64,000 nt of DNA from an uncultured delta proteobacterium (GTDB lineage: Bacteria; Desulfobacterota; Binatia; UBA9968), in contig CAWJBB010000033.1 in assembly GCA_963840855.1 (NCBI GenBank), positions 32,001-96,000 of the forward strand. The letters are read 5' to 3'. The notes beneath the pieces are model-generated. The model was not told the DNA's origin, ran no database searches, and saw only the letters and a list, made by a program, of their open reading frames with translations. The translations under genes were made by a program, and so were the position numbers. This document shows positions 1-64,000 of the stretch, in pieces; the first letter of the stretch is position 1; every line of letters starts with the position of its first letter.

Positions 1-34
1 TGCGCGCAGCCAGTTCAATTAGTTTTTAGAATAT

Positions 35-406
35 ATGAGTTACCAAGACGATCCGCGGTTTTTTAAGGGAATTGAAGAATTCAACCAGCAGTTGTTCTTC
101 GAGTGTCACGAGACCCTTGAAGAGATCTGGCTTGAGGAACATGGCGAAGCACGGCCGTTTTTTCAGGGCATCATTCAAATCGCCGCCGGCTATTTCAAGT
201 TGCAGCAAGGGGTGCCGGCGGGCGCGGTTAAACTCTGGCGCACCGGTCTGGAAAAGATCGCGGCCTATCAGCCGGTGTATTTGGGAATGAACGTGGAAGC
301 CCTCATGCGCAGCGTCCAACGGAATTTAGCCGAGCTTGAGGACGCGCAACAACACGGCGGCCCAACGCCCGCGCTGGAAATTCCTTCTATACATCTCATC
401 TGCTGA
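35..406 (+). CDS. DUF309 family protein
   Basis: 123 aa ORF with the FFECHETLEEIW and FFQGIIQIAAGY motifs typical of DUF309. Confidence 0.85.
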   Translation: MSYQDDPRFFKGIEEFNQQLFFECHETLEEIWLEEHGEARPFFQGIIQIAAGYFKLQQGVPAGAVKLWRTGLEKIAAYQPVYLGMNVEALMRSVQRNLAELEDAQQHGGPTPALEIPSIHLIC

Positions 407-412
407 CGCTCT

Positions 413-1090
413 TTGATGATCCGCTGTACTGACGTTCGTAAAGTCTACCGCCAGGGCGAAGCTGAAATCATCGCTCTGGGGGGTGTCTCTCTGGAAATAC
501 CTCGGGGCTCGTTTGCCGCCATCATGGGGCCGAGCGGTTCCGGGAAAAGCACGTTGCTGCATCTGATCGGCGGCTTGGATCGTCCCAGCGCTGGCGAGTT
601 ACTGGTGGACGGGCGGCTGATAGCGCAAATGGCCGATGATGAGATAACGCTTTTTCGGCGCAAGCGAGTGGGTTTTGTGTTCCAGTTTTTCAATCTGCTG
701 CCGACATTGACGGCCTTTGAAAATACCGCGCTGCCCTTGGTTCTCGACGGGCGCTCGAAAACGCAAGCGGGTGAGCGCGCGCGCCAGCTCCTGGCCAAAG
801 TCGGTCTGGAGAAACGCGAGCACCACCTACCCGAAGAAATGTCGGGAGGAGAGGTCCAGCGCGTTGCTATTGCCCGGGCGTTGGCTTTTGGTCCGCCGAT
901 CCTGTTGGCCGACGAACCGACCGGCAATCTGGACTCGAAAACGGGAGAGGCGATCTTGTCGCTCTTACGCCGGATCAACGAAGAAGACGGTTGTACCGTC
1001 GTGATGGTCACGCATAGCAATGAGGCGGCGAGATACGGCCACCGTACGATCTTTCTCCGCGACGGCAGAGTGGAGAAGGAAACGGCGTAA
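413..1090 (+). CDS. ABC transporter ATP-binding protein (LolD/MacB type)
   Basis: Walker A GPSGSGKS, Q-loop GFVFQFFNL, signature MSGGE, Walker B ILLADEPTGNLD, switch MVTH; stop overlaps start of permease. Confidence 0.95.
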   Translation: MMIRCTDVRKVYRQGEAEIIALGGVSLEIPRGSFAAIMGPSGSGKSTLLHLIGGLDRPSAGELLVDGRLIAQMADDEITLFRRKRVGFVFQFFNLLPTLTAFENTALPLVLDGRSKTQAGERARQLLAKVGLEKREHHLPEEMSGGEVQRVAIARALAFGPPILLADEPTGNLDSKTGEAILSLLRRINEEDGCTVVMVTHSNEAARYGHRTIFLRDGRVEKETA

Positions 1091-3672
1091 TGTTCGCGCT
1101 CCTCAGCACTATCTCTTGGCGCCATGTCCGGCGCCACCGGCTAAGAACACTGCTGACTTTTGTGGGCATGGCCCTCGGTGTCGCGGTGATCGTGGCCATT
1201 GCGCTAGTCAATCGCTCGCTTAGCACTTCATTCCAGGCGACCATCGAGCAGATCGCGGGCAAAGCTGTCTTGCAGGTGTCCAACGCCGAAAGCGGGATGG
1301 CTGAGTCGATCTTTCCAACGATACGGGATACCGAGGGGGTTCAGCATGCCGCGGCGGCAGTCGAGGGCTTCTTGCCGGTGAGCGGTGTGGAGCGGGAGCG
1401 GCTCTATGTTCTCGGCGCGGATCTACTGACGGATTCCGCAGTGCGCGATCATCAGTTCACGGACTCCGGATTCGCTTTTGATCAGGCGCTGGACTTTATC
1501 GCCCAGCCGGATTCCATCGCGTTGACCGAGTCGTTCGCGCGCCGGTTCGGTCTTCGGATCGGCGCGCGCATTACGCTTAGCACCAGCGCTGGAAAGCAAA
1601 ATTACACGGTGCGCGCGCTGCTCAAAGAACAGGGCACGGCGAGGGTCTTCGGCGGTAATTTCGCGCTGATGGACCTGCCGGCGGCGCAGCGAGCCTTCGG
1701 CAAGGAGGGAAAACTCGACGTCGTCGATCTGACCGTGGAAGAGGGCAACAGGATAGAAGCCGTGCAAGAGCGCCTGCGCCTGCGCCTCAGCGGAATGGCG
1801 GAGGTGGAGCGGCCGAAAAAGCGCGGCGAGCAGATCGAGTCGCTGCTGACCTCCTTTCGCGTTGGGCTTTTCTTTGTGAGCTTGATCGCGCTGTTCGTCG
1901 GGTTTTTTCTTATCTACAACACGGTCGCGGTTTCGGTCGTGCAACGCAAGCGGGAGATCGGTACGCTGCGTTGCCTGGGCATGCGGCGGGGCGAATTGCT
2001 CCGTCTCGTCTTGAGCGAAGCGGTGATCCTTGCGCTCGTGGGGGCCGTCGCGGGTTGTTTTCTCGGTTGGGCGTTGGCGCAGGCCGCGCTGCTGGCCGTC
2101 GGCGAAACCGTGCGCAATCTGTTTTCGTCCATCGCGCTCGCCGGCAGCAGCCTGTCCGTGAATGAGTTGGCGTTGGCGCTGGCGAGCGCCGTCGGCGTCG
2201 CCCTGTTTGCGGCTTTGCATCCGGCCGTGGAAGCTATACGAATCAGCCCGTTGGAAAACGCCCGGCAAGCCGCGTGGCGACCGGTCTTTCACGGCAGAAA
2301 ATCTTGGGCGACTCGGCTCGGCTTTCTATGTCTCGTGGTTTCGCCGGCGCTGGTTTTCTTTGCGCCGTCTGTTGCCGGGGCGGTTCGGCAGTTCAGTGTA
2401 GGCATAGTCGGCATGTTGGTGTTTTTGCTCGGCCTTGCGTCCTTTAGTCCGCTGTTCATCAGTTTCGCGGCAAGGCAGTTCCAGCGTTGCGCGGCCGACA
2501 TTCCTGGACTGTCTTGGGCCGAAACCAGACTCGCGTCGGATAGCGTAATGAGAAATCCGTTGCGCTCGGGCATCACCGTTGCGACCATGATCATTAGCCT
2601 GGCGGCGATTTTTACCATCGCAGCCTTTATTAACAGCGTGCGCGGTTCACTGTTGGCGTGGGTGGATCAAATGGTCACCGCGGATATCATAGTAAGCTCG
2701 GGGGCAAGAACCGCCGGGCCGCGAAATGTGTCGCTGCGCGAAGATCCTTTGCCGGGTCTGAAAGCTCTGCCCGGCGTAACAATCGTTGATCTCTATCGTC
2801 TCGTTCGAGCGAACTATCAAGGGAGGACTATCGTCGTGGAATCTTTTTCCGCCGTGGAGTCGGCAAGCGTGCGCACTCTACCCATGGCCGAGGGCGACGG
2901 AACTAAAGCCTTGCGGGAAATGGCGGAAGGCAAGGGAGCGATCATCAGCGAAAGTTTTCAACGCAGGTTTGGCAAAGGCACCCATGACACCATCGAGCTT
3001 GCCACGCCATCCGGTCCGGTGGGCTTCAAGGTGCTGGGCATCTATGTCGACTATTCGTCAGACATCGGCAGCGTGCTGATGGACCGCGCACTCTACAAAA
3101 AATACTGGCGGGATGATCTCGTGGATGCGTTCGACTTGTGGTTGGAGCCGGGCGCGGACATGCAAGCGGTGATAGAAAAGATCAAAGCGGCCTATGGAGA
3201 AAAATACCAGCTGTTTGTGAGCACCCACCGGGAATTGCGAGACGCCGTGGTTAAAATCATGGAACAATCGTTTGTCGTCAACTACGCGGTTGAAATCGTC
3301 GCCATCGTGGTCGCCATCTTCAGTGTCATCAACACACTGCTCGCGTCGGTGATGGACCGGACACGAGAGATCGGCGTGCTGCGCGCCATCGGCGCAACCC
3401 GGGCGCAAATACGGCGCATGGTTCTTTTAGAAGCGGCCGCGATGGGACTCATGGGCGGCGTGCTCGGGTTGTTTGCCGGCACGATCATGGCTTACCATCA
3501 TGTGGTCTATAACACAAAGGTGCTAACCGGCTGGACCTTTCAATTTCACTACCCCTACGACGTAGCGCTGGTCGCGCTTATAGCGGCGGTGCTGCTCTGC
3601 CTCGCTGCCGGCTACGGTCCGGCTAAGCAGGCCGCGGCGACCCCCATCGTGAGCGCCATCGGATACGAATGA
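1090..3672 (+). CDS. ABC transporter permease with duplicated MacB_PCD/FtsX modules
   Basis: 860 aa; two repeats of TM + periplasmic domain + R..EIG.LR..G motif (QRKREIGTLRCLG, DRTREIGVLRAIG). Confidence 0.9.
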   Translation: MFALLSTISWRHVRRHRLRTLLTFVGMALGVAVIVAIALVNRSLSTSFQATIEQIAGKAVLQVSNAESGMAESIFPTIRDTEGVQHAAAAVEGFLPVSGVERERLYVLGADLLTDSAVRDHQFTDSGFAFDQALDFIAQPDSIALTESFARRFGLRIGARITLSTSAGKQNYTVRALLKEQGTARVFGGNFALMDLPAAQRAFGKEGKLDVVDLTVEEGNRIEAVQERLRLRLSGMAEVERPKKRGEQIESLLTSFRVGLFFVSLIALFVGFFLIYNTVAVSVVQRKREIGTLRCLGMRRGELLRLVLSEAVILALVGAVAGCFLGWALAQAALLAVGETVRNLFSSIALAGSSLSVNELALALASAVGVALFAALHPAVEAIRISPLENARQAAWRPVFHGRKSWATRLGFLCLVVSPALVFFAPSVAGAVRQFSVGIVGMLVFLLGLASFSPLFISFAARQFQRCAADIPGLSWAETRLASDSVMRNPLRSGITVATMIISLAAIFTIAAFINSVRGSLLAWVDQMVTADIIVSSGARTAGPRNVSLREDPLPGLKALPGVTIVDLYRLVRANYQGRTIVVESFSAVESASVRTLPMAEGDGTKALREMAEGKGAIISESFQRRFGKGTHDTIELATPSGPVGFKVLGIYVDYSSDIGSVLMDRALYKKYWRDDLVDAFDLWLEPGADMQAVIEKIKAAYGEKYQLFVSTHRELRDAVVKIMEQSFVVNYAVEIVAIVVAIFSVINTLLASVMDRTREIGVLRAIGATRAQIRRMVLLEAAAMGLMGGVLGLFAGTIMAYHHVVYNTKVLTGWTFQFHYPYDVALVALIAAVLLCLAAGYGPAKQAAATPIVSAIGYE

Positions 3673-3700
3673 CGCAAAAGACCTAACCACGGGCACAAAA

Positions 3701-3961
3701 TTACCGCCACCGCAGGTTCAAATCGTTCCAGCCGTCCAATAATCCGGCGGTCGTTTTGAGCGGTCCTTGAATGGCGCCCTCAGCGCGCGCCAATGAAAAA
3801 ACCAGAGAGGTAGCAGCGCGAGTCAAACCTAACTCTTGTGTCACCGGCAAAAAGAAGATGGTGAAGCCGTAAGCATGAAGCCCGCCGCCAAGAAGCCGGA
3901 TGGCGCAACTGGCGCCGATCATGCGCCAGCCATAAAAGAGACTCGTGAACTTATTCAACAA
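3701..3961 (-). pseudogene. 3'-truncated paralog of the adjacent MFS transporter
   Basis: First ~68 aa (LFYGW...GFTIFFLPVTQELGLTRAATSLVFSLARAEGAIQGPL) closely match the N-terminus of the upstream MFS, then run into GTTCAA-like repeat sequence and stop. Confidence 0.85.
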
Positions 3962-3968
3962 GCAAATC

Positions 3969-5249
3969 CTAAGTTTGCGGTTTAGGTCTCGTCAACATAA
4001 AGTACAGCGCTCCGGAAACCAGCGAAAGCGCGATGAATCCAGACATCAATGGACTATAGCTCTGATAGTGATCATAGACCGCGCCGGCAATGACCGGTCC
4101 GAAAGCCGGACCCCATAGATAGAAAAAGCTCATGGTGCCGCGGATCGTCGCGAAGGACTTGCGGCCGAAAAAATCGCCGACGGTGGCCCAGCCCACCGGA
4201 AAGATCGATTCCATGAACGTAAACAGCAGGGTAAAAACCCATAACGCCCATTCACCATCACCGTAGGCGAGAAAAAAAATCGACGCCGCGCCGATGGTCA
4301 TGCACAGACCCATCAGTCTGGGCTTGCTCACGTGGTCGGCAATCCAGCCGACGAGCAGATGAGACGGCAGGCTCATAAGGGCCATAGCCGCGAGCAAGGC
4401 GGCGGCGCGTTGCTCCGATACGCCGCGCCACACCATGATCGGAATAAAATGCACGGTGATGGCATTGAACACCGCGACGCGGGTGGTGGTGGCAAGTATG
4501 ATCATCCAGAAGGCCGAGGTTCGCATCGCCTGGTTTAAAGTAAAGTCGGCTTCCGGGCTTTGGCTCGGCGAATCTTTTGTACCTGGCGCCTTGGAGTGAT
4601 AATCGGGCTGGGTAGCCGACGGTGCGGCGCCATCGGGCAGCATGCCCAAGCTCTCCGGCGAACGCTTGACGAACAGCGCCACGGGGACCCCAACCAGAAT
4701 CAAGCCAACGCCGGACAAGAATGCGCCCCAACGCCAGCCCCAGGTATGGACGGTGAAGGCGAGCAGCGGCGTGATCAGCGTGCCGCCAATGCCGATGGCG
4801 GAGCTGACCAGCGTCATGGCAAGAGCGCGCCGGCGGATAAACCAGGTGTTGGCCAAAACCATCGGCGAATGCATGAAGCCGGCGGAAAACGACAGCGAGA
4901 TGACGCCGAGATAGACGACGAGAAAGCCATAGTAGGTTTCAATCGTCGCGAGCAGCATGTAACCGATGCCGGACAGGATAACTCCGGCCAGGATCATCGG
5001 GCGCGGACCGAGGCGGTCGATCAGATAGCCGGCCAGCGGACCTTCGATGGCCCCTTCGGCGCGGGCCAAGGAAAAGACGAGCGAGGTAGCCGCGCGACTC
5101 AGCCCCAGTTCCTGAGTGATGGGTAGGAAGAAGACAGTGAAGCCATAGAGATGGAATCCGCCGCCAAGCATGCGAATGCCGCAGCCGACGGCAACCATCC
5201 ACCAGCCGTAAAAAAGACCATTGAGTCGCGCGGTGAATTTTTCGATCAT
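3969..5249 (-). CDS. MFS transporter (OFA/MCT-like)
   Basis: Motif A GYLIDRLGPR, multiple hydrophobic segments, central loop. Start reassigned to ATG at 5249 (MIEKFTARLNGLFYGW) by alignment to the truncated paralog; the ORF-track extension to 5351 crosses a REP-like element. Confidence 0.9.
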   Translation of the reverse strand: MIEKFTARLNGLFYGWWMVAVGCGIRMLGGGFHLYGFTVFFLPITQELGLSRAATSLVFSLARAEGAIEGPLAGYLIDRLGPRPMILAGVILSGIGYMLLATIETYYGFLVVYLGVISLSFSAGFMHSPMVLANTWFIRRRALAMTLVSSAIGIGGTLITPLLAFTVHTWGWRWGAFLSGVGLILVGVPVALFVKRSPESLGMLPDGAAPSATQPDYHSKAPGTKDSPSQSPEADFTLNQAMRTSAFWMIILATTTRVAVFNAITVHFIPIMVWRGVSEQRAAALLAAMALMSLPSHLLVGWIADHVSKPRLMGLCMTIGAASIFFLAYGDGEWALWVFTLLFTFMESIFPVGWATVGDFFGRKSFATIRGTMSFFYLWGPAFGPVIAGAVYDHYQSYSPLMSGFIALSLVSGALYFMLTRPKPQT

Positions 5250-5267
5250 TAATCCGGTAAAAGGGAC

Positions 5268-5297
5268 CCAGGCCCTTCGACTGCGCTCAGGGGCTGG
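5268..5297. repeat. REP-like palindromic element (CCCTTCGACTGCGCTCAGGG type)
   Basis: ccaggcccttcgactgcgctcaggggctgg; related to the halves of the elements at 39315-39382 and 44676-44704. Confidence 0.55.
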
Positions 5298-5351
5298 CCG
5301 GACGGGCATAAAATCCGGAAGGCGTTGGCCGGGCGCGATGATTTCGTTCAA

Positions 5352-5379
5352 ATTATCCGACAGCCCGGCGCAATGTCAA
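5352..5379 (-). promoter_or_regulatory. candidate sigma70 promoter for the MFS gene
   Basis: Minus strand TTGACA-N16-GATAAT, about 100 nt upstream of the reassigned start. Confidence 0.4.
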
Positions 5380-5467
5380 CGCTAGGTTAAGACCCCAACG
5401 CTGATGTTTGTTCTTCATTGGTGTATAAAAGTTTCTAACCGAGAGCGCAAAACGAAAGGAAGGCGCG

Positions 5468-6473
5468 GTGAAACACAGGATTACATTGATTCCGGGCGAC
5501 GGCATCGGCCCCGAGGTGATGAAGCCGACGCTTAAAATTATCAAGGTGGCCGGCGTGAACGTCGAGTGGCACAGTCACCTGGCCGGAGCCACGGCGCTAA
5601 AAAAACATGGGACGACGATTCCGCAGAAACTCATGGACTCCTTTGAGCGCGACAAGGTTGCCCTCAAAGGACCGGTGACGACTCCGGTGGGGGAGGGCTT
5701 CGCGAGCGTTAATGTCGAACTGCGCCAGAGCTTCGACCTTTACGCTAACCTCCGGCCCATCAAGAATCTTCCGGGCGTCAAGGCGCGCTATGAAAACGTC
5801 GATCTCATCGTCGTGCGCGAAAATACCGAGGGGCTTTATTCTGGTATCGAACATGAAGTCGTACCGGGGGTGATGGAAAGCCTGAAAATCATCACTGAGA
5901 AGGCGTCCACGCGAATTGCCCGCTTCGCCTTCGACTACGCGCGCGCCCACGGGCGCAAGAAAGTCGCGGCGGTGCATAAAGCCAATATCATGAAACTCAC
6001 CGACGGCTTGTTTCTTCAATGCGCGAGGAACATGGCGCCGCGCTACCATAAAGATCGCCTTCAGCGATCTCATTGTGGACAACGCTTGCCTGCAGCTAGT
6101 TCTGGACCCGACGCGTTTCGATGTCTTGCTGCTAGAAAATCTTTACGGCGACATCGTCTCGGATTTGGCGGCGGGACTGGTGGGCGGTCTGGGCGTCGTC
6201 CCAGGCGCCAATTTGAGCAACACCCACGCGCTGTTCGAGAGCGTGCATGGCAGCGCGCCGGACATCCAGGGCAAGAATATCGCCAATCCAACGGCGCTGA
6301 TCCTCGCCGCCGTGATGATGCTCGAACATATCGGGGAAAAAAAGGCGGCGACGCGCATCTCCGGCGCTCTCGAGGCGGTGTTGAGAAAAGGCGAGCACTT
6401 AACCCCCGATCTCGGCGGCAGCGCGACCACGACGAAATTTGCCGATGCGATCATGCGGGAGATTGAACGATAA
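5468..6473 (+). CDS. isocitrate/isopropylmalate dehydrogenase family (NAD-IDH-like), one frameshift near 6050
   Basis: ITLIPGDGIGPEV, VRENTEGLY and VHKANIMK in ORF 5468; continues in ORF 6075 with VDNACLQLV, NLYGDIVSDL, ESVHGSAPDI, TPDLGG. Confidence 0.9.
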
Positions 6474-6496
6474 GGAGGAAAACAATTTACTCGAGA

Positions 6497-7651
6497 TCAA
6501 CCATCGCACACCACCCATTCCCTTGGAAAGGCGTTCAGACTCTCACAGCCGTTTTTTTTGACGACCAGTGTTTCGCCGAACTGCAGGCCCATTTTTTCGT
6601 CGTAAGTCATGAGATTCGGCTGAATTACGATGACCATGTTTTCGCGGAAAACCAACTCCCGCGACTCATGGCGTTTGCGCGTCTTGGTCTGGAAGATCGG
6701 CGGGTATTGATTGACGCCATGCACGAGGTCGTCGTAGGTGCTATAGCCGCGCTCGTGAATGATCTCCGCCGCTTCTTCGGCTTCCGTGGTCGTCGCGCCG
6801 TCTTTGATGACCTTGGACAATACCTCGAAGGCTTCCATCGCCGCGTCATGCATTTTTCGCCATTCCGGCGTCGGCCCCTCGCCGATCGAAAAGGTCCGGT
6901 GAATCTGGCCGCTGTACCCTGAGTAAGCGCCGCTGATCTCGGTGATCAAACAGTCGCCTTTTTGCAGCTTGCGGTTGGACTGAAACTGCGACGGCACGGG
7001 AAAATCCGGCTCGCGCATCGCCATGCTGCTCATGAAGTGAATGCCCGCGTAACCGCCTTGCTTCAAATAGACCGGCTCGATGATTGCCGGAATCTCATCT
7101 TCGCGCATGCCGGCTTTCAATTCCTCGGCCAGCGCCTCTATGGACTGATCCGTCAGCTTCGAAGCCATGTGGATGCGTTCGACTTCTTCGGGGCTTTTTA
7201 TCGTCCGCATCATGCGCAACTTGCCGCCCAAATCGACAAAAATCGCATTCGGATATTTTTCCCGCAGGCTGTTGTAGAGCTGAAAGCCGATGGACCCAGC
7301 CAGCCCGATCTTTTTCGCTTCCAAGCCGCGCTCGCCAATCAATTCCATGACACTTCTGTTGGTATTGGCGCCGGCCCAGCGGACATCGTTGATCCACGAC
7401 ATGACTCTTGCCATCGGAAAATGATTGAAAAGCTGCATTAAAATCACCGGTTCTTTGCCGCTCTGCATGAGTAGATAGGCTTCGCGGCTGCTCGGCCAAT
7501 CGCTGAGCCAGTAGATGTCCGACGCATAGCGGCCGCTGCCGTAGAGGAGTAGCGCGTCGACACCCTCCTGTTCCATCAAGCCGTAAACCGCCTGATGCCT
7601 TCCTTTGAGCTCTTGGTCGGAAAAAGTCGGATAGTCCTGTCTTTGCCGCAT
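6497..7651 (-). CDS. M24 (Xaa-Pro peptidase/creatinase) fold protein
   Basis: N-terminal creatinase-like domain, R.IKSPEE linker, pita-bread domain with altered metal ligands. Confidence 0.8.
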   Translation of the reverse strand: MRQRQDYPTFSDQELKGRHQAVYGLMEQEGVDALLLYGSGRYASDIYWLSDWPSSREAYLLMQSGKEPVILMQLFNHFPMARVMSWINDVRWAGANTNRSVMELIGERGLEAKKIGLAGSIGFQLYNSLREKYPNAIFVDLGGKLRMMRTIKSPEEVERIHMASKLTDQSIEALAEELKAGMREDEIPAIIEPVYLKQGGYAGIHFMSSMAMREPDFPVPSQFQSNRKLQKGDCLITEISGAYSGYSGQIHRTFSIGEGPTPEWRKMHDAAMEAFEVLSKVIKDGATTTEAEEAAEIIHERGYSTYDDLVHGVNQYPPIFQTKTRKRHESRELVFRENMVIVIQPNLMTYDEKMGLQFGETLVVKKNGCESLNAFPREWVVCDG

Positions 7652-7975
7652 CGTGAAGCCCTCCTGATCGTCATGCGTTTAGCTGTCATTTCTGTAGCAC
7701 CGATGGGATTGGCGGCGCAACCAACGTTGCCTAGGTCGCCGTTACGCTGCTGCAAAGGTGGGGACGGCTATACCACGGAACCTCCGCCAGTCATCCGGAT
7801 CGGCTGCTTTACTCCTTCACGCGCCTAAGGATTCCTCGGAATGGTTTAAGAAACTAACGATAATCCCGATATTTCATTTGACCTAACCCCAAGTTCCAGG
7901 CCCACGTCCCGCATGGTGATTTCATTGGCGATGGATGCAAGTCGGGATTGCGGACGGCGAGGCGGGTCATGTGTT

Positions 7976-10612
7976 ATGAAGTGCAACTCCAAGAAACCGA
8001 AGCTAAGGTCGCAAACCAGCGTGCGCCGGCGCAGGCCGCACGCGAAAAAAACTCGCAGGACCGTTGGCAGTGAGAAGAAGCTCCAGCGTCTAACCAAGAT
8101 GCTCAAGGAGCTTGTGAGCCGTTTATCAAAATCCATCGTAGCCAAAGATCACTTAAAGGCGGAAAAGGCCAAGTTAAAAAAAACCGCCGCTGAATTGGCG
8201 CGCGAGATCTCCGAGCGCAAACTGGCGGAGGAATGGACGCGGCGGCATGAAGCGCATTTTCGCTCGATGATCGACAGTGTCAAGGAGCATGCGATTATTC
8301 TGCTGGATTACGACGGGCGCATCGTGAGCTGGAACCAAGGGGCGGAGCTGATTACGGGATATGGAACCGAAGAGATTCTCGGTAAACACGTCATCTGTTT
8401 CAATCCAGCTGAAGACCTTGAGGGTAGTGCTGAAGAGATTTTAAAGACGGCGCTGGCCGCGGGCCAGTGGGTGGGCGAAGGCTGGCGGGTGCGTAAAGAC
8501 GGCAGCCGGTTTTGGGCGAGCGTCGTCGTCACCGCGGTGCGCGACGGCACGGACACCCTGCTTGGTTTTACTAATGTCATGGGCGATCTGACCCGACGCA
8601 AGCAAGCGGCGGGAGCAATTCAGCTTGCCAAAGAAGAGGCGGAGGCAGCCAACCAGGCCAAGTCAGATTTCCTGGCTAACGTCAGCCACGAAGTACGCAC
8701 TCCCATGACCGGGATCATCGGCATGGCCGGCCTGCTTGCCGAGACTGAACTGTCCGCGAAACAGCGAGAATATTGTGAAATCATCCGGCACTCCAGCGAA
8801 TCTCTGCTCACGGTGATCAACGAGATTTTGGATTTTTCCAAAGCCGAGGCCGGCAAAATGGAGCTTGAGATCATCGACTTCGATCTGCGCACCGCCGTAG
8901 AGGATGTTACGGGACTTTTTGGCTCACAGGCGGCGGACAAAGAGATCGAGCTGATCAACTTCGTCCGTTATGACGTGCCGACGGCGCTCAAGGGGGACCC
9001 TGGAAGGCTACGACAGGTTCTCTCCAATCTGGTCAACAATGCTCTCAAGTTCACAGTCAAGGGCGAAGTGGTTTTGCGAGTCAAAGTTGTCGAGCAGAAC
9101 GCCGCGGTGGCCAAGCTGCGATTCGAAGTGGCGGATACGGGTATCGGTATTCCCGAAGGCGACATCGATCATCTCTTCAATCCCTTTACCCAGGCGGATG
9201 CCTCCACCACTCGCAAATACGGCGGGACCGGGCTTGGGCTCGCCATCTGCAAGAAATTCATCGCGCTCATGGGCGGCGAAATCGGCGTTGAGAGTGAGAT
9301 CGGAAAGGGTAGTACTTTTTGGTTCACCCTGCCGTTGCTAAAGCAACGTAAGGCCACACGGCAAGCTTCCAAGCCACGCCACAACCTCGCAGGTTTGAGT
9401 GCTCTCGTGGTTGAGAGCAGCGCGAGCAGCCGCGAGGTTTTGGACCATTACCTCGACGCGTTAGGGATCAAATGCCGCTGCGCGGACAATTGCGCGGTCG
9501 CTTTGGAATTGCTGCGCCGCGCCGCCGCCCACGACGAGCCTTATGACTTGGTGATCTTGGACTCAAAATTACTTGCGATGGATGGTTTAGTGCTGGCCCA
9601 CACTATCCGCCAAGATGCAACGACCGGCGCGCCAAAGCTTATGCTCTTGACCGCGGTGGGAAAACGGGGCGACGCTAAACTTGCCGAGGAGGCCGGATTT
9701 GACGCCTATCTGACCAAGCCAGTCAGCTTCTCATGTCTAACCGACTGCCTTGCCTTTGTGGCCGGAGAAGCGCCAGCGGCCGGGGCATACGGGCCTCTGG
9801 TTACACGCCATATGGTGGCTGAGGTGAAAGGGCAAAATCGGGTTCGGGTTCTGGTCGCTGACGACAATCACATAAATCAGAAGGTAGTGGCAAGCTTGTT
9901 GGAAAACATGGGCCACCGAGCCGATGTGGTCGCCAGCGGCAGGGAGGCTTTGGAAGCATTTATCCTCGTACCCTACGACGTCGTGCTCATGGATGTGCAA
10001 CTGGCGGAAATGGACGGCGTCGAGACTTGCCGCCGCATTCGCATTCTGGCCAATGAGACTGGGCGCCGCACGTTCGTCGTCGCCGTAACCGCCCACGCTA
10101 TGAAAGGGGACCGGGAAAAGTATCTTGGGGCGGGCTTCGACGGTTACGTCTCCAAACCGGTCAACCCTCAGGAGCTCAAAGCTGTTATTGACTCAAGGAC
10201 CACCGGCGATTCGTCGATGGCGTCATCCAAGGTGGCAGCGGAGCCTCTGGCCGTTCTCAATCTCTCGGAGGCCTTGGCCCGGGTCGAGGGGAACCGCGAA
10301 TTACTTGCCAAAGTTGCCCGCGTATTTCTTGAGATTTATCCGAAATTGCTCGAAGAGTCTCAGAAGGCCGTTGCAGGAGCGGACTGCGACCTGCTCGCAC
10401 GAGCCGCCCGCACCATTGCCTCGTCGGCTGGGCAAATAGGGGCGGGCAGGGTCCGTGCGGCCGCTAAGAAACTGGAAGCACTGAGCCGCCAGGGTGATTT
10501 ATCCGACGCCCCTGATGCCCTGAATAAACTCGATAGCGAAATTCGCTTGGTCGAGTCCGCCATTGTTGAACCGTCTAACCCGGATTATTCATGGCTTCGC
10601 AACGAGGCGTAA
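7976..10612 (+). CDS. cytoplasmic hybrid sensor histidine kinase (PAS-HisKA-HATPase-REC-REC-Hpt-like)
   Basis: PAS (SWNQGAE...RKDGSRFW), H-box [14 protein letters not shown] boxes [22 protein letters not shown], two receiver domains, C-terminal Hpt-like helix bundle. Start uncertain (7913-7976). Confidence 0.92.
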
Positions 10613-10816
10613 GCCCCTGGTGCCATCACAGGACTTTTTCCACTCGGTTAACTGCTCTGCCGAATCCCCCAAACGGCAATTGTATCTCCCTTTGGCACGC
10701 TGCATCCGGCTAGCTTCTGGCACGTGCGCTGAAAAACTCTGTCGCCAGGCTGTTAGACATTTCTTCCCTACCGTGAGAACCTTTTGGTTACGAATTCCAT
10801 TCCTGGGAGACTGTTT

Positions 10817-11644
10817 ATGAGCGTCCGGCAAATTTTACCTCGAATACTACTGGCTCTAATTTTGTCACTCGCCTTAACTGCTGTTACGCCCGCGGCGCAG
10901 TCCACGAAGCAGGAGTATGAACCGCAGGTGGGGCAGGAGGGAAAAGATGTCGAATGGGTCCCGACTCCGCAGGTGTTGGTAGACAAGATGCTCGACATGG
11001 CGAAGGCTACGCCGAAGGATTATGTCATCGATCTGGGTTCGGGCGATGGCCGCACGGTTATCACGGCGGCGAAGCGGGGGATCCGCGCCCACGGCATAGA
11101 ATACAATCCGGACATGGTGGAGCTAGCCAAACGCAACGCCGCCAAGGAGGGCGTCAGTGATAAGGCCACGTTTGCAAAAGCCGATTTGTTTGTGAGTGAT
11201 TTTTCCAAAGCGACTGTGTTGACGTTATTTCTTTTGCCGGAGATTAATTTAAAGCTGAGATCCAAGATCCTCAATCTCAAACCGGGTACGCGCATTGTTT
11301 CCAACACCTTCGATATGGAAGAGTGGGAGCCGGACGAGAGCGCTACTGTGGGCGAAGGGTGCGGCAGCTGGTGTACGGCGCATCTGTGGATCGTGCCCGC
11401 GAAAGCGCAAGGAACCTGGCGGCTCGCGCACGGCGAACTCAGGCTCACGCAGACTTTTCAAAAGATCTCCGGCACGTTCAGCGCCGGCGCTAAGACCATG
11501 CAAATCTCCGATGGCAAACTGAACGGCGACCGCATCACGTTTTCCGCCGCCGGCGCGCAATACAGCGGGCGGGTGAACGGAAACGTAATGGAGGGCAGTC
11601 TAAGTTCCGGCGGAACTTGGAAGGCGGTCCGCACCGCCAAGTAG
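10817..11644 (+). CDS. class I SAM-dependent methyltransferase with N-terminal signal peptide and C-terminal beta-rich domain
   Basis: GGAGA RBS before ATG 10817; hydrophobic leader ending PAAQ; DVEWVPTP, IDLGSGDGR, GIEYN, RIVSNTF. Confidence 0.85.
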   Translation: MSVRQILPRILLALILSLALTAVTPAAQSTKQEYEPQVGQEGKDVEWVPTPQVLVDKMLDMAKATPKDYVIDLGSGDGRTVITAAKRGIRAHGIEYNPDMVELAKRNAAKEGVSDKATFAKADLFVSDFSKATVLTLFLLPEINLKLRSKILNLKPGTRIVSNTFDMEEWEPDESATVGEGCGSWCTAHLWIVPAKAQGTWRLAHGELRLTQTFQKISGTFSAGAKTMQISDGKLNGDRITFSAAGAQYSGRVNGNVMEGSLSSGGTWKAVRTAK

Positions 11645-11655
11645 GTGATTGCTTC

Positions 11656-12651
11656 TTAGATTCGCAAGAGGCGTTTGGCGTTTCCCTCAAGCAGAAGCAG
11701 CTTGTCGGTTTCCGAAATATCCAGCTGCTCGACCTTTTTGGCGGCGTCCCAGTCCCCTAAACCGTACGGATAATCGGTGCCAACCATGATGTGGTCGACG
11801 CCGCCGAGGCCGATCAGATACTTGATCGTGTCGAGGCGGTAGATCATGTTGTCGTAGTAAATGTTTTTTAGATACGCGCTGGGCGGCATCTTGGCTCCGG
11901 CGGCCCGCGCACCCGAGCGCACTTGCCATCCCCGGTCGAATCGACCCAGATGATAGGGAAAAAAGCCGCCACCGTGGAGAATGCAGAGCTTCAAGTTGGG
12001 GAACCGGTCGAACACGCCGCTGTAGGTCATGAAACCGAAGCAGAGCGCGCTGTCGGCGGGATTGCCGCATATGAGTTTCAAGCCATAAGGATTCATTTTG
12101 TCAGCGCCAGCGACGTCTTCCGGGTGCATAACCACCATGACATCCAGTTCTTGCGCTTTTGCCCAAAACGGATCGAACTCTTCGGTGCCATAGTAGTTGC
12201 CGTTGACGTTGGTGCCGATGTAGCCGCCGCGGAAATTAAGATCGCGGACGGCGCGCTCCAAGACCCTGGCGGCGCGCGCCGGGTCCTGCAGCGGTACGGA
12301 GGCCAAACCGACGAACTTGTCAGGATGGTGATTGATCAATTCGTAAATACCGTCGTTATAAACCTTGCACCAGTTTTCGCCCTGCTCGCCCGTGAGTCTG
12401 TAGCCGAGGGTGGCGGTGTGCGCTTCCAGCGCGGCCATGGCGAGCTTTGAGTCCTGCATCATCTTGAGCCGCTTGTCGATGGCCGGCAGCTCCGGATGAA
12501 GAACGAACGGCGGGCCGCCCGCGAAAGAAAGCGAGCGCTGTCCGTCTTTCTCGATTAGCTCGACGCCAAGGTGTCTACCGCGGACTTTGGCTTCCTGCAA
12601 AAGACTTTCGGGAACGTAATGATGATGCACGTCGATGGCGCAAGTGTTCAT
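11656..12651 (-). CDS. amidohydrolase family 2 protein (ACMSD-like decarboxylase/hydrolase)
   Basis: IDVHHH, VMHP, LHGGGFFPY, GTDYPY motifs. Confidence 0.88.
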   Translation of the reverse strand: MNTCAIDVHHHYVPESLLQEAKVRGRHLGVELIEKDGQRSLSFAGGPPFVLHPELPAIDKRLKMMQDSKLAMAALEAHTATLGYRLTGEQGENWCKVYNDGIYELINHHPDKFVGLASVPLQDPARAARVLERAVRDLNFRGGYIGTNVNGNYYGTEEFDPFWAKAQELDVMVVMHPEDVAGADKMNPYGLKLICGNPADSALCFGFMTYSGVFDRFPNLKLCILHGGGFFPYHLGRFDRGWQVRSGARAAGAKMPPSAYLKNIYYDNMIYRLDTIKYLIGLGGVDHIMVGTDYPYGLGDWDAAKKVEQLDISETDKLLLLEGNAKRLLRI

Positions 12652-12699
12652 TTTGGCCTAGATCCCTCTTTCGGAAATTTTAATTATCGATAATCGTCG

Positions 12700-12732
12700 C
12701 CCTCACCCTAACCCTCTCCCCGCGGGAGAGGG
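12700..12732. repeat. REP-like palindrome CCCTCACCCTAACCCTCTCCC-N3-GGGAGAGGG
   Basis: Perfect 9-bp stem ccctctccc/gggagaggg with 3-nt loop, intergenic. Confidence 0.75.
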
Positions 12733-12794
12733 AAGGATGAGAGAAGAACTTTTAACGAGCAGGAAACGAAGTGTTCGCCGAGCGGACCAGCTAG

Positions 12795-14456
12795 TTACAC
12801 GCACAGTTGTTGGCGACGCACCTTGCCGGGGAAAACATCGTTGCAACTGCCGTCCTCGACTACAGTTTGGCCGTTGACGACCACGGCTTTCATCCCGGGC
12901 GGGTGCCGCTTGACTTCTTGAGCGTCAATGACGGCTGGCAGCTTCTCGCTGACTAAATCGTCGATCTTGTCGGCGTCAAAAATCGTCACGTCCGCGGGCA
13001 TGCCTTCGCGCAGCAGACCGCGGTTGAGGCGAAGCTTCTCAGCCGGGAACCCGGTCACCTTGTGCACCGCTTTCTCCAGGCTCATCAGATGCTTCTCGCG
13101 ACTCCAGTAGCCGAGCACTCTGACCGGGGCGCCATGCCAGAAGAAACGGTCGAGATGCGCGCCCACGTCGGTGCCGATCAAACTGGTTTCCGACTGAATC
13201 ATCTGCGCCAGAATATCCTGATGGGCATTGGCGAGGCCGTGATAGACGCACTGGGATTTGAGATTGTCCTCCAGCCAGGTATCGAAGAACGCGTCCACCT
13301 CGGCCTTCTCGGTGAGCCGCGCGATTTCCGCGACGTTCTTGCCTTCGAGCTTTTTGAGTTCCGGTTTCTCGATATGTTCGAAAACCATGCGGTCCCAAGA
13401 ATGCCATTCGGGAAATTCCGGTTTGCCGGCTCCCGCAATGCGTTCTTGTTCGAGTTTTTTTCTGATTTCTTTGTCCCCGAGCTTGCTGCTGAGGTCGCTC
13501 GAGTTCTTGATCGCTTCCCAGGTCGGCAGGCCGTTCAAGAAAAAGCAGTCGTTGATGGTAAAGCGGCGGATGTGAGTGTAGGGGATGACGACGCCGAAGA
13601 GCTGTTGGCCGCGCTTCTGCGCTTCCTCCATGTAGGCGATGGCCTTCGGGGCGTCTGCCTTTTGTCCGGGACGCTGGCGAAATTCGTTGCCGATCTGCAA
13701 GCCGCGAATGCGTTTTAGCATGTCGGGAACGCCACTCTCGGGCTGGAGCATCATCTGAAAGCCGTTGAATTGAAAGCAGCCGTTGTATTCCGCCGCTACG
13801 TTGGCCAGCTCGACGATCTCGTTATGATTGGCGAAGGTGCTCGGCGTGCCGGCGTGAATCGCGGGTCCGCCGCGCGGACTGGTGGAAAATCCGATGGCGC
13901 CCAGCTCCATCCCTTCGCGCACCATTTTTTTCATCGCATCGAGTTCCTCCGGTTTTGCTTCGCGCTCATAGGCGGCTTCGCCCATGACCGTAAGCCGAAC
14001 CGGGGAATGGGGCATGAGAGGAAGGCAGTTCACGGCGATATGGCCTTCAATATAATTGAGATATTCGGCGTAGGTGTTCCACTTCCAGTCCTTGTCGTCG
14101 ACATACTTATCCAGCACGCGGCGCAGATACTCGACCAGCACCTTGCGTGGCTCGGGCTTGGCTGGCACCGGCGCGCAGGAGGCGCCGCAATCGCCGATGA
14201 CGATGCTGGTGACGCCGTAATTGACCACCGGATTGCCGTTTGGATACTGGACGATGAAGGCGTCCATGTGGGTGTGGGAGTCGATGAATCCGGGCGCCAC
14301 TACATGTCCTTTGGCGTCGATCTCTTTCTTTCCCGAGCCAAGGTTTTTGCCGATGGCAGTGACTTTTTCGCCGTCGATGGCGACATCGGCTTCGAAGCCT
14401 GGGCTTCCACTGCCGTCAATAACGGTGCCGTTTTTAATTACCAAATCGTGAGCCAT
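12795..14456 (-). CDS. N-acyl-D-amino-acid deacylase family amidohydrolase
   Basis: DLVIKNGTVIDGSG, APGFIDSHTHMD, GDCG, RGLLREGMPADVTIFD. Confidence 0.88.
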   Translation of the reverse strand: MAHDLVIKNGTVIDGSGSPGFEADVAIDGEKVTAIGKNLGSGKKEIDAKGHVVAPGFIDSHTHMDAFIVQYPNGNPVVNYGVTSIVIGDCGASCAPVPAKPEPRKVLVEYLRRVLDKYVDDKDWKWNTYAEYLNYIEGHIAVNCLPLMPHSPVRLTVMGEAAYEREAKPEELDAMKKMVREGMELGAIGFSTSPRGGPAIHAGTPSTFANHNEIVELANVAAEYNGCFQFNGFQMMLQPESGVPDMLKRIRGLQIGNEFRQRPGQKADAPKAIAYMEEAQKRGQQLFGVVIPYTHIRRFTINDCFFLNGLPTWEAIKNSSDLSSKLGDKEIRKKLEQERIAGAGKPEFPEWHSWDRMVFEHIEKPELKKLEGKNVAEIARLTEKAEVDAFFDTWLEDNLKSQCVYHGLANAHQDILAQMIQSETSLIGTDVGAHLDRFFWHGAPVRVLGYWSREKHLMSLEKAVHKVTGFPAEKLRLNRGLLREGMPADVTIFDADKIDDLVSEKLPAVIDAQEVKRHPPGMKAVVVNGQTVVEDGSCNDVFPGKVRRQQLCV

Positions 14457-14532
14457 TAGGAGCGCCTCCTTATGCAGGTAAGATTAATTTGCTTATCCCA
14501 CCGAATGGGTTCGGCTGTCAACTGCTTGATAT

Positions 14533-14731
14533 CCAGTTCCTAGTTTCGAGTTTCTGGTTTCAGGTTAATCGGATCGCGGACGTATATCCGTCCGCGTAAA
14601 TCGTCGTGTTACGAATCTCAGTAGTTGAGACTGTTATAGGAGTGGTCTCTAAAGTGGGCTGATTTGAAACTAGAAAGTCTCGAGCTCCGAGACTTGGCTG
14701 GACAGAAACTAGAAACCAGAGACTAGAAACT
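14533..14731. repeat. inverted heptamer-array element (GTTTCTA...TAGAAAC)
   Basis: Left arm ccagttcctagtttcgagtttctggttt, right arm cagaaactagaaaccagagactagaaact; lies between tctA stop and the deacylase gene; same family as 34767-34876. Confidence 0.8.
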
Positions 14732-14740
14732 TCCCCTGGT

Positions 14741-16243
14741 CTACACCGCGTCTGCAGGCCGCTCGTATTTGGCTTTGCCCATGCGCTCTTTGATCGTAGG
14801 ATAAGCGATGGTAAAAATCGTGATCGCGATGAGCGACAAGCACGCTGGGAAACAAGCAGCCACTTGGCGCCATAGGCCGCGGTGGATATCCATAAATAAT
14901 TTTCCGCGATCTTACCCAGGGTAAGCCCCAGTATCAGCGGCGGCCGCGGCCAGCCAAATTTGACCATGAAATAGCCGATCACTCCGAAAAGAATTGTCGT
15001 TATGTTATCGTTGATATCGTTATTCGCGGTGAAAGAGCCGATGAAAACGAGGAACATCAAAAAGGGTATCAGTATCGAACCACGAACGAATGTGAGAGCA
15101 GCGAGATGATTCAAAAACATAAAGCAAATACCGGCGACGATGATATTGGCGATAATCAGCACCCAAACCATGGCGAAGGTGACGTCGAGCTTGGATTTGA
15201 GCATTTCCGGTCCAGGGTTGAGTCCGACGATCAACATGGCCCCGAGGAGCAGAGCCATGGCGCCGCTGCCCGGAATACCGAAGGCAATCGTTGGTATCAA
15301 ATCGCCGCCCCGTGTTGAGTTGTTTGCACACGCGGGGCCGAGCAGGCCTTCGATGGCGCCCTTGCCGGCTCTCGATTTGTCTTTTAATCCCTGCACCGCG
15401 TGGGCGTAGGAAATCCACTGGGCCACGTTGGCGCCCAAAACCGGTAGAACCCCAAAGTACACGCCGATCAAACTGCAACGCATGACCAGCCAGAAGTGGC
15501 GGAAGGTGTCTTTGACCCCTTCCATGACGCCGGTTATTTTTCCGGTCTGGCCGCCCGCAATGCTCGTGCCGCGCACCGCGAGATCGACGATTTCCGGTAT
15601 GGCGAACAACCCCACGACAACCGGTATTAGATCGAGCCGGTCCCATAAATAAAGCGATCCGAAGGTGTAGCGCAAAGATCCCGTTTGCGGGTCTACGCCG
15701 ATGGCGGCGAGCATAAGTCCGAGGCCGCCGGCAAGAAGCCCTTTGATCAACGACGGTCCGGCAAGCGTTCCGATAAACGTAATGCCCATGATCGCGATAA
15801 TGAACAATTCCGGGTGAGCCGAACAGCAATACGAGGGGACGCATAATAGGAATGGAGAGGGCTAGTGAGAATGCTCCGATCAGGGATCCCAGCACGGAGC
15901 TTGTTATCGCCGCGCCCAAGGCGCGGCCGGCCTCGCCATTTTTAGACATGGGGTAGCCATCTAATATGAGCGCGGCGGAGGATCCCTCCCCTGGAATCCC
16001 GAAAAGAATCGACGTCAGGTCGCCGGTGGTGCCGGTGACGGCGAGCATGCCGAGCAGAAAGCAGAAGGCTTCGATGGGAGTTTTGATCGTATATGAGAAC
16101 GGCAACATCAACGCGAGGGTTGACAGGCCGCCGATGCCGGGAAGCAGGCCGACCCAAAAACCGATGAAGATCCCCAGCAGCATATATCCGAAAGCCGGCC
16201 AGGCGAGAACTTTCCAAAACCCGATAACGAAGGCTTCAAGCAT
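14741..16243 (-). CDS. tctA: tripartite tricarboxylate transporter large permease TctA (frameshifts near 15810 and 14850)
   Basis: GLLPGIGG, TSILFGIPG, DGYPMSKNGEAGRALG, then second repeat GDLIPTIAFGIPGSG and WPRPPLILG. Frame-corrected C-terminus ...ERMGKAKYERPADAV* ends at TAG 14741. Confidence 0.9.
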
Positions 16244-16393
16244 ATGAAACTCCTAACGCTCTATTCGACCTGTGGACCATGCTCCATATCGCATCTTGAA
16301 CCGTGGGTCAACCGATTCAGGCCAGGGAGTAATGGAGTTATGCACTTAAAATCAATGGCGTCTTGATTGAGGCCGACGTTCCACGACAATATG

Positions 16394-17488
16394 CTACTTG
16401 CTCAAGATCCGCTTGAGCGCGGCGGTCACGTCGGGCGGCTGATTGACGATTTCCTTTGCCAGCGATTCAAGCTCCTCGCCCGCGACCGGCCCGGCCTCCC
16501 AGCCGCGCTTCTTTAGCTCATCGTTAAATGCAGGGTCCTTAAACATTTTCGTCCAGGCCTGGCGCAGAATGTTGACTCGTTCTGCGGGTACGCCCGGTGT
16601 CGAAACAATGGGCCGCGAACCAAAGCCCCACAGACCCAGATAGGTCGTGATCAAACGCCGCTTGGAGTCGGAAATTTTGTATCGCTCCATCAATTCGAAA
16701 ACAGTCGGTACGTCGGGAATTTTGGGGTGACGTTTCTCTTCGGTCTGGAGGAGAATCCGGACGAAGCCCTTCTTGTGCCAGGTCAAGAATGGTTCGCGGC
16801 CGAAGAACCCTTCTATCGTGATGGCGCGGCAGTTAACTTCGCCGCGTTCCATGGCGAGATCTTGTTCGGAGCCGCCGGGATAGCCGCTTACGACGTTGAA
16901 TTTCAGCCCAAGAGCGTCTTGCAGCAGACGTGGCAGGTCGTAGCCGGTGCTACCCACGCCCGTGGCCGAGCACTTCGGCGGATCGTTGGTGTCGCGCAAA
17001 TCATCCAAGGACTTAAACGGCGCGTCAGAGCGGATATACAGGAGATGTCCGCCGCGGTCAGGCGTGCCGATCCAGCTGAATTTCGGCCAGTCGAACTGGA
17101 CTTCCTTGCTCCCGGTTATTTGCGCAATGATCAGTGCGCCGCCGATCGCGCCCAGGGTAAGCCCATCGGGCTTGGTGACGTTATAAACATGATTCGCCGC
17201 AATCATCGCGCCGGCGCCGGGCATGTTCTGGACGACGAACTCCGGATTTCCCGGAATGTGTTTTCCGAGAAAACGGGCATAGGTGCGTGCCCATTGATCG
17301 TGGTTGTCGCCGGGCTGGTAGCCGACGATCACGCGCAGCGTCTTACCTTGGTAAAAATTCGCTTGCGCGAATGCTGGTTCAAGGTTCAAGGGGTTCAAAA
17401 GTCCAAAAGTTAGAAATCCGAAAACAGAAAGAACCTTGAACAGGTGAACCTTTGAACATTTGAACGAATCGTTGAGCGGATAGTTCAT
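16394..17488 (-). CDS. TctC/Bug family solute-binding protein, copy 1
   Basis: Signal peptide, FYQGKT, VQNMPGAG, KPDGLT, PPKC, ERGEVNCR, FFGREPF. Confidence 0.92.
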   Translation of the reverse strand: MNYPLNDSFKCSKVHLFKVLSVFGFLTFGLLNPLNLEPAFAQANFYQGKTLRVIVGYQPGDNHDQWARTYARFLGKHIPGNPEFVVQNMPGAGAMIAANHVYNVTKPDGLTLGAIGGALIIAQITGSKEVQFDWPKFSWIGTPDRGGHLLYIRSDAPFKSLDDLRDTNDPPKCSATGVGSTGYDLPRLLQDALGLKFNVVSGYPGGSEQDLAMERGEVNCRAITIEGFFGREPFLTWHKKGFVRILLQTEEKRHPKIPDVPTVFELMERYKISDSKRRLITTYLGLWGFGSRPIVSTPGVPAERVNILRQAWTKMFKDPAFNDELKKRGWEAGPVAGEELESLAKEIVNQPPDVTAALKRILSK

Positions 17489-17510
17489 AACGGCCTCACT
17501 TTTGTCAAAT

Positions 17511-17907
17511 TTATTTGCTCAAGAGTTTTTTCAGCCATTCGATCACTTCCGGTGGTTGATCGATCACTTCCTTGGCGTGGATTTGGCCATCGAACGAGGC
17601 GAGGCGCAATGCCCGCCATCACTATTGCGGCGTTTTTGGCGACGTTGTAGACATGGCATTGGACGCGATTCGTGGCCGGATTGCCAGGAATATGTTTCCC
17701 CATGCTGCGGGAATAGGCGCGCGCAAAAAGATCGTGCGTATCGCCGGGTAGATTGCCAACGACGATGCGAATGGTTTTGCCATGGTAAAAATGCTTGCGC
17801 GAATACTCGTTCAAGGTTCAAGGGTTCAAGAGTTCAAGGGTCAGAACGGAGAAGAGTCCGAGAACCTTGAACCCTTGAACTTTTGAACTCTTGAACTGGT
17901 TTGCCAT
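17511..17907 (-). pseudogene. scrambled TctC/Bug relic, copy 2 (large internal deletion plus inverted fragment)
   Basis: ATG 17907 MANQFKSSKVQGFKVLG..., FYHGKTIRIVVGNLPGDTHD, HVYNVAK, then a plus-strand piece VDLAIERGEAQC, then C-terminal AKEVIDQPPEVIEWLKKLLSK* (TAA 17511). Confidence 0.88.
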
Positions 17908-17910
17908 TTC

Positions 17911-18993
17911 TCATTCGCGCCCGAGCACCCACTTCATACGCTCGATGATTTCACGGGGCTGGGTCATGACCTCCTTGGACAGGCTCTGCAGCTCTTCGCC
18001 TTTTGTTGGATCGACCTCCCATCCCTGTTTGGCGGCTTCGCCCAGCAGATCTGGATCGGCGATGGCTTTTGCATAGGCGTCGCGAAGAATCTTAACGCGG
18101 TCGGCGGGGGTGCCGGGAGCGGCGCCAATGGGGCGGCCAAGGGTGGCGGCGGTCAAAATAACTTTGGCGAGACGGCGGCCGGCCTCGGAAGTCTTGTACT
18201 GCTGCATCAGCTCGATCAACGTGGCAGTGTCCTTCAGCCGTGGATCGCGCTTTGCGCCGGTTTGCAGCATGACGCGCACATAGCCGGATTTATGCCAGCG
18301 TCTGTACGGCTCGCGGCCAAAATAGGTTGCGAGCAGCGGCGACCAGCAGATGACTTCATTGCGCTCAATGGCCAATTCAATATCCGGAGCCCCCGGGTAG
18401 CCGCTGACGATCTGAGTTTTGATGCCGAGAGTTTCTTCCAGGAGTCTGGGAATATAGTGGCCAGTGCTGCCCGTACCCGTGCTGCCGCATTTGGCCGGCT
18501 CTTTCGCGTTACGTAAATCGTCGATGGTTTTGAATGGCGCGTCGGCGCGAATGTAATGGACGATGTCGTTCTTTTCCGGCGAGCCGATCCAGTTAAATTT
18601 TGTCCAATCGAATTTCACTTCGGGTCTGCCCACCAGTTGATCGAAATAGAGCGCAGGGTTGACAGCCCCAAGGGTCAACCCGTCGGGTTTGGCAACGCCA
18701 TACACGTAATTGGCGCCGATGATGTTCCCGGCTCCAGGCATGTTCTGCACCACGATCGACGGGTGTCCCGGGATGTACTTGACGATGTGACGCGCCGTGA
18801 GACGCGCCCAGAGATCGTAACCGCCGCCGGTGGTCGAAGCGACGACCAGCGTGAGGGTTTTGCCCTGATAGAAGGGTGTCTGGGCAGACGCCCGTTCAAT
18901 GTTCAAGGGGTTCAAGAGTCCAAGCGCCAGGACAAAGAAGAGTCCGATAACATTGAACGCTTGAACCCTTGAACTTTTGAACGCCTTAGGCAT
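17911..18993 (-). CDS. TctC/Bug family solute-binding protein, copy 3
   Basis: Same motif set as copy 1; GGGYDLW, ERNEVICWSPL. Confidence 0.92.
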   Translation of the reverse strand: MPKAFKSSRVQAFNVIGLFFVLALGLLNPLNIERASAQTPFYQGKTLTLVVASTTGGGYDLWARLTARHIVKYIPGHPSIVVQNMPGAGNIIGANYVYGVAKPDGLTLGAVNPALYFDQLVGRPEVKFDWTKFNWIGSPEKNDIVHYIRADAPFKTIDDLRNAKEPAKCGSTGTGSTGHYIPRLLEETLGIKTQIVSGYPGAPDIELAIERNEVICWSPLLATYFGREPYRRWHKSGYVRVMLQTGAKRDPRLKDTATLIELMQQYKTSEAGRRLAKVILTAATLGRPIGAAPGTPADRVKILRDAYAKAIADPDLLGEAAKQGWEVDPTKGEELQSLSKEVMTQPREIIERMKWVLGRE

Positions 18994-19000
18994 CCTTTAC

Positions 19001-20095
19001 TTACTCCCGTCCGATAACCCATTTCATTCGATCGATCACATTTTGCGGCTGACTCACGACCTCTTTGGCCATGCCATCGAGCTCGTCGCCGGTGAGCGGG
19101 GCCAGTTCCCAGCGCCGTTTCTTCACCTCGGCCAAAAGCTCCGGATCATTCATGGTAGCGACGTAGGCCTGCCGCAAAAGCTTCACACGCTCCGCCGGCA
19201 GCGCGGGCGGCGCGACGATGGGACGGCCCAGGGTGGCGGCTGTTAAGACCACCCGCGCGAGGCGCTTGCCCGCCTCCGGGGTTTTATACTGGTCCATCAA
19301 CTCGTAAATGGTTGGCACGCTTTCCAGCCGCGGGTCACGCTTTCTGCCCATTTGAACTAGCACGCGTACGAAGCCTTTCTTGTACCAACTCATGTAAGGT
19401 TCGCGTCCGAAGAAGGTTGCGATGAGCGGCGACCAACAGATGACTTCCCCTCGTTCCACGGCCAGATCGATTTCCGTTCCGCCCTGGTAACCACCGACGA
19501 TGGTGTGCTTCAGTCCGAGTGTTTCTTCGAGAAGTCGCGGTATGTAATGGCCGGTGGTTCCCGTTCCTGAACTACCGCACCGAGGTGGTTCCTTGGCCGT
19601 CCGAATATCTTCCACGGTTTTATACTGTGAGTCGGCGCGCATGTAATGGAGCGGTTCGTTCTGTTCGGGAGAACCAATCCAGGTAAACTTAACCCAGTCG
19701 AATTTGATTTCTGATCGGCCCACCAACTGATCGAAATAGAGCGCGGGAAGAATTGCGCCAAGCGTAAGTCCGTCGGGTTTGGCTAAGTTATAAATCTGGT
19801 TCGCGGCAACGACGGAGCCCGCGCCTGGCACGTTCTGGACGACAATCTCCGGATTGCCGGGAATATGCTTGCCGTAATAGCGAGCGAGCAAGCGCGCCCA
19901 TAGATCATATCCACCGCCGGTTGAGGAGCCGACGACGAGCTTGATGGTCTTGCCTTGGTAAAAAGGCGTCTGGGCAGACGCCAGTTCAAGGTTCAAGAGG
20001 CTCAAGAGTTCAACGACAGAAAAGGCAAGGACTCCGAATACCTTGAACCTTTGAACTTTTGAACTCTTGAACCCGTGGAGCGGTGACCTTTCCAT
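19001..20095 (-). CDS. TctC/Bug family solute-binding protein, copy 4
   Basis: Same motif set; most similar to copy 3 (GGGYDLW, CWSPL, KWV.GRE end). Confidence 0.92.
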   Translation of the reverse strand: MERSPLHGFKSSKVQRFKVFGVLAFSVVELLSLLNLELASAQTPFYQGKTIKLVVGSSTGGGYDLWARLLARYYGKHIPGNPEIVVQNVPGAGSVVAANQIYNLAKPDGLTLGAILPALYFDQLVGRSEIKFDWVKFTWIGSPEQNEPLHYMRADSQYKTVEDIRTAKEPPRCGSSGTGTTGHYIPRLLEETLGLKHTIVGGYQGGTEIDLAVERGEVICWSPLIATFFGREPYMSWYKKGFVRVLVQMGRKRDPRLESVPTIYELMDQYKTPEAGKRLARVVLTAATLGRPIVAPPALPAERVKLLRQAYVATMNDPELLAEVKKRRWELAPLTGDELDGMAKEVVSQPQNVIDRMKWVIGRE

Positions 20096-20141
20096 GAATA
20101 GTATCAGCCTCCGTGCTCCGATCTAATCACCATTGCCGGTT

Positions 20142-21174
20142 CTACATCCCGATCAGTTTTTTTACTTTCTCCACGATGTCCGGCGGGGTGGTCATGACTT
20201 CTTTGGCAAGCTTGTCGAGTTCCTCGCCGGCGGCCGGGTCGATATCGAGCCGGCGCCTTTCCGCCTCAGCCAAGAAGGCCGGATCACTGATCGTCTTGTT
20301 AAACGCGTCGCGCATGATCTTCACTCGGTCCGCCGGTACGCCCGGAGGGAAAACCATGGGCCGGCCAAACTCGTCGGACGCCACCACGACCTTTACGAGG
20401 CGCCGAACATTTTCGGAGGTCTTATACTTGTTCATCAGCTCGTCGAACAACGGCACGTCTTTAAGCCTTGGGTCGGGGCTGCCGCCCGTCTGGTAAAGCA
20501 CGCGAACGAAGTTTTTCTTGCGCCAGGTAATAAACGGCTCACGCGAAAAAAAGGCATTGATGGTAAAAGCCCGGCAAACGACTTCGCCGCGCTCCACGGC
20601 GAGGTCGATGTCCGATCCCGCGACATACCCCGAGACGATGTCGAACTTGGTGCCAAACGCATCTTCCATGAGCTTTGGCATATAATACGCCGACGAGGTG
20701 ACTCCGGTTGCGCCGCACTTGGGCGGACTGGACGCAGTTCGAATATCTTCGATCGTCTTATAGGGCGCGTCGGCGCGCATGTACATGAGACTCTTCGAGC
20801 TTACCGGACTGCCAATCCAGATAAACTTACTCCAGTCGAATTTGGCCTCCGGCCGCTTGGCGAGTTGCTCGAAGTAGAGCGCGGGATAAATCGCGCCGAG
20901 GGTTAGACCGTCAGGTTTGGCGATATTGTAAACCTGATTGGTGCCGATCAATCCCGCCGCGCCGGCCACGTTTTGAATGATGATGTTTGGGTTTCCCGGA
21001 ATGTGCTTGGGCATGAATTCCGCGACCAGGCGCGGGTAAAGGTCATAGACGTCGCCCGGCTTGGCGGCCGCTATTATCGTGACAGTCTTACCCTGATAGT
21101 AGGGAGTCTGGGCGGATACACTTGGAGACCCACGCGACGAACAAAAGCAGAAAGTAGATGACGCTCCGATGCAT
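20142..21174 (-). CDS. TctC/Bug family solute-binding protein, copy 5 (frameshift in signal peptide near 21120)
   Basis: AGGAG RBS plus ATG 21174 gives MHRSVIYFLLLFVAW in another frame; mature part intact (PGDVYDLY, CRAFT). Confidence 0.88.
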
Positions 21175-21218
21175 AAAATCTCCTCTTGATGATTCACTCG
21201 ACGAGCCCGTTTAATTCT

Positions 21219-22247
21219 CTATGTCCCTAATAATTTTTTCATTCGTTCAATGACTTCCGGCGGTTGTGCGACAATCTCTTTTGCCAAAGCTTCCAGTTCT
21301 TCGCCGGGAACCGGATCCAGGTCCAATCGTTTCTTCTTGGCGTCGTCCAAAAGGTCCGGATCGCGCACGGACCTCATGAAGGCCTCACGGAGAATTTTCA
21401 CCCGGTCCGCTGGGATACCCGGAGTCGCGACGATGGGACGGCCAATCTCGTTGGCGGCCAAGATCACCGCAGCCAAGCGGCGCGCGGAATCGGCGGTTTT
21501 GTGTTGGTCCATGAGTTCATGGAGAGTTGGAACCTCAGGCAAATTAGCGTCCCGTTTCTTGCCGGTTTGAATGATTACACGAACAAAACCTTTCTTACGC
21601 CAGGTGTGGAAAGGCTCGCGGGCAAAGAAGGCGGCGATCGTGAAGGCGCGGCATTGTACCTCGCCTCGCTCTACGGCCAGGTCGACATCCGTGCCGGAGT
21701 TGTAACCGGTAACGATGTTGAATTTCGCCCCGATGGTCTCTTCCAAGAGCTTGGGCAGGTAGTAGGCAGATGAAGCCGTGCCTTCGGCGCCGCACTTGGG
21801 CGGCGTGGAAGCTTTGCGGATATCCTCGACGGTTTTATAGGGAGTGTCGCTCCTCATGTAGAGCAGATGATGCGACACGGTGGTGTTGCCGATCCAGGTA
21901 AACTTTTGCCAGTCGAACTGGACCTCCTTCCGTCCGACGAGCTGATCGAAGTAGAGCGCGGGTTGGATTGACCCGATGGTGAGGCCATCAGGCTTGGCTA
22001 CCCCGTAGATGTAATTGGCCGCAACCATGGAGGCCACGCCCGGCATGTTTTGCACGATGACATTCGGAGTGCCGGGAATATGTTTTGGGATGAACTGGGC
22101 AACCAGGCGCGCATAGAGATCATACACACTGCCCGCTGGGGTACCGGCCACAAGCCGAATGGTTTTACCCTGGTAGAAGGGGGCCTGCGCGTGAAGGCTA
22201 AAGGGCCACAGTAACACGACGAGAAAAATGAAAAAGCTCGAAAACAT
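21219..22247 (-). CDS. TctC/Bug family solute-binding protein, copy 6
   Basis: Signal peptide ending LHA-Q; AGSVYDLY, ERGEVQCRAFT, FFAREPF. Confidence 0.92.
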   Translation of the reverse strand: MFSSFFIFLVVLLWPFSLHAQAPFYQGKTIRLVAGTPAGSVYDLYARLVAQFIPKHIPGTPNVIVQNMPGVASMVAANYIYGVAKPDGLTIGSIQPALYFDQLVGRKEVQFDWQKFTWIGNTTVSHHLLYMRSDTPYKTVEDIRKASTPPKCGAEGTASSAYYLPKLLEETIGAKFNIVTGYNSGTDVDLAVERGEVQCRAFTIAAFFAREPFHTWRKKGFVRVIIQTGKKRDANLPEVPTLHELMDQHKTADSARRLAAVILAANEIGRPIVATPGIPADRVKILREAFMRSVRDPDLLDDAKKKRLDLDPVPGEELEALAKEIVAQPPEVIERMKKLLGT

Positions 22248-22450
22248 GAAACGGCCACCTTCTTTCCATACGCAACCGCAGGCTGGTTACCCTCAGTTGT
22301 GCCGTGACGTCACTGGGTCGGCGTCTCGACAGGGTAGTCAACGGCTCGTCAATCACCCAAAAGTTTGCGCCTCCGCCGGAAATTTGGCCGGAGCATATCC
22401 CTCAAGGCTGCCAGGTTGCAACAACCCCGAGGGATTGCCGGTGAAATTTC

Positions 22451-23489
22451 CTATTTTCCGCCCAGTAACTTCTCCATACGCTGTACGACGTCAGGGGTTG
22501 CCGCCATGACCTCTTTTGCCAAGGCCTCGATCTCCGCGCCGGTCGCCGGATCCATTTCCAGGCGGCGCTTTTCGGCCGTCGCCAAAAGCGCCGGATCGCT
22601 CACCGACTTGTCGAACGCGTCACGCAGTATTTTCAGCCGGTCCGCCGGAACTCCGGGAGCGGTAACCAGGGGGCGGCCAAACTCGCCGGCGGACAAAACG
22701 ACTTTTGCCAGGCTTCTTCCGGCGGCCGTCGTTTTATACCGGTCCATCAATTCGTAGATTGTCGGCGCTTCCTTGAGACGGGCGTCGCGTTTGGCGCCGC
22801 TCTGCATCAGAGTGTTGACGAAACCGCGCTTGCGCCAGGAAATGAACGGCTCCCGGGCGAAATAGGCGGTGATCGTAAAGGCGCGGCAAACCACCTCGCC
22901 GCGCTCGACGGCGAGATCCACATCTTGACCGGACTGATAGCCTAACACGATGTCGAATTTCGTTCCGAGGGTTTCTTCCATGAGTTTGGGCAGGTAATAG
23001 CCGGTGGAAGTAATACCGTTGGAGCCGCACTTGGGCGCCGCCGAGGCATTACGGATATCATCCATCGATTTATAAGGAGCGTCCGACCGCATATATAATA
23101 AGTGGTTCGAGGTGACCGGATTGCCGACCCAGCCGAACTTGGTCCAGTCGAATTTGGCTTCGGGCTTTTTCGTGAGCTGCTCGAAATAGAGCGCCGGGTA
23201 GATGGCGCCGATGGTCAAGCCATCCGGTTTGGCGACGTTGTAGACCTGATTGGCCGCGATCATCGACGCGGCGCCCGGCACGTTCTGGATAATGATATTC
23301 GGATTGCCGGGAATGTATTTCGGCATGAACTCAGCGAGCATGCGCGGGTACAAGTCATAGGCGTCGCCGGCTTTGGTGCCAACAATAATTGTTATCGTTT
23401 TTCCTTGATAAAATGGGGTCTGAGCCTGGGCATGGCCGGCCACGGCAGCTTGCCATCAGGATTATTAGAGCGACCAACAAACAATGCAT
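22451..23489 (-). CDS. TctC/Bug family solute-binding protein, copy 7 (frameshift in signal peptide near 23445)
   Basis: AAGGAGG RBS plus ATG 23489 MHCLLVALIILMA in another frame; mature part intact, closest to copy 5. Confidence 0.88.
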
Positions 23490-23543
23490 TTCGATACTTC
23501 CTCCTTAAAAGATTTTCGACCGAACTTTAACATGTTAAAAAAT

Positions 23544-24576
23544 TTATAACCCACTAATTAATTCGAGTATTTTTTTCACCCGTGCCAGGACATCCGGCGG
23601 TTGCTGCAAAATTTGCTGAGCGAGTTTTTCCAAATGCGCGCCGCTCGTAGGATCGACATCCATTCTTTGCTTCCGCGTCTCGGCGAGCAGTTCGGGATCT
23701 TTCATGGACTGATCGAAGGCCCGCCGCAGCATTTCGACGCGCTCCGCCGGCGTCCCCGGACCGGAAATAATCGGCCGTCCGAAGGACTCGGCCGCGAGGA
23801 TCACCTGGGCAACGCGGCGACTGTTCTCGGGCACGTTTTCTTTGTCGAAGATCTCCGCGATGGTCGGTACATCAGGGATTCTTTCATCACGCTTGGCGCC
23901 GGTATAGAGCAGGATTCGAACAAAGTTTTTCTTTTGCCAACTCAAGAACGGCTCGCGTCCGAAGAAGGGCGACGCGGTCATGCCACGGCACATGACTTCG
24001 CCTTTTTCGACCGCGATGTCGATCTCGGACCCGCCGGGATATCCTAAAACAGTATTGATTTTTAGAGGCGGCAAGGTGTCCTCCAACATGCGCGCCAGGA
24101 TGAAATCGGTGCTGACTGTTCCTGTAGAGCCGCATTTGGGCGGCTCTTTGGCGTTTTTCACGTCCGAGATGGTCTTGTAAGGACTGTCGGCGCGCATATA
24201 AAGAATCATCGGTTCCATGACCGGAGAGCCTATCCAGGCGAACTTGCGCAGGTCGAACTTCACTTCAGGCCGGCCGACGAGTTGGTCGAGATAGAGGCCG
24301 CTGCTTGGAAAACCGATGGTCAAACCGTCGGGTTTGGCGACGTTGTAGACGTAATTGGTCGCTACGACGGAACCCGCGCCGGGCATATTCTGCACGATGA
24401 AACTCGGATTGCCTGGGATATACTTCGGCATGAAGCGCGACAGCAGGCGCGCCCAACGATCGTAAAACCCTCCGGTGGTAAAGCCGACCACAACCCTGAC
24501 CTGTTTGCCTTGGTAAAAGGGAGCGGCTGGGCGTGAACGTGGAAGAGCCAAAGCTCGCCCAAATAGACCGGTTCAT
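23544..24576 (-). CDS. TctC/Bug family solute-binding protein, copy 8 (disrupted signal peptide region)
   Basis: GGAG RBS plus ATG 24576 MNRSIWA; leader split over frames; mature part intact (GGFYDRW, CRGM). Confidence 0.85.
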
Positions 24577-24765
24577 TTGTGCTCCCTGCTCGCATGGGTG
24601 CTCGGCCTGGTCGAGATGATTCGGATTGGATCTCGACGGCCGGCGGGTACGAGTGCGATTGACGTAAGCCTCGCGGAGGGTGACGCCAAGATGAACTGCT
24701 GATTAGACTAAGAGATCGCCATGTCGATGCAACTCCATTTCATTCGTCTGGTTTTCGTCACGACC

Positions 24766-25797
24766 TTATTCGGCGAGAACTTTTTTGACCCGCTCCATGA
24801 CATCGCTCGGCTGGTTCATGAGTTCTTTCATCAGAACTTGTAGCTCTTCGCCGGGCGTATACTCCATATCCATCTGGCCCTTTTTCGCTTCTTCGATAAG
24901 GCCGGGATCTCTCATGGCTTTGGCATAGGCATCCCGCAGCATCTTCACTCGATCCGGCGGGTTGCCCGGGCCAGCCACCATCGGCCGGCCAAATTCTCCG
25001 CCCGCCAAAACGATGCGCGTTACGCCGCGCATAACTTCTGGAGTCTTATATTGGTCCATGAGTTCGAAGAGCGTCGGTGCATCGCCCATGCGCGGATCGC
25101 GCTTCGGTCCGCCTTGGAGTAGGTGACGGTCGAAGCCCTTCTTGTGCCAGGTCTCGAACGGCTCGCGGCCAAAGTGAGGAGGGATGTCCATGCCCCGGCA
25201 GACGATTTCACCGCGCTCCACCGCGACGTCGATCTCGCTGCCGCCCTGATATCCCGTCACCGTGTTGAGCTTTGCCTTGAAAGCTTCGTCCATGAGTCGC
25301 GCGATAAGATAGCCCGTACTGGCTGTCCCCGTCGAGCCGCATTTGGGCGGTTCGCTGGCTTTAATGATATCCGCAACGGTCTTGAACGGACTATCGGCGC
25401 GGAAATAGAGCATCGTCGGCGCCTTTTCCTGGGTGCCGATAAATTCAAATTTGCGCATGTCGAACTTGACTTCTTTACGGCCGACGATTTGATCGAGGTA
25501 CAAGCTATTGATCGGCACCAACAAGGTCAGACCGTCGCTTTTGGCCAGGTTGTAAACATAGTTGGCCGCGATCACCGAACTCGCCCCAGGCATGTTTTGC
25601 ACGACGAAGTTGGGGTTTCCGGGTATGTATTTTGGCATATAGCGCGACAGCAGTCTCGCCCAGCGGTCGTAGAAGCCTCCGGGCGTAAAACCGACGATAA
25701 CTCTAACGGTCTTATCCTGGTAGAACGGCGTGGCTTGAGCCCGAAGGAACGAGGCGGAGGAAACGATCAAAAAGACGACGAGGATTAGAGTGCCCAT
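24766..25797 (-). CDS. TctC/Bug family solute-binding protein, copy 9
   Basis: AGGAGG RBS, signal peptide, GGFYDRW, ERGEIVCRGM, HFGREPF; closest to copy 8. Confidence 0.92.
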   Translation of the reverse strand: MGTLILVVFLIVSSASFLRAQATPFYQDKTVRVIVGFTPGGFYDRWARLLSRYMPKYIPGNPNFVVQNMPGASSVIAANYVYNLAKSDGLTLLVPINSLYLDQIVGRKEVKFDMRKFEFIGTQEKAPTMLYFRADSPFKTVADIIKASEPPKCGSTGTASTGYLIARLMDEAFKAKLNTVTGYQGGSEIDVAVERGEIVCRGMDIPPHFGREPFETWHKKGFDRHLLQGGPKRDPRMGDAPTLFELMDQYKTPEVMRGVTRIVLAGGEFGRPMVAGPGNPPDRVKMLRDAYAKAMRDPGLIEEAKKGQMDMEYTPGEELQVLMKELMNQPSDVMERVKKVLAE

Positions 25798-25980
25798 TAG
25801 CCCTCCTGACTTTTCCTATCTAGCATGCTCCCGGCAGTCCTATTCATCGGTCACCCGCGTTGAGGCGGGAAGAACTTCTGGATTAAGCCGGTGAATGCTT
25901 GTGGCAAAATGAGTTGACAAAGGGGAATTGCCGGATCGCGTGTGATGCGAGTTAACGCCGTTTGCACGCTGCTATGAATT

Positions 25981-26469
25981 TTATTCCCATCCAAGCCAGG
26001 CAAAGATGCGCCCCTCGGGAAAGGGCAGTGTAAGGAGCTTTACGAACAGCAACCAAAAAACGCCATAGGCAAGCGCCGTCAAACCGATGGACAGGCCCCA
26101 TGACTCCTTCGATTGAATTTTGAGGTACGTAAACATCATTACGACAATGCTGATAGGGAATCCCACAAGCCAAACCCCGAGCAAAAAGCAAAAAAACCAG
26201 GTAAACATGACAATAGCCCGCTTTTTTGCCAGCGCCGGATCAATGTCTTTGGTAAATTGAAAATCCATCGGCGTGCCGTCGGATGTTTGCTTGGGCTTAT
26301 ATCCTCTTAAATCCAGAACGACCTGGATAACGGCCAAGATCACCATCGGGAAGCCGATGGCCCAAGGGTAAAGCCTGGCCTGGAGTCGCCAATCCTGGGC
26401 GACGTAAACCCAAACGATAAAAAATATTAGTGCGCAAATACTAAAAATCGCCGGCCCTCTGATTTTCAC
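25981..26469 (-). CDS. tctB: tripartite tricarboxylate transporter small permease TctB
   Basis: 162 aa with about 4-5 TM segments, ARLYPW early motif, C-terminal F..LL..PFP.G; tctA/tctC context. Confidence 0.85.
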   Translation of the reverse strand: MKIRGPAIFSICALIFFIVWVYVAQDWRLQARLYPWAIGFPMVILAVIQVVLDLRGYKPKQTSDGTPMDFQFTKDIDPALAKKRAIVMFTWFFCFLLGVWLVGFPISIVVMMFTYLKIQSKESWGLSIGLTALAYGVFWLLFVKLLTLPFPEGRIFAWLGWE

Positions 26470-26482
26470 GATGTTATCCTTC

Positions 26483-27514
26483 CTATACGGCCCAGCCGTA
26501 GAGTTTCATGGCGTTGGCGCGCGTGATCTTAGCTTTCTGCTGGTCTGATATATCCGTTCTGCCGCGCACTGTCGATACCATATAGGGAAAATTACCGTCC
26601 CAGTGGGGATAGTCGGAGGCGAACAGTATCACATCTTCGCCGGCCTTTTCCAGAACATACGGGAGCGTGTTTTCTTCCGGCTCGGTGGCGTAGAACCAGT
26701 TGCCAGCGGTCATATACGCGCTCGGCTTTTTCTTCAATAGCGGCGCCTCGGATTGGCGCTTCTCCCATTCTTCATCCATCCGGTCCATCCAGTAGGGCAC
26801 CCAGCCGCAACCGCATTCCAAAAAGGCGATGCGCAGGTTGGGAAACTTTTCCGGCACTCCGCCATAAACCAGCGCCGCGCAGTCGATAAAGGTTTCGAAG
26901 GGACGCCCAATGGTGTGGCGGAATAAAAAAGTGTCGAAGCGGATTTCCCCCGCGGGCCCCTGGCGCGAGTTGTGAATCAACAGCGGCGCGTTGAGCTTCT
27001 GTAACTCTTCATAGATCGGCCAGAACAGGGGCTGGCCGATATGTTCTTTCAGCCCAAAGGTGCCGACCGCGATGCCCACAAGGCCGAGCTTGGTTATCGC
27101 CCGCTGGGCTTCTTTGCACGCGGCATCGACATCTTGAAAGGGGACGAGGCCCACGGCTTTTAGGCGCGGGCTTTCGGCGCAGACTGACGCAACCCAATCG
27201 TTGTAACCGCGGCAGTAAGCGGCGGCATAGTCTCTCTCCGGTGTTTGCGTGATGCCAAAACCGCTGGTTGGAAACAAGACTGAAATGTCGATGCCCTCTT
27301 TGTCCATATCGCGCAGCCGGGTCGGCACGTCGTCAACTTGCAAGCCGAGCTTGCCAAACATGCTGGAGTCCCAGACATCGTTTGGCAAAAGTCCGCCCTG
27401 GCGGCGGCAATAGGGCTCAGCCATAAACTTGCGAATATCCGAGTCACGGTCGCGCACATGACCGTCGGCGTCGATAACTCTCACGTCTGCCAAATTTGGG
27501 ACTGCCATGACCAT
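26483..27514 (-). CDS. amidohydrolase family 2 protein
   Basis: VIDADGHV, LIHN, FLECGCGWVPYW, FASDYPHWD. Confidence 0.9.
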   Translation of the reverse strand: MVMAVPNLADVRVIDADGHVRDRDSDIRKFMAEPYCRRQGGLLPNDVWDSSMFGKLGLQVDDVPTRLRDMDKEGIDISVLFPTSGFGITQTPERDYAAAYCRGYNDWVASVCAESPRLKAVGLVPFQDVDAACKEAQRAITKLGLVGIAVGTFGLKEHIGQPLFWPIYEELQKLNAPLLIHNSRQGPAGEIRFDTFLFRHTIGRPFETFIDCAALVYGGVPEKFPNLRIAFLECGCGWVPYWMDRMDEEWEKRQSEAPLLKKKPSAYMTAGNWFYATEPEENTLPYVLEKAGEDVILFASDYPHWDGNFPYMVSTVRGRTDISDQQKAKITRANAMKLYGWAV

Positions 27515-27667
27515 CTCCTTCGAATACTATCGGATTTACCCAGGCTCCACAGGTTTCGCTATACCGCGCCACCGATTACCATACGACACGATTGAAGGTC
27601 AATGGCGATTTACCCTTTTTCACTGGATGCAACTGTGGTAAATGGGCTCCAAGCATCGAGAGTCATC

Positions 27668-28864
27668 ATGGATTTTCGCCTGACCGAGGAAGAAGAAAAA
27701 CTGCGCAGAAGCGTAGAAGACTTCGTGCGCGACGAATTGATCCCGCTGGAGCCGGAGTTTGCCAACGCGCCGGACATTTTTGAAGGCACGCGGTGGAAAA
27801 GCCGCGCGACCTTGAGCCGCGATCCGGAAATCAAGCGCTACATCGCGCTCATGGACGGCTTGGAAAAAAAGGCTGAAGCGAAGGGGCTCTGGTATCTCGA
27901 CGTGCCGCAGCAATATGGCGGCATGGCGGTGAGCAATGTCGCCATGATCGCCACCACCGAGGAGCTGGAGAAAAGCTCGATTCCTTTTGAATTGGGCAAC
28001 CATGTCTCGAATATTCTCTATAATTGCACGGGCGATCAGGTCGAACGGTTTTTGCTACCCTGCATCCGCGGCGAAAAAACATCCGCCTTCGCTTTGAGCG
28101 AGCCGGCGTCGGGCGCCGATCCGTCGATGTTGCAAACCACGGCGACGCCCAAGGGCGACGACTTCATCATCAACGGCACAAAAATGTTTCCTACCTTCGC
28201 CGATGTCGCGGACTTCGTACAGCTCTTCGCCCGCCTGCCGGGCACCAAGGGGCGCGAAGGCGTTACCTGCTTTCTGATCGACACCGGGGCGCCCGGCTAC
28301 CGCGTCGTGCGCAGCATCGAGACCATCGCGGGAAGCGAGCCCTGCGAGCTGGTCTTCGAAGATTGCCGGGTGCATAAATCGCAGGTGCTGGGCGAAGTGG
28401 GCAACGGCTGGGCGCTCAATCAGGCATGGCTGGGCGCGCGCCGCTTTCAAGTGGGCATGCGGGCGCACGGCATGGCGCGCCGCGTGCTGCGCACCGTGGC
28501 CGACTTGTTGCGTGGCGATGCCAAAGAGGCGGAAAAGTACAGCGGCGCCATCGGCCACTTTCTCGGCGAGCTAGAGGCGCTGAGAACGATCACCTATTAC
28601 GGCGCATGGAAAGCGGATCAAAAACTCGATGTCCGCACCGAAGCTGCCAACGTGAAACTGTTCGGCACCGAGCTATTGCACAAGGTGATCGATTTTGCAC
28701 TGGAAGCGGCCGGTCCGGCCGCGTTTCGCAAACGGCACGCTATCGCGCGGTCGTTCCGTCACGCCCGGGCGCGCCGGATCATCGAAGGGCCGTCGGAAAT
28801 CCAGCGCCATATCATACAACGCGCGCTCTTCAGAGAGGGCGTCGCGCTGTGCGAGTTGATTTGA
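27668..28864 (+). CDS. acyl-CoA dehydrogenase (catalytic subunit)
   Basis: MDFRLTEEE start, FALSEPASGAD, INGTKMF, RIIEGPSEIQR with catalytic Glu. Confidence 0.92.
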   Translation: MDFRLTEEEEKLRRSVEDFVRDELIPLEPEFANAPDIFEGTRWKSRATLSRDPEIKRYIALMDGLEKKAEAKGLWYLDVPQQYGGMAVSNVAMIATTEELEKSSIPFELGNHVSNILYNCTGDQVERFLLPCIRGEKTSAFALSEPASGADPSMLQTTATPKGDDFIINGTKMFPTFADVADFVQLFARLPGTKGREGVTCFLIDTGAPGYRVVRSIETIAGSEPCELVFEDCRVHKSQVLGEVGNGWALNQAWLGARRFQVGMRAHGMARRVLRTVADLLRGDAKEAEKYSGAIGHFLGELEALRTITYYGAWKADQKLDVRTEAANVKLFGTELLHKVIDFALEAAGPAAFRKRHAIARSFRHARARRIIEGPSEIQRHIIQRALFREGVALCELI

Positions 28865-28865
28865 A

Positions 28866-28956
28866 TAGGCGAGAGGCGAAAGGCGGTAGGCGTGAGAGTC
28901 GACGGAAAAGCGTGCGTTGCCCTAGAACTCATGCCTGTTGCCTCTCGCCTCACGCG
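28866..28956. repeat. inverted heptamer-array element (AGGCGNN...NNCGCCT)
   Basis: taggcga-gaggcga-aaggcgg-taggcgt, spacer, then atgcct-gttgcct-ctcgcct-cacgcg. Confidence 0.78.
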
Positions 28957-28968
28957 CTGAATTCTTTT

Positions 28969-30074
28969 ATGGATTTTAGACTTAGCGAAGAAGAAAAACT
29001 GATTCGCGAAACCGCGGCGCAGTTCGTGCGCCGCGAAATGATGACGCGGGAGCGGGACTATCTCAGGCAGGAAGAGCTGTTTTTGCCGCCCGGTGATCCG
29101 CCGCGGCGCGAGCTCGACCCCGAGGCGTACGATTCTCTGCGCGAAAATCGCCCGGCGTATCGGGCTTTGGGCGCCGGAGCTGCAAACGTCCGGCGAAGGC
29201 GAACCGATGAGCACCGTAGCACGGGTGTTGGTTCATCGGGAGTTCGGCCGGACCATTCTGCCCTTTGAGCCGGCTTTCAATTCCGGCCTTAGTGGCCGGG
29301 ACGCCCTACGCCAAGGATCTAATGGCCGGCAAGCTATCGCTGTCCCTGGCCTTCGATCAGGTTCACGGCACCGGGACCCTCGAGGGCGTCACAACCAGCT
29401 ATCGGCAAGCCGCCGACAGCTTCGCGCTCAGCGTTTCGCGCATGGATATATTAAATCCAGAGGCTGACCTCTTCTTGCTGCCGGCTCGACACGAAGCATC
29501 GGAACAAGTCGGACTATTTCTGATTGCGTCGGATGCGCCGGGACTTTGCATCGATGCCAGCGAGGATTTGACCACGGATGCGATCATCGCCTCGCTTTCG
29601 CTCGACCAGTGCATCGTCAGCAAGGATCAGCTGTTGGGCCATGAATCCGAGATTGCGACGATCGTCGCGTCGGAGCAGTTGCGCATCGCGGCGCGCTGTC
29701 TCGGCATCGCCATGCGTTGCCTCGCCGACACCATCGAGCACGCGCGCAACCGCGTGACCTTCGGCAGGCCGCTTGCGCAGCGCCAGGCGGTTCAATGGAT
29801 GCTGGCCGATTTATCGACCGATATCGCGACGTCGACCTGGCTCACGCTGGAGGCCGCGTGGCGTGCCGATAATGATATGCCGTACTTTCAGGAGGCGGCG
29901 CTGGCGAAGAAACGCGCGGCGAAAATGGCTTTCCAGGCCGCCGATACGGCGATCCAGATACATGGCGGATATGGCGTGTGCAAAGAGTTTCCCTTCGAGG
30001 GCTTCTATCGCGAAGCCCGGCTGATGCGCCTGCTCTATGGACGGGAAGCGGAGATGGATCGGGCGCGCGGGTGA
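28969..30074 (+). CDS. degenerate acyl-CoA dehydrogenase subunit (frameshifts near 29140 and 29275)
   Basis: MDFRLSEEEKLIRE start; C-terminal RVTFGRPLAQRQAVQWMLAD and IQIHGGYG intact; SEP..G.D and EG motifs absent. Confidence 0.82.
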
Positions 30075-30083
30075 AAAATTTTT

Positions 30084-30168
30084 AAGGCAAGAGGCATGAG
30101 GCACTGAGGCGCGAGCAGGGCGAGACGAATTTCGTCTTCCTCTACTGTAGCCTCGCGCCTCACGCCTG
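30084..30168. repeat. inverted heptamer-array element (AGGC type)
   Basis: aaggcaa-gaggcat-gaggcac-tgaggcg ... gcctcgcgcctcacgcct. Confidence 0.75.
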
Positions 30169-30186
30169 CGACTGAAAGGAGCTAAG

Positions 30187-31339
30187 ATGCGACGAAAAAA
30201 AGTTTGTTTTGTCGGCTACGGTTCGACGGAGTATTCGCGCAAATCGGAGGAGTCGCAATTGGGCCATTATGCGACGGCGATTCGCGCGGCGTTGAATCAG
30301 ACCGGGCTCAAGAAGAACGACATTCACGGGCTGTCGATCACGACGCAGGCGAGTCCCGACACCGCGCCGCATGTGGCGGAGCAGCTGGGTTTTGAATTGG
30401 ATTGGGTATTGAACGGCGATTACGGCGGCGCGGGCGGAGTCGGCGCGGTGCGTCGGGCGGCCGATGCCATCGAGTGCGGCCATCTCGACGTCGCCCTGTT
30501 GGTGGGCGGCAACTCTTTCGATCGAAGCGTGGCGCATCAGCGTCCGCTGGAATACCAGCGCGGCAATTTCGTCGATGTTTACGGCTACGGCGGGCCCAAT
30601 AGCTTGATGGCGTTGATCCAAAGGCTGCACATGGAAAACTTCGGCACGACTTTGGAACAAATTGGCAAGATCGCCGTGGCGCAGCGCTTCAATGCGATCA
30701 ATAATCCGCAGGCGCTGTTTCGCGAGCCGATGTCGATGCAGGACTATCTCAACTCGCGCATGATCTCCGATCCGATCCGGCTGTTCGACTGTGTTATGCC
30801 GTGCTCCGGAGCCGAATGCTTGATTGTCGCTTCAGAGGAAAAAGCCAAACAGATTACCGACAAGCTGGTTTATCTGGTTACAGACGCCGAGAAGGTGCAC
30901 TACCAGGTCGCCAACATGTTGCCGGAGAAGACCACCTTTGGCATGAAAGCGGTGGGCGAGAAAATATTCGCGGAAGTGAAGCGCGAAGACATCGACTTGT
31001 TTGAAATTTACGACGACTATCCGATCGCGGTGATGATCCAGATCGAAGACTTCGGTTACTGCAAAAAAGGCGACGGCGGAAAATTCGTCGACGCTCACGA
31101 TTTGACTTACAACGGCGATTTTCCCGTCAACACCGGCGGCGGCGAGTTGTCCGTCGGCCAAGCCGGCCTTGCAGGCGGTTTTTTGCACGTCGTCGAAGCT
31201 CTGCGGCAACTCAGAGGGCGAAGCCGAAGGCCATCAGGTGAAGAAGGCTGAGCGTGCTTTGGTCACCGGCATCGGCTGGCTCAACTATGGGCGCAATCTC
31301 GGCACCACCGCCGCGCTGGTCATGGAAAGGAGAAAGTAA
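30187..31339 (+). CDS. SCP2/Ltp2-type thiolase-fold protein (frameshift near 31220)
   Basis: RMISDPIRLFDC, EIYDDYP, PVNTGGGELS, VEALRQLRG; corrected C-terminus ends at TAA 31339 overlapping the next ATG. Confidence 0.88.
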
Positions 31340-31756
31340 TGGCTGAAGCAAGGACTCCGCAAAAAAGCTTGCCCAAGATCAATCCCGTCGACGCGCCGTT
31401 TTGGCAAGGCGCCGCAAACGATAAGTTTCTTCTGCAGAAGTGCAAGAGCTGCGGCAAGGTGCAATTCTTCCCGCGCGTCGCCTGTGTCGACTGCTTCGGC
31501 GAGATGGCCTGGATCGAAGTCGAAGGGCACCGGCAAGATTCATACTTTCACGCTAGTGCGCGTGCCGCGCAACCCGGCTTTCAAGGAAGAGGTGCCGATC
31601 TATTATATCAACGTGATCTTGGATGAAGGTGTAATCATTGAAAGCCGATTGGTCGGCGATTCCAAAGAAAAAGTGAAAATGGGCGACCGGGTCAAAGTCG
31701 TTTATCAGGCGACCCACGATCCGACGATAAAGCTGCCGTGCTTTGAGCTGGCATAG
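31339..31756 (+). CDS. DUF35 family Zn-ribbon/OB-fold protein (frameshift near 31520)
   Basis: PFWQG, CKSC...FPR..CVDC, then GTGKIHTFT...V.LDEG in the second frame. Confidence 0.9.
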
Positions 31757-31759
31757 GGG

Positions 31760-31785
31760 AATTTTGGATTTTCGATTTTGCGATT
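31760..31785. repeat. short TTTTCGA/TTTTGGA heptamer run
   Basis: aattttggattttcgattttgcgatt directly after a stop codon; similar run at 44449-44468. Confidence 0.5.
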
Positions 31786-31984
31786 GTTTTCCGAAAATTC
31801 CCTCCCCGCGAAAGTGGTGGGGGCAGAGTGAGGGAAACCTCTGTGCATAAAAAAATCATAGGCAAAAGGCGTGAGTGGAAAAATGAATAGGAAAGTCGTG
31901 TGGCGGTGCGATATTCAGTTCAGGCACGACGGTGACTTAGTTTGCTTGTGAGGCTACAGCAAAGCTGACTTCGAGGAAGGTAAA

Positions 31985-32977
31985 ATGATTAAAGCCCGAT
32001 TGCTGCTAATGGTAGTTTGCTGTCTCTCACTCTTTGCTACCGCTTCAATTTTTGCCCAGTCCAAACCGTTGCGGGAAATGAAAGTCGGCTATCCTTTGGG
32101 CGGGTCCACGGGCTTTTTCTGGGTGGCGCATCGCTCCGGCTCCTTCGAAAAACACGGCATCAAAGTCGAGCCGATCTACATCAGAGGCGGGTTGATGGGC
32201 ATCCAAGCGGCGCTTTCCGGCGATCTTAATCTTCAGCTCCAAGGTGCGTCCACCGTGGTCAACGCCTGGGCTCAGGGCGCGAAAGAGCTGCAATTCATCG
32301 GCGCCGTGGGCAATCGACTCGACTATATTTTGGCCGCGCATCCGTCGATCCGCCGCCCCGAGGATCTCAAGGGCAAGAGAATCGGCGTCAGCCAGATCGG
32401 CTCGAGCACTGACTTTATCGCGCGGCTTGCTGCCCGGCGGGTGGGCTTGATTCCCGACAAGGACGTGCAGATCGCCGGCACCGGCGGGCAGGGAGATCGC
32501 TGGATTGCGCTCACGGCCGGGCATATTCACGCCACTGTGCTCCAATCGCCTTTTACTCTGAGGGCGCGCAAAGCCAATTATCCGATCCTCTTCGACTTTT
32601 CGAAGGAAGATTTTGAGTACACCATCGCCGGCCCACTGACCACCCGATCCTTCATCAAGTCCGACCGCGAAACCGTGATGAATTTCATGCGCGGTCTTGC
32701 CGACGGGATGGATTTTTACCGGGACGAGAAGAATAAGGACCGTGTCATCAAGTTTCTCGGCGAATATTACCGATCCAACATCGTTGAAGAGCTGGAGGAA
32801 ACACGCAGAGTCTATAGTCAAGTCACCCCGGGGCTGCCGATCATCACCGTTAAAGCGATGGAAAATGTCGTCGCCAACGATAAAAACCTCGCCGGCATGA
32901 ATCTGAACTTTGCGGAGATTTTGGATTTATCGTTTCTTGAAAGACTGGCGCAGGAAAGAAAGGCGAAGGGGCGATAG
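31985..32977 (+). CDS. ABC transporter substrate-binding protein (NMT1/SsuA/TauA-like)
   Basis: Signal peptide, FEKHGIKVEP, EDLKGKRIGVSQIGSSTD; no cognate permease or ATPase nearby. Confidence 0.88.
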   Translation: MIKARLLLMVVCCLSLFATASIFAQSKPLREMKVGYPLGGSTGFFWVAHRSGSFEKHGIKVEPIYIRGGLMGIQAALSGDLNLQLQGASTVVNAWAQGAKELQFIGAVGNRLDYILAAHPSIRRPEDLKGKRIGVSQIGSSTDFIARLAARRVGLIPDKDVQIAGTGGQGDRWIALTAGHIHATVLQSPFTLRARKANYPILFDFSKEDFEYTIAGPLTTRSFIKSDRETVMNFMRGLADGMDFYRDEKNKDRVIKFLGEYYRSNIVEELEETRRVYSQVTPGLPIITVKAMENVVANDKNLAGMNLNFAEILDLSFLERLAQERKAKGR

Positions 32978-33046
32978 GCGTCATATTTGGCGTGAGGAAT
33001 AGGAATGAGAGGATTGTTACGCTGCTGAATTTACAAAGGTGGGAAG

Positions 33047-33840
33047 ATGGATTTGAAACGATACTATTTGAAGTGCGCGATCAGATCGCGCTGGTGACAT
33101 TTAACCGGCCGGAGTCGATGAATGCCATCAACCGGCAAATGGCGCGCGAGCTGGTCGACGCCTGTAAACAGATCGAAGACGATAGCGCTTTTCGCGTCGC
33201 AATTTTTACCGGTGCCGGGGAACGAGCATTTTCCGCCGGCATGGATCTGAAAGAGCGCGCCGAGACGGCGTTTTCACCCATCGACCGGCGCAATCAAAAA
33301 ATATCGCAGACCATTCATACCCAGTCGCGCGCCATCGCTGCGATGACGAAGCCGACCATCGCGGCGATCCGCGGTTACTGCGTGGGCGGCGGCCTCGAAA
33401 TGGCGCTGGCGTGCGACATGCGCGTGGCCGCCGAGGATGCCAAACTTGGGCTAACGGAGGTGCGTCGTGGGTTGATCCCCGGCGCAGGCGGTACGCAGCG
33501 GTTGCCGCGCGCGGTCGGCGTCGCCAAGGCGCTGGAGATCTGTTTGACCGGAGACAATGTCACAGGTAGCGAAGCGCTGCGATTGGGTTTGGTGAATATC
33601 GCCGTGCCGGCGGCCGACGTGATCAAAGCTGCCGAGGATTTGGCGAGCAGAATTCTAAAAGGCGCGCCCATGTCGGTGGCTTTCATAAAGGAAGCGATCA
33701 AGAAGGGAATGGAGTTGCCGTTGGACGAAGGGTTGCGTTTGGAAGCCGATCTTTCCGCCATGATCGCGACCACCGAAGACAGCAAGGAAGGTCCGCGCGC
33801 CTTTGCCGAAAAACGCGCGCCCGTGTGGAAAGGGAAATAG
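33047..33840 (+). CDS. enoyl-CoA hydratase/isomerase
   Basis: TFNRPESMNA, AFSAGMDL, GYCVGGGLE, LTEVRRGLIPGAGG (both catalytic Glu). ATG at 33047 is out of frame by one base; ORF-track start 32992 lies in repeat-like sequence. Confidence 0.88.
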
Positions 33841-33928
33841 GCACGAGGCATGAGGCGCGCGGTAATCGAGGGGCGAGTACATGTTTGCGCCGTCTGGAAC
33901 TCGCTGTTACCATTCGCCAACGCCTCTA
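33838..33928. repeat. degenerate inverted heptamer-array element (AGGC type)
   Basis: taggcac-gaggcat-gaggcgc ... cgccaacgcctct between the two hydratase genes. Confidence 0.55.
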
Positions 33929-33942
33929 GAAAGGAGGAACGA

Positions 33943-34761
33943 ATGGCAGACGAAAAAGTACTTTACGAAGTGAAGGATAAAATCGCGTGGATCACGCTGA
34001 ACCGACCTGAATCCTTGAATGCGGTAAACCGCGACATGGTGCGGGCCATCGTCGGTTACTGCAAGCAGGCGAACGAGGATCGAAATGTTCAGATCGTGAT
34101 CTTTAAAGCCAACGGCGAGAAAGCCTTCTCTGTCGGCGGCGATATTAAAGACCGTGTGCGCGCAAGCGAGGCGGCCCAGGCGGTTGAACCGGAGTCGCCG
34201 CTGGTGCTGCGTCAGGCGAGATATTCGACGATTCCAGGCACGCCGGCGCCGGCCATCGCGGCAATCGACAAAATCACCATGGCGCTAGTTCACGGTTACA
34301 CCGTGGGCACGGGACTGTTGATGAGTCTTGCCTGCGACATTCGCATTGCAGCGGAAGGCGCTCGCTTGGGACTTAGCGAAATTCGGCTTGGGTTCATGGC
34401 CGGTTCCGGCGGTACGCAGCGCATGGCGCGGCTCGTTGGGATTCCTAAAGCGCTGGAGATCTGTCTGTCCGGTGAGCTTTATGATGCCCAAGAGTGTTAC
34501 CGCATCGGTCTTGTGAATCAGCTCGTTCCCTACGACCAATTGATTCCAGCCGGCGAGAAAATGGCCGCGTCATTCTTGAAAGGTGCGCCGCTGGCGCTGC
34601 GCTATATCAAGGAAGCGATTTACAAGGGCAGCGAGATGACGCTGGAGCAGGGATTACGGTTTGAGTCCGACCTTCAGAGCATGGTGATGCAGACCGAAGA
34701 CGCCAAAGAAGGGCCGAAGGCGTTCGTCGAGAAACGGCCGGCGGCGTGGAAAGGAAGATGA
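33943..34761 (+). CDS. enoyl-CoA hydratase/isomerase family protein lacking the first catalytic Glu
   Basis: AAGGAGG RBS; TLNRPESLNA, FSVGGDI, GYTVGTGLL (L where the neighbour has E), LSEIRLG. Confidence 0.9.
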   Translation: MADEKVLYEVKDKIAWITLNRPESLNAVNRDMVRAIVGYCKQANEDRNVQIVIFKANGEKAFSVGGDIKDRVRASEAAQAVEPESPLVLRQARYSTIPGTPAPAIAAIDKITMALVHGYTVGTGLLMSLACDIRIAAEGARLGLSEIRLGFMAGSGGTQRMARLVGIPKALEICLSGELYDAQECYRIGLVNQLVPYDQLIPAGEKMAASFLKGAPLALRYIKEAIYKGSEMTLEQGLRFESDLQSMVMQTEDAKEGPKAFVEKRPAAWKGR

Positions 34762-34766
34762 CTGAG

Positions 34767-34876
34767 AGAGTTTCTAGTCTCTGGTTTTTAGTTTAGCAGC
34801 GGGAGAGCAACACGAAGCGATTAGCTGCCCCTGTATTTTGACGACCAGAAACTAGGAACTAGAAACTAGAAACTCT
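34767..34876. repeat. inverted heptamer-array element (GTTTCTA...TAGAAAC)
   Basis: Terminal 11 bp agagtttctag/ctagaaactct perfectly complementary; about four units per arm. Confidence 0.85.
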
Positions 34877-34877
34877 T

Positions 34878-36554
34878 ATGAATTCTACCCCGATGTTAAT
34901 GGGCGACGGTTTGCGCCGTAACGCCTGGAAGTTTCCGGTTAAAATTGCCGCGAAGGACCGCTTTCGTGAAATCAATTACGCCGATCTCAATGCGCGCGTT
35001 AATCAGCTCGCCCATGGCCTTTTGTCCTAGGCGTGCGCCGGGGCGATGCCGTCGCGCTGTCGGTTGGCAATCGCATCGAGCATCTGGAAATCGTGTTCGC
35101 CACGGCGAAGATCGGTGCCCTGGCGATCCCCCTCGACGTCAAGTGGAAAGCGCTGGAACTCGCCGCCGTCATAGCGGCTCTCGAACCAGGATTCATCATC
35201 CTTCAGGAAGATTGTGCGCAAGAATTTGAGAAAGCGAAAGAACTCAGGGATCTGAGCGCTCGTCAAGGCTGTTTCGTTATCGCCGGATTACACTTATAGC
35301 GGATTGCTCCGCGGGCAAAGCCCGGAGGAACCCGATATTCACGTCCATGAAGACGATCCATTCGCGGTCATGCTCACCTCGGGCACGACCGGATTTCCCA
35401 AGGGCTGTCTGGCGACGCAGCGGACATTTGTTTTCCATGTATAAACAATGCCATCGAGAAGGGGCTGGGCGCGGACGACAAAGCGATACTTTCGTCACCG
35501 ATCTATTTCAATGCCGGACGCTCGTTCACGCTTGGAATTATCTACTTCGGCGGTACCATGATCCTGCATGAACGGTTCGATGCCGAAGAAGTGCTGAAAA
35601 CCATTGAAGCGTGAGAAAGTTACTTACGTCGGCGCCGTGCCGATCATGTGCGAGCGCATGCTCCATGTATTGGAAACAACGCCGTACAACACCAGCTCGC
35701 TGCGTTGCCTGGCGATAACCGGCGGCAAAGTGCATCCGGCGGTGCTGGAAGCATTGAAGAAAAATCTTACGCCTAACATCTTCCGGACTTACGCTTCGAC
35801 GGACTCCGGACAGATGGCGATATCGAAGCCGGACGATATGGCGGCGAAGGCACACGCCGCCGGCCGGCCCGTTTGGTGCGTAGATCTGCGCATCGTCGAT
35901 GAAAACGATAAACCCGTGAGGGTTGGCGAGGTGGGTGAAATTATTTGTAAGAGCCCGCTGGCTACCCATGGCTATTACAAAAACCCCGAAGCGACCAACG
36001 CGTCGTTCCGCGATGGCTGGTTTTACACGGGCGATCTCGGTTATTTCGACGAGGAAGGTTATCTCTTCGTCGCCGGGCGCAAGAAGGACATGGTGAAGAG
36101 CGGCGGCATCAGTATCTATCCGTTGGAGATCGAAAGCGTCATCTATAGCCATCCCGATATTTTGGAAGCCGCCGTGATCGGAGTGCCCGATCGACAATGG
36201 GGCGAGGCATTGAAGGCTGTTATTGTTCTCAAACAGGGTGCGAAAATCACCGGGGAGGAATTGCAGCGGTTTTGTAAGGAACGCCTCTCCTCGTACAAAG
36301 TTCCGAAGTCGGTGGACTTTGTTTCTTCGTTGCCGCACACCGAAGTGGGGAAGGTGAACAAGGTCAAGGTGAGGGAAATGATTCTCGACCGAGGCGAAGC
36401 GGTAAGGTGTGGCGAGATAATTTTTTCTCGGATCATAGCTTTTCCATCACTTCACGCGCAAAGCTTTCTAGCGTCGCTTGTTTTGATACTCCACATGGAA
36501 CGATGGTCAGCTCGTCGATGCCGGCGGCGATATATCGCTTCACTTTCTCCCTGA
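34878..36554 (+). CDS. acyl-CoA synthetase / AMP-binding enzyme (several frameshifts; true 3' end probably near 36410)
   Basis: MNSTPMLMGDGLRRNA...LNARVNQLAHGL, RRGDAVAL, MLTSGTTGFPKG, DGWFYTGDLG, GRKKDMVKSGG, LPHTEVGKV spread over different frames. Confidence 0.88.
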
Positions 36555-36912
36555 CTTCATCCGGCGTGCCGGCGAGAGCGAACCGGTCCACCCATTCCTG
36601 CCGCACCAGGTAATCATGCTCCGGCCCCATATGATGGTAGGAGTCGTAGTGTTGGCGCAACCGCTCCACCGCTTGGCGGTCGGCTTGGTCGTCGAGTTCG
36701 CCGCGATTATACGACCTTCCCAGATGCGTGAACGCGGCACGGGCGACGATGCCTTTGACACTTTCCCGTGCTCGCTGTCCGTCGGCGCTGATGGCGCAAG
36801 GCATTCGATAGATGAACTGCACGGCCGTTGATGGTCTGTTGGCCTCTGCCGTGAAGGCGCGAATGTTTTCGATCAACGGCTTAGCGGATTCTCCGCATTT
36901 GGCTACCCCCAT
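36433..36912 (-). pseudogene. C-terminal fragment of an LLM-class flavin/F420-dependent oxidoreductase
   Basis: AISADGQRARE...EWVDRFALAGTPDEVREKV..Y.AAGIDEL is a typical LLM C-terminus; the N-terminal half is not recognisable. Confidence 0.65.
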
Positions 36913-37195
36913 GACCGTTTATTCTGTCCGCCAATAAAAGACGAGGCAAATAAAAAGACAACAAAGGTCCGTCAACAATAAACATCAAAACTTGCTTGAC
37001 GGCAAAATGCTTCCCGATGTACTCCTTTACAGGCCGTCGATTGGCGCCGTCCCAAGCCCTGGGGCCGGCGCTAAGTCCGCAGAAACACGTTGACCAGAAC
37101 GATGTTAAAGAGACCACGAAAGAGTTAGGATCGCATTAGCAGGAGTAACGCCAAGCGAACAATTGATTGCGGTATTTAAGGAAGGAGCGTGTATT

Positions 37196-38278
37196 ATGAA
37201 ACTTGCCATCCCCACCGCCGTATTGTTACTCTGGAGCTTGCCGCTGTTCGCACCTGCGGTCCAAGCCGCGGAACGGCCCTATTACCAGGGCAAGAACATA
37301 ACGTTCCTGATCAACTACGCCGCCGGCGGGCCCACCGACATCGAAGGCCGCATCGTGGCGCGCCATCTGGCCAGATATATTCCGGGAAATCCGGCTGTCA
37401 TCGTGCAAAATATGCCCGGCGCGGGCGGCGTAACCGGAATCAATTTTCTTGGCGAAGTGGCCAAACGCGACGGTCTGACCCTGGGCTATTTTACCGGGCC
37501 CTATAATCACCAGATGATGAAGAATCCGTCGTTAAGGATCGATCTGATGCAGGTGCCGTTCATCGCTTCGGTGGGCAGCGTGACCGTCTGCTACATCCGT
37601 TCCGATGTCCCGCCGGGGATCAAAAAGCCCACGGACATCGCCAAAGCGGAGCGTTTCAGAGCCGGCGGCCTGTCTTTCGACAGCAACAAGGATCTGCGCT
37701 TTAGGCTCGCCTTCGACGTTCTGGGGCTCAAGTACGATTACGTGACCGGTTACAACAGCAGCGCGGACGCGCGCCTGGCGGTGCAGCGCAACGAGATCCA
37801 GTATCATGACGAAAATATTCCGGGATACCGCGGCGTCGTCGAGCCGCAAATGGTGAAAACCGGCATGGTCACCCCGCTCTACTATCACGATGTCATCAAA
37901 CCCGACGGGACGATGGGGAAGAGCCCCGATTACCCCGAGCTCAATTCTTTTACCGAGGTCTACACGCAAATTCATGGCAAGGCGCCGACCGGAATCAAAT
38001 ACGAAGTGCTCAAAGCGGCAAATATGGCCAGCCAGAATCTCAGCCGCGTGGCTTTGTTGCCGCCGAATTCGCCCAAAGAAGCAGTCCTTGCCGTGCGCCA
38101 GGCTTTTACAGCGCTATCCAGGGACGAAGAATTCATCGGTGAGGCAATGAAAGTCATGCGCTTCCATCCGCGTTTCGATGTTGGGGAAGATGGCGAACGG
38201 CTGCGGGAAAAAGTGCTGCGGGCGCCGACGGAGATCATCGACTTCGTCCGCCAGTACGTCGAGCAGGCAAGGAAGTAG
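37196..38278 (+). CDS. TctC/Bug family solute-binding protein (orphan, different subfamily)
   Basis: Signal peptide, YYQGKN, YAAGGPTD, VQNMPGAGG, RLAVQRNE; lacks the PKCG and GREPF motifs of the array copies. Confidence 0.9.
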   Translation: MKLAIPTAVLLLWSLPLFAPAVQAAERPYYQGKNITFLINYAAGGPTDIEGRIVARHLARYIPGNPAVIVQNMPGAGGVTGINFLGEVAKRDGLTLGYFTGPYNHQMMKNPSLRIDLMQVPFIASVGSVTVCYIRSDVPPGIKKPTDIAKAERFRAGGLSFDSNKDLRFRLAFDVLGLKYDYVTGYNSSADARLAVQRNEIQYHDENIPGYRGVVEPQMVKTGMVTPLYYHDVIKPDGTMGKSPDYPELNSFTEVYTQIHGKAPTGIKYEVLKAANMASQNLSRVALLPPNSPKEAVLAVRQAFTALSRDEEFIGEAMKVMRFHPRFDVGEDGERLREKVLRAPTEIIDFVRQYVEQARK

Positions 38279-38358
38279 TCCCGATATCAAGTGCTAGAAT
38301 CCTGTTGGATTGGAGAACCGAGTATAAACGATCAGAGAGAGGTGGTCGCAAGCAATTT

Positions 38359-39226
38359 ATGAATTTGGAACCGAAACAGCGTCATTTCGTGCACGACGGT
38401 TTACGCATGCATTATTGGGAGTGGGGCGATCCCAATGAAGACACTTATGTTTTCGTCCACGGCATCCGCGATCAAGGGCGAAGTTGGGATCAGTTTCTTG
38501 AGGCATTGCTCGCGCGCGGGGTGCCAATTAAACATGCCGTCGCCATCGATCTGCGCGGTCACGGCGATAGCGAATGGCCCAACCACGGTCGCGGCTACCA
38601 GCATGAAGACTTCCTCACCGATCTTGCCGGGCTGCTCAAGCATCTCGACAAGGAGTCGTCAACCATCATCGGCCATTCCCTCGGCGGCAGCATGTGTTTG
38701 CTATACGCCGGGACGTTTCCCGAGAAGGTGAAGAAATTGGTGTTGCTCGAATCCCTCGGCCCTTTCGCGCGTGCCGATGACGAGGTGCCCAATATTCTCG
38801 CGGAACGGTTAAAAGGGAGAGATTATGTCGAGATCCCTTTTCCACATGAATCATTGGAAGCGGCGGCTCGAGGCGATTCAAAAAACTTTTCCCTTGATAC
38901 CGGACGACGCGGCGTTGCACATGGCGCTATACGGAACCAACTACAAGGGTGGCAGATACCGTTGGAAGCATGATCCGATTCTTCGTTACCGGACGACGAC
39001 GGCGATGTCGGAAGGGCAGATCGAGGCGTTCATTCGCCGCCTCAAATGTCCGATCCTGTTCGTCCACGGCACCGAGAGCGATTTCATGAAATCCGTGCGC
39101 GGCCATCGCGCGAATCTCTTCCCGAACGCTAAAATCGTTCCCATCGAAGGCGCCGGCCATCACATTCCGCACGAGAAACCGGAGGAGCTGGCGGATGTCG
39201 TCGTCCCATTTTTACTCTCCGGGTAA
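38359..39226 (+). CDS. alpha/beta-fold hydrolase (frameshift near 38870)
   Basis: FVHG, DLRGHGDS, nucleophile GHSLGG, HGTESD, AGHHIPHEKP. Confidence 0.9.
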
Positions 39227-39233
39227 AAATGGG

Positions 39234-39465
39234 CGTTCTAACCGTTCAAGACGTTCAAACCGTTTGGGATTACGCTCAAGATGGTCAGAAATTCAAAATC
39301 CCGATTCCCATTGGGTCATTCTGAACGAAGCGTAGCGGAGTGAAGAATCTCGGCCGAGATCCTTCGCGTTGCTCAGGATGACGGATAGACTGGCGTGATG
39401 ATAGATCGATACCAGACTGCCGGTTAACGGCTTGAACGTATTGAACGGCCGGAACGGTTTGAACC
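39234..39465. repeat. inverted 9-mer array element (CGTTCAA...TTGAACG)
   Basis: Left arm cgttctaac-cgttcaaga-cgttcaaac-cgtttggga; right arm gttaacggc-ttgaacgta-ttgaacggc-cggaacggt-ttgaacc. Confidence 0.82.
39315..39382. repeat. REP-like element GTCATTCTGA...TCAGGATGAC nested inside the 9-mer element
   Basis: Terminal inverted repeat gtcattctga/tcaggatgac with inner gaagaatctc/gagatccttc stem. Confidence 0.8.
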
Positions 39466-39477
39466 AAACGTTACGAG

Positions 39478-39936
39478 GTGTTTATGCATCTTTCCGCTAA
39501 AGTCATAGAGGCCATGGAAGGCGAACGACGGGTTCACTTCGTTAACCCCAAGGCGGTGCGCATCAACAAATCGCTCGGCGACGCGGCCGGCCTCAAAAAC
39601 CTTGGCGTTCACATGATGACCGTTGCGCCGGGTGACCGCTCCTCGGAGTATCACTGTCATCGTTACGAAGACGAGGCGATCTATGTGTTATCCGGTCACG
39701 GCACGGCGGTCATTGGCGAGCAATCCTATCGGATCGGACCGGGAGATTTCTTGGGTTTTCCGGGTGGCGGACCTGCGCATGAAACGATCAACGACAGCGT
39801 GGAACCGCTGGTTTGCCTCGTCATCGGCCAACGGCTTGCGCAAGACGTGGTCGATTATCCCCGCGCCGGGAAACGGCTATATCGCAACAGCGGGCAGCGG
39901 GACATGGTTGACGTGGTAAATGTGCAGAAGCGGTAA
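39478..39936 (+). CDS. cupin domain protein
   Basis: SSEYHCHRYEDEAIYVLSG and GDFLGFPGGGPAH motifs. Confidence 0.9.
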   Translation: MFMHLSAKVIEAMEGERRVHFVNPKAVRINKSLGDAAGLKNLGVHMMTVAPGDRSSEYHCHRYEDEAIYVLSGHGTAVIGEQSYRIGPGDFLGFPGGGPAHETINDSVEPLVCLVIGQRLAQDVVDYPRAGKRLYRNSGQRDMVDVVNVQKR

Positions 39937-40002
39937 CGAGTCGGCTTAACCCGGTTGAACGATTTCAACCATCAAACTGTTTTGCTCGGAGGTAGTTTAT
40001 TT

Positions 40003-40824
40003 ATGGTCGAGATGAAAACGATTATTCCTAAAATCGATGAAGAATCTGGAGTCGCGTGGTTGACTTTTAACCGCCCGGAGAAAAAGAACGCCCTCAGCCG
40101 AATCCTGATGGCCGAGCTGATCGCGATTCTCAAAGAACTGCATGACAATGAAAAGATCAAGGTTATCGTAACCACTGGGTCGAGCAACGCCTACTCGTCC
40201 GGCCTCGATCTTTACGATCTGCGTGATAGTTGGAAACGCAAGCGGCGCTGGGACGACGGCGGCACGACCCAAGAGATCATCCGGCTCATGCGCGGCGCGC
40301 CGCAAGTTACCATCGCGGCGGTGAACGGTTGGTGCCTTGGCGGCGGCCTGGCGCTTATCAATGGCCACGATCTCGCTGTCGCCGGCGAGTCGGCGATTTT
40401 CGGCATGCCGGAAGTGATTCGCGGCAGCTACGGGGCGGTGGCGACGCCCTCTCTGTTTCACGGCGGTATCCCGTTCAAGAAAGCCTTTTACATTCAGTTG
40501 ACGGGGAGAAATCTTACGGCAGCGGAAGCGGAGCGGGTCGGGTTGATTACCCAGGTCGTGCCGGACAAAGAGCTGATTCCCTACGTCGAGCAAATGGCCA
40601 ATGAGCTGGGCTCGCGCAACGCGGCGACTTTGGACAGCGCGAAGATCGCGGCTTATTTGCAAAAGGATCTGGATTTCGACACCGCGCTGCGCATCGACGA
40701 TCTGGTTTCCCATCGCATGCGCTATTACACCAATCCGTTGAACGACGTTGAGGGTTACCTCCACTCGCAAAAAGGCGGCGGCAGTACGCGCTACGTGAAG
40801 CCGGAGGATCGGAAAAAATCGTGA
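40003..40824 (+). CDS. crotonase family protein, distantly HCHL-like
   Basis: GGAGG RBS; TFNRPEKKNA, YSSGLDL, VNGWCLGGG (no first Glu), GMPEVIRG. Confidence 0.85.
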   Translation: MVEMKTIIPKIDEESGVAWLTFNRPEKKNALSRILMAELIAILKELHDNEKIKVIVTTGSSNAYSSGLDLYDLRDSWKRKRRWDDGGTTQEIIRLMRGAPQVTIAAVNGWCLGGGLALINGHDLAVAGESAIFGMPEVIRGSYGAVATPSLFHGGIPFKKAFYIQLTGRNLTAAEAERVGLITQVVPDKELIPYVEQMANELGSRNAATLDSAKIAAYLQKDLDFDTALRIDDLVSHRMRYYTNPLNDVEGYLHSQKGGGSTRYVKPEDRKKS

Positions 40825-40895
40825 TCGTGGCTCGTGTTGGGTACATTGCAGGCTGCGCTCTTACAGCCGATGAGCGATGTTGAACGGGAGTTAAT

Positions 40896-42026
40896 ATGAA
40901 ACTACGCACGCCTTTGTGTGATCTGTTGGGCATCGAAGTTCCGATTATTCAGGCCGGCATGGGGTGGGATAAGGAAGGGATGACGACACCGCCGGCGCTG
41001 GTGGCGGCGGTGTCGAACGCGGGTGGATTGGGATGTATCGGCGGCAGCTCGATCCGTCCGGAAGTGATTCGCGAGCGGATTCGCGCCGTGCGCCAATTGA
41101 CGGACAGGCCGTTCGGCGTCGATATCACCTTGCCGAAGATGGAAGACGTGAGAATCCCCGACCCGGACGAAGTGCGCAAGGAGATCGAAGAAAAATATCC
41201 CAAGCACGCCAAATTTACCGACGAGCTGCTGCCCAAGCTGGGATTACAGCCGCAACCGCCGGACCGAAAGAGCTGGGTAAAAACCCCGGCGGCGACGCGG
41301 GAACAATTAAAAGTGATACTTGAAGAAAAGGCGCCGATTCTGATCATCGGCCTGGGCGATACAGCGGAAGTCGTGCCGCTGGCCCACGAGAGAGGTATCA
41401 AGGTCATGGCGCTGGCGGGCGCGGTAAAGCACGCGCTCAGCCACGCGCGTAAGGGCGCCGATGTCATCATCGCCCAGGGCTATGAAGCAGGCGGTCACAC
41501 GGGAACGATCGCTAATTTTCCGTTGATTCCCCAGATTGTCGACGCCGTGAAACCGAAACCGGTGGTCGCCGCCGGCGGCATATCCGACGGCCGGGGCGTT
41601 GCTGCGGCGCTGGCGCTGGGGGCGGTGGGTGTTTGGTGCGGCACGACCTTCCTGGTGAGCAACGAATGCGGCATCCATCCCGCCTACAAAAGGCAAATTC
41701 TCAAAGGGACCTCGGAAGATTTCGTCCGCACGGCCTATACCAGCGGCCATTATGCCCGGCATTACCGGAGTGAGGTAATCCAAGCGTGGATGAATTCTGG
41801 ACTGGAAGCGATGCCGACGCCGTATCAGGGCAACTCCATGGACGAAATTCGCCGCGCCGCGGAGGCGGCTGATCGGGTGGATTTATTGCATGTGCCCGGC
41901 GGCCAAGTGGCGGGCATGTTGAGCGAAGAAAAAAGTGCCCGGCCAGCCAGGGAAATCGTCGCGCGGATGGTTGAAGAGGCGGCGACGATCCTGAATAACA
42001 TCCGCAGTTCATATGTGGGAGCATAG
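40896..42026 (+). CDS. nitronate monooxygenase / FabK-like FMN oxidoreductase
   Basis: PIIQAGMG, AAVSNAGGLG, QGYEAGGHTG, AAGGISDGRG, GVWCGTTF. Confidence 0.88.
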   Translation: MKLRTPLCDLLGIEVPIIQAGMGWDKEGMTTPPALVAAVSNAGGLGCIGGSSIRPEVIRERIRAVRQLTDRPFGVDITLPKMEDVRIPDPDEVRKEIEEKYPKHAKFTDELLPKLGLQPQPPDRKSWVKTPAATREQLKVILEEKAPILIIGLGDTAEVVPLAHERGIKVMALAGAVKHALSHARKGADVIIAQGYEAGGHTGTIANFPLIPQIVDAVKPKPVVAAGGISDGRGVAAALALGAVGVWCGTTFLVSNECGIHPAYKRQILKGTSEDFVRTAYTSGHYARHYRSEVIQAWMNSGLEAMPTPYQGNSMDEIRRAAEAADRVDLLHVPGGQVAGMLSEEKSARPAREIVARMVEEAATILNNIRSSYVGA

Positions 42027-42036
42027 TGGCAATAAG

Positions 42037-44443
42037 ATGGATACACCCGTAGCATTCCTCAAAGGTTTCAGAGCGCTGGATTTAACCGGCTTGAGCGGCC
42101 AGCTATGCGGCCGCATCCTCGGCGACTTAGGCATGGAAGTGATCAAGATCGAGCCGCCGGGGGGCGACCCGGTGCGGAATCTTGCGCCGTTCGTAACATC
42201 TCCCGATGGCAAAACATTGAGCACGGTGTTCGCCCATCTGAACGCCGGCAAGTCGAGCAAGGTACTCGACTTGGACAAAGAGTCTGACCGCGCGGCGTTC
42301 AAAGGGCTGGTCGAGACGGCGGACGTCGTGCTAGAAAGCTTTCAGCCGGGGGAGTTGGACCGCCAGGACCTCGGTTACACAGATCTGGCGAGCATCAATC
42401 CCGGTGTCGTCATGGCCTCGATTACGGCCTTTGGCCAGACGGGGCCGAAGAAAAATCTCCTGTACAATGATCTCGTGGCGCTGGCCGAAAGCGGATTCTT
42501 ATATATATCAGGCGATCCTTTATTAGCCGCCCTGTAGGCCACCGGAAACACAGGCATATTACTTTGCAAGTTTGTTTGCCGCGGCGGGCGTGTTGGCGGC
42601 GCTTTACCGGCGCGAGCGCACCGGGCAGGGCGATCACGTCGATGCGACGATGCAGGAGACACTGGCGACCCACGAGCATATCATTCGTCTCTATGCCAAC
42701 GAGCAGCAAATTCTCAGGCGCGCCGGCAGCCAGCATGGCTCGGTGGCGCCGGCGAAAATCTTTCCGTGCAAAAATGGTTTTATTTATTTGTATGTAACCC
42801 GGCAACACTGGAAGTTATTTCTAGAATTTTGGAAAGACCATCCGGCGCAGTTCGATGGCAAGGATTGGCTCAACAACGTATACCGGCGCTCGCACGCGGA
42901 CGAATTAAATGCCGCCGTCGAGGCTTTTGTCGGCCAATACACGATGGCCGAGATTACCGACCTCTTGCAAGCTAAAGGCATCCCATGCGTTCCGGTCAAC
43001 ACGCCAACGGGTTTCGTTAACGACGAGCATGTGCAATCCCGGGGCTTCATGGTTACGGTGGACCACGCCGGCTTCGGCGCAACCAAACAGGCGGCGGCGC
43101 CTTTTGTTATCGACGGCGCGCGCCTGCCGGTAGGCAGCGTGCCGGTGTTGGATAGTTGGCGTTCTCCCTCTTACATCTCTCCCGTCGCGGGTGAGAGAAG
43201 AGAGGCGGCACCTCACAGGGAAAGAGATTTGGACACCGGCAACGGTCCGCTCGACGGCATGCGTATCGTCAGCTTCGATCATGTCCTCGCCGGTCCCTAT
43301 GGCACGACGATCCTGGCGGAGTTGGGTGCCGACGTCGTCAAAGTCGAATCGAGCAAAGGCGGCATGGACCCGTTTCGTTTTTTTGGCACCGGCGAAGATC
43401 CCAATCTCTCGCCGCGCTTTCTCGAATTTAACCGCAATAAGCGGTCGTTCACCGTCAACCTTAAGCATCCGAAGGGCCAGGGGGTGCTGCACGATCTAGT
43501 CGCCAAGGCGGATGCCGTGCTGGATAATTACAGCGTCGATGTCGTGGGGCGCATCGGGTTGGCATACGATCAGCTCTGTAAGGTAAAGCCGGATATCGTC
43601 AATTTGCGCATGCCGGGGCTCGGCACCACCGGACCGAAGCGCCATTATTCCACGGTGGGTGTGAACATCACGTCGTTCACCGGTCTTACCTACATGTGGA
43701 ATCATCCCGGCAATACTAACCCGCCCATCGGTTCGCAGACGGTTTATCCCGATTATGTTTCCGGGGTGCTATGCGCGATCATTATTATTTCCGGTGTCCT
43801 CCATCGTGACCGCCAGAAGAAGGGGGCGTTCATCGACCTCGGGCAATCGGAAGCGACGGCGTTTATGATCGGCGCCAATTTGATGGAAGCCGCCGCCAGT
43901 GGAAAAGACCCTGAGCCCATCGGCAATGCTTCGTTCTCCGTCGCGCCGCATGATTGCTATCCCTGCACGGGCGAGGACCGCTGGTGCGTCCTCGCCGCGG
44001 AAACCGATGCGCAGTGGATCGCGCTGGCGCGAATTGTCGGCGGCGGCATCGAGCAGGACGACCGTTTCAAAACCAACCCCGACCGGCTCAAACATCGCGC
44101 GGCGCTCAATGCGCTCATCGAGCAGTGGACCAAAAACAAAGATGCGTTCGAGGTCAGAGACCGGCTGCAAACGGCGGGCGTTCCCTGCGGCGTCGTGCAA
44201 ACCGGCGAAGATTTATGCAATGATCCTCAGCTCAAGGAACGCGGCTTCATCGTCGCCGTGGAAAATCCTCGCCTTGGCCGCGTCGTGCTGCCCAATTTTC
44301 CGTTGCAGTTTAACAATGCGAAACTCACAAGGCGATGGGAGTTCCCCGTGCTTGGCCGCGACACTGAGGCAGTGCTGCGCGATGTCGTCGGCTACAGTCC
44401 TGAAACGATTGCGGAGTATAAAAGAGACGGTGTGCTGGATTAG
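42037..44443 (+). CDS. fused two-domain family III (CaiB/BaiF) CoA transferase (frameshift near 42530)
   Basis: Domain 1 LKGFRALDL...VIKIEPPGGDP...NAGKSS; domain 2 PLDGMRIV...AGP...LGADVVKVES...NRNKRS...YPDYVSG. Confidence 0.9.
43164..43205. repeat. REP-like palindrome inside the CoA-transferase inter-domain linker
   Basis: ctccctcttacatctctcccgtcgcgggtgagagaagagagg resembles the intergenic palindrome at 12700-12732. Confidence 0.55.
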
Positions 44444-44494
44444 ACGGTAAATTTTGGGTTTTGGATTGCCGGCGGTAGGGGCGCAGCACGCGCG

Positions 44495-44596
44495 GCCGAG
44501 GCGCCGAAGAATTTCGCCGACTTGATAAAGCCGGAATTCAAAGGCAAGGTTGCGGTCAGCGGCGACGAAACCGGCGTTGTTAGGTGGGCGCGATGA
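44495..44596 (+). pseudogene. internal remnant of an extracellular solute-binding protein gene
   Basis: Translates as AEAPKNFADLIKPEFKGKVAVSGDETG, matching the PK...DL..P..KGK motif of iron/polyamine-type binding proteins; no start codon; flanked by repeats. Confidence 0.55.
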
Positions 44597-44635
44597 TCCG
44601 TGCCAGAGGTGAAGACGTTCAATCTTTGCGGGGCT

Positions 44636-44704
44636 GATTCCCCCGCAGCAAGCCGCGGGGGGAGTTCATTCGGACGAGATCCTGCGCTGCGCGCTCAGGA
44701 TGAC
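44636..44704. repeat. GC-rich hairpin plus half REP element
   Basis: cccccgc-agcaagcc-gcggggg stem followed by gagatcctgcgctgcgcgctcaggatgac, the right half of the 39315-39382 element. Confidence 0.6.
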
Positions 44705-44807
44705 AAGGCGCACAATTTCGATGACTTTTTTGATCGATTGACAGTTTTGTTGTAACTCAAGTAGGACTCATAGTGGCAAAAAACAAGAACCAATAGGAGG
44801 AACGAAA

Positions 44808-45626
44808 ATGGCACAATATGAAACTCTTCTAGTAGACAAAAAAGAAGGGGTCACGACCGTCACGTTGAATCGTCCGGAGAAGCGCAACGCGATGAGCCCG
44901 CAACTCCACCGCGACATGTTCGATTGTCTCACCGAGCTGCGCTACGACAAGGACACACGCGTCATCGTGATCACGGGTGCCGGGGAAAGCTTCTGCGCGG
45001 GCCAGGACTTGAAGCAATATTTCATCGAGATGGATTCGCAGCCGGAGCGTGTGCGGGACGAAGTGCGCGAAAAATCTCGCCGGTGGCGCAACGAGATACT
45101 GCGGAAAATGCCGCAGCCTGTTATTGCCAAGATCAACGGCTGGGTTTTTGGCGGTGGTTTCACCGTGGTGACCGGCTGCGACATCGCGATTGCCGCGGAG
45201 GACGTGCAGTTCGGTCTCTCGGAAGTCAATTTTGGCCACTTCCCCGGCGGTGAAGTGACGATCGTCTTGACCGAACATTTGCAGCCGAAGCATGGGCTCT
45301 ACTACGCGCTTACCGGAAAAACGATGAACGCGAAGGAAGCGGAGCGCATCGGCTTGATTACCAAAGCGGTGCCGCGCGCCGATTTGGACAAAGAGGTTAT
45401 GGACATCGCGAATAACCTGAAAGAAAAGGCGCCATCGGCGCTAAATGCCGTCAAGGAAGCATGGTACTACACGTTCTACTCCAACCCCGAAGTCGCCTAT
45501 GAAATCTCCGGATTGATTTCCGATAAAGCCAAACTCGCGGTCGGTGGCAGGCCGGGTCTCCAGCAGTTCGCCCGCAAAGAGTATCGCCCGGGGCTTGGCT
45601 CGTACAAGTTTGAAGAAAAAAAATAG
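44808..45626 (+). CDS. p-hydroxycinnamoyl-CoA hydratase/lyase-like crotonase
   Basis: LNRPEKRNAMSP, AGQDLKQYF, NGWVFGGGF, FGLSEVN and C-terminal RPGLGSYK follow the HCHL/feruloyl-CoA hydratase-lyase pattern; AGGAGG RBS. Confidence 0.8.
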   Translation: MAQYETLLVDKKEGVTTVTLNRPEKRNAMSPQLHRDMFDCLTELRYDKDTRVIVITGAGESFCAGQDLKQYFIEMDSQPERVRDEVREKSRRWRNEILRKMPQPVIAKINGWVFGGGFTVVTGCDIAIAAEDVQFGLSEVNFGHFPGGEVTIVLTEHLQPKHGLYYALTGKTMNAKEAERIGLITKAVPRADLDKEVMDIANNLKEKAPSALNAVKEAWYYTFYSNPEVAYEISGLISDKAKLAVGGRPGLQQFARKEYRPGLGSYKFEEKK

Positions 45627-45633
45627 CCGTCAA

Positions 45634-45718
45634 TCGTGTTCGTGACTCGTGTTCGTGGCTCGATCCAGTGGAATAGCAATCGTTACGAGCACGATCACGG
45701 GCGACGAGCACGACCGAG
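45634..45718. repeat. inverted hexamer-array element (CGTGTT/CGTGCT...AGCACG)
   Basis: tcgtgttcgtgactcgtgttcgtggctcga, spacer, acgagcacgatcacgggcgacgagcacgac. Confidence 0.78.
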
Positions 45719-45727
45719 GAGTTCTCA

Positions 45728-46882
45728 ATGGATTTCAACCTGCCTGAAGAACTGCAGATGCTCAAAGATACGGTGCGGAAGTTCGTCGACAAAGAACTGA
45801 TTCCCATCGAGATGCATACGATCGAGAACATGGAACTCAAGGCGGACATTCGCGATCGGCTGGAAAAGAAGACCAAGGAAATGGGTCTCTGGATGTTCGA
45901 CGTGCCGGAGGAATACGGCGGCGGAGGGCTCGGCAGCCTCGCGCAAGTGCTCGTCTGGGAAGAGCTGTCGCGCACCTGCGCGCTGCCGTCGCGCGGGCAG
46001 GGAATCTTTGGACCTGAGCTTAGGCCGATTCTTTATGCGCTGAACGATGAGCAAAAAAAACGCTTCCTGGACCCGATACTGCGCGGCGAGAAAAAGCTCT
46101 GCTTCATGCAGACCGAACCGGACGCAGGTTCCGACCCCGGGTCCATGAAGACGCGCGCAGTGCGCCAGGGTGATCACTACATCGTCAACGGCACCAAACG
46201 TTTTATCACCGGCGCCGGCGCCGCGGACTTTGGCCAGCTCATGGCCGTCACCGATCCCGCCAAGGGCGCCCACGGCGGCATATCCTGTTTCATGATCGAT
46301 ATGAAATCGCCGGGTCTCACGCTCGTTACGAAATTCAAGACCATCATGGGCGAAGAGCCCTGGCAGATCGCTTTCGACGATATGAAAGTGCCGGCGGAAA
46401 ACCTCGTCGGCAAGGAAGGCGAAGGCTTCAAGCTAGCGCAAAGATGGCTCGGCATAGGCCGGTTGAAACATGGCGCGCGCGCTTTGGGCGTCGCCGAACG
46501 CTGCATCGAGATGGGCGCGCGCTACTCTAAACAGCGGGTCACCTTCGGTAAACCGCTTTCGGAACGGCAGGGGATTACTTTCAAACTAGCGGATTCTTAC
46601 GTCGAATTACACGCCGCGCGATTAATGGTTTACCAGGCGGCGTGGAAGAACGATCAGGAGCAGGATATTCGCAACGAAGCCTATATGGCGAAGCTATTCG
46701 CCGATGAGATGTCCTTCCGCGTCGTCGATCGCGTCTTGCAAATCCACGGCGGCATTGGCTTGACCCTCGACTTGCCGTTGGCCAAATGGTTCGTCGATCA
46801 GCGCAGCCGCATGATCACCGAGGGCGCCTCCGAAGTCATGCGCATGGTCATCGCGCGCGAGTTGCTCAAGAAATATAACTAA
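45728..46882 (+). CDS. acyl-CoA dehydrogenase
   Basis: FMQTEPDAGSD, VNGTKRFIT, RVTFGKPL, LQIHGG, MITEGASEVMR. Confidence 0.95.
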   Translation: MDFNLPEELQMLKDTVRKFVDKELIPIEMHTIENMELKADIRDRLEKKTKEMGLWMFDVPEEYGGGGLGSLAQVLVWEELSRTCALPSRGQGIFGPELRPILYALNDEQKKRFLDPILRGEKKLCFMQTEPDAGSDPGSMKTRAVRQGDHYIVNGTKRFITGAGAADFGQLMAVTDPAKGAHGGISCFMIDMKSPGLTLVTKFKTIMGEEPWQIAFDDMKVPAENLVGKEGEGFKLAQRWLGIGRLKHGARALGVAERCIEMGARYSKQRVTFGKPLSERQGITFKLADSYVELHAARLMVYQAAWKNDQEQDIRNEAYMAKLFADEMSFRVVDRVLQIHGGIGLTLDLPLAKWFVDQRSRMITEGASEVMRMVIARELLKKYN

Positions 46883-46961
46883 CGGCAAAAAATGAACTGA
46901 AATATTTCACGGGCTGATGCTTTGCCTAGAGACCAGACCGGGGCGACCGGTCGATCGCCCC

Positions 46962-49900
46962 CTAAGCCTTCAAAGCGTTGTTGCCGGCGATCAACGTGCG
47001 CAGATTCTCGAGGTTTGCCGGTTTCAGGAAGTACTGATCGATAGCGGCGCTTTTGCGATCTGTCGAAACGTCTTCCCGCAGCCAGCCTGAAACCGCCACA
47101 ATTAACGAGTTGGGCAGCTCGCGGCGCAGGCGTTCGGCGACTTCGTAACCGTCAACGTCCGGCAAATCGATATCGAGGCAAATAATATCCGGGACGAACT
47201 CAAGCGCCGTTTCGACCGCTGTTTTGCCGGTGTAAGCCGTCCGCGCCACGTGTCCATCCAGACGCACCGATTCGGCCAGCGACTCGGCGGCATCGATATT
47301 GTCGTCGACGACTAGAATACGCCGACCCGGTGCGGCGACGGCTGGCGTTGGGCCTGGCTCCGCCGCTCTCGTTGGCGGCAAAGCACTCTGATCCGTAGCG
47401 AGTGGCAATTGTACGACGAATTCACTTCCTTGTCCTTCGCCTGCGCTATGTGCCCAAACTTGCCCGCCGTGCATTTCCACCAACTGCTTAACCAGGCTCA
47501 ACCCGATGCCGAGTCCCCCGCGCCTGGTCTCGGCTTGCTTGAACATGTCGAAGACATTCGGCAGAAACTCCGGCGCGATGCCCCTGCCATTGTCACGCAA
47601 CCGAATAACGATTTGGCCCCCGTTACGGGCGGCGTTGAGTGAAATACGCCCCCCGGGCCGGTATATTTCGCGGCGTTATCCAGAAGGTTCGTCAGGACCT
47701 GCGCCAGGCGCGCCGAATCGGCGTCGAGATAAATCGTTTCAGGCGGCAGTGTAACGGTGAGCGTATGGCCGGCTTCGTCCAATGCCGGGCGGGCTGCTTT
47801 CCAGCGCCAAATTCACCACCGACGCCAGACTGACTCGTTGCGTGCGCAGGTCGAGCTTCCCCTGGGAGATCCGCGAAACCTGGAGCAGGTCATCCACCAA
47901 CCGGTGTAGCTGGTCGGCCTGTCGTTCCGCCATACTCCAAATCCGCGCTAGCCTCTCCGGGTTGTCCGAGCGATTCTGGATGTCGAAGACCCCGCGCAAT
48001 ACCTGGAGGGGGTTACGCAGCTCATGAGAAAGCAATGCCAAAAACTCATCCTTGCGCCGGTCGGCCTCTCGCACGGCGTGCTCCATTTGCCGGCGCTCGG
48101 TGATATCCACGAAGGTCGCCACCACACCGTCGATATGCTCTTGCAGCGTTCGGTAGGGGAAAACCCGGACCATGAACCAATGATTGTCGCTCGCGCGCAC
48201 TTCGCGTTCGATGGGTTGCGACGTTTCGAGAACTTCGGCAAGGTCTGCCGTCAAGCTTCCGTAATCGAGCTTGTGTGTCACATGTTCCAGGGGCCGCCCG
48301 ATATCGGTGTTAATAAGGTTGAAAAGCTTCTGCGTCCGCGGTGTGTAGCGTTTGACCCGGAGATCGCGGTCGAGAAAGATCGTCGCGATATCGGTGGAGG
48401 ATATGAGATTTCGCAGATCCGTGTTGGCGCGGCCGCCTTCGTCGATGGTCTCTTTCAATTCTTGGTTGACCGTCGTCAATTCCTCATTGACCGATTGCAA
48501 TTCCTCCTTGCCGGTCTCGAGCTCTTCGCCGGTCGAGCGCAGCTCCTCGTTCATCGCCAGCAGTTCTTCGTTGGACGCTTTGAGCTCTTCGACGGACAGC
48601 TCATGCTCTTCGACGGTGCCGCGCAGCCGGTCCTTGGTGCGTTGCAGCTCTTCTTCGAGACCGCGCACGAGGGTTTCTATCGCTTTGTCGCTCTCCAGGG
48701 CGGCCTGCGCCGAGGGCGCCAGTTCCCGTAGCGCCGCGGGCGACCGGATCTCATCGAAAATCACCAGGTAAAGGCCCTGGACGGCCCCGCTTGTCCCCAA
48801 ACTGGGACGAACTATTAGATTTACCAGCCGCTGCTCACCGCTTAACGAGACGCGCAGGTTGGGCGTCTCGATCTGGTGATTTTTCTGCTTGGCTGTGATG
48901 AATGTGTTACGCAGATCGAGCCGGAGGGCGGGAGGGGCGATAGCGAATAAATTATACGACGGCTGGCCGCCCGGGAGCTGCAAATAACGGCCGGCATGTT
49001 GGCTCAAGTGAAGAATATCTCCCTCTTCGTTGACGAGCACGCTCGGCGGCGCGTATTCCTCGACGAGTATATGATGCAGGTTGCCAAGCGAAAGATCTTG
49101 GTGCTTGTGCGCGGCCGGCGGCTCTGGAAGTCGTATTTTCCACTCGCCGGTAAGCGGCATCGGCGGGTGTTGCGCCACGCTCGGCAATGCCCGGTAGATC
49201 CGGTTTTTCTTGTCCAAGGGAGCGAAAAGGGAAGCCGCCCCCTCGGCTGACTCGGACGCCCCCAAAAAAAGAAAACCGCCCTGTCGCAATACAAAATGTA
49301 AGACTCGCAGCAGGAGGTCCTGCGTGTTGCGGTTGAGATAGATCAACAAATTGCGGCAAGTGATCAGATCGATGCGCGAAAACGGCGGATCGCGCAGCAG
49401 GTTATGCGGCGCGAATAAAATCGAATCGCGCAATTCTTTCTTAACGATGTAGTTCTGTCCCTCCTTGACGAAAAACCGGCGCAGCCTTTCAGGGGAAAGA
49501 TCGGCGGCGATGATTTCGTTGTAGCGGCAGTCGCGCGCCGTGGCGAGGGCGTCGGCGTCGATATCGGTGGCGAATATTTGAATTTTTGGAGGGTCAGCCA
49601 AGCGGGCTGCGTGCTCGTGCAGGAGAATCGCTATGGAATAGGCCTCTTCCCCCGTGGCGCAACCGGCCACCCAGACCCGAACCTGCTCGGCCGAGGTCTT
49701 GTCGGCGAATATTTGCGGCACTACCTGTTGCTCCAGCGATTTGTAGGCGTCCTTGTCGCGGAAGAAATTGGTCACGGTGATCAAAAGATCGGAGAGCAGA
49801 GGCTGCATTTCCTCGGGATGACGGCGCAGATAGTCGATATATTCGTTCACGTCCGCCAGGTCGTGGACCTGCACCCGCCGGCTGATGCGCCGCCCGATGG

Positions 49901-50660
49901 TGGGCCGCTTGTAGTTCGAAAAGTCGTGCCCCGACCTTATGCGCAGCATGGCCAAGACTTCTCGAATCGGGTCCGCCCCGGCGGGAGCTTTCTCTTCCTC
50001 ATGAGCGTCTTCCGATAGCTGGATCCGGTTCGCGCTCAGCTTGAGGGCCACCAGCTTTGCCGGGATCTCGGCGGCCGGCAGAATCAAATCCACGAGGTTG
50101 GTGGCGATGGCGCTGCGCGGCATGGAGTCATACTCGGCGTCGGCGGGGTCCTGGGCGATGGCGATGCCGCCGTCTTCCTTGATACGCTTGAGGCCGAGGG
50201 TGCCGTCGGACCCTGTCCCGGAGAGTATCACGCAGATGGCGTTTCTCCCGTAAGCGGCGGCCAGGGTGCGCAGAAATACGTCGATGGGCACGCGCCGGCC
50301 GCGCGTCGCCTCCGGCTCGGTGAGCCGAACCTCGCCGTCCATCATGGCCAGATACTTGCCGGGCGGGATGACGTAGACGTGGTTGGGCTCGATCTTGAGC
50401 GTCTCGGTGACTTCGACGACCGGCAAGGAAGTGCTCGTCTGCAGAATCGCCGCCAGGTTGCTCGCGTGTTCGGGGGAAAGGTGGACGACCACGACGAATG
50501 CCATGCCGGTGTCGCCGGCCGTTTTTTCAAAAAAATGCCTGAGCGCGATAAGGCCGCCGGCCGATGCGCCGATGCCGACGACCGTGCATTGCGGCGTCAC
50601 CGCCGCTTCAGACTGCTGCGGATCGGCTAGTAGGGTGGTAAGGTTGTCTTCATCGCCCAT
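46962..50660 (-). CDS. CheB-CheR-PAS-histidine kinase-REC fusion (frameshifts near 47785 and 47600-47640)
   Basis: CheB GIGASAGG, VVHL, SGTGSDG; CheR VT.FFRD, VWVAGCATGEEAYS, CRNLLIY; EEL.S..EEL coiled coil; PAS; LSHELRNP; NLLDNAAKYT; DNGRG, GLGIGL; terminal REC. Confidence 0.92.
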
Positions 50661-50860
50661 AAGAAGATTACCCTTTAGAATATGGCCGGTTGGAACGAAC
50701 TAATGATTTGAGCTGCACCACCGCCGGTTCGAGACACCGCATTAGCTCTCGCTTTACGGTCAATGCCGATTTTCAAAATGTAATTATATATCACACTTTG
50801 CAAGCGGCGATTCAAATTCGCATCGACGGGGAGAGTGAAAGAGGAGGGCGCAGGCCCGAT

Positions 50861-50880
50861 GGCCGGTGACTCCACCGGCC
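50861..50880. terminator. stem-loop downstream of the sigma factor gene
   Basis: ggccggtg-actc-caccggcc perfect 8-bp stem about 30 nt after the stop; no clear U-tract on the coding strand. Confidence 0.4.
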
Positions 50881-50911
50881 TCGTTTTCCTATGCGGGGGT
50901 TGCGGCTAAAT

Positions 50912-52453
50912 TTAGTTTAATTCCGCCCCGCCGTCCGAATCTCTGATTATCGGTATTAACGGTTTTCTCCGTACCGGGTTGCGCAGGATCTGCAGCGACT
51001 TCTGTTCGATCTGGCGAATACGCTCGCGCGTGACGGAGAATTTCTCTCCCAATTCCTCGAGCGTGTAGTCGCGCTTTTGTTCGATGCCGAAGCGCATGCG
51101 CAGGACGGTTTCCTGTCGGGGCGAAAGGACGGAAAGGGCTTTTCTCACGTCGCTGCGCAGCGTCGTCTCCAATGCCAGTTCATCCGGTCTGCGATGAATC
51201 CGGTCTTCCACGAAATCCCCAAGCTCGTCACCGTCCTCGAACACCGCTGTTTGCAGCGACACAGGGTCGGCTTGGGTCTGCATAACCTTGAGCATATCTT
51301 CCACCGACATGCCGATTTCCTTGGCAAGCTCTTCCGGCGCGGGCTCCCGTCCCAACTTCCGCTGCATGTAATGGGCGCTGTGCATGATCTTATTGCGCGT
51401 CTCGACCCGATGGACAGGAATGCGGATCGTCTTTCCGGTATCGATAATGCCTCGGGTGATCCCCTGGCGAATCCACCAGGTGGCGTAGGTCGAGAAACGA
51501 AAGCCGCGGCGGTAGTCGAATTTCTCTACGGCGCGCATCAGACCGAGATTGCCTTCTTGAATTAAGTCGAGAAAGCTCAAACCGCGGTTGATGTATTTCT
51601 TGGCGATACTCACCACCAGCCGCAGATTGGCCTCGGTGAATTCTTTCTTTGCCCGGTTGACTTTAGTGATACCTTCGCCGACCCGGCTCGCGTGATCTTT
51701 GATCTGCGCCGCGGCCAGGCCCATATGATTCTCGATCTTCCGTATCTCCGCGCGCAGCACGGCCCGGCCGCTCTTGGGCGCAAATTCGGCCTCGGCTGCA
51801 AGCGCTTTCACACGGTCAGCGGCCCGCTCCAGGTGGCGTGCCAGCTCCTCGACGTGTTCCGAGGAGAGTCGAAGCTCCGCAAGCAAACCGCAAATCTTCG
51901 CTGCCATCTGGTCGCGCTTTTTCTCCAGCGCCACGCGTCGCGGCTGTGACAGCGATTTGCGCCGAAGTAGCCGGCCTAATTGTTCCAGTCCCTGGCTTAA
52001 ATGGCGCAGGCGCGCGATGGCCTTCAGGAAAGGCTTGGGATCGAGAACTCGGTTAGATTCGTCCCCTTCATCATCGGATTTTTCGATGATCTGGTGTAAT
52101 TCGAGTTCGCCGTCGGCGAACGCTCGACCCAGTTCCAGCACACGACGAAGTGCCATTGGCGTGGTAAAGATCGCCTCGAGGACTTGCCTATTGCCGGTTT
52201 CAATCTCCTTGGCCAGCTCGACTTCACGCTCCCTCGATAACAGCGCAACGGCGCCGATCTCGCGCAGATAGGTCGTTATCGGGTCGTTAACTCCGATACT
52301 TTCGACGTCCGGCTGCTCCGTTTCTTCTTCCGGCTCTTCGCCCGGGGTGAATTCCGGCACCGTTTCAACAGCGTTTTCCTCGAATTCATTCGGCTCAAAT
52401 TCGGGCGCGTCGAAGGCGTTTTCGTTAACTCGTTTGGCTTCGATAACTAACAT
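50912..52453 (-). CDS. RpoD/SigA family sigma70 factor (probably a secondary paralog)
   Basis: Region 1.2 [11 protein letters not shown]; region 2 [14 protein letters not shown]...DLIQEGN...[11 protein letters not shown]; region 4 YTLEELG...[10 protein letters not shown]; short acidic N-terminus; no dnaG upstream. Confidence 0.93.
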
Positions 52454-52469
52454 CCTCTTATCTCCTGAG

Positions 52470-52510
52470 GGCGAGCGGGGGGACCAGACACCCCCGGACT
52501 CCAGCTCGCC
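52470..52510 (-). promoter_or_regulatory. GC-rich hairpin immediately 5' of the sigma factor RBS
   Basis: ggcgagc/gctcgcc outer stem with inner ggggg/ccccc stem, ending just before AGGAG. Confidence 0.4.
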
Positions 52511-53293
52511 AACAAACCGGCGGTCAGGTTCTTTAAATTAGACGTTTCAGTTGCTGACTTCTGTCGCTTTGTGGCCCGTGCTGGAAGCGTTGACGGCCGA
52601 GAGGTTAACAGCTTTGATTGATCTATATACTATTCGCCGCTGAAAGTTAAGAACTAAGGGCATATAAGTCAAGGGACGCTCTCTTCGTTTTGTTTGGCGC
52701 GCTTCGAAACCGGGGATACTGTCTGGATTCGACAAGAACGCCTCCATCCTCTGTCAGCGGATTCTTATGTAATTCTCCGCACTTACCGCTGGTTGCTGTC
52801 GCTAGCGCGTAATCACTCCTGAGAGGTGTTTGAGCGCAACGACACAGATGAGTCTATTTCAACAACCTGTAGAATCCCCAGCGACAGGACACGTAGATCA
52901 CCAATTTCTTTAGACGTTGAGAGCCCAACTTTCGTTCCACCGAGCAGGACCTACAGTATGCGGGACATGGACGTGGTTGGCGCGAGCCATGTTGCATGAG
53001 TACGATGCGAAGGTTTGCTTGAACGTGCCGGCGGAATTCCGTCCCGCCGGGCAGTTCTTCAGAAACTTTTCCCAGGCCTCCGACATGATGTAGTCGAGAC
53101 CGTGCGGCAAAGCGACGGCGAGGATTTCGGCAGCGAGGTTGAACGCTGACACGCGTGACGGCAATGTTTTTCGCTCGCGCGATTGCGTCGGTACTTTGTG
53201 CCTCGGACGCATGAAGAGATTTGTTGCAAAACCGTCCAATCAGTTAGGCGCATGATCCTTGCTGCGGTAGTTCTTCTTTCAGAAAAAGACCAT

Positions 53294-53325
53294 ACGACGG
53301 TGCAGGCAAAAACCTGCACGGTCGT
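53294..53325. promoter_or_regulatory. inverted repeat, candidate enhancer-binding-protein site
   Basis: acgac-g-gtgcagg-caaaaa-cctgcac-g-gtcgt, about 70-100 bp upstream of a sigma54 motif. Confidence 0.4.
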
Positions 53326-53391
53326 GCCGTTATTCGTTGATGGAAGTCTTAAGCCTCCGAGAAAAGCAGGGAAATCTACGCGTCGCGGTGC

Positions 53392-53407
53392 TGGCACTAG
53401 AGTTGCG
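53392..53407 (+). promoter_or_regulatory. candidate sigma54 (-24/-12) promoter
   Basis: TGGCAC-TAGAG-TTGCG matches TGGCAC-N5-TTGC with exact GG-N10-GC spacing, about 140 nt upstream of the operon start. Confidence 0.6.
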
Positions 53408-53545
53408 TTCCGAAAATAATCCTGTTGCACATAGTGCTGTCTCCCGGCGATGAGAATTGGACATCTCGGGCGCGGGGCACTTTATTGCTGCGCATGTAAA
53501 GAAATTGGACAACTTTTTAAATCAGCAGCCAAGGAGTGTTCCAGC

Positions 53546-56117
53546 ATGAGTCTGCCAATGCCATCTGCCGGTGAATCGTGTTTCGACCCGCTCACCGGCG
53601 CGGCCAAAGCTCGAACTCACGGAAAGTTTTTCTTCGTTGACGAAAAAAAAGTTTTTCTGAGGGGAGTGACCTACGGTCCTTTCTCCCCGTCACAGCTAGG
53701 AGTGGCGTTTCCCGATGCTTCTAAGGTGGCGCTCGATTTCGCATTGATGAGGGAGTTGGGAGCCAATACCGTGCGCACGTTTACCCCGCCTCCTCTTTGG
53801 CTTTTCGATATAGCGGCGTCTTACGGACTCAGGGTCATAACAGGCTTACCTTGGGCTCAACATACTTGTTTCCTTGATTCGACCCGAACTCGGACAGAGA
53901 TTCGTCGTAGCATCGAACGCACCGTCAAGGCGTGCAAAGATCACCCTGCGGCTTTGGCTTATCTAGTCGGGAATGAGATTCCGCCTGAAATAGTGCGATG
54001 GTACGGACCGCATCGAGTTCGTGGTTTCCTCCGCGAGTTGTTCGATACCGCCAAATCAATCGACCCCGACACGTTCGTAAGTTACGCAAACTTTCCTTCT
54101 ACCGAATATCTCGAAATCGATTTTGCGGATTTCTTCGCGTTCAACGTCTATCTGCATCGAGAGCAGGACTTTCGCCGCTACCTCTCGCACCTTCATAATT
54201 TGGCCGGCGATCGCCCTTTGGTTTTGACGGAGATCGGAATCGATTCCATCCGCGAAGGGCGCAATAGTCAGGCTAAAATCCTTTCATGGCAATTGCGCGC
54301 CAGCTTCGAAACGGGCGTAGCGGGAACCGTGATCTTCTCTTGGACTGACGACTGGCACGCTTATTCGGGACCTGAAGGCTTCCAAGTTGAAGATTGGGCT
54401 TTCGGATTGGTGGATCGGCACGCGCCGACACAAGCCTGCTTTCTGGGCCGTGAAAAACTACTATGATGGTTCTTTGCCTCCGACTCTTGCCGCATATCCC
54501 AAGGTGTCGGTCATCGTTTGCGCCTACAACGCGGAGCGTACGATGGATCGGTGTCTCGCCTCCTTGGAGAGACTCAATTATCCAAATTACGAGGTGATTA
54601 TTGTCAACGACGGCTCCACGGATGCCACTCGAGAAATCTGCCGAGCGCTATGACAGTGTCCGATTAATTAACCAGGAAAATAAAGGCTTGAGCGCGGCGC
54701 GGAACGTCGGTCTCAGCGCCTCGACGGGTGACATCATTGCGTACACCGACTCTGACTGTATGGCCGACCCGGATTGGCTCACCTATCTGGTAGCTCGGTT
54801 TCAATCGTCGACCTTCGCAGCCGTGGGCGGGCCCAATCTCTCGCCTCCTGATGATTCTCTGGTGCCGTCATGCGTCGCCGTATCACCCGGGGCGCCGACT
54901 CATGTGCTGCTCGACGATGAAGTCGCTGAACATATACCGGGTTGCAACATGGCATTTCGCCGTGAAGCGTTGGAAGCAACCGCTGGATTCGATCCCGTTT
55001 TTCGCGCTGCCGGAGACGACGTTGATCTTTGTTGGCGCCTTCAGAATAAAGGATACAAGATCGGCTTCAGTCCGGCAGCTGTTGTCTGGCATTTTCGCCG
55101 CAACACGGTTCGCGACTACCTGAAGCAACAAAGAGGGTACGGCAAAGCCGAAGCGCTGCTTTTTTTCAAACATCCTTACCGTTTCAATCGTGCTCGGCCA
55201 GTCGCGATGGTTTGGCAGGATCTACGGCGACATCTCTAGTTTTCTTTGAGCCTTCGGCCGAGAATATATTCTGGCGTTTTTGGCCGCGGGCTATTTCAAA
55301 CGCTCTATCAACCTCCTGCGTCGCTCGGAACATATATCCCCATGACTCTGGAATGGAATATGGTTTCGGTTGCGCTGATAGTTTGCGCGTTCTTGTTCGG
55401 AGGGTATTTCTGGTTGGGGTTGGCTCCCCTTTGTCTAACGTTTACCCGATGTCTGGCGAGCGCTCTCAAAGCTCGCGTCGATTCGCGCTTCAGGGGACTC
55501 AGAGCAACTCTGCTGGTGACGCTGTTAGTTTTCTTGGGGCCGCTGGTCCGAGCTCTTGAGCGTTATCGCTGGCGTATGCGCCGTTTTCGAGAGGTCAAGG
55601 CGGTCGTCCCCAATGGAGCCGTGCAGCCTCCGCACGTCTCCTGGCTCGAGCGCGCTTTTTATCTCGCCTACTGGAACGAGGACGGACAGGAAAAAGAAAG
55701 CCTTCTGCACGGAGTGATGGAATCTCTGTTGCCGCGCAAATATCTCATTGCTGTAGACCAGGGCTGGAGCCAGCTGGGATCTGGAAATCTGCCAGGGCCC
55801 TTGGGCCAAAGCTCAAGTCATGGTGGCTAGTGAAAATCATGGCGGGACAAAACGTCTCTTGAGGGTCCGATGCGCGCTTAGGCTGTCGAGGGTTTCGATC
55901 GCCTGTTTTTGCGCTGTATGTTTTCATGGCTGCTATCACGGCGATTCTTGGCCTTACTCCGATTACCGCAATAGCCGTCGTCACCGGTTTGGTTCACGGT
56001 GGTGCGATCCTGTACCAAAAATTTCACATCGGCAATGCGCTCTACCACGTGGTTGAATCCGTGGCGCACAGGCTGCGGTTCGTGCCGGTTCAAAATCAAC
56101 CAACGAGGCCTGTTTGA
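53546..56117 (+). CDS. fusion of clan GH-A (GH2-like TIM barrel) glycoside hydrolase, GT2 glycosyltransferase and TM region (multiple frameshifts)
   Basis: RGVTYGP, GANTVRTF, acid/base VGNE, nucleophile LTEIG, FSWTDDW; then SVIVCAYNAE, NDGSTD, YTDSDC, GCNMAFR, GDDVDLCWRL, QQRGYG; hydrophobic C-terminus; fragments are colinear across frames. Confidence 0.85.
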
Positions 56118-56130
56118 AAGCACTAAGCTG

Positions 56131-57918
56131 ATGAAACGAACCGTTCGCTCCTACCTAAGACCTTACTGGACTGACTTTTGTTTTTGCGCTCGCTCAGGTA
56201 CTCTTCATTAGCGCACTGGAGCTTCTCAAGCCCTGGCCGCTTAAGATCATCATTGACAATGTTTTGAGCGGAAACCCTCTGTCATGGGAATTTGCTCTTA
56301 ACTGGTCGTCACAGACTCTGCTCTTGGTGGCTTGCGTGGGTCTGGTTCTTATTTATCTTCTCTTCGGCGGACTGCGCATCCTTAACGATTATACAACCAT
56401 CAGGATTGGACAGAGGCATGGTGAACGATCTTCGTCGGGATCTCTACAGCCAAATACAACGCCTCTCGCTCTCTTTCCATAACCGCCAGCAAGTCGGGGA
56501 TCTCATGTATCGGATCACTGCCGACACAATGGGGATCCAAACGCTCACGATGAACGGACTTTTTGCAATCCTCTCGGCTTCTGTCCTCTTGACCGGAATG
56601 TTTGTCATCATGCTTTCGCTGGACTGGTATCTCACGCTGCTGGCGTCTGGCTGTGTGTCCGGCGCTCTTCGGTGCCATCGGGCTTCTAGATAGGAAAATG
56701 TCCTCTGCTGCAACGCAGGCTCGGCAGAAAGAAAGCATGGTCTATTCTCTGGTCCAGCGAACGCTCTCAGGAATACGCGTGATCCAAGCCTTTACAAAAG
56801 AAGAGGACGAGGAGCGGCGCTTTCTCAAAGCCAGCACCGAGAGCCTGGCCGCTAATTTGCGGCTCTACAATCTGCAAAATTTTTATTCTGCGGTGGTGAA
56901 CGTCACTATCGCCGCTGGAACGGCCGCTGTTCTGTGGGTGGGCACCCGGCACGTTTTGTCCGGGGAGCTCTCGATAGGCGAAATGGTCGTCTTTACTTCT
57001 TATCTGGCCTCTCTGTACGCCCCACTCAGCAATATTTTCGAGACCTACGGATTGGTTCAGAGCGCAAAGGTCGGTGTTCGAAGGGCATTCGAAATTTTGG
57101 AATCGGAGAGAGAGCCTGTCAGAGGGGCGTAGAGCTTTCGGGACCAATGGAGCCGAAAGGACGAGATCTCGTTCGAACGACGTTTCATTTGGCTATGATG
57201 CTTCACGGCCGATTCTAAAAAAGATTAACCTTCGCGTTGCGCCGGGAGAGAAAATCGCGATTGTTGGCCCGACCGGAGCGGGAAAATCACGTTGGTCAGT
57301 CTTTTGCCGCGTTTTTACGATCCTCAGTCGGGCCGTGTGACGATCGATGGGATAGATATCCGAGAATTCCAGCTCAAGTCCCTGCGCCGGCAAATCGCGA
57401 TGGTTCTTCAACCTCCTCTCCTGTTTCCTTTCACGATCCGCGAAAATATCGCTTACGGCCGACCTGAAGCTTCGATGGAAGAAATCGTCTCTGCAGCACA
57501 GGTGGCGCAGGTCCACGAATTTATCGAGCAGCTTCCGCAAAAATATGACACTATGGTCAGCGAGCAAGGATCCACCTTGTCGGAAGGACAGAAATTGCGC
57601 CTCACGATCGCACGCGGGATCTTGCTTAATGCTCCCATACTGATTCTGGACGAGCCCACTTCTTCCGTGGATTCGGAGACCGAGGCGCTCATCATGGACG
57701 GGCTGGAGCATCTAATGGCCGGCAGGACCACTTTCATTATCGCCCACCGTCTATCCACCGTTCGGCAAGCCGATCTCATTCTAGTCCTGTGCGACGGTCA
57801 GATTGTTGAACAAGGCACATTTGGCGAGTTGCTGCGTCGGCGTGGCCCGTTTGCATCGCTGTATCGGACTCAGTTTGGACTGCACGAAGAAAGTCGAAAC
57901 TTTCGGGTCGTAAAATAA
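56131..57918 (+). CDS. ABC exporter, fused permease/ATPase (MsbA/NdvA-like; multiple frameshifts)
   Basis: [25 protein letters not shown]...LSLSFH...GDLMYR, Walker A GPTGAGKS, signature LSEGQ, Walker [17 protein letters not shown]. Confidence 0.9.
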
Positions 57919-58640
57919 TGGAGCGCGAGATGACAGGAATCCCCGATCTGAATGACCCTCGCTATCTAGATGAGATTGGTTGGTTTCTTTACCACGAGAA
58001 GTACGGTCGCGATCAATTCGGCGGCTCCTATGACGCCGAGCGACGCGTCATACTCGCGGCTGCTGCTCGAGGAAGTCGTCGGCTTTTTGGGCCAGGATAC
58101 AAAATGGATGGAGGGCAAGACCGTCGTCAGCATCGGCTGCGGCTGCACCGGTGACCTATCCGCCTTTCCTGCGGCCGTCAAAATCGCGATCGATCCGCTT
58201 CTTTATGTCTACCAGAAACTCGGAATGTTGACGGACGATGCGCCGGTGACCGGACGATCTATCTTTCCATGGGCGCCGAGAATCTCCCCCTGCTGGACGA
58301 GTTCGCCGATCTGGTGATATGCCGGAACGCTCTCGATCATATGCCCGACCCGTCGATTACGACGAAAGAACTGTGGAGGATCCTGAAAAAGGACGGAGCG
58401 CTGTTCGTAAGCGTCGATATCGGCGGAGCGCCGACTCCGGATGAGCCCACCGTATTTTCCCTGGAAAGCCTTCGCAGTCTTCTCAGGGATCAGTTCGAAG
58501 TGGTGGCGCTGGCGGACAACTGCTCCCCGCACAGCGAGGGGCGACTCCGCAGTGTCAGACTTCTAGCGCGAAAAAAATTCCTAGCGAGCCCTGCGCTGGA
58601 TAAGGCGGCAATTCTGCGGGCCTACGAAGCTCGTCTGTAG
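57918..58640 (+). CDS. class I SAM-dependent methyltransferase (frameshifted)
   Basis: VVSIGCGCTG, AIDP, AENLP..DEFADLVICRNALDH, RILKKDG across three frames. Confidence 0.75.
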
Positions 58641-58695
58641 CCAGAGCTAAAAAAGTGGCGAGCATGGCTGTGGGTGGAATCTTCAATCCGGGAAC

Positions 58696-59862
58696 ATGAA
58701 ACCACGATCCCTCGTAGTTGTCGGCACGCTTGCATCCGATCCTTACGCCGGGATGGCGTGGATGCACATGCAGATTGCCGCCGGACTGCAACGGCTCGGC
58801 CACGACGCATACTATTTTGAAACCACTTCGGCTTGGCCCTATGACCCAGTGCGAAATACCACCGTCAATGATTCCGACTACGCGTTGCCGTATTTGGAAA
58901 AAGTCGCTGAGAGTTTTGGTCTTGGCAACCGCTGGGCTTATCGGCGAAGCTATTCGGACAAGGCATGGTTCGGTCCAAGCCGGGTCAATGCCGAGGAACT
59001 GCTTGCCCATGCCGATGCCGTCCTGAACGTCGCTGGAGCCACGCGTTTTGCGGAAGAAGGGTTGAAGATTGGGAGGCTAGTTTACTTTGGTACCGACCCG
59101 GGCCATCACGAGATCGCCTTCGCCAGAGGACAGAAGGACGTGCGAACGCTTATTGAAGAACATGCTGATTTTGTCACATACGGCGAAAACATCGGAAATA
59201 CCGATTGTCCTTTACCGCCCTTGCCTCGCCTCCGCTCAAGGACGCGGCAACCGATTCTGCTCGACCTCTGGCAAGACGGGCCGCCCGTGAAGAAAGAATT
59301 CACGACGGTCGGCAACTGGCGGCAGACTGGCCGCGACATCGAATTTGAGGCTCAAACTTATCGTTGGAGCAAACACCACGAGTTCCTGAAGTTTATCGAC
59401 TTGCCGCGGCAGACTCATGAGTCCATCGAACTCGCGACGGGATTGGCCAGTTTAAGCCCGGAAGAGCGTGATTTGCTCGAGACCATAGGGTGGCGCTTGC
59501 GCGATGCCCATCCTTTCACTACCGACCCTTGGCGCTATCGGGATTATGTTCGATCGTCGCGCGGGGAATTCACGGTTGCCAAAGACCTGCACATTCGTCT
59601 GCGCAGCGGCTGGTTCAGCGAAAGGAGCGCCTGCTATCTCGCCGCGGGACGTCCCGTGGTTACCCAGGACACCGGGTTCGCAAATTTTCTTCCTACGGGT
59701 GAAGGCCTCTTTTCATTCAACACGACGGAAGAAATCATCGCTGCTTTTGATGCCATCAACTCTGACTATGAAAGACACAGCCGCGCGGCGCGCGCCATCG
59801 CGGAGGAATACTTCCGAGCGGAGACCGTGCTTGAGAAAGTCATCGATGATTTGGGGCTTTGA
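58696..59862 (+). CDS. putative GT-B-like glycosyltransferase
   Basis: GLQRLGHDAYYFE N-terminus and C-terminal SGWFSERSACYLAAGRPVVTQDTGF...GEGL nucleotide-sugar-binding-like motif. Confidence 0.7.
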   Translation: MKPRSLVVVGTLASDPYAGMAWMHMQIAAGLQRLGHDAYYFETTSAWPYDPVRNTTVNDSDYALPYLEKVAESFGLGNRWAYRRSYSDKAWFGPSRVNAEELLAHADAVLNVAGATRFAEEGLKIGRLVYFGTDPGHHEIAFARGQKDVRTLIEEHADFVTYGENIGNTDCPLPPLPRLRSRTRQPILLDLWQDGPPVKKEFTTVGNWRQTGRDIEFEAQTYRWSKHHEFLKFIDLPRQTHESIELATGLASLSPEERDLLETIGWRLRDAHPFTTDPWRYRDYVRSSRGEFTVAKDLHIRLRSGWFSERSACYLAAGRPVVTQDTGFANFLPTGEGLFSFNTTEEIIAAFDAINSDYERHSRAARAIAEEYFRAETVLEKVIDDLGL

Positions 59863-60005
59863 TTTTTAAAAATATCTGATTGTCAAAGCGTTGTTTCACC
59901 CGAGCGCAGTTGCACGGGGTATAAAAGGAGGCTCCTATTGCCAAGGTATCAAATCCGACTGTCACAGATTCAAAAACGGAGGGCACGCCCATAAGCAAGC
60001 GGGAA

Positions 60006-60650
60006 TTGACGAACCAAAAAGCGCAGACTTTCTTTGAAGAGCTGTGGAAGCGAGGCGACCCGTGGGACATCGAAACATCTGATTTCGAGCAGCGCAGGTG
60101 TGCTCGTTTGCTGCAGGTTCTCTCCGCGCGTCGCTATGCCAAAGCGCTTGAGATCGGCTGCGCGACGGGCGTCTTCACCCGCCGCCTCGCCCGGGTGGCG
60201 GACCGGGTGGTGGCCCTCGACATCTCGCCAACGGCGATCGAGTGTGCGCAGAAAACTTGGGCGGGCCCGGATGCGACCGAGTTCCGGGTCGCGAACATCA
60301 TTGAATACGATGCGCGGGCCGAGGGCCCCTGGGACCTGGTGGTCATGAGCGACATGATTTATCTCCTCGGGTGGCTTTACCCTTTTTTTGACGTTGCCTG
60401 GCTAGCCATGGAGTTGTTCGCCGCAACCTCTGCCGGTGGACAGCTACTTCTCGCCAACTGCTATGGGGGTGCGGAGGACTATCTTATGCGGCCAAGTTTG
60501 ATCCGCACCTACCGCGACCTGTTCGTCAATGTGGGCTACGAGATCAATGCCGAGGAGGTTTTCTACGGTACAAAGAATGGCGTGGAAATTCAGGTTTTGA
60601 TCACGCTGTTCGAGAAAAAGACAGAGGAAACAACCCCCGGCGGTTATTAA
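60006..60650 (+). CDS. NodS-like SAM-dependent methyltransferase
   Basis: DPW...S.FE, ALEIGCATGVFT..LA, ALDISPTA, DLVVMSDMIY match the NodS pattern. Confidence 0.78.
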   Translation: MTNQKAQTFFEELWKRGDPWDIETSDFEQRRCARLLQVLSARRYAKALEIGCATGVFTRRLARVADRVVALDISPTAIECAQKTWAGPDATEFRVANIIEYDARAEGPWDLVVMSDMIYLLGWLYPFFDVAWLAMELFAATSAGGQLLLANCYGGAEDYLMRPSLIRTYRDLFVNVGYEINAEEVFYGTKNGVEIQVLITLFEKKTEETTPGGY

Positions 60651-60653
60651 ACA

Positions 60654-61391
60654 ATGGCTTGCAATAAACAGCTAATAGTCAATGCGGATGACTTCGGCCG
60701 GAGCTTGGGAGTCAACGGCGGCGTCATCGAAGCTCATGAATCCGGCATCGTGACCAGCGCAAGCCTCATGGTGCGTTGGCCGGCCGCCGCGCAAGCTGCT
60801 GCTGACAGCCGGAAACACCCGAAACTCAGCCTCGGTCTCCATGTCGACCTCGGCGAATGGAGATACCGCGATGGAGCCTGGAAAGCGCTGTATGAAGTCG
60901 CTCCGTTGGATGACGTCAATATTGTCAAGGAAGAGCTAACGCGCCAGCTTGCAACCTTCCACGACCTCGTGGGCAAGCGGCCGACGCATATGGACTCCCA
61001 TCAGCATGTGCATGTGCGCGAGCCCGCGCGCTCCGTTCTACGCGAGGTCGCGCGCTTTCTCGATATTCCTCTAAGGCACTTCAATCCAGGAGTCCACTAC
61101 TGTGGAAAATTCTACGGCCAGACGGCCGAAGGCCTTCCTCTGCCAGACGCGATCAGCGCTCACAGCCTGGTCAAAATTCTGAGAACACTGCCCGACGGTA
61201 TTACGGAACTCAGCTGCCATCCCGGAGAAGGGAGTGATCTCGACACAATATACGGTGACGAACGCGCACAAGAGCTGAAAACATTGTGCGATCCGCAAAT
61301 TCCGATGATCATCAAGTCTATGGAAATTGAGCTTCGCTCGTTCGGCAACCTGCCGGTTGGTTATTGGCGAGGATCCACCGTGCATGTTTAG
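60654..61391 (+). CDS. ChbG/YdjC/HpnK family carbohydrate deacetylase
   Basis: LIVNADDFG, GIVTSASLM, GLHVDL, PTHMDSHQHVH, ELSCHPG. Confidence 0.92.
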   Translation: MACNKQLIVNADDFGRSLGVNGGVIEAHESGIVTSASLMVRWPAAAQAAADSRKHPKLSLGLHVDLGEWRYRDGAWKALYEVAPLDDVNIVKEELTRQLATFHDLVGKRPTHMDSHQHVHVREPARSVLREVARFLDIPLRHFNPGVHYCGKFYGQTAEGLPLPDAISAHSLVKILRTLPDGITELSCHPGEGSDLDTIYGDERAQELKTLCDPQIPMIIKSMEIELRSFGNLPVGYWRGSTVHV

Positions 61392-61405
61392 GAGAAGTAT
61401 TGCGT

Positions 61406-62276
61406 ATGGATCAGCTATTGCCGGACCAATTGAAGGAATTATGGCACCGCGTCGAACAGAAAGAACTTTTGACGGAAGAGTTTAATCTCATGCAAGAACG
61501 CGGACTAGCTGAGTACCGGAAAATATGGAGCGATGCCTTATTTTTGGAGGGATACCGGGAATTGGAAAAGAGTCTCCTTGATGAACTCGGGTTTTACGTC
61601 GGTTGCCAGGACTCGGCTGAAATCCAACAGCGCTGCAGCCGCGCCGTAGAAAGCCTTGCTAAGGAGTGGCGGGAAAAAGTCGATGCCACGGACCGAAAGT
61701 CGGTCGAGAACTTTTACAATGAGACTGAGGCGGAAATTTACGAGTTGATGTGGTGGCATGTCTTGTCGGAAGACCTTTCCCCATTATCTTACGTGACCGC
61801 ATTGCACTTCGCTCTACGTGAGGGCTGCCATAGATGTCTTGATTTTGGCGCGGGAGTGGGCTCGGGCGGCATCCTGTTTGCGCGTCATGGGCTCGATATC
61901 GCTTTGGCAGATATAAGCTCTCCCTTGTTGGTCTTTAGCGAGTGGCGTTTTCGGCTGAGAAAGCTGGCGAGGCGAATTTTTCGACTTGAAGACGCTCGAC
62001 CTGCCAAGCGAGGCCTTTGATATGGTGACGGCGATGGATGTTTTTGAGCATCTCGCCGATCCGGTGGAGGCCGTCGAAGGCCTGTCGAAGGTCCTGAAGC
62101 CGGGAGGATTCCTCTTTGGCCGTTTCAGCGCCGAACTCAACGAGGACCGTCCGATGCACGTCGTTCAGGATTTCGAACCGACCTTCAGACGCTTGCGCGA
62201 GCTTGGCTTCATCGAGGTTTGGCAGGACAAGTGGCTCTGGGGACAACAGGTCTTCCAAAAACTCAGCAACCGATGA
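61406..62276 (+). CDS. class I SAM-dependent methyltransferase (frameshift near 61970)
   Basis: AGGAG RBS; LDFGAGVG, LADIS, FDMVTAMDVFEHLADP, LKPGG. Confidence 0.85.
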
Positions 62277-62288
62277 CGCGCTACTCAC

Positions 62289-63836
62289 ATGAACTCAAAA
62301 GAGCGACGCATTCCATCTCGTGAAATTGTTGTGCTTGCCGGTTTACTTGTCCTAGCTCTAGCCGTGCGGCTGATCAAAATCTCGCAGCCCTACGTGGATG
62401 AGTGGAGCTTTAAACAGGGCACGATAGCGATGATCGCCGAGAACTTTTATCGCAACGGCTTCAATATTTTTTATCCGCAGATCAACTGGGCGGGAAATGC
62501 CGCAGGCTATATAGGTACCGAGTTTCCCCTTGTACCTTTTCTTGCGTCGTTGCTCTATATTCCCTTCGGCGTGCAAGAATGGATTGGCCGATCGGTGTCT
62601 GTCACGTTTTCGGTCTTAGCTCTGCCCTTTTTCTATTTTCTCGTCAAGAAGGTCTCCAATGAACGTAGCGCGGCATTTGCCGGGGTGATCTATGCCGTTG
62701 CACCGCTCAGTATTTTTGCCAGCCGTTCATTCATATCGGACATGACTTCGCTTGGTTTTTCGATTGCCGCACTTTACCTTTTCAGCGAATGGCTGGACCG
62801 GTCGAATGATCGGCGTCTACTATTAAGCGCCGCTGCAGCGACCACATTGGCGATCCTCGTCAAAGCACCCACGGCAATCATCGCTTTACCGCTAGCATAC
62901 ATGGCCTGGGAACAGTATCGGTGGAAATTCATCCGCCAGCCGAAAATTTGGGTTTTTGCCTGCCTGTCTATGGCTTTTCCGATCGCTTGGTATACCCATG
63001 CCTATTTTCTAACGATGACCTATCCTCCTCACCAGTTCATGGGAAGCGACGGTCTAAGGCTGGAGGACTTGCACTTCTATGCATCCGTAGGGCGTCGGCT
63101 CGTCGGTTCCAGCCTGACTCCAGTCGTAGCCGTCGGGACGTTGGCCGGACTTTTTTTGCCTCCCGCGACCAAATATGGGCGGCTGTTTTATTGGTGGCTC
63201 GTTGCTATTTGCCTCTTTATCATCGCCGCCGGCTTCGGAAACCGTCATCCTTGGTATCAACTTCCCCTCGTGCCTGTGGCGGCGGCCTTCGCCGGGCGGG
63301 CGTTTGATTTTTTGCTGTACAGGATGCGCGCACTCACTGCATCGAGAACCGCCGAGCATTTCGGCGGCGCCGTGCTGTGTCTCACGCTCCTTGCCGTTTC
63401 TTATGTGTACGTCAAGCCGCTTTATGAGCCGTGGGCTACGCCGCTACGAAAGGCCGGATATCAGCTCGACCGCATTACTTCTCCCGACGCGCTTGCGGTC
63501 TTCGTGGTGGATGGCGATTCGTCGGGGATCTACTACAGCAGACGAAAAGGGTGGCATGCTTTCGATGATAGCGACTGGGGTGCCCCCCTGGATAGCGCGC
63601 AAGCGATCATGGAACTCGAGAAATTGAGGAATCGCGGGGCGACGCATTTGGTATTCACCCTATACACAGTCTGGTGGTTGGATTATTACAAGGAGTTCGC
63701 GGACTATCTGGATTCGTACTATCGGCGCGTGAGTGAGACTGAGGATTATGTGATTTTTGATTTAGCAGACGGACTGAATAAGACGGCCACGGCCGGCGGA
63801 TCCCCGAGCTTCCGGGTAGACCCTTCTCAAGACTAA
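62289..63836 (+). CDS. ArnT/PMT-like (GT-C) polyprenol-phosphate-sugar glycosyltransferase
   Basis: Many TM helices, first loop with DE and EFP, GR..S, LAILVK, RHPWYQLP, soluble C-terminal domain. Confidence 0.82.
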   Translation: MNSKERRIPSREIVVLAGLLVLALAVRLIKISQPYVDEWSFKQGTIAMIAENFYRNGFNIFYPQINWAGNAAGYIGTEFPLVPFLASLLYIPFGVQEWIGRSVSVTFSVLALPFFYFLVKKVSNERSAAFAGVIYAVAPLSIFASRSFISDMTSLGFSIAALYLFSEWLDRSNDRRLLLSAAAATTLAILVKAPTAIIALPLAYMAWEQYRWKFIRQPKIWVFACLSMAFPIAWYTHAYFLTMTYPPHQFMGSDGLRLEDLHFYASVGRRLVGSSLTPVVAVGTLAGLFLPPATKYGRLFYWWLVAICLFIIAAGFGNRHPWYQLPLVPVAAAFAGRAFDFLLYRMRALTASRTAEHFGGAVLCLTLLAVSYVYVKPLYEPWATPLRKAGYQLDRITSPDALAVFVVDGDSSGIYYSRRKGWHAFDDSDWGAPLDSAQAIMELEKLRNRGATHLVFTLYTVWWLDYYKEFADYLDSYYRRVSETEDYVIFDLADGLNKTATAGGSPSFRVDPSQD

Positions 63837-64000
63837 TACTTACGCCGGTATCGAGGACTATCTTCTCCGCCCATGGATCATCCGGACCTATCATGACCTG
63901 TTTGTTAATGTAGGCTACCGGCTCGAGTCCGAAGAAATTTTTCGGGGAACAAAGGAAGGAGTCGAACTCGAAGTCTTGATCTCACTTTTCGCCAAAGCGC

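Follow-up and report, generated by a model that had tools for sequence, protein, structure and literature searches.

A GTTCAA/TTGAAC palindromic repeat read in frame as the n- and h-regions of predicted TctC signal peptides in a Binatia lineage

Palindromic elements that are translated in frame, including one forming part of a predicted signal peptide, have already been described. Among the cases treated in one review (Delihas 2008, PMC2229807), Rickettsia palindromic elements (RPE) are in-frame insertions into the bodies of many unrelated proteins, while in YPAL/RU-2 of Yersinia (locus YPO1552) and in ERIC fusions such as STM0083 part of a predicted signal peptide or membrane segment stems from the translated repeat. 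The element reported here, which opens several TctC genes in the genome of an uncultured Binatia bacterium from soil, resembles the RPE of that review in being a lineage-specific palindromic repeat that is found between genes and also translated in frame inside conserved, still functional genes. In contrast to the RPE described there, it serves as the predicted export signal at the N terminus of one family only, consists of hexamer units in tandem, and appears to have been passed among paralogues. It also differs from the YPAL and ERIC examples, since the whole n- and h-region of a periplasmic binding-protein family is element encoded, in at least 55 protein clusters and with constraint at synonymous sites. 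The repeat shares with REP/BIME a high copy number, a mostly intergenic position close behind stop codons, and the ability to form hairpins. However, each arm repeats a 6-nt unit that has a free spacer base, and this base shows no pairing between the two arms (Watson-Crick pairing of 21% or 16%, depending on the register). Unlike for REP with RAYT, no Y1 transposase gene with arms on both flanks was present among 10 PF01797 (Y1_Tnp) matches, the nearest arm being 626 nt away.

The window, meaning the whole 64,000-nucleotide stretch of DNA that was analyzed, belongs to a MAG that is 94% complete with 8% contamination and contains several apparent frameshifts. It carries a nine-gene TctC array flanked by TctB and TctA on the same strand (Table 1). 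Three intact TctC genes and one gene relic start with a (GTTCAA-NN)n, loop, (TTGAAC)n palindrome on the minus strand, which is the coding strand. Read in frame, this palindrome gives FKSSKVQxFKV, a 10-residue hydrophobic core, and ELLNPLNLE-xAxA, followed by the Q behind the predicted cleavage site. The sequence GTTCAANNGTTCAA occurs 12 times in the window, compared to 0 times in each of 100 shuffles. A preliminary description had placed the palindrome at four sites, and it is present at all four, with exact arms located. The n-region and LLNPLNLE/LLSLLNLE peptides quoted there agree with the ORF translations, which read FKSSKVQRFKV...LLSLLNLE-LASAQ in copy 4, FKSSRVQAFNV...LLNPLNIE-RASAQ in copy 3, and FKCSKVHLFKV...LLNPLNLE-PAFAQ in copy 1. 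Its count of four TctC paralogs with the element needs adjustment: copies 1, 3, and 4 are intact genes, and the site at 17809-17897 lies in a dead gene with an internal deletion.

Table 1. Coordinates of the TctC array and of the GTTCAA-family elements in the window
Feature	Position	Strand	Description
TctA, array tail	14560..16243	-	Split into two overlapping frames; PF01970 2.1e-78 (second ORF)
TctC copy 1, 364 aa	16394..17488	-	ORF; PF03401 8.7e-13; leader codons 1-41 (17366-17488)
Copy 1 leader element	17377..17465	-	Arms 17377-17398/17452-17465; fold z = -1.91
Relic copy 2	17485..17905	-	Leader element, ~45 N-terminal mature codons, scrambled stretch, TctC C-terminal end in another frame
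Relic (copy 2) leader element	17809..17896	-	Arms 17809-17837/17867-17896; fold z = -7.62
TctC copy 3, 360 aa	17911..18993	-	ORF; PF03401 9e-15; leader codons 1-37 (18883-18993)
Copy 3 leader element	18894..18982	-	Arms 18894-18915/18953-18982; fold z = -5.93
TctC copy 4, 364 aa	19001..20095	-	ORF; Pfam PF03401 2.4e-15; leader codons 1-41 (19973-20095)
Copy 4 leader element	19984..20072	-	Arms 19984-19996/20043-20072; RNA fold z = -4.07
TctC paralogues 5-9, same array	20142..25797	-	ORFs; none with repeat-type leader
TctB, array head	25981..26469	-	Pfam PF07331 9.2e-12
9-nt-period intergenic element	39234..39465		Arms 39244-39258 and 39432-39446; fold z = -4.27

On the coding strand, the 5' arm of the copy 4 element consists of four GTTCAA units with 8-nt spacing, the 28-nt loop encodes the hydrophobic core, and the units of the 3' arm are spaced by 8, 9, and 7 nt, a spacing that, by reading of the sequence, keeps all TGA triplets out of frame. 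Its cleavage is predicted between ASA and QT. The copy 3 element starts 12 nt inside the coding sequence and 18 nt past the stop codon of copy 4, with the ATG of copy 3 lying 7 nt past that stop. The relic element is the most regular palindrome among the four, but its 3' arm spacing of 8-8-7 puts TGA in frame, which limits the open leader frame to 30 codons. Copy 1 has partly decayed hexamers and forms a weak hairpin. Sequence reading places a Shine-Dalgarno-like motif 6-11 nt upstream of each ATG.

The PF03401 matches of copies 1, 3, and 4 score 48.8, 55.4, and 57.2 bits, respectively (cut-off 27), and begin at residue 79-84, behind the leader. Orthologues of copy 4 with 81-93% identity are encoded by two same-genus genomes, a syntenic relic of copy 2 is present in genome G002, and mature-domain trees place copy 1 in a separate repeat-leader clade. 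Copies 5-9 had been credited with ordinary short leaders, which proved accurate for copies 6 and 9; copies 5 and 7 have ordinary hydrophobic leaders in a frame that differs from that of the mature domain, and copy 8 lacks any credible leader. In other genomes, the repeat-type leader is present on orthologues of copies 5, 7, and 9.

The hydrophobic core of Sec signal peptides spans roughly 7-15 residues, and the c-region is short and polar, with about 3-7 residues. Like the ordinary Sec (SPase I) signal peptides of the TctC/Bug family, repeat-type leaders combine a positively charged n-region, a hydrophobic core, and A-x-A before the conserved mature N terminus. The median of the maximal 10-residue Kyte-Doolittle hydropathy equals 2.92 for 58 repeat-type leaders and 2.63 for 84 ordinary leaders, and the median net charge before the core is +3 and +2, respectively. 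In 21 aligned leaders, the A and Q of A-x-A-Q are invariant, and their position is the same as in ordinary paralogues. However, repeat-type leaders are ~11 residues longer than ordinary ones, their sequence is dictated by a DNA repeat, and they carry a conserved acidic, Asn/Pro-rich stretch before the cleavage site. Their c-region of ~10-13 residues (ELLNPLNLE-x-A-x-A), two of them acidic, exceeds the usual length and is 5 residues longer than in ordinary leaders. The distance from the core to the FYQGK motif is 16 residues versus 11, and the median length of the longest uncharged run is 10 residues versus 20. Their composition, together with the conservation of intact genes, suggests that the element-encoded leaders are exported and cleaved as Sec signal peptides.

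The repeat-type leader is found on 3 of the 117 TctC-like ORFs in this genome, where ordinary leaders are the norm. Elsewhere, it is present at the start of 55 metagenomic TctC clusters and of another 20 genes for which DNA from related MAGs is available. Each of the 55 matches obtained with residues 1-50 of copy 4 resembles TctC (53 with PF03401 and two with a TctC N terminus by eye), and a search of 1.84 billion representatives returned 49 matches, 45 of which are N-terminal leaders. Apart from one chance match, no other Pfam family was found among 25 matches scanned. Five of 24 same-family genomes have the leader, and these are only the genomes richest in elements. The frame through the element has been kept open in more than 60 genes and is always the same; in 19 of 22 leaders the two arms together with the loop span 87 nt, and the units are spaced 8-8-8 in the 5' arm and 9+7 in the 3' arm. 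A long ORF lies within 300 nt upstream of 21 of the 23 leaders; it is mostly another TctC gene, and the element follows its stop codon at a median of 37 nt. Such a position behind a stop codon is also the usual place of the intergenic family.

A related non-coding element with a 9-nt period had been noted elsewhere in the window. It is real, with GTTCAA-NNN units, a loop of ~170 nt, and then NNN-TTGAAC units, and genome-wide counting revealed an abundant family built from the same hexamer. The genome holds 411 forward and 388 reverse arms, which form 247 GTTCAA...TTGAAC pairs within 250 nt, compared to a single pair in the opposite order. Among these 247 paired copies, the unit period is 7 nt in 148 and 9 nt in 58, the median loop is 42 nt, and the arm ends fade into degenerate units. 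Nearly all copies are intergenic (221 of 229 unique elements lie outside crude gene calls), at a median distance of 21 nt from the neighboring stop codon. The family is present in all four same-genus genomes and in 15 of 24 same-family genomes and was not found in 16 genomes from two other families of the order. It is of the palindromic-element type: small, high-copy, and lineage specific, with inverted termini and a long stem-loop. The abundance of this intergenic family here and in relatives, the presence of the leader on only 3 of 117 ORFs of this genome and solely in the genomes richest in elements, and the frame kept open in so many genes together support the earlier proposal of repeat capture, with the repeat supplying a predicted signal peptide with its entire n- and h-region.

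The element had also been expected to place a long hairpin just after the start codon. A fold more stable than that of shuffled sequences is found for copies 3 and 4, and also for the relic, but not convincingly for copy 1, for which 7 of 200 shuffles fold as well (Table 1). When compared to synonymous recodings, z values of the leaders range from +0.7 to -5.3; for copy 3, none of 100 recodings is as stable, and only 16 of 22 leaders have at most 6 of 100 recodings as stable. Third positions inside hexamers carry the majority base in 239 of 251 cases (95%), compared to 57 of 89 (64%) in spacers (Fisher p = 3e-12, with independence overstated since the leaders are related). Hexamer codons are nearly fixed relative to the mature domains of the same genes (percentages in parentheses): TCA in 22 of 23 (7%), GTT in 21 of 22 (13%), CAA in 20 of 20 (48%), TTG in 22 of 23 (17%), CTT in 19 of 19 (11%), and AGT in 10 of 11 (6%). 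Ordinary leaders of this genome lack such a bias (TCA 14%, GTT 31%, TTG 26%), and the variable residue x of FKSSKVQxFKV corresponds to a codon spanning a spacer. As hexamer third positions are held while spacers vary freely, the codon pattern points to nucleotide-level constraint on the leader hexamers besides coding. In the dead relic of G002, a single case counted by hand on the alignment, ~6 of 48 hexamer bases have changed versus 3 of 28 loop bases; this similar decay hints that a nucleotide-level role may depend on a live downstream gene.

We consider it probable that a single uptake event brought the palindromic repeat to the start of a TctC gene as n- and h-region and that it then spread among paralogues, with a second role at the nucleic-acid level. 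Whether a single capture followed by duplication or repeated captures gave rise to the leaders had been left open. The leader is polyphyletic on mature-domain trees, where it needs 7 state changes, at least 6 of them forced by well-supported branches, and very close orthologues differ in leader type. Together with the hundreds of element copies and the one leader-like 8-nt-period copy that has no gene behind it (C75:29186), this could indicate that a mobile intergenic element inserted separately into many TctC 5' ends, each time giving a workable leader. Such a history is improbable, since the leaders have the same frame and 87-nt layout throughout, which favors one origin, and are found on TctC proteins only. 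Moreover, the genomic family mostly has a 7- or 9-nt period, and arithmetic shows that at least three 7-nt units in the 3' arm put TGA in every frame. Finished leaders also seem to be transferred rather than newly captured: P0004 and P0005 share 42 of 44 leader residues on different mature domains, the former matching copy 4 (82%) and the latter copy 5 (88%). In G001, the orthologue of copy 4, with a mature domain ~98% identical, has two leaders in tandem and in frame, and in comparisons of copy 9, homology with its orthologues starts just past the cleavage site. The number of state changes and the near-identical orthologues with different leaders indicate that the leader behaves as a swappable module. 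The evidence thus favors one capture, followed by a spread that goes beyond tandem duplication through leader exchange among TctC paralogues, presumably by recombination. The opposite direction, in which the leader came first and the intergenic family descended from TctC leader fragments, could draw on the hexamer, arm order, and loop size common to both and on the 117 TctC genes per genome. It appears highly improbable, given that intergenic copies outnumber leaders by ~60 to 1 and have different periods, that the family occurs in 15 of 24 same-family genomes versus 5 of 24 for the leader, and that ordinary leaders are the norm here. No basal lineage with repeat-type leaders but without intergenic elements was found among 41 genomes searched, and no empty or filled ancestral site for the capture was found. 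Copy numbers and this nested distribution suggest a direction from intergenic to coding.

The same leaders might be maintained for reasons other than a second, nucleotide-level role. A dedicated targeting or sorting factor, for example, could preserve FKSSKVQxFKV and ELLNPLNLE at the peptide level, making the palindrome a historical by-product. Both motifs indeed hardly vary among 21 aligned leaders, the peptide is retained in some leaders whose hairpin is no stronger than that of recoded controls, and the hexamers decay in the dead copy of G002. This explanation is nevertheless unlikely, as it does not account for near-fixed, uncommon synonymous hexamer codons next to freely varying spacer third positions, for the lack of such codon choice in ordinary leaders, or for a variable x that coincides with the codon across a spacer. 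Even less credible is the view that the elements do not yield translated leaders, because the genes are decaying or start elsewhere, with proteins that are not exported. One of the four copies in the window is a relic, copies 5, 7, and 8 and TctA have frame problems, the region before the cleavage site is atypical, and direct expression evidence is limited to short contigs from RNA libraries. However, in dozens of clusters from many samples, the leader is followed by a complete, intact mature domain, and all intact copies have a 3' arm spacing that avoids TGA, in contrast to the relic with its stop. In addition, sequence reading shows no downstream start that would leave a signal peptide, and each ATG is preceded by the Shine-Dalgarno-like motif.

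Under the reading of a single capture followed by spread, a lineage-specific GTTCAA/TTGAAC palindrome would have been absorbed once at the 5' end of a TctC gene located directly behind another gene. Its 5' arm, with an 8-nt period, would be read as the basic n-region FK-SSK-VQ-x-FK, its loop would supply the 10-residue hydrophobic core, and its 3' arm, whose 9+7-nt spacing keeps the TGA triplets of the arm out of frame, would yield ELLNPLNLE. This stretch would join the original A-x-A signal-peptidase site of the gene, before Q, so that the n- and h-regions of the Sec signal peptide were replaced. The 87-nt module may then have spread in this Binatia lineage through tandem duplication and through recombination at the cleavage-site boundary, in which entire leaders are exchanged, and the hexamers held constant at synonymous sites could have a second role as an RNA/DNA hairpin or factor-binding array. 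More tentatively, and with some doubt, the leader may be pictured as a dual-use portable cassette, in which the same 87 nt serve as predicted Sec signal peptide and as cis-acting GTTCAA-family element (hairpin or factor-binding hexamer array) behind the upstream stop, adjusting how tandem TctC messages are stabilized, processed, or coupled in translation; as a repeat, it could move from one TctC gene to another, taking the place of the ordinary leader.

In the literature searched, including the Binatota genome paper, we found no description of the N-terminal motif of Binatia TctC proteins or of the repeat family. For genome annotation, the element accounts for this odd, highly conserved motif and draws attention to an undescribed family of repeats that number in the hundreds per genome. 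It would be a clear natural case of a non-coding repeat recruited as a complete functional protein module, here a predicted export signal, that is kept across many genes and species and exchanged among paralogues. It would also illustrate that signal peptides tolerate a sequence set by other constraints, and the TctC leaders of this lineage would offer a natural system for studying overlapping selection at the protein and nucleic-acid levels.

The window holds one transporter locus, in which TctB, nine TctC paralogues and TctA all lie on the minus strand. TctC is a family of periplasmic binding proteins, and its orphan members have undergone a very large expansion in this single 7.1-Mb genome, which has about 117 TctC-like ORFs. 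The TctA gene is broken into two overlapping ORFs whose frames differ (15020-16243 and 14560-15807), another apparent frameshift of this metagenome-assembled genome (MAG); single-base indels in the MAG may be assembly errors and are not leaned on here. An Rfam scan of window positions 16000-40000 returned no family match at E <= 1.

Features of the TctC array and a related intergenic element (window coordinates)
Feature	Coordinates	Strand	Remark
TctA	16243-14560	-	other end of array
Nine TctC paralogues	25797 down to 16394	-	between TctB and TctA
TctC copy 1	16394-17488	-	repeat-type leader
TctC copy 2, relic	about 17485-17905	-	body internally deleted
TctC copy 3	17911-18993	-	repeat-type leader
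TctC copy 4	19001-20095	-	repeat-type leader
TctC copies 5-9	20142 to 25797	-	
TctC copy 5	20142-21197	-	5' end ~21100-21200
TctC copy 7	22451-23443	-	5' end ~23430-23500
TctB	25981-26469	-	one end of TctC array
GTTCAA element	39234-39465		9-nt-subfamily member, intergenic

On the coding strand, the 5' ends of copies 1 to 4 carry an arm of three to four GTTCAA units with 8-nt spacing, a loop of about 28 nt and three TTGAAC units, confirming the palindromic units of the preliminary description, whose quoted peptides and ORFs are also correct. The sequence GTTCAANNGTTCAA occurs 12 times in the window, compared to 0 times in 100 shuffles. An 8-nt period is not divisible by 3, so the reading frame shifts from unit to unit through all three frames, and the 5' arm is translated as F-K / S-S-K / V-Q / x-F-K. 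The loop encodes the hydrophobic core and the inverted arm L-L-N-P-L-N-L-E, followed by A-x-A-Q. Since TTGAAC contains TGA, an arm of three units evenly spaced at 7 or 8 nt has a stop in each of the frames. Intact copies avoid it by a 9-nt step (TTGAAC-CCC-TTGAAC, translated as L-N-P-L-N) followed by a 7-nt step, with 3' arm spacings of 8, 9 and 7 in copy 4. The relic is spaced 8-8-7 and therefore has an in-frame TGA; its leader frame is open for 30 codons only. Among the leaders with DNA, the distance from the start of the arm to the end of the last unit is exactly 87 nt in 19 of 22, and frame and spacing pattern are identical in all those compared.

Outside the window, contig C75 of the same genome (29186-29259) contains a leader-type element with an 8-nt period and an arm identical to that of copy 4 over 33 nt. 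In frame it reads FKSSKVQRFKIGLDFCVALLEPLELWNL. It lacks both a start codon before it and a TctC gene behind it, and represents a relic or else a free-standing copy of the leader subtype. Two metagenomic proteins, P0096 and P0103, are translated long tandem arrays of the 8-nt GTTCAA unit (GFKGSRVQ six or more times), indicating that long uninterrupted 8-nt arrays exist elsewhere.

The composition of 58 repeat-type leaders was compared to that of 84 ordinary leaders. Both are equally hydrophobic in the core (hydropathy of 2.92 and 2.63, respectively) and have A-x-A-Q in common. The start of the repeat-type leaders is more basic (+3 versus +2), and their length exceeds that of ordinary leaders by about 11 residues; the 10-13 residues ahead of the site form an acidic stretch rich in Asn and Pro. 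On our reading of the sequence, the intact genes offer no alternative start that gives a leader, and a Shine-Dalgarno-like motif lies 6-11 nt upstream of each ATG. Combined with the periplasmic location of TctC, this suggests that the repeat-type leader acts as a Sec signal that is cleaved after A-x-A. In RNA libraries, short contigs span the copy 3 leader (18895-18982) and the junction between copies 4 and 3 (18959-19121); being metagenomic, of 90-99% likeness and possibly inclusive of DNA, they are not used to infer starts, ends or expression levels.

The leader units belong to a repeat family that is abundant in the genome (7.10 Mb, 93 contigs, 56% G+C). Counting arms with two or more exact units, the genome has 411 in forward and 388 in reverse orientation. 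Forward-then-reverse pairs within 250 nt number 247, against a single pair in the opposite order, pointing to a defined hairpin element. Most pairs have a pure 7-nt (148) or 9-nt (58) period; 22 combine 7 and 8 nt, the class of the window leaders, and two are pure 8-nt, with a median loop of 42 nt overall. The genome search for intergenic and coding elements agrees with the intergenic repeat proposed in the preliminary description: 221 of the 229 unique elements lie outside crude gene calls, and three of the other eight are TctC leaders. The median distance from an element to the neighbouring stop codon is 21 nt. A role as terminator only was rejected, as the elements are spread over convergent, tandem and divergent intergenic spacers (52, 138 and 31) close to the genome counts of such spacers (947, 3502 and 903).

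Within the 7-nt family, the bases between the hexamers are unbiased and pair across the arms by Watson-Crick rules in only 47/228 (outer register) or 37/228 (inner register) cases, so that the hexamer and its inverted arrangement are conserved, rather than a perfect stem. Adjacent spacers are identical in 11 of 141 cases genome-wide, against about 25% by chance, which suggests avoidance of perfect tandem repetition within the arms of this subfamily. A 9-nt-period element outside the window (C40:183494-183578) lies within the last 160 nt of a 290-codon ORF; because 9-nt units preserve the frame, some of these elements may add C-terminal tails to proteins. Ten PF01797 (RAYT/transposase) matches were found in the genome, none bracketed by arms, which neither supports nor excludes a link to such enzymes. 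Across genomes, a three-unit 7-nt pattern was counted on both strands, with the reversed pattern as control. It has 410 matches in this genome, 47 to 390 in each of the four other genomes of the genus and some in 15 of 24 family genomes, a tally that takes in two genomes flagged as unpublished (G009 and G015, 3-5 matches each, on which no other claim rests). No match was found in 16 genomes from two other families of the order, and the reversed pattern gave one match in total.

Among the 117 TctC-like ORFs of the genome, the repeat-type leader is confined to copies 1, 3 and 4; in the others a short leader of the ordinary kind precedes the same A-x-A-Q-x-P-F-Y-Q-G-K-T junction. The preliminary description had assigned ordinary short leaders to copies 5 to 9, which holds in part. 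In copies 5 and 7, a Shine-Dalgarno motif and an ATG accompany a hydrophobic leader of the ordinary type (MHRSVIYFLLLFVAW... and MHCLLVALIILMAS..., respectively), but the frame of this leader is displaced by one base from that of the mature domain, with the shift just ahead of the cleavage site. No credible leader was found for copy 8. The out-of-frame leaders could be due to an assembly indel or to real decay.

Residues 1-50 of copy 4 were searched against 5.8 billion proteins, limited to lengths of 200-637 residues. All 55 matching clusters are TctC-like in appearance, with the consensus FKSSKVQxFKV, 10 residues, ELLNPLNLE and xAxAQ. A leader profile gave 49 matches among 1.84 billion representatives, of which 45 are N-terminal leaders, mostly on truncated fragments. 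The remaining four are translated tandem repeats, apart from one chance match within a large repetitive protein. A TctC N-terminus was recognized by regular expression in 33 of the 49, the rest being truncated or frameshifted fragments judged by eye, and in a Pfam scan of 25 of the 49 matches, leaders preceded no other family. Across 41 related genomes, profile matches were found in G000, G001, G002, G004 and G013, the five genomes with the most intergenic elements, and a weak one in G006.

The repeat units appear constrained at the nucleotide level. Although the mature domains across the 22-23 leaders are only 50-65% identical, codons lying within the hexamers hardly vary, each being a synonym uncommon in the genes' own mature domains: TCA in 22/23 leaders (mature-domain share, 7%), GTT in 21/22 (13%), CAA in 20/20 (48%), TTG in 22/23 (17%), CTT in 19/19 (11%) and AGT in 10/11 (6%). 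Third positions in the spacers vary freely (AAA/AAG, 7 and 7; CTT/CTC/CTG/CTA, 11, 6, 4 and 2; CCT/CCC/CCA, 12, 6 and 1). At hexamer-internal third positions the majority base is retained in 239 of 251 cases, compared with 57 of 89 for third positions in spacers (p = 3e-12 by Fisher's test, only indicative given the relatedness of the sequences, yet both site classes come from the same sequences).

A general preference of signal peptides for rare codons does not account for this, as the ordinary leaders of the genome lack the bias. A second candidate is the hairpin that had been proposed to follow the start codon. When the first 116-136 nt were folded as RNA, copies 3 and 4 and the relic beat dinucleotide shuffles (z of -5.9, -4.1 and -7.6, respectively), but copy 1 was not clearly better (z of -1.9). 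When 100 synonymous recodings of each leader were folded, no more than 6 were as stable as the original for 16 of 22 leaders; the hairpin is lost in several of the 22, with six no better folded than the recoded controls at this level. These six leaders, and the unpaired spacers of the 7-nt family, led us to reject the hairpin as the sole constraint. In a syntenic relic in G002, a related genome, we counted hexamers mutated about as fast as the loop; this single case hints that the nucleotide-level constraint may depend on a live gene.

Repeated independent insertion could also place such leaders on several genes, but the uniform 87-nt layout and frame and the occurrence on a single protein family speak against it. 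Mapped on the mature-domain tree, the repeat-leader label requires seven changes, both in a 103-row FastTree and in a 36-row IQ-TREE, where at least six changes are forced by well-supported branches; close relatives of copies 5, 7 and 9 in other genomes have the repeat-type leader. The TctC proteins P0004 and P0005 have 42 of 44 leader residues in common, while their mature domains match copy 4 (82%) and copy 5 (88%), respectively. The copy 4 orthologue in the same-genus genome G001 (L070, G001:C245), about 98% identical in the mature domain, has two tandem leaders in one open frame. When copy 9 is aligned with repeat-leader orthologues, homology begins just past the cleavage site. Together, the tree mismatch, the P0004/P0005 pair, the tandem leaders and the copy 9 boundary indicate a module moved by recombination, which would shift, duplicate and replace it at the signal-peptidase boundary. 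As for its source, 21 of 23 leaders have a long ORF within 300 nt upstream, and the element lies a median of 37 nt behind its stop codon (within 46 nt in 13/21); the product of the upstream gene mostly has a C-terminus typical of TctC. This post-stop position is the usual site of the intergenic family. In the simplest scenario, the reading frame of the next gene would have absorbed a hairpin element that followed a stop codon where the genes of a tandem TctC array lie very close together.

No description of the GTTCAA family or its TctC leader was found in the literature, including a word search of the Binatota genome paper. According to the portions of a review available to us, RPE, ERIC and YPAL elements form translated in-frame fusions, and the predicted signal peptide of Yersinia YPO1552 is partly formed by such an element (Delihas 2008, PMC2229807). 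The TctC leader is a fusion of this kind. Four features set it apart from the cases in those portions: both the n- and the h-region of a defined protein family are encoded entirely by the element, the leader has been conserved in many genes of many genomes, it passes from gene to gene as a module, and its repeat units show synonymous constraint. The earlier interpretation of repeat capture as a TctC leader is supported, and the repeat was probably captured once in this role and then spread as a module.
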